In this document: piece by piece, positions 1 to 17,577 of the stretch | Position numbering within the stretch: position 1 is the stretch's first letter | Layout of the letters: each line of letters begins with the position of its first letter | DNA from: Tubiluchus corallicola | Lineage: Eukaryota > Animalia > Priapulida | Length of the DNA: 17,577 nucleotides | Direction: 5' to 3' | Assembly (NCBI GenBank): GCA_030141605.1 | Contig: JAQGDQ010002501.1 | Coordinates: forward strand, 1-17,577 | Made by a program: the position numbers and the translations under genes | The notes under the pieces: generated by a model | What the model was told of the DNA's origin: nothing | Database searches by the model: none | The model's input: only the letters and a program-made list of their open reading frames with translations

Positions 1-48
1 TTGCAAACGATTGAGCAAGTTTTACATTTGCCAGGTTATACATTTATC

Positions 49-81
49 AGCCGCCCTTAGATAGAGGGGCGGCTTTTTTTT
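49..81 (+). terminator. Rho-independent terminator of an upstream gene outside the window
   Basis: GC-rich stem AGCCGCCCT (49-57) / GGGGCGGCT (66-74, one G-U pair), followed by a run of 8 T (74-81). Confidence 0.85.
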
Positions 82-214
82 GAAAATTTATCTGAAGATC
101 TGTAATATCACTTTATATAGAGCTATATCTCCATTTTTTCTGTTTTTATCCCTTTTATTGTGGCTTTCTCGTCATATTTCTGTTAGCATCTGTAGGTTAA
201 AAAGCGTAAAATGT

Positions 215-426
215 GAGGTGCTGCACGCCCTTCCTCATGGGGTCTCTCAAGTGCACCTTAGGGGTTTGCTGTCGCACGCGAAGAGCGCCACACGGGAAGA
301 AGCGTAAACAAAAGACGCAAAGACTAAGGTACGCAAAGGTTACGGCACGTGATCTTATGGTCTCAAGTGCCCTTAGGGGTTTGCTGTCGCACGCGAAAGG
401 CGCCACACGGAAAGAGAAGTGCATAC
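215..426 (+). repeat. Two tandem imperfect copies (~215-309 and ~336-426) of a structured element in the glmU leader; candidate cis-regulatory RNA
   Basis: Core TCTCAAGTGC(A)CCTTAGGGGTTTGCTGTCGCACGCGAA(GA/AG)GCGCCACACGG occurs at 245-295 and 361-410. The flanks differ in sequence but keep pairing potential (TGCAC/GTGCA vs GGCAC/GTGCC). Confidence 0.85.
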
Positions 427-439
427 GAGAGGAATTTTA

Positions 440-1826
440 ATGGGAACACTCGGTCTAATACTTGCAGCCGGCAAGAGCAGCCGCATGAAGTCCGACAAAC
501 CAAAAGTTGTCATGGATCTTGCGGGGAAGCCCTTGATCAACTATGTCACAAAATCCCTTGATCAGTCGGGCATAAAAGAGATTGCGGTGGTTGCAAGTGA
601 CAACATGCCGGACATTCGCAATCACCTAGATGTTGAGGAGAATGCAGGAGTTAAGATCAGCTACTTCCGTCAAAAGGAGCAGCTCGGCACGGCTGATGCG
701 GTATTATCGGCGTCAGACATATTGCGTTCTCGCAACTCCCACGTTCTCATAGTGTGCGGTGATACGCCTCTTCTGGAACCATCCACAATATCCGACTTCA
801 TCTCTGTGTCTGCGGGCTCTGACGTATCTCTCATCTCCGCGGTCTCATCATCGCCCACGGGTTATGGCAGGATAGTCAGGGATAATGATGGCGGCTTTTT
901 ACGCATTGTGGAGGAGACGGACGCCTCAGATGAGGAGAAACTGATTACTGAGGTCAACACGGGCATATATTTTGTAAAATCTACCACCCTTCTGGAGCGT
1001 CTTTCAGATCTGAGCAACGACAATCTCCAGGGGGAATACTACCTCACGGATATACTTGAGCCCGGGGACAACATATACGTAGCCGGCAATGAAGAGGAAT
1101 TTTTGGGGATAAACGATCAGTATCAGATGTCGCAGATCCGCAAGATCATATGGAGAAGGCGGTGCGTCAAGCTGATGGGTCAAGGGGCTTGCATTCTCGA
1201 CATCGACACGACTTATATAGATGAAGAGGTGGTTGTTGAGGGTGATGCTGTAATACATCCCGGTGTCACTTTGTCCGGCAGTACGGTTGTGAAGCGTGGA
1301 GCCGTCATATACCCCGGGGTACGGATAGTTGATAGCGTAATAGGTGAGAATACTTCTGTATTGGATAATTCTCTCATTCTGAACAGTGAAGTGGGAGAAG
1401 GTTCCAAGATTGGCCCCATGGCACATTTACGCCCGGGTACGATCTTGCGAGGCAACAACTCTGTGGGCAACTTTGTCGAGATTAAGAAGAGCGATATAGG
1501 ATTAAACACCAAAGCGAGTCATCTTTCCTACTTAGGAGACAGCACGATAGGCGAGTTCTGCAACATAGGCTGCGGGACGATCACGTGCAATTATGACGGT
1601 ATAAACAAGCATGAGACGACGATTGGAGACAGGGTCTTTGTGGTAGCGGCGTAGAGCTTGTTGCCCTGTGGTGCTGGGTGATGATGCCGTAATTGGAGCA
1701 GGTTCCACCATTACAAAGGATGTTCCGCCGGAAGCCCTCGGGATTGAGAGGAGCAAGCAGATGGTCAGGGCGTCTTGGGCAAAGTCCAGGTTGCGCAAGC
1801 AGAGCGGCAAGAAGGAGAGAGGATAG
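440..1826 (+). CDS. glmU: Bifunctional UDP-N-acetylglucosamine pyrophosphorylase / glucosamine-1-phosphate N-acetyltransferase (two apparent 1-nt deletions near 1642 and 1665)
   Basis: Motifs [52 protein letters not shown] and hexapeptide repeats. RBS GAGAGGA precedes the ATG at 440. The ORF stops at 1654, but the expected tail ([29 protein letters not shown]...) continues in shifted frames to TAG 1824-1826. Confidence 0.95.
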
Positions 1827-1830
1827 ATTT

Positions 1831-3651
1831 ATGTGCGGTATTGTGGCGTTTGTGGGCGATTCTTCTGCAAAAGAGATCATTCTGGATGGTTTGAGGCATC
1901 TGGAATACAGGGGATACGATTCAGCAGGCATCGCTCTGCCGAACAATGGCGGGATAGATGTTGTGCGCAGCGTCGGCAAGTTGAAGGAGTTGTCAAAAAA
2001 GTTAAAGGACAAGGACTATGACGCCGCATTCGGCATAGGTCACACAAGATGGGCCACTCATGGTCGTCCATCTTATGAGAATGCTCATCCGCATACGTCG
2101 GAACATGTGGCGATTGTCCACAACGGCATCATAGAAAATTATCTACAGATAAGGGAAGAGTTGGAACAGAAGGGTTACAAATTCATCTCGGAGACCGATA
2201 CGGAGGCTGTTGCCCACCTGATCAGGGACAACTATACAGACTCTCTACAAGATGCGGTGGTTGCTGCAATCTCAAAGCTCCAGGGTGCTTATGCTCTTGC
2301 GGTAATATCGTCAAGGGAGCCGGGTAGGATTATCCTGACTAGGAAGGACAGTCCTCTTGTTTTGGGTGTTGGCGAGTCTTGCAATTATGCTGCAAGCGAT
2401 GTGCCAGCGATTCTGCAGCACACCAGATCTTTTATATTTCTAAAGGACGGCGACGTTGCGGTGATTACCAAGGAAGAATATACGATCCACGACAAGGATG
2501 GCAAACATGTGGAGCGGGATATAAATCTGGTCAGTTGGGATCCTGTCACGGCGGGCAAATCTGGCTACAAGCATTTTATGCAGAAGGAGATATATGAGCA
2601 ACCCAAGGCGATAGTGGACACCATCCAAGGTCGCTACAGTTTGGAAAAGGGTGAGATCTATCTCGACAACATTGAGAAGATCAGCACCAACCTGCACAAG
2701 GTCAAAAGGGTGCTCTTTTCTGCTTGCGGCACAAGTTTTCATGCAGCTCTTGTTGCAAAGCACTACTTGGAGAAGTATGCGCGGATTCATGTGGAGGTTG
2801 ACATAGCTTCAGAGCTCCGCTACAGGCACAGCATCATAGATGAAGAGACCTTATTCATGTGCATATCCCAATCAGGGGAGACGGCGGACACCCTCTCCTC
2901 CATGCGTATAGCAAGTGAACGGGGTGCATTGACTTTAGCGGTATGCAACGCACTAGGCTCAAGCATGTCAAGGGAAACGGACGGAGTCCTCTACACCCAC
3001 GCAGGACCGGAGATAGGGGTGGCATCCACAAAAGCTTTTACCACTCAGGTTGTGCTTCTCTATCTCTTCAGCCTCTACCTGGGGCTCCGCAGAAATATCA
3101 TAAGCAATGAAGAGGTCTCCCATAAGCTCCAGGAGCTCGTTGCCCTATCCGACAAGATTAAGAAGACGCTCAAGATGGATGATGAGATAAAATCCTTGGC
3201 AAAGGAGTTCAAGGATATGAAAAACTTTATGTACCTAGGGCGCGGTTTAAACTATCCTATAGCGTTGGAGGGTGCATTAAAGCTGAAGGAGCTCGCTTAC
3301 ATACACTCAGAAGGCTACCCTTGCGGGGAGATGAAGCACGGCCCCATAGCGCTCATTGACAAAAACATGCCGGTATTTTTCATAGCCACTGAGAGCTCTA
3401 TACTCAGCAAAGTTGTGTCGAACATGGAAGAGATCAAGGCAAGGGACGGCATAATAATAGCGTTATTGAACAAGGGGAGCGTCGCTGAAAAGCATTGTAT
3501 GCACAAGATATATGTCCCCAACGTATCTGAGGATCTGTCCGTACATCTGAACACGGTTGTAACCCAGCTTTTTGCGTATCACACGGCGAACTTACTCGGT
3601 CTTGACGTAGATCAGCCGAGAAATTTGGCAAAAAGCGTCACGGTAGAGTAA
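1831..3651 (+). CDS. glmS: Glutamine--fructose-6-phosphate aminotransferase (isomerizing)
   Basis: True start is MCGIV at 1831 (Ntn catalytic Cys), after RBS GAGAGGA. Motifs LEYRGYDSAG, GHTRWATHG, HNGIIEN, SQSGETADT, EGALKLKE and C-terminal PRNLAKSVTVE. Confidence 0.98.
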   Translation: MCGIVAFVGDSSAKEIILDGLRHLEYRGYDSAGIALPNNGGIDVVRSVGKLKELSKKLKDKDYDAAFGIGHTRWATHGRPSYENAHPHTSEHVAIVHNGIIENYLQIREELEQKGYKFISETDTEAVAHLIRDNYTDSLQDAVVAAISKLQGAYALAVISSREPGRIILTRKDSPLVLGVGESCNYAASDVPAILQHTRSFIFLKDGDVAVITKEEYTIHDKDGKHVERDINLVSWDPVTAGKSGYKHFMQKEIYEQPKAIVDTIQGRYSLEKGEIYLDNIEKISTNLHKVKRVLFSACGTSFHAALVAKHYLEKYARIHVEVDIASELRYRHSIIDEETLFMCISQSGETADTLSSMRIASERGALTLAVCNALGSSMSRETDGVLYTHAGPEIGVASTKAFTTQVVLLYLFSLYLGLRRNIISNEEVSHKLQELVALSDKIKKTLKMDDEIKSLAKEFKDMKNFMYLGRGLNYPIALEGALKLKELAYIHSEGYPCGEMKHGPIALIDKNMPVFFIATESSILSKVVSNMEEIKARDGIIIALLNKGSVAEKHCMHKIYVPNVSEDLSVHLNTVVTQLFAYHTANLLGLDVDQPRNLAKSVTVE

Positions 3652-3657
3652 ATTTTG

Positions 3658-5742
3658 ATGGAAACCGGTATTGACTTTCAAACAATTTTAAATTCCAGAC
3701 AATTTTCAGCGGTAAGTGCCCAGGATGGTCCTCTTCTCGTGTTGTCAGGTGCAGGTACGGGGAAGACAAGGGTTATTGTATATCGTATCGCCCATCTGAT
3801 CGACAATTACAGGGTGGCGCCGTTCAATATCCTTGCCCTCACCTTCACAAACAAAGCTGCAAAGGAGATGAAGCAACGTCTTCAAGACCTGATACCCAGA
3901 GCCCAGGCTGATGCTGTGTGGATGGGTACGTTTCACTCCATATGTTTGCAGATTTTAAAGAGTGTAGGGCCTATAGTAGGCATCAATAGCGGCTTTGGGA
4001 TAATAGATCAGGATGACAGATTGTCTCTCGTACGGGAGACCATGAAGGGGTTGGGAATAGATGTCAAGAAGAACTCACCGAGGCACTACTTGGGCACCAT
4101 AAGCTCTTTTAAGAACAGTATTGAGTTCGTAGACAACGGCACTCCTCACTCTTATCACTATGCATTTCCGGAAGTTTTTTCGGACTACGAGACGAAATTG
4201 AGGGAGCAGAATCTGATCGACTTTGACGATATGCTCGCCTACACCATACGTGCTTTTCGTTCCTCTTCCGAGGTATTTGATCGTTACAGGAGCATGTTTC
4301 GTTACATAATGATCGATGAATATCAGGATACGAACAGGGTGCAGTTTGAATTCCTGAAGCTCCTAGCAGGAAGAGACGGCAATATATGTGCTGTGGGGGA
4401 TGATGATCAATCTATCTACGGATGGCGCGGAGCGGATGTTCGCAACATACTGGAGTTTGACACAAACTTTGTAAATGCCTCCATCGTAAAGCTTGAGGAT
4501 AATTATCGGAGCGGGGCATCGATATTGGCAGCTGCAAATAGGTTGATATCCTTTAACAGATCGAGGCGGGAAAAGTCCTTGAGCCCTGTTCTCGACCACA
4601 AGGGGAATATCTATCACCACGCCTATTACAATGAACAGGAAGAGGCGAGCACGATTGCAAAAGAGGTGGAGATCCTCTCAAGCAGAGGGGTTCCCTACGG
4701 GGAGATTTCTGTGCTCTACAGGACAAACGCCCAATCTAGAAACTTTGAAGTGATGTTCGGCAGGAGAAACATTCCGTACAAGGTCGTAGGCGGAGTGGGC
4801 TTTTATGCCAGGCGGGAGGTCAAGGACATCTTGTCTTATCTCAAGGTGTTTGATAACCCTTTTGATACGCTTTCGTTTAGCCGCAGCGTAAAGAATCCTG
4901 TTCGCGGCATCGGTGACGGCACGATAAATAAGATCAAAAACTATTCCGTGGAGCACGGGATAGACCTTTTAGAAGCGAGCAGACATCTGTCAGAAAGCAG
5001 CAGCAAAAGGGTTGCGGATGGATTGAGGAAGTATGTTCAGGTATTTAGCGACTTAAAGGAGCAGCAACGCATCAGCGACAAGATCATGTCGTTGATAGAC
5101 CTGATAAACTATAGAGAACACGTGAGATATTTTTCTGAAACGGATGACGAAGCGAGATTGAGGCTTGAGAATATTGAAGAGCTTTACAATTCTGCCGTAC
5201 TGTTTGAGGAGACTGTGAAGGATGTTGTATTAGGGGATTTCCTTTCTGCCACCACCCTTACCACCAGCATGGAGGAGAGCAGCGACGGTGTCGTATCCAT
5301 AATGACGATACATGCTGCTAAGGGGTTGGAGTTTGACTCTGTATTTCTCACGGGCCTTGAAGAGGGTCTTTTCCCCATGGAGAGGAATGATGAGGATACA
5401 AACGAAGTAGAGGAGGAGAGAAGGCTTGCATATGTCGGCATAACGAGAGCTAAGACAAACCTCTATATGAGTCGCGCAAGGAGCAGGATGAGGTATGGAA
5501 GTCGCAAACCGATGTTTCCTTCCCAATTTTTGTTGGAGCTTGGGGTTATTGAACGGAACGACGGGGCAAAAGACGCGGATGAACGGTGCGACAACTCCAT
5601 TACAAAGGGGATGAGCGTGCAGCACAAGGTGTTTGGCGACGGTGTGGTGCTGGATACATCCGGCGTATATGCGGACGTTTTCTTTCACAAAGGCGGCAAG
5701 AAGAGGATAATGGCAAGCTATCTAAAACCTTTTGAACGATAA
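3658..5742 (+). CDS. pcrA: ATP-dependent DNA helicase, PcrA/UvrD family
   Basis: Walker A SGAGTGKT, TFTNKAA, DEYQDTN, GDDDQSIYGWRGA, NYRS, TIHAAKGLEF, EERRLAYVGITRA and a C-terminal Tudor-like V.HKVFGDG. The pcrA vs uvrD naming is uncertain. Confidence 0.93.
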   Translation: METGIDFQTILNSRQFSAVSAQDGPLLVLSGAGTGKTRVIVYRIAHLIDNYRVAPFNILALTFTNKAAKEMKQRLQDLIPRAQADAVWMGTFHSICLQILKSVGPIVGINSGFGIIDQDDRLSLVRETMKGLGIDVKKNSPRHYLGTISSFKNSIEFVDNGTPHSYHYAFPEVFSDYETKLREQNLIDFDDMLAYTIRAFRSSSEVFDRYRSMFRYIMIDEYQDTNRVQFEFLKLLAGRDGNICAVGDDDQSIYGWRGADVRNILEFDTNFVNASIVKLEDNYRSGASILAAANRLISFNRSRREKSLSPVLDHKGNIYHHAYYNEQEEASTIAKEVEILSSRGVPYGEISVLYRTNAQSRNFEVMFGRRNIPYKVVGGVGFYARREVKDILSYLKVFDNPFDTLSFSRSVKNPVRGIGDGTINKIKNYSVEHGIDLLEASRHLSESSSKRVADGLRKYVQVFSDLKEQQRISDKIMSLIDLINYREHVRYFSETDDEARLRLENIEELYNSAVLFEETVKDVVLGDFLSATTLTTSMEESSDGVVSIMTIHAAKGLEFDSVFLTGLEEGLFPMERNDEDTNEVEEERRLAYVGITRAKTNLYMSRARSRMRYGSRKPMFPSQFLLELGVIERNDGAKDADERCDNSITKGMSVQHKVFGDGVVLDTSGVYADVFFHKGGKKRIMASYLKPFER

Positions 5743-5782
5743 TCATAAACGATAGATAAAACTTTGGGAGGACTTACAAACT

Positions 5783-6082
5783 ATGGACAAACTAGTATCC
5801 AAAGACGATATCGCAAGGATAGCTCGTCTTGCCCAGCTTGAGATTGTTGAGGAAGACCTCGACCATTTTGCAACAGAATTAAATCAAATGCTTGAATATG
5901 TAAACCAACTGAGTAAGATAGATACGTCGGGCATTGAACCGACGACTTACGCCGTAAAGATGGAAAATGTGATGCGTGAGGATATTCTGGAAGATTCTAC
6001 ACCCTTAGAGGATATTGTGGATGGCGCCCCATCTTGGGAACGTGGCCACTATAAAGTGCCTAGGGTAATCAGTTCTCAATGA
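5783..6082 (+). CDS. gatC: Asp-tRNA(Asn)/Glu-tRNA(Gln) amidotransferase subunit C
   Basis: IARLAQL, DTSGIEPT, NVMRED and YKVPRVI patterns; RBS GGGAGG; lies directly before gatA. Confidence 0.95.
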   Translation: MDKLVSKDDIARIARLAQLEIVEEDLDHFATELNQMLEYVNQLSKIDTSGIEPTTYAVKMENVMREDILEDSTPLEDIVDGAPSWERGHYKVPRVISSQ

Positions 6083-6098
6083 TTGGTAGGGGGAGTAT

Positions 6099-7592
6099 AT
6101 GAATTTACTAACAGCGGAGCTGAGCGACATCGCAAAGGCTTTGGCGGATAGATCCATCTCTTCGGAAGAGTTGGTTCGGTTTTATCTCTCAAGGATAGAT
6201 AGATACGATTCAAGTCTTCGCGCATTTGTGCATCTTGATCGGGAAGAGGCTTTTGTTCAAGCTAGAAACTGGGACTCTCTCAGGACAAGCGGGGAGATAG
6301 TGCCTCAATTTGCAGGTATTCCCATCGGGATAAAGGATCTTCTTCTCACCAAGGGGATGCCCACTACGGCGTGTTCATCTATTCTGCAAGGGTATGTACC
6401 CGCGTACAGTTCCACAGCGGTGACGCTTCTTCAGGAAGCGGGTTTTATCATCTTGGGCAAATTAAATATGGACGAGTTTGCCATGGGTTCTTCCAATGAG
6501 ACATCCAGTTTCGGCAGCGTCCGCAATCCTTGGGACTATTCCAAGGTTCCCGGCGGATCCAGCGGCGGTTCAGCAGCTGCGGTTGCAGCGCGTCTTGTTC
6601 CGGCAGCCATCGGGACTGACACCGGCGGGAGCATAAGGCAACCGGCTTCGCTGTGCGGAATCACGGGGTTAAAGCCCACGTACGGCAGGGTGTCCAGATA
6701 CGGAGTGATAGCTTATGCCTCATCCCTTGATCAGGTGGGCCCCATCACTGTGTCTGCAAATGATGCTGCGACACTGCTGAGCGTCATAGGGGAACATGAC
6801 CCAAAAGACGGCACCAGCGCCCACATCCCGGGCAAAGATTATCACCACTCCATGGAAAAAAATATCGAAAACCTAAAAGGGAAGAGGATAGGAATAATAC
6901 GCAATTTCTTCGATGGCGATCTGGACTTGCAGATCAAGGAGAAGGCCTTGAAAGCCCTGAAGGAGTACGAAAGCTTAGGTTGTGAAATAGTTGAACTCAA
7001 TATGCCCTCCTTAAAGCATGCAATTCCGGTCTACTATATAGTCTCCACTGCGGAAGCCTCCAGCAATCTTGCCAGATATGACGGCGTAAGGTATGGGCTT
7101 CGGGAGGAGCTTGAGGATCTAAACCAGATGTATGAAAGGACGAGGAGCAGAGGTTTTGGAGAAGAGGTTAAGCGAAGGATAATCTTGGGCACTTATGTCT
7201 TAAGTGCAAGCGCCTACGATTCCTACTACGTAAAAGCACAGAAGGTACGCACGCTGATCAGGGAAGAGTATAAAAAAGCTTTTCAGAAGTGCGACGTCAT
7301 AGCAGCTCCGACATCTCCCACCACGGCTTTTGATCTGGATTCGAAGCTAAAAGATCAGGTTGCCATGCATCTGAGCGATATATTTACCGTTCCGTCAAAT
7401 CTGGACGGGGGCTGTAGCATAAGCATACCTTGCGGTTTTGACGATAACAATGGTCTACCCATCGGCTTGCAGCTATTGGGCAGCCATTTTGATGAGGAGA
7501 GTATCTTAGGACTTGCCTCCTGTTATCAGCAGATTACAGATTGGCACAGAAGATTGCCGCCATTAAGGTGTGATGACACCCGTATTAAATGA
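6099..7592 (+). CDS. gatA: Asp-tRNA(Asn)/Glu-tRNA(Gln) amidotransferase subunit A
   Basis: Amidase signature [25 protein letters not shown] and [12 protein letters not shown]; GatA-specific [13 protein letters not shown] and [18 protein letters not shown]. Confidence 0.98.
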
Positions 7593-7606
7593 TAAAGGAA
7601 TAATAT

Positions 7607-9052
7607 ATGGAATTCGAGACAGTAATCGGCCTAGAAGTTCATGTACAGTTGAGTACATCCAGCAAGATATTTTGTGGTTGTCCCACCTCCTTTGGCGTTG
7701 AGGCAAACACTCAAACCTGCCCGGTCTGCTCAGGCATGCCCGGCGCCCTCCCCGTTTTGAACAGAAAAGTGGTCGAATACGCCATAAAAGCAGGACTGGC
7801 GCTCAATTGCGAAATAGCAGACAGGAGCGAGTTTGCTCGTAAAAACTATTTTTATCCGGATCTACCCAAGGGTTATCAGACCTCCCAGTCGAACAAACCC
7901 ATATGTTTTGACGGATATATAGATATTGAGCTTGAGGATGGCAAAACGAAGAGGATAGGGATAACCAGAGCCCACATGGAAGAGGATGCGGGCAAATCTA
8001 TCCATGGGGAGAACATGGGCAGCAGCAACGCAAGCTACGTCGACCTCAACCGCTCTTGCGTGCCACTCATAGAGATTGTGAGTGAGCCCGATATGAGGAG
8101 CTCATATGATGCTAAAGCATATCTGCAGAAGCTGCGAAACATACTGCTTTATCTTGAGATATCGGACTGCAGCATGGAGGAAGGCTCCATGAGGTGCGAC
8201 GCAAACGTATCGATAAGACCGGTCGGTCAAAAAGAGTACGGCACAAGGGCTGAGGTCAAAAATATGAACTCGTTTAGGAACGTCCAAAGAGCCATCGACT
8301 ACGAAGTTGCCAGACAGAAAGAGATTATACTCAGCGGCAAAGAGGTGGATCAGGAGACAAGACTCTACGACGTCGACAAAGGGGTGACATTCAGCATGAG
8401 GGGCAAAGAGGATGCCCACGATTACAGATATTTCCCCTGTCCTGACATCCCCCCTATCGTTACGCTAACAGGAGAGGTAGAGCGGCTAAAGGGGACATTG
8501 CCGGAATTGCCCGATGCCAAAAAAGCTAGATTTATAGATAAATTTAATCTATCTGTCTATGACGCTTCTCTCCTCACTTCTGACAAAGATTATGCGGACT
8601 ATTTTGAGGAAGCCCTGAAACAAGGGGGCAACCCAAAGAATGTGGCAAACTGGATAATCACGGAACTCCTCCGGGAAGTTAATGAAAAACAGTGCAATAT
8701 ATTTGATACAAAGGTCTCCCCTGCCCAACTTTGTGATGTGGTCATGATGATAGATGAGGGCCTCATCAATGGCAAAACGGGGAAAGACCTATTAAGCCAT
8801 ATACGCAAAACCGAAAAAGACCCCAGATTGCTCGTCGAGGAGATGGGGCTTGCTCAAGTCAGCGATATTGACCACCTGGAAGAGGTGGTATCGAGAATAC
8901 TAGAGAATAACCCCGCAGAGGCGTTGAGATTTAAGGACGGAGATAAGAAGCTCCAAGGGTTTTTTGTGGGTCAAATCATGAAAGAAACCGGCGGAAAAGC
9001 TAATCCGAAGCTCGTAAATCAACTACTTGCCAAGATGGTAACACAAGATTAA
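7607..9052 (+). CDS. gatB: Asp-tRNA(Asn)/Glu-tRNA(Gln) amidotransferase subunit B
   Basis: VIGLEVHVQL, RKNYFYPDLPKGYQ, HMEEDAGK, EEGSMRCDANVS, EVKNMNSF, DYRYFP and C-terminal FFVGQIMKETGGKANP. Confidence 0.98.
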   Translation: MEFETVIGLEVHVQLSTSSKIFCGCPTSFGVEANTQTCPVCSGMPGALPVLNRKVVEYAIKAGLALNCEIADRSEFARKNYFYPDLPKGYQTSQSNKPICFDGYIDIELEDGKTKRIGITRAHMEEDAGKSIHGENMGSSNASYVDLNRSCVPLIEIVSEPDMRSSYDAKAYLQKLRNILLYLEISDCSMEEGSMRCDANVSIRPVGQKEYGTRAEVKNMNSFRNVQRAIDYEVARQKEIILSGKEVDQETRLYDVDKGVTFSMRGKEDAHDYRYFPCPDIPPIVTLTGEVERLKGTLPELPDAKKARFIDKFNLSVYDASLLTSDKDYADYFEEALKQGGNPKNVANWIITELLREVNEKQCNIFDTKVSPAQLCDVVMMIDEGLINGKTGKDLLSHIRKTEKDPRLLVEEMGLAQVSDIDHLEEVVSRILENNPAEALRFKDGDKKLQGFFVGQIMKETGGKANPKLVNQLLAKMVTQD

Positions 9053-9062
9053 ACCAGAGACG

Positions 9063-9089
9063 AAGCTTTTTACAAAAAGAGCTTTGTTT
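9063..9089 (+). terminator. Possible weak intrinsic terminator after gatB
   Basis: AAGCTTTTT (9063-9071) / AAAGAGCTT (9076-9084) stem with one G-U pair and an ACAA loop, followed by TGTTT. It is AT-rich and weak. Confidence 0.4.
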
Positions 9090-9109
9090 GAAGATGAAGT
9101 GAGGAAATA

Positions 9110-9256
9110 ATGGAACCGAAACAGATATTTTATCTCATAGTAACGATCGTATTGGGCACTACTATGGTGGCCCTTGGACTATATTACTACTCCCCCAAGA
9201 GGAAGGACAAGATCGAGGAACCGAAGTACAAGATGCTCGAAGGGGACGATGACTAA
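9110..9256 (+). CDS. ccoQ: Small single-TM protein, cbb3-type cytochrome c oxidase CcoQ/FixQ-like (48 aa; not in the ORF track)
   Basis: My translation: MEPKQIFYLIVTIVLGTTMVALGLYYYSPKRKDKIEEPKYKMLEGDDD*. RBS GAGGA upstream; TM helix, basic patch and acidic tail as in FixQ; overlaps the ccoG start. Confidence 0.75.
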   Translation: MEPKQIFYLIVTIVLGTTMVALGLYYYSPKRKDKIEEPKYKMLEGDDD

Positions 9257-10427
9257 CGGAAAAATGCGCAACATCAGGAGAGCAGCAGAAATAGCCCAGG
9301 GCGTACTGTTCCTGACGTTGCCCTTTATCACGCTGAATGGCGCGAACGCTTTGCGGTTTGATGTCAAAGAGGTGAAGCTTTACGTCCTGGGATACATATT
9401 GTGGCCTGGGGATCTGTATATAGTGTCCGCTTTTGTCATATTCTGCATGTCCCTGTTTATATTTATCACGTTTGCATTCGGGCGCATCTGGTGCGGGTTT
9501 GTTTGTCCCATGGGTGTGCTCATAAGCTTCTTTGAGTACATTAGAGAAAGGACGGGGTCGATCTTTGCCCACATCATCTTTCTTCTGTTTTCATTCCTGG
9601 TCGCTGCAAACCTGATCTGGTATTTCGTGCCGGTCTACGACTTTATGTCTGGATTGAAGAATGGCGACCTTGCAAACGTCACGAGCTATATATGGATCGG
9701 TCTAGGACTGACAATATACTCGAGCGTAAGCCTGATCGGGAGAAGATTTTGCATCGATGTGTGCCCCTACTCAAAGCTACAGTATGCAATGATAGATGCC
9801 AAAACTCTGAACGTGTCCTACATAAAGCAACGGGATGATGATTGCATCAGGTGCGGAGAATGCGTGCGGGTTTGCCCTTTTGCTCTGGATTTAAGGGAGG
9901 TTGTCACCAGTATCGACTGCATATCCTGCGGCAGGTGTATCGATGCTTGTGCCTCTGAACTTGCTCTGCAAGATAAGGAAGCGCTGTTCGGTTATCTCTT
10001 CGGGCAAAGCAAGGGGATAAAAAATTTGAGCAGACCTTCCACCACAATTACACTATCTTTCACGGTGCTGTTTGCTCTGATATTTGCCTACTCTGTGAGA
10101 AGTTATGACGTCTACGATATCAGGATTGAGGCGGAAAGATATACAAAGAATAGAATGATCGATGGAGAATTCTACACAAAAAGGTTTAAAACAACCATCA
10201 CGAACAAGAGCCTGAAGGATGAAGAGGTCAGACTTGCGGTATCGTCAGAGGAGGCGCATCTGGAGCTCTACCCTGACCTGCTCACGTCAAGGGGGAACAG
10301 TACTGAAGTTTTCAACGTGGATGTTACAGTCAAGGACGATTCAAGTGCGGCAAGAGCATCTGCCGCGTTTATTTTCGAGATTGGGGATGAGACGTTTCGT
10401 GAAGTCAAAGTTTTGAGGAAAAGGTAA
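9249..10427 (+). CDS. ccoG: Cytochrome c oxidase accessory protein CcoG/FixG (membrane 4Fe-4S protein)
   Basis: FGRIWCGFVCP and FCIDVCPYSKLQ motifs, two ferredoxin-type Cys motifs (CIRCGECVRVCP, CISCGRCIDAC), TM helices and an Ig-like C-terminus. Start moved to ATG 9249 (or 9264), because 9174 lies inside the ccoQ-like ORF. Confidence 0.9.
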   Translation: MTNGKMRNIRRAAEIAQGVLFLTLPFITLNGANALRFDVKEVKLYVLGYILWPGDLYIVSAFVIFCMSLFIFITFAFGRIWCGFVCPMGVLISFFEYIRERTGSIFAHIIFLLFSFLVAANLIWYFVPVYDFMSGLKNGDLANVTSYIWIGLGLTIYSSVSLIGRRFCIDVCPYSKLQYAMIDAKTLNVSYIKQRDDDCIRCGECVRVCPFALDLREVVTSIDCISCGRCIDACASELALQDKEALFGYLFGQSKGIKNLSRPSTTITLSFTVLFALIFAYSVRSYDVYDIRIEAERYTKNRMIDGEFYTKRFKTTITNKSLKDEEVRLAVSSEEAHLELYPDLLTSRGNSTEVFNVDVTVKDDSSAARASAAFIFEIGDETFREVKVLRKR

Positions 10428-10876
10428 TGAAAAAATATTTTGTATTGATGGCACTAGTAATAGTTGCGGGTCTTGGCACCGTCTTTGCCGTAGTAATCTT
10501 AGGCAAAGCAAATCACGGGGATGTTATTGTGGAAAATCCCTACAAAACAGGGATGCAGTTTCATGAGGTAAGCGCTCTAAAAGAGAGATTGGGCATCGTA
10601 ATAGAGACTGAAAAGGATACGTACGATATCGGTCAAGAGATAACGTTTCTCGTATATCAGCACGATGAAGCGACCCTTCTCCCGATGGATATACGGATAA
10701 AGGCGGGCGCACTACACACAAAAACTTTTCAGACATCCACAGCGCACTACAACGAGGATAAAGGCGTATATCTATCAGGAATAACTCCATCCTCTACAGG
10801 CTGGTGGGACATATTATTTGTACTGGATATTGACCAGTACGCGGTGCAATATGAAGCTAAGGTGGAGGTAAGGTAA
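10427..10876 (+). CDS. ccoH: FixH/CcoH-like membrane-anchored accessory protein
   Basis: N-terminal TM helix followed by VIVENPYKTGMQF (FixH-like V..N.Y..G..(Y/F)); YtkA-like C-terminal strands (G.W.I); TAATG coupling to ccoG; canonical position between ccoG and ccoI. Confidence 0.7.
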   Translation: MKKYFVLMALVIVAGLGTVFAVVILGKANHGDVIVENPYKTGMQFHEVSALKERLGIVIETEKDTYDIGQEITFLVYQHDEATLLPMDIRIKAGALHTKTFQTSTAHYNEDKGVYLSGITPSSTGWWDILFVLDIDQYAVQYEAKVEVR

Positions 10877-10877
10877 T

Positions 10878-11618
10878 ATGCACGATGGAGGACATTCATT
10901 GATGATGATGGGGGGTAATAGTTCAATATTTATCTTCATGTTCCTCATGGGGTTGAGCGGAGGTTTTGGACATTGTATCACCATGTGCGGCCCTGTGGCT
11001 TGTGGGGTTGGCAGTCTTGCTCCTAGGGGGAGATATCTTGACGGTCTGCTGTTCAACACAGGAAGGGTATTGTCTTATGCGGGCGTGGGCGGCATTGCCG
11101 CATTGCTCGGGTATTCCATGAAAGAGGTGGCTTCTTTTGTCCATTTTCAAAAGGTGCTGCAGCTGTTCTTGGGAATGGTTATGATAGCGGCGGGCGTCAT
11201 GGTCGGCAACCTTTACAGCGGATCTGGCATCGGCAAATACACCGTGATGGTCTCTGAAGCTTGTAAGAAACTGACCAATTATTTTTCATCACACGGCAAC
11301 GGAGTTGCAATGTTTCCGTTTGGCATGCTTTTTGGCCTGATACCTTGCGGATTATCCTACGGCGCTTACGCCGTTGCGGCAGGCTACAGCAGCGGAAATA
11401 GCATCAGCGGAATCGAAGCCCTTGCAAATGGAAGCGTAATGTTATTTCTGTTTGGCTTAGGCACAGCCCCTACCCTGCTTATTATAAACTTTTTGTCAAA
11501 CAGAGGAGTATTCCACACAAAGAGATATTTTGAATTGCTTTCATCATTTCTGTTTATATTCTTGGGAGTGATCTATATATACAAGTCCGTTCTGAAGTCT
11601 CTCTTAGGTGCTTTTTGA
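10878..11618 (+). CDS. DsbD_2 / sulfite exporter TauE/SafE-family membrane protein of cbb3 maturation clusters
   Basis: GHCITMCGP, NTGRVLSY, GLIPCGLSY and FGLGTAP motifs; multiple TM helices. Confidence 0.88.
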   Translation: MHDGGHSLMMMGGNSSIFIFMFLMGLSGGFGHCITMCGPVACGVGSLAPRGRYLDGLLFNTGRVLSYAGVGGIAALLGYSMKEVASFVHFQKVLQLFLGMVMIAAGVMVGNLYSGSGIGKYTVMVSEACKKLTNYFSSHGNGVAMFPFGMLFGLIPCGLSYGAYAVAAGYSSGNSISGIEALANGSVMLFLFGLGTAPTLLIINFLSNRGVFHTKRYFELLSSFLFIFLGVIYIYKSVLKSLLGAF

Positions 11619-14035
11619 GTGAAAATGATTAGTTGTTCCCACTGCTTGAAGGTATTTCCGTCACAATCTGCCATATCTTGCGACATCGATGGGGTTGAAA
11701 AACATTTCTGCTGTCCCGGGTGTCTAGGGGTTTATGAGCTGATACACAACAGCGGCTTAAAGAGATTTTACGCCCAAAGGGACTGGAAGAGTGAAGGCAA
11801 GCCGATAGACGAGATGGTGCTTGGGGATCTCAACCCTTTTGAAAAAGAGATAATAACCGACAACGGGATCAACTCCATAGAGATAGTGATAGAGGGGATA
11901 AAATGCCCCTCCTGTATCTGGTTGATAGAGAAGTTTTTATCAAAAAACGACGCAATCAGTTATGTAAGGATAAATTACACGTCAAATAAAGCAAAAATCA
12001 GATGGGAGGGGGATGCCCTTAAGGATATACTGGGGATGATTTATCGCCTGGGCTACACTCCGAAGCTATACAAGACCAGCGAGATGCTGAAGACGAATGA
12101 AAAGGAGTTCATGGACAATGTACTCCGTTTTGGGACTGCGGTCTTCTTTTCCATGCAGGTGATGTTATATTCTGCGGCGCTGTATGCGGGATATTTCCAG
12201 GACATCGAGGACAGTTATCGGATATTTTTCCAGACTTTGGCGATGATTCTTGCTACACCTGTCCTATTTTATTCCGGCTATCCGTTCTTTCGGGGTGCTT
12301 TCAAGAGCTTTGCCAATCTATCCTTTAATATGGACACCCTCATTGCCATAGGCTCTTTCAGCGCTTATGTTTACAGCGTATATTCATTAATCTACGGTGG
12401 AGAGACATACTTTGACACCGCCGTCATGATAGTGACATTCATCCTGGGGGGCAGGCTTATAGAGACCAACATGAGAAAACGAGCCCTCTTTGCGGTGGAG
12501 AAGCTCGTGGATATTGTGCCCAATGAAGTCTCTATCGTGCGGGATGGTTTTCCTATGTCCGTGCAGCTGGAAGATATTGCGATAGGCGATATTGTGGATG
12601 TCAAACCCGGCTGTAGAATACCGGTGGACGGAACGGTTATCGAAGGTGATGGCGAGGTGGATGAATCGATGTTTACCGGGGAACCCATGCCTGTGTACAA
12701 AAAGATCGGCGAACAGGTCACAGGCGGCACAATAAATCTGCTCGGGCACCTTAGGATAAAAACCACAAAGACGAATAAAGAGTCCGCCCTGAACGCCATA
12801 ATACGATCATTGGAGGATATACTGGATCAGAAGACCGCCATACAGACCTTTGCAGATCGGGTGGTGAGCATCTTTGTCCCCACCATACTTATTTTGTCAT
12901 TCTTGACGGTATCTATGCATCTTCTGATATTGGACAGATCGTTTGCCCCCGCTTTGATGACCGGCATATCGGTGCTGCTCATCGCTTGCCCTTGTAGCCT
13001 TGGGATAGCTGTTCCCCTTGCGGTAACGACGGCTTCCGGCAAAGCCGCCCTTGGGGGGATATTTCTAAAATCCGGGAACGAATTTGAAAAGATGCACAAG
13101 GTAGGCACCATATTTTTTGACAAAACCGGCACCTTGACCGAGGGCAACCCAAAGCTCTATCACACGGAAGCCATCAAGGGTGATGTCGAGCATTTGCAGA
13201 GTGTCGCATCGACCCTTGAAGCAAAGTCAGAACATGTGATAGCAAAAGCCTTCCGATATATACCGAAAGATCCGAACATAAATATCGAGACCTTCACAGC
13301 AATTCCCGGCAGAGGAATAGCTGCAACCGACAGCAATCAGGTCTCATATCTGATAGGAAACAGCAGATTGATGACGGAGAACGGAATAGAGATAAGATCC
13401 GCAACAGTAGCCTCATCATATGAAGAGGATGGTTATACGGTGCTTTTCCTGGCAGAAGACAATGAATTAACGGCGATATTTGCCCTGGGCGACAGGCTCA
13501 AGGAGGAAGCAGCATATTGCATCGCTGAGCTAAAGAAGCAGAATATACGCACACATATAATAAGCGGAGATACGGAAATCCCCACAAAGAAGGTGGCAGA
13601 TGTCTGCAATACAGACTCCTATCATCACAGCTTGAGCCCGTCTGACAAGATGGAGATAATAAAAGGGTTTAAAAACTCCGAAAAAAAGAGGATAATGATG
13701 GCTGGCGACGGTATCAATGATATAACAGCCCTTGCCGAGAGCGACATGGGGCTTGCGGTATTTAACGGAATAGATACCACCCTCCAAGGGGCAAACGGCT
13801 ATCTGATCGGGGGGAACCTGATGTCGATTCCGTACATTTTGTCCTCTCTAGGAAGACATTTAGGGTTATAAAGCAGAATCTGTTCTGGGCGACCATATAC
13901 AACGCCGCAGCCGTACCATTTGCAGCGACTGGCATGCTGCATCCGATATTTTCGGTCATAGCTATGACGCTGAGTTCCCTCTTTGTTGCGGGGAATTCAC
14001 TGAGGATAAAGAGATGTTCTCTGTATACATATTAG
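11619..14035 (+). CDS. ccoI: Cu(I)-transporting P1B-type ATPase CcoI/FixI (apparent 1-nt deletion near 13843)
   Basis: N-terminal CSHC...FCCPGC, HMA CPSC, TGEP, CPC, DKTGTLT and GDGIND motifs. The ORF stops at 13871, but the last two TM helices (LSRKTFRVIKQNLFWATIYN...AMTLSSLFVAGNSLRI) continue in another frame to TAG 14033-14035. Confidence 0.92.
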
Positions 14036-14160
14036 TCTTTGTTGCATTATTCATGGGGTTCTTGTGCTTCCTTCTGTTCATATACTCTGTAAAGTCAGAA
14101 CAGTTTGACGACATAGAAGCACCCAAGTACAGAATGCTCGCCGATGACGAAGACGAATAA
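14014..14160 (+). CDS. ccoS: cbb3-type cytochrome oxidase assembly protein CcoS/FixS (48 aa; not in the ORF track)
   Basis: My translation: MFSVYILVFVALFMGFLCFLLFIYSVKSEQFDDIEAPKYRMLADDEDE*. TM helix plus the (G/E)QFDD signature; RBS GAGGA; directly after ccoI. Confidence 0.9.
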   Translation: MFSVYILVFVALFMGFLCFLLFIYSVKSEQFDDIEAPKYRMLADDEDE

Positions 14161-14183
14161 GGGACTGTCAGCCGATCAAAAGC

Positions 14184-14861
14184 CTACAGCACCATGATCA
14201 TCGTCGTGTCTCTGTTAGAGCCATTCGGAAGGAGTACCTTATCCGGAAAGCTTTTCTTGCACTCCCCAATACTTTGGGGTGCATTGGCAGCTCCAAAGCT
14301 CCGAATATAAAAATACCTTCCGCCCACAGAACCACCCACGCCGAAGCGCGCTTCACCGGAATTGCTCATCTCCTCGGCAGGCTCAGTATAACCATCAATA
14401 CCTATCTCCATGATGCAGGTAATCTGGTTGTAGGCAGTTTGTTTGCCTAAGGTCAAACAGGTGTAATCAGCATCAGTTTGATCCTCCTCTAAGGCGTTAT
14501 TGTTGTGAATGTAGCAACCGGTAAAGTACCACTCAAGCTTGTCACCACTAGTGTTTATGATAAAATCTTCCCGGTTGATCGACCCCTTGTCCGCAAGCTC
14601 TCTGATTGCGGCATCACTCTCAGACTTTTGAATAAAATTGATCCCCGCAGGCATACCGGGCAGTCTGTGGTATTTAATATAAAAGCTTCCAATAGCTTCC
14701 TGAATAGATCGTATATTTGAAATATCTTGCCTAGCCTTGGCAGAATGATAAAGCTCTATACCCTTCAAAGCTATGCCGATGAGCACGCCTACCACGGCCA
14801 AAACCACGGCAAGTTCTATAAATGTCCATCCTCGTTTACTTTTCATGCGTCTAACCCTCAT
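14184..14861 (-). CDS. Prepilin-type N-terminal cleavage/methylation protein (pilin/pseudopilin-like), copy 1, most divergent
   Basis: Basic leader, then G|WTFIELAVVLAVVGVLIG (E5 conserved, W at +1); LPG motif; four Cys; CIMEIGIDGY. The alternative start at 14846 has a better RBS (GAGGG). Confidence 0.85.
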   Translation of the reverse strand: MRVRRMKSKRGWTFIELAVVLAVVGVLIGIALKGIELYHSAKARQDISNIRSIQEAIGSFYIKYHRLPGMPAGINFIQKSESDAAIRELADKGSINREDFIINTSGDKLEWYFTGCYIHNNNALEEDQTDADYTCLTLGKQTAYNQITCIMEIGIDGYTEPAEEMSNSGEARFGVGGSVGGRYFYIRSFGAANAPQSIGECKKSFPDKVLLPNGSNRDTTMIMVL

Positions 14862-14962
14862 AAATCACAAAATAACAACAATAAATCCGTTCCAAGCACA
14901 GTCTAACCTTTTGAGAAGATTTTGCAACATACAAATATCCCCCAACCACACCCTAAAGGAGA

Positions 14963-15010
14963 AAGATAATAGCACTCCCCAAATTCGTCAACATGTAAAT
15001 ATTTCTTACA
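14963..15010 (-). promoter_or_regulatory. Putative sigma70 promoter plus upstream palindrome for pilin copy 1
   Basis: Minus strand TTGACG (14991-14986), 17-nt spacer, TATCTT (14968-14963); palindrome TGTAA-N7-TTACA at 14994-15010. Confidence 0.6.
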
Positions 15011-15017
15011 ATCCCAT

Positions 15018-15051
15018 AAAAAAAGCCGCCCCTAATTTAAGGAGCGACTTA
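15018..15051 (-). terminator. Rho-independent terminator after pilin copy 2
   Basis: + strand A7-GCCGCCCCT...AGGAGCGACTT. The C/A mismatches become G-U pairs on the - strand, and the A-run becomes the U-tract. Confidence 0.8.
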
Positions 15052-15062
15052 TCATTAATTCG

Positions 15063-15686
15063 TTACCACACATTAACAGCCATAAATCCGGAGCGGTTGC
15101 CATCGGCAAACTTGATGCAATCGCCAACGCTCGAGTGGAGATTAACATCATTGAACTGGTATGGCCCGCTAGCAGTGCGCACCTCACCGCTGTAGTCACC
15201 GTTATTCCCCTCTATATAGCCATCGACGCCGAGCTCCACTATGCAAGTATGCGCCTCGGCAGTGTGACCGCTGGTACCACTTCTTATATTTACCAAGCAG
15301 GTGTAGAGAAACTCCTCGCCTGCCACATTTTCCACCTTATAGCTACGATCATTATCATACTCGCAGCTTCGGAAATACCACTTCTCGCCAGGCGCTCCAA
15401 CCCTTATGAAAAAATCTTCAACATTCAACAGCCCCTCATCAATAAGAGCCTTCATGGCCAGATATTCCGTGTACCAGGTAATACTGTGCTTGCCTCTGGG
15501 CGTGCCAGGCAGAGCGTCATACTTGCTGTAATGCATAGCAATAGCCGAACTTATCTTATCGATATTTGCAAGATCGGTCTTGACCTTTGCAGTTGTGATG
15601 AGATCTCTAGCCTTGATTGCAAGACCGAGTATTAAACCGATTACGACCAGCACTATAGCCAGTTCTATCAACGTAAAACCCTTCAT
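15063..15686 (-). CDS. Prepilin-type protein, copy 2
   Basis: MKG|FTLIELAIVLVVIGLILGLAIK, LPG, four Cys, CIVELGVDGY, GDCIK. ATG 15686 has RBS GAGG. The 15788 start gives an acidic leader and is unlikely. A start at 15706 plus one missing G would give the leader MKRRMRVMKG. Confidence 0.88.
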   Translation of the reverse strand: MKGFTLIELAIVLVVIGLILGLAIKARDLITTAKVKTDLANIDKISSAIAMHYSKYDALPGTPRGKHSITWYTEYLAMKALIDEGLLNVEDFFIRVGAPGEKWYFRSCEYDNDRSYKVENVAGEEFLYTCLVNIRSGTSGHTAEAHTCIVELGVDGYIEGNNGDYSGEVRTASGPYQFNDVNLHSSVGDCIKFADGNRSGFMAVNVW

Positions 15687-15714
15687 AACCTCATCCTCCT
15701 CTTCATAAGCACCC

Positions 15715-15758
15715 CTTCTGACCTTCTTCTGACCTTCTTCTGACCTCCTTTGATCCTT
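15715..15758. repeat. 11-bp tandem repeat (CTTCTGACCTT), 3 copies plus a degenerate fourth, in the 5' leader of pilin copy 2
   Basis: CTTCTGACCTT CTTCTGACCTT CTTCTGACCTC CTTTGATCCTT, read directly. Confidence 0.85.
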
Positions 15759-15805
15759 GTCGATGCCCAAATAAATCTCTTTCGACAATCCACTTCTTAA
15801 CCGTA

Positions 15806-15852
15806 ACGATATGATTTCCTAAAAATTAGTCAATATGTAAATATTTTTTACA
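15806..15852 (-). promoter_or_regulatory. Putative sigma70 promoter plus upstream palindrome for pilin copy 2
   Basis: Minus strand TTGACT (15833-15828), 16-nt spacer, TATCGT (15811-15806); TGTAAATATTTTTTACA at 15836-15852. Confidence 0.6.
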
Positions 15853-15936
15853 GTAAGAAACAGAGGTCGCCCTTAAGGATATTCTCAAAACAGTATAACT
15901 CCATCAAAATCAGTCGATTGTACAAACAGAATCTGG

Positions 15937-15973
15937 AAAAAAAAAAGCCGCCCCCAATTTAAAGGAGCGGCTT
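15937..15973 (-). terminator. Rho-independent terminator after pilin copy 3
   Basis: + strand A10-GCCGCCCC...GGAGCGGCTT; forms a stem plus U-tract on the - strand. Confidence 0.82.
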
Positions 15974-16010
15974 ATATATGAAGCTCTTAACTATTTAATG
16001 ATGATATATC

Positions 16011-16601
16011 CTAACTCAGAGTATCGCCGTTAGTACTACTGATCTTCTTGAGGCAGCTGGTACTGGTGCTTTCGTATGTCGTACGAAGAATTGAAAGCAC
16101 TTAGCCGCTTGCATCGCCAGTAGTGCCGCTTGCTGTATCATAACCATCGATGCCGAGCTCCACTATACAAGCATGCTGCTCAGTAGAGTTTAGCTCGGCA
16201 CCTTCATGTACCAAGCAGGTGTAGTTCAGCGTCGTAGAATCTGAATCCAAGGTATAGTAGGAGTCAGTATCATACTCACAAGCCTCAAATGTCCAGTTGC
16301 CAGGATTTGCAAGCTCTATCTGAAAGTCCTTATCGTTCAACAGGCCCTCGCCAATAAGATCGCTTGTGGCATCAGCCGATTTGTTTGCCGGGATGCTGCT
16401 GTCACCCATTGAAACACCTGGCAAACCTTCAAACTTGCTGTAGTATGCAGCAACCGCTGAGCCTATCTTATCGATCTTTGCAAGATCACCCTTCAACTTT
16501 GCCGTTGTAATGAGATCCTTACCCCTGATCGCAAGACCGAGTATTAAACCGATTACAACCAACACTATAGCCAATTCTATTAACGTAAAGCCTTTCTTCA
16601 C
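16011..16601 (-). pseudogene. Prepilin-type protein, copy 3, interrupted by an in-frame TAA at 16103-16101
   Basis: KKG|FTLIELAIVLVVIGLILGLAIR, LPG and CIVELGIDGY. It reads SG*VL where paralogs have SGEVR/TGDVR/SGEAR. The same frame continues VLSILRTTYESTSTSCLKKISSTNGDTLS*, which contains the fourth conserved Cys. Confidence 0.7.
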
Positions 16602-16693
16602 TCTCTCATCTCTCTCACCTCTCTATATAAAATAAATACTTTACTCTTTTTAAGATTAACAAATAAAAATCAACATAATTCCCCTAAGCCGTA

Positions 16694-16738
16694 ATGATAT
16701 AGTTTTTAAAATTCGTCAATATGTAAATATTTTTTACA
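16694..16738 (-). promoter_or_regulatory. Putative promoter plus palindrome for pilin copy 3
   Basis: Minus strand TTGACG (16719-16714) and TATCAT (16699-16694), but only a 14-nt spacer that contains homopolymer runs; TGTAAATATTTTTTACA at 16722-16738. Confidence 0.5.
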
Positions 16739-16822
16739 ATAAAGCAAAAGCCGCCCTTAAGGATATTCTCAAAACAGTATAACTCTCTCAAAATCGGTCG
16801 ATTGTACAAACACAATCTGGAC

Positions 16823-16857
16823 AAAAAAAAGCCACCCCCAATTTAAAGGAGCGGCTT
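16823..16857 (-). terminator. Rho-independent terminator after pilin copy 4
   Basis: + strand A8-GCCACCCC...GGAGCGGCTT; the deviations are G-U compatible on the - strand. Confidence 0.8.
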
Positions 16858-16877
16858 ATCATTAATTATTTAATGCG

Positions 16878-17525
16878 TTACCATACCCTAATAGCCTGAC
16901 TATCATTCGACCGAGTTCTTGTTAAACCATACATCTTGATACAGTCCCCAGTGCTCGTAGGTGTACCTTCGTCAATGAAAGCGTATGGCAGACCAGTAGT
17001 GCGCACATCACCGGTGTATCCGCCAGTCTTCCCTTCTGTATAACCATCGAGGCCGATCTCCGTTATACAAGCATTCATCATAGAGGTGTGACCGTTAAGA
17101 TCAGAATGACCAGATTTATGCAGAATGCAGGTAAGATTATAGTCACTGCTACTATTATCTTCTGGCGCATAATAAACACCCCTACTGTTAGTTTGGTGCT
17201 TACAAGTAACAAAATACAATACCTCTTTAGGCAATCCAACCTGTGTGACAAAATTATCATCAGACAACAACCCCTCAGCATAAAGGGCATCTTTGGCCAC
17301 CGGATCATTCCACCCGGCAATACCTTTGTTAGGCCTAGCGCCCGGCAGGGTATCATACTTGCTGTAGTATATAGCAAGCGCTGAACCTATCTTATCGATA
17401 TTTGCAAGATCGGTCTTGATCTTTGCCGTCATGATCATATCCCTACCCTTGATCGCAAGACCGAGTATTAAACCGATTACAACCAGCACTATCGCCAACT
17501 CTATTAATGTAAAACCTTTCTTCAT
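16878..17525 (-). CDS. Prepilin-type protein, copy 4
   Basis: MKKG|FTLIELAIVLVVIGLILGLAIK, LPG, four Cys, CITEIGLDGY, GDCIK. ATG 17525 has RBS GAGGTG; alternative start is GTG 17534. Confidence 0.9.
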   Translation of the reverse strand: MKKGFTLIELAIVLVVIGLILGLAIKGRDMIMTAKIKTDLANIDKIGSALAIYYSKYDTLPGARPNKGIAGWNDPVAKDALYAEGLLSDDNFVTQVGLPKEVLYFVTCKHQTNSRGVYYAPEDNSSSDYNLTCILHKSGHSDLNGHTSMMNACITEIGLDGYTEGKTGGYTGDVRTTGLPYAFIDEGTPTSTGDCIKMYGLTRTRSNDSQAIRVW

Positions 17526-17534
17526 CTCTTTCAC

Positions 17535-17567
17535 CTCTCTAATCTCTCTAATCTCTCCAATCTCTTT
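17535..17567. repeat. Degenerate 9-bp tandem repeat (AATCTCTCT), ~3.5 copies, in the leader of pilin copy 4
   Basis: CTCTCT AATCTCTCT AATCTCTCC AATCTCTTT, read directly. Confidence 0.7.
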
Positions 17568-17577
17568 TAATATAACT

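What the first reader, a model, noticed from the sequence alone, without database searches (positions are those of the whole stretch)
215..433. Tandem structured element with compensatory changes in the glmU-glmS leader: candidate novel tandem riboswitch or cis-regulatory RNA
Seen: two copies about 116 nt apart share a ~50-nt nearly invariant core (245-295, 361-410), and the divergent parts preserve pairing. Stem TGCAC(222-226)/GTGCA(251-255) becomes GGCAC(344-348)/GTGCC(367-371), a T-A to G-C covariation. It is extended by GAGG/CCTT in copy 1 and by AAGG/(C)CTT in copy 2. The inner hairpin GCCCT..GGGGT is replaced by GATC..GGTC before a conserved TCAA bulge. A CGC-[GAAGA|GAAAG]-GCG hairpin varies only in its loop. 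GTTTGC can pair with GTAAAC (copy 1) or GCATAC (copy 2, one mismatch), and the latter abuts the RBS GAGAGGA (427-433). The element lies downstream of a terminator, so it is plausibly in the 5' UTR. Established: the known cis-acting RNA for this pathway is the glmS ribozyme, whose core is absent here; tandem aptamers occur in glycine and other riboswitches. Inference: it may control translation in response to an amino-sugar or UDP-GlcNAc-related signal, or to a protein. I do not recognise it as a known family. Two copies give only limited covariation evidence.
Basis: partly seen in the sequence, partly recalled or inferred. Interest (0 to 1): 0.8.

Follow-up and report, generated by a model that had tools for sequence, protein, structure and literature searches.

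The report
Orphan tandem RNA module before glmU
A roughly 115-base unit is repeated head to tail just in front of the cell-wall sugar genes glmU-glmS of an unplaced Deferribacterales-like bacterium; it matches no Rfam family, likely folds into a small knotted RNA and possibly controls translation, but no relative was found, so it may be an ordinary tandem repeat.

Summary
The duplication is real: two units 115-116 nt apart whose 50-nt cores differ by one indel and two substitutions. The second unit ends at the glmU Shine-Dalgarno (SD). Contigs of one public run hold further unit and linker variants at this locus only, suggesting three or more copies or strain variation. There is no Rfam match (E<=10), and no homologue in 68 Deferribacterota genomes, 453 other genomes, or metagenome and viral pattern scans.

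One variant breaks its showcase covarying pair. A fold both copies share is a hairpin whose 5-nt loop pairs with the core (H-type pseudoknot); it beat post hoc nulls (0/3000 shuffles; neutral-divergence p 0.0002-0.012; 0/392 paralogue control windows). Single helices, the SD-blocking stem and overall folding energy are not better than chance.

Best reading (0.36): a lineage-restricted, tandem, structured 5' leader that likely gates glmU translation. A neutral variable tandem repeat is nearly as likely (0.33). A new metabolite-sensing riboswitch class is not excluded (about 0.18) and is cheap to test.

The parts
49..80 (+). Intrinsic-terminator-like hairpin and T run, upstream boundary of the leader
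   Evidence: 10-pair stem 49-74, then T run
80..108 (+). Sigma-70-like promoter candidate 1 (9 of 12); would start the RNA near 115
   Evidence: consensus match only (2 found, 0.9 expected in shuffles)
183..212 (+). Sigma-70-like promoter candidate 2 (9 of 12); would start the RNA near 219 and cut off most of the copy-1 P1 5' strand
   Evidence: consensus match only; start site inferred
214..309 (+). Repeat unit 1 (first copy of the module)
215..233 (+). Copy 1 hairpin P1 (215-221 with 227-233, 6 pairs, -5.3 kcal/mol) closing the 5-nt loop 222-226
   Evidence: alone not better than shuffles (27%)
251..255 (+).
245..295 (+). Copy 1 conserved core, including the CGC/GCG hairpin 277-287 and the P3 5' strand 264-269 (pairs with 304-309)
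   Evidence: P3 alone not significant (18%)
315..346 (+). Linker with two 16-nt sub-repeats (75% alike); a linker variant 32 nt longer exists in run X1
   Evidence: D4
336..426 (+). Repeat unit 2 (last copy, abutting the SD)
336..356 (+). Copy 2 hairpin P1 (336-343 with 349-356, 8 pairs) closing loop 344-348, which is complementary to 367-371
   Evidence: probability 0.61-0.63 in the whole leader; 1.8% of shuffles
361..430 (+). Predicted alternative stem, 361-374 with 417-430, that would cover the 5' half of the SD; excludes the pseudoknot
   Evidence: -10.3 kcal/mol versus -2.8 in copy 1; its SD-covering helix has probability 0-0.06 when longer RNA is folded; 16% of shuffles as stable
427..433 (+). 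Shine-Dalgarno-like sequence of glmU
   Evidence: 6 nt before the ATG at 440
440..1826 (+). glmU; two 1-nt deletions near 1641 and 1663 in the window shift the frame and are absent from the X1 contig
   Evidence: (TIGR01173 above cut-off)
1831..3651 (+). glmS, directly behind glmU; pcrA-like helicase and gatCAB-like genes follow on the same strand
   Evidence: glmS above cut-off; the helicase is below the PcrA cut-off; gatC/gatA named from recall of the sequences, gatB likewise

Best explanation
The repeat lies head to tail directly before the glmU ribosome-binding site and is likely a folded RNA module in the 5' leader of the glmU-glmS transcript that would act as a translational switch for glmU. 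Each unit is predicted to begin with a 6-8 pair hairpin whose 5-nt loop pairs with a strand 18-24 nt further on (an H-type pseudoknot or loop-loop contact), followed by a loose stem-loop domain. In the last unit, the strand that closes the knot could instead pair with the region in front of and into the SD. A ligand or protein that stabilises the knot would therefore free the SD and turn translation on, and extra upstream units would sharpen or tune the response. Shown: the repeat, its position, the complementarities and the unit variants in run X1. Inferred: transcription, fold, switching, direction and ligand. The most natural ligand candidates from gene context alone are pathway substrates (GlcN-1-P/GlcN-6-P, UTP, acetyl-CoA, glutamine); none is tested.
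For: Position: between a terminator with promoter-like sites and the SD, with unit 2 ending at 426. No leader ORF spans the element. The 5' 21 nt of the units are only 9 of 21 identical, yet both form a hairpin closing the same 5-nt loop, fully complementary to the downstream strand. It shows 2 double changes in the gapped alignment and 5 in the ungapped one; 0 of 3000 column shuffles reached this in either alignment. Simulated neutral divergence from either copy kept both helices in 0.015-1.2% of 20,000 trials per setting. A single-sequence descriptor hits 3 of about 35,000 positions in the window, two of them these copies. Among paralogous pilin-cassette control windows, 0 of 392 reached the same level (554 made; 162 outside 50-85% identity dropped). 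The two helices of the knot compete at 0.6 and 0.35 when ViennaRNA, which cannot form both, folds the leader. The SD-blocking duplex is -10.3 kcal/mol in the last copy and -2.8 in copy 1. By eye, the 2-nt insertion variant in X1 would extend P3 to 9 pairs with the linker and 8 of 9 with the last-copy strand. Homologous aptamers in tandem before one expression platform are an established architecture (PMC9481103, passages).
Against: No homologue was found. Of 30 related glmU loci examined, none carries it, and most have little or no leader. All nulls were designed after seeing the fold, and 5 of 392 control windows reach a looser criterion. Single helices are weak: copy-1 P1 27%, SD-blocking stem 16%, P3 18% and 40% of shuffles as stable. 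The units fold no better than shuffles (z +0.7 each; cores z +2.1 and +1.4), and the minus strand of copy 1 folds better (z -2.3). The SD-covering helix has probability 0-0.06 in longer folds. The two-row pair count has no power (118 of 500 shuffles as high). An X1 variant breaks the fifth knot pair. Promoter candidate 2 would truncate P1 of copy 1.
Confidence: 0.36

Rival explanations
1. It is a neutral variable-number tandem repeat. A stretch of leader was duplicated by slippage or unequal crossing-over. The middle of the array is homogenised while the outer flanks drift, which gives an invariant core without any selection on RNA structure.
For: Run X1 holds two linker variants and three entry variants between one unique entry and one unique exit; the linker itself expands by 16-nt sub-repeats. 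Identity is highest in the middle (38/40) and falls at both outer ends (9/21 and 8/15). No homologue was found, and folding energies are unremarkable. The same window has other tandem duplications with conserved non-coding DNA (pilin cassettes).
Against: The diverged 5' flanks keep a hairpin plus loop pairing far more often than neutral simulation or paralogue controls do. The array ends exactly at the SD.
Confidence: 0.33
2. It is a structured but non-switching RNA: a leader that stabilises or paces the mRNA, a processing or protein-docking site, or an array of small RNAs cut from the leader (comparable in layout to repeated pseudoknot RNAs, recalled).
For: The structural signal is stronger than the signal for an SD switch. 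Every unit carries the full module, whereas only the last can reach the SD.
Against: No toxin or RNA-binding gene follows; the downstream gene is glmU. No terminator-like site was found between the array and glmU.
Confidence: 0.17
3. It is a remnant of a mobile or repeated element that landed upstream of glmU in this lineage.
For: It was not found before glmU in 30 related loci and is lineage-restricted.
Against: There are no terminal inverted repeats in 1-700, no other copy in the window, no loose ends in X1 contigs over 200-460, and no real match in plasmid or phage records. The whole genome is not held.
Confidence: 0.08
4. It is a new self-cleaving or cofactor-dependent ribozyme that destabilises the glmU-glmS mRNA, working like the glmS ribozyme with an unrelated fold.
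For: Gene context: the glmS ribozyme controls this pathway by self-cleavage (PMC10087520, passages). A pseudoknot is predicted, and the phylum genomes searched lack the known ribozyme (0 of 68).
Against: No Rfam ribozyme model matches at E<=10, and nothing in the sequence points to a cleavage site.
Confidence: 0.06

Closest known systems
Tandem-aptamer riboswitches with one expression platform (glycine, NAD+-I, guanidine-II; glutamine-I doublets and triplets are listed as tandem whole switches; PMC9481103, passages)
   Same: Two or more highly similar modules sit side by side upstream of one gene, with the last next to the SD.
   Different: There is no sequence or structure match to any of these Rfam models. 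No conserved distribution was found, no ligand is known, and unit sequence and probably number vary within one run.
glmS ribozyme (Rfam RF00234)
   Same: It lies in the leader of an operon containing glmS.
   Different: There is no match in the window, and the family was found in 0 of 68 phylum genomes while the control rang in 2 of 14. Here the element precedes glmU and is tandem.
Small H-type pseudoknot riboswitches (preQ1-I, SAM-II, fluoride, guanidine-III; topology recalled)
   Same: A hairpin loop is predicted to pair with a downstream strand, near an SD.
   Different: There is no Rfam match. The knot is at the 5' end of a longer unit and does not itself pair with the SD.
Bacterial VNTR / minisatellite in a promoter-leader region (general knowledge)
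   Same: Head-to-tail units, internal sub-repeats, variants within one sample, and no conservation in relatives.
   Different: The unit is long, and divergence in its 5' flank appears to keep base pairing.

Membership tests
Any Rfam 15 family | Match to the family covariance model | tested here: not met
   No match over 190-460 at E<=10; none overlapping 215-433 in 1-1500
glmS ribozyme (RF00234) | Conserved catalytic core recognised by RF00234 | tested here: not met
   family in 0 of 68 phylum genomes
glmS ribozyme (RF00234) | GlcN-6-P-dependent self-cleavage | not testable with these tools
   needs an in vitro assay
Riboswitch (kind) | Located in the transcribed 5' leader of the regulated gene | tested here: inconclusive
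   Position fits; no RNA holder was listed; start site unknown
Riboswitch (kind) | Conserved sequence and covarying structure across species with consistent gene association | tested here: inconclusive
   No homologue found, but the nearest genomes are distant (GlmU 52%, GatB 64%) and the models rest on two rows. Covariation is seen between copies only.
Riboswitch (kind) | Expression platform with a mutually exclusive alternative fold | tested here: inconclusive
   An SD-blocking stem exists only in the last copy but is not beyond chance (16%)
Riboswitch (kind) | Selective ligand binding that changes expression | not testable with these tools
   needs in-line probing and reporters
REP/MITE-type dispersed repeat | Many dispersed copies, with palindromic or terminal inverted repeats | tested here: not met
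   None in the window; no loose ends in X1; whole genome not held
VNTR | Head-to-tail units that vary in number or sequence between strains or molecules | tested here: inconclusive
   Variants are shown; contigs cannot separate copy number from strain mixture, and the tool warns that depth is no copy number
CRISPR array | Identical repeats separated by unrelated spacers | tested here: not met
   The two linker variants in X1 are homologous to each other; no Rfam CRISPR repeat match

The most novel reading that the evidence does not exclude
A new riboswitch class: tandem pseudoknotted aptamers that sense an amino-sugar pathway metabolite (GlcN-1-P, GlcN-6-P, UDP-GlcNAc) or another GlmU/GlmS substrate and gate glmU-glmS translation. 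The number of aptamers would vary within a population as a tunable array. It would be a third, unrelated RNA route to controlling this pathway beside the glmS ribozyme and GlmY/GlmZ.
Probability: 0.18. Interest if true: 0.85.

Novelty: new member of a known kind. Interest (0 to 1): 0.45.

Why it matters
The review passages I read name two RNA controls for UDP-GlcNAc precursor synthesis: the glmS ribozyme and GlmY/GlmZ (PMC10087520). My paper searches listed no RNA motif upstream of glmU and no orphan riboswitch tied to UDP-GlcNAc; supplements were not searched. Many rare riboswitch classes are predicted and are hard to find by comparative genomics (PMC5473149, passages). A tandem array supplies its own small covariation set, and the 220-nt RNA can be tested directly in vitro. 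If it is neutral, it is an ordinary repeat.

Tried and rejected
Rfam, twice, with no match on the element. No own genome is held. GlmU locus scan of genome contigs: 80 loci, best 50% identity; BLAST and nhmmer found nothing, and model R2 gave best E 3.5. Exact look-up of three window proteins: 0 of 3 in the collection.

BLAST of the element: 3 of 5 genomes at E<=1 and 8 of 68 at E<=0.5. I inspected three of these hits; they are short and do not extend. Model R1: 0 of 68 and 0 of 5 genomes. Model R2: 0 of 151 in each of three other phyla, and best E 4 on 24 of the 30 related glmU loci. These are samples, with no positive control genome.

Patterns: viral contigs gave 0, 1, 0 and 43 matches, none continuing into the core. 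Metagenome contigs gave 11 matches, none continuing. The phylum gave 2 matches against 4 for the reversed control, and the one inspected lies in an open frame. GlmU N-terminus in viral contigs: none. Plasmids: none; phages: one 26-nt match at E 0.7.

Sequencing runs: no RNA holder listed; X2 and X3 laid nothing. TRF did not report the array. One search used a structure string that I misregistered by one column; one search is the correct one and has no power with two rows.

Resemblances recalled from memory to ykkC-type, THF, glycine, TPP, cobalamin, NAD+ and T-box RNAs, and to HDV-like, twister and pistol ribozymes, were considered by eye and dropped: topology or conserved blocks did not fit and Rfam gave no hit. 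A leader peptide was rejected because no open frame with a start spans the element. The X1 variants were not folded by computer; their pairing was judged by eye.

Full report
Observation. Every coordinate in the finding is right. The cores 245-295 and 361-410 differ by a 1-nt indel and two loop substitutions, and the ungapped repeat is 45 nt at 93% with spacing 115. Upstream lie a terminator-like hairpin (49-74) and two weak sigma-70-like sites (80-108, 183-212; 2 found against 0.9 in shuffles). Downstream, the SD-like 427-433 follows unit 2 directly, then glmU and glmS, a PcrA-like helicase and gatCAB-like genes.

Organism. No own genome is held. The best GlmU match in the collection scan is a Deferribacterales genome at 50% identity. 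Among 68 genomes of that phylum, GlmU reaches 52% and full-length GatB 64%, so this is a distant lineage with no close relative on hand. glmU lies directly before glmS in 28 of 30 loci examined. None of 30 glmU loci examined (of 66 matches) shows the element, and most have a short gap or none.

Is it an artefact? One run (X1, possibly the source sample) holds the DNA. Its contigs give one unique entry, one unique exit into glmU and no loose ends over 200-460. Between them are two linker variants (one 32 nt longer) and three variants of the unit's first half; the last unit differs from the window at 408 and 411. The duplication is therefore real, and the copies seen in that run are confined to this locus. 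The variants suggest three or more copies or a strain mixture; contigs cannot tell which, and the tool warns that depth is no copy number. The same contigs lack the two 1-nt deletions that shift the glmU frame near 1641 and 1663. The missing GlmU-like C-terminus reads on in another frame to a stop at 1824-1826, so these are likely assembly errors.

Known families. Rfam gives nothing on the element at E<=10. The glmS ribozyme was found in 0 of 68 phylum genomes, with the control ringing in 2 of 14.

It is the minimum-energy fold of the isolated 5' domains, and its inner hairpins beat 95% and 97% of shuffles. In whole units it lies about 10 kcal/mol above the minimum, and most of its helices have probability below 0.08. 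Its showcase covarying pair sits on an indel and is broken in one X1 variant. The units fold no better than shuffles (z +0.7; cores +2.1 and +1.4), and the minus strand of copy 1 gives z -2.3 while that of copy 2 gives +0.15.

A second fold. The strand after the 5-nt segment 222-226/344-348 can also pair upstream: 336-343 with 349-356 (8 pairs) and 215-221 with 227-233 (6 pairs). That leaves the segment as a loop that pairs with 251-255/367-371, which is an H-type pseudoknot. G220-C228 becomes A342-U350 and U222-A255 becomes G344-C371 in either alignment; the ungapped alignment adds three more double changes but is less parsimonious. No column shuffle of 3000 matched this in either alignment. 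Neutral divergence kept both helices in 0.015-1.2% of trials. A descriptor hit 3 of about 35,000 positions, two being the copies. Of 392 paralogue control windows (554 made, 162 dropped on identity), 0 reached the level, though 5 reached a looser one. These tests are post hoc. Copy-1 P1 alone is not significant (27%), and the two-row pair count has no power. Both folds share the central helix and differ in the partner of the middle strand; the data do not decide between them, and the two could be states of one switch.

Expression platform. For 333-445 the minimum-energy fold pairs 361-374 with 417-430 and covers the 5' half of the SD (-10.3 kcal/mol, against -2.8 for the matching stretches of copy 1). 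This excludes the knot. However, 16% of shuffles do as well, and the SD-covering helix has probability 0-0.06 when longer RNA is folded, although the SD stays mostly paired there in other ways. The switch is therefore inferred, not shown.

Homologues. None was found: BLAST in 5 and 68 genomes; covariance models in 68 + 5 + 3 x 151 genomes and in 80 and 24 loci; exact patterns in metagenome and viral contigs and in the phylum; plasmids and phages. The models rest on two near-identical rows and the patterns fix 16-20 letters, so diverged relatives could be missed.

Literature. Tandem homologous aptamers before one expression platform are established (PMC9481103, passages). The glmS ribozyme and GlmY/GlmZ are the RNA controls named for this pathway (PMC10087520, passages). 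Many rare riboswitch classes are predicted (PMC5473149, passages). Searches for glmU with riboswitch/motif, Deferribacter with riboswitch, orphan riboswitch with UDP-GlcNAc, and glmS ribozyme distribution (listings only) showed no such element. Supplements of motif surveys and subscription papers were not searched. Earlier scan notes had no look-alike sequence; one search listed analogous cases in other genomes, which I did not test and which came after my pseudoknot reading.

Verdict. It is a real, uncatalogued, orphan tandem module with moderate internal evidence of selection on RNA pairing. My odds are: translational cis-regulator of glmU 0.36 (a metabolite riboswitch about 0.18 of the total), neutral variable repeat 0.33, structured non-switching RNA 0.17, mobile remnant 0.08, new ribozyme 0.06. 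It would work like a tandem riboswitch but is a member of no known family. Interest 0.45.

Noticed in passing
window 1641 and 1663: Two 1-nt deletions truncate the glmU frame in the window; the X1 contig has the extra letters, so they are likely assembly errors in a low-coverage stretch.
   Followed up: yes
window 14184-17534, minus strand: Four tandem type IV pilin-like genes at about 900-nt spacing, with repeated non-coding DNA and terminator-like hairpins. The third (16101-16601) is shorter than its neighbours and may be frameshifted. Used only as a control.
   Followed up: partly
window 46-80 and 15018-15052: The terminator upstream of the element is 74% alike to the terminators of the pilin cassettes on the other strand (I1).
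   Followed up: no
window 9174-13871: CcoG-like ferredoxin membrane protein (TIGR02745, below cut-off) followed by two membrane proteins and what looks like a heavy-metal P-type ATPase (recalled, not tested).
   Followed up: no
window 251-256: Copy 1 carries a 6-nt palindrome after two unpaired A residues; copy 2 does not. The flanks 245-248/261-264 could close a second hairpin, making the contact loop-loop rather than H-type.
   Followed up: no
L135, L136, L137, L139, last 60 nt before glmS: Four related genomes carry an inverted repeat just before the glmS start, not seen in the other 26 loci printed.
   Followed up: no
L093-L096, about 90 nt before glmU: The same four genomes share a well-conserved short non-coding stretch before glmU, unrelated to the element.
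   Followed up: no
window 17524-17565, 16595-16625, 15715-15758: Short 9- and 11-nt tandem repeats at the starts of the pilin-like genes, overlapping their ribosome-binding regions.
   Followed up: no
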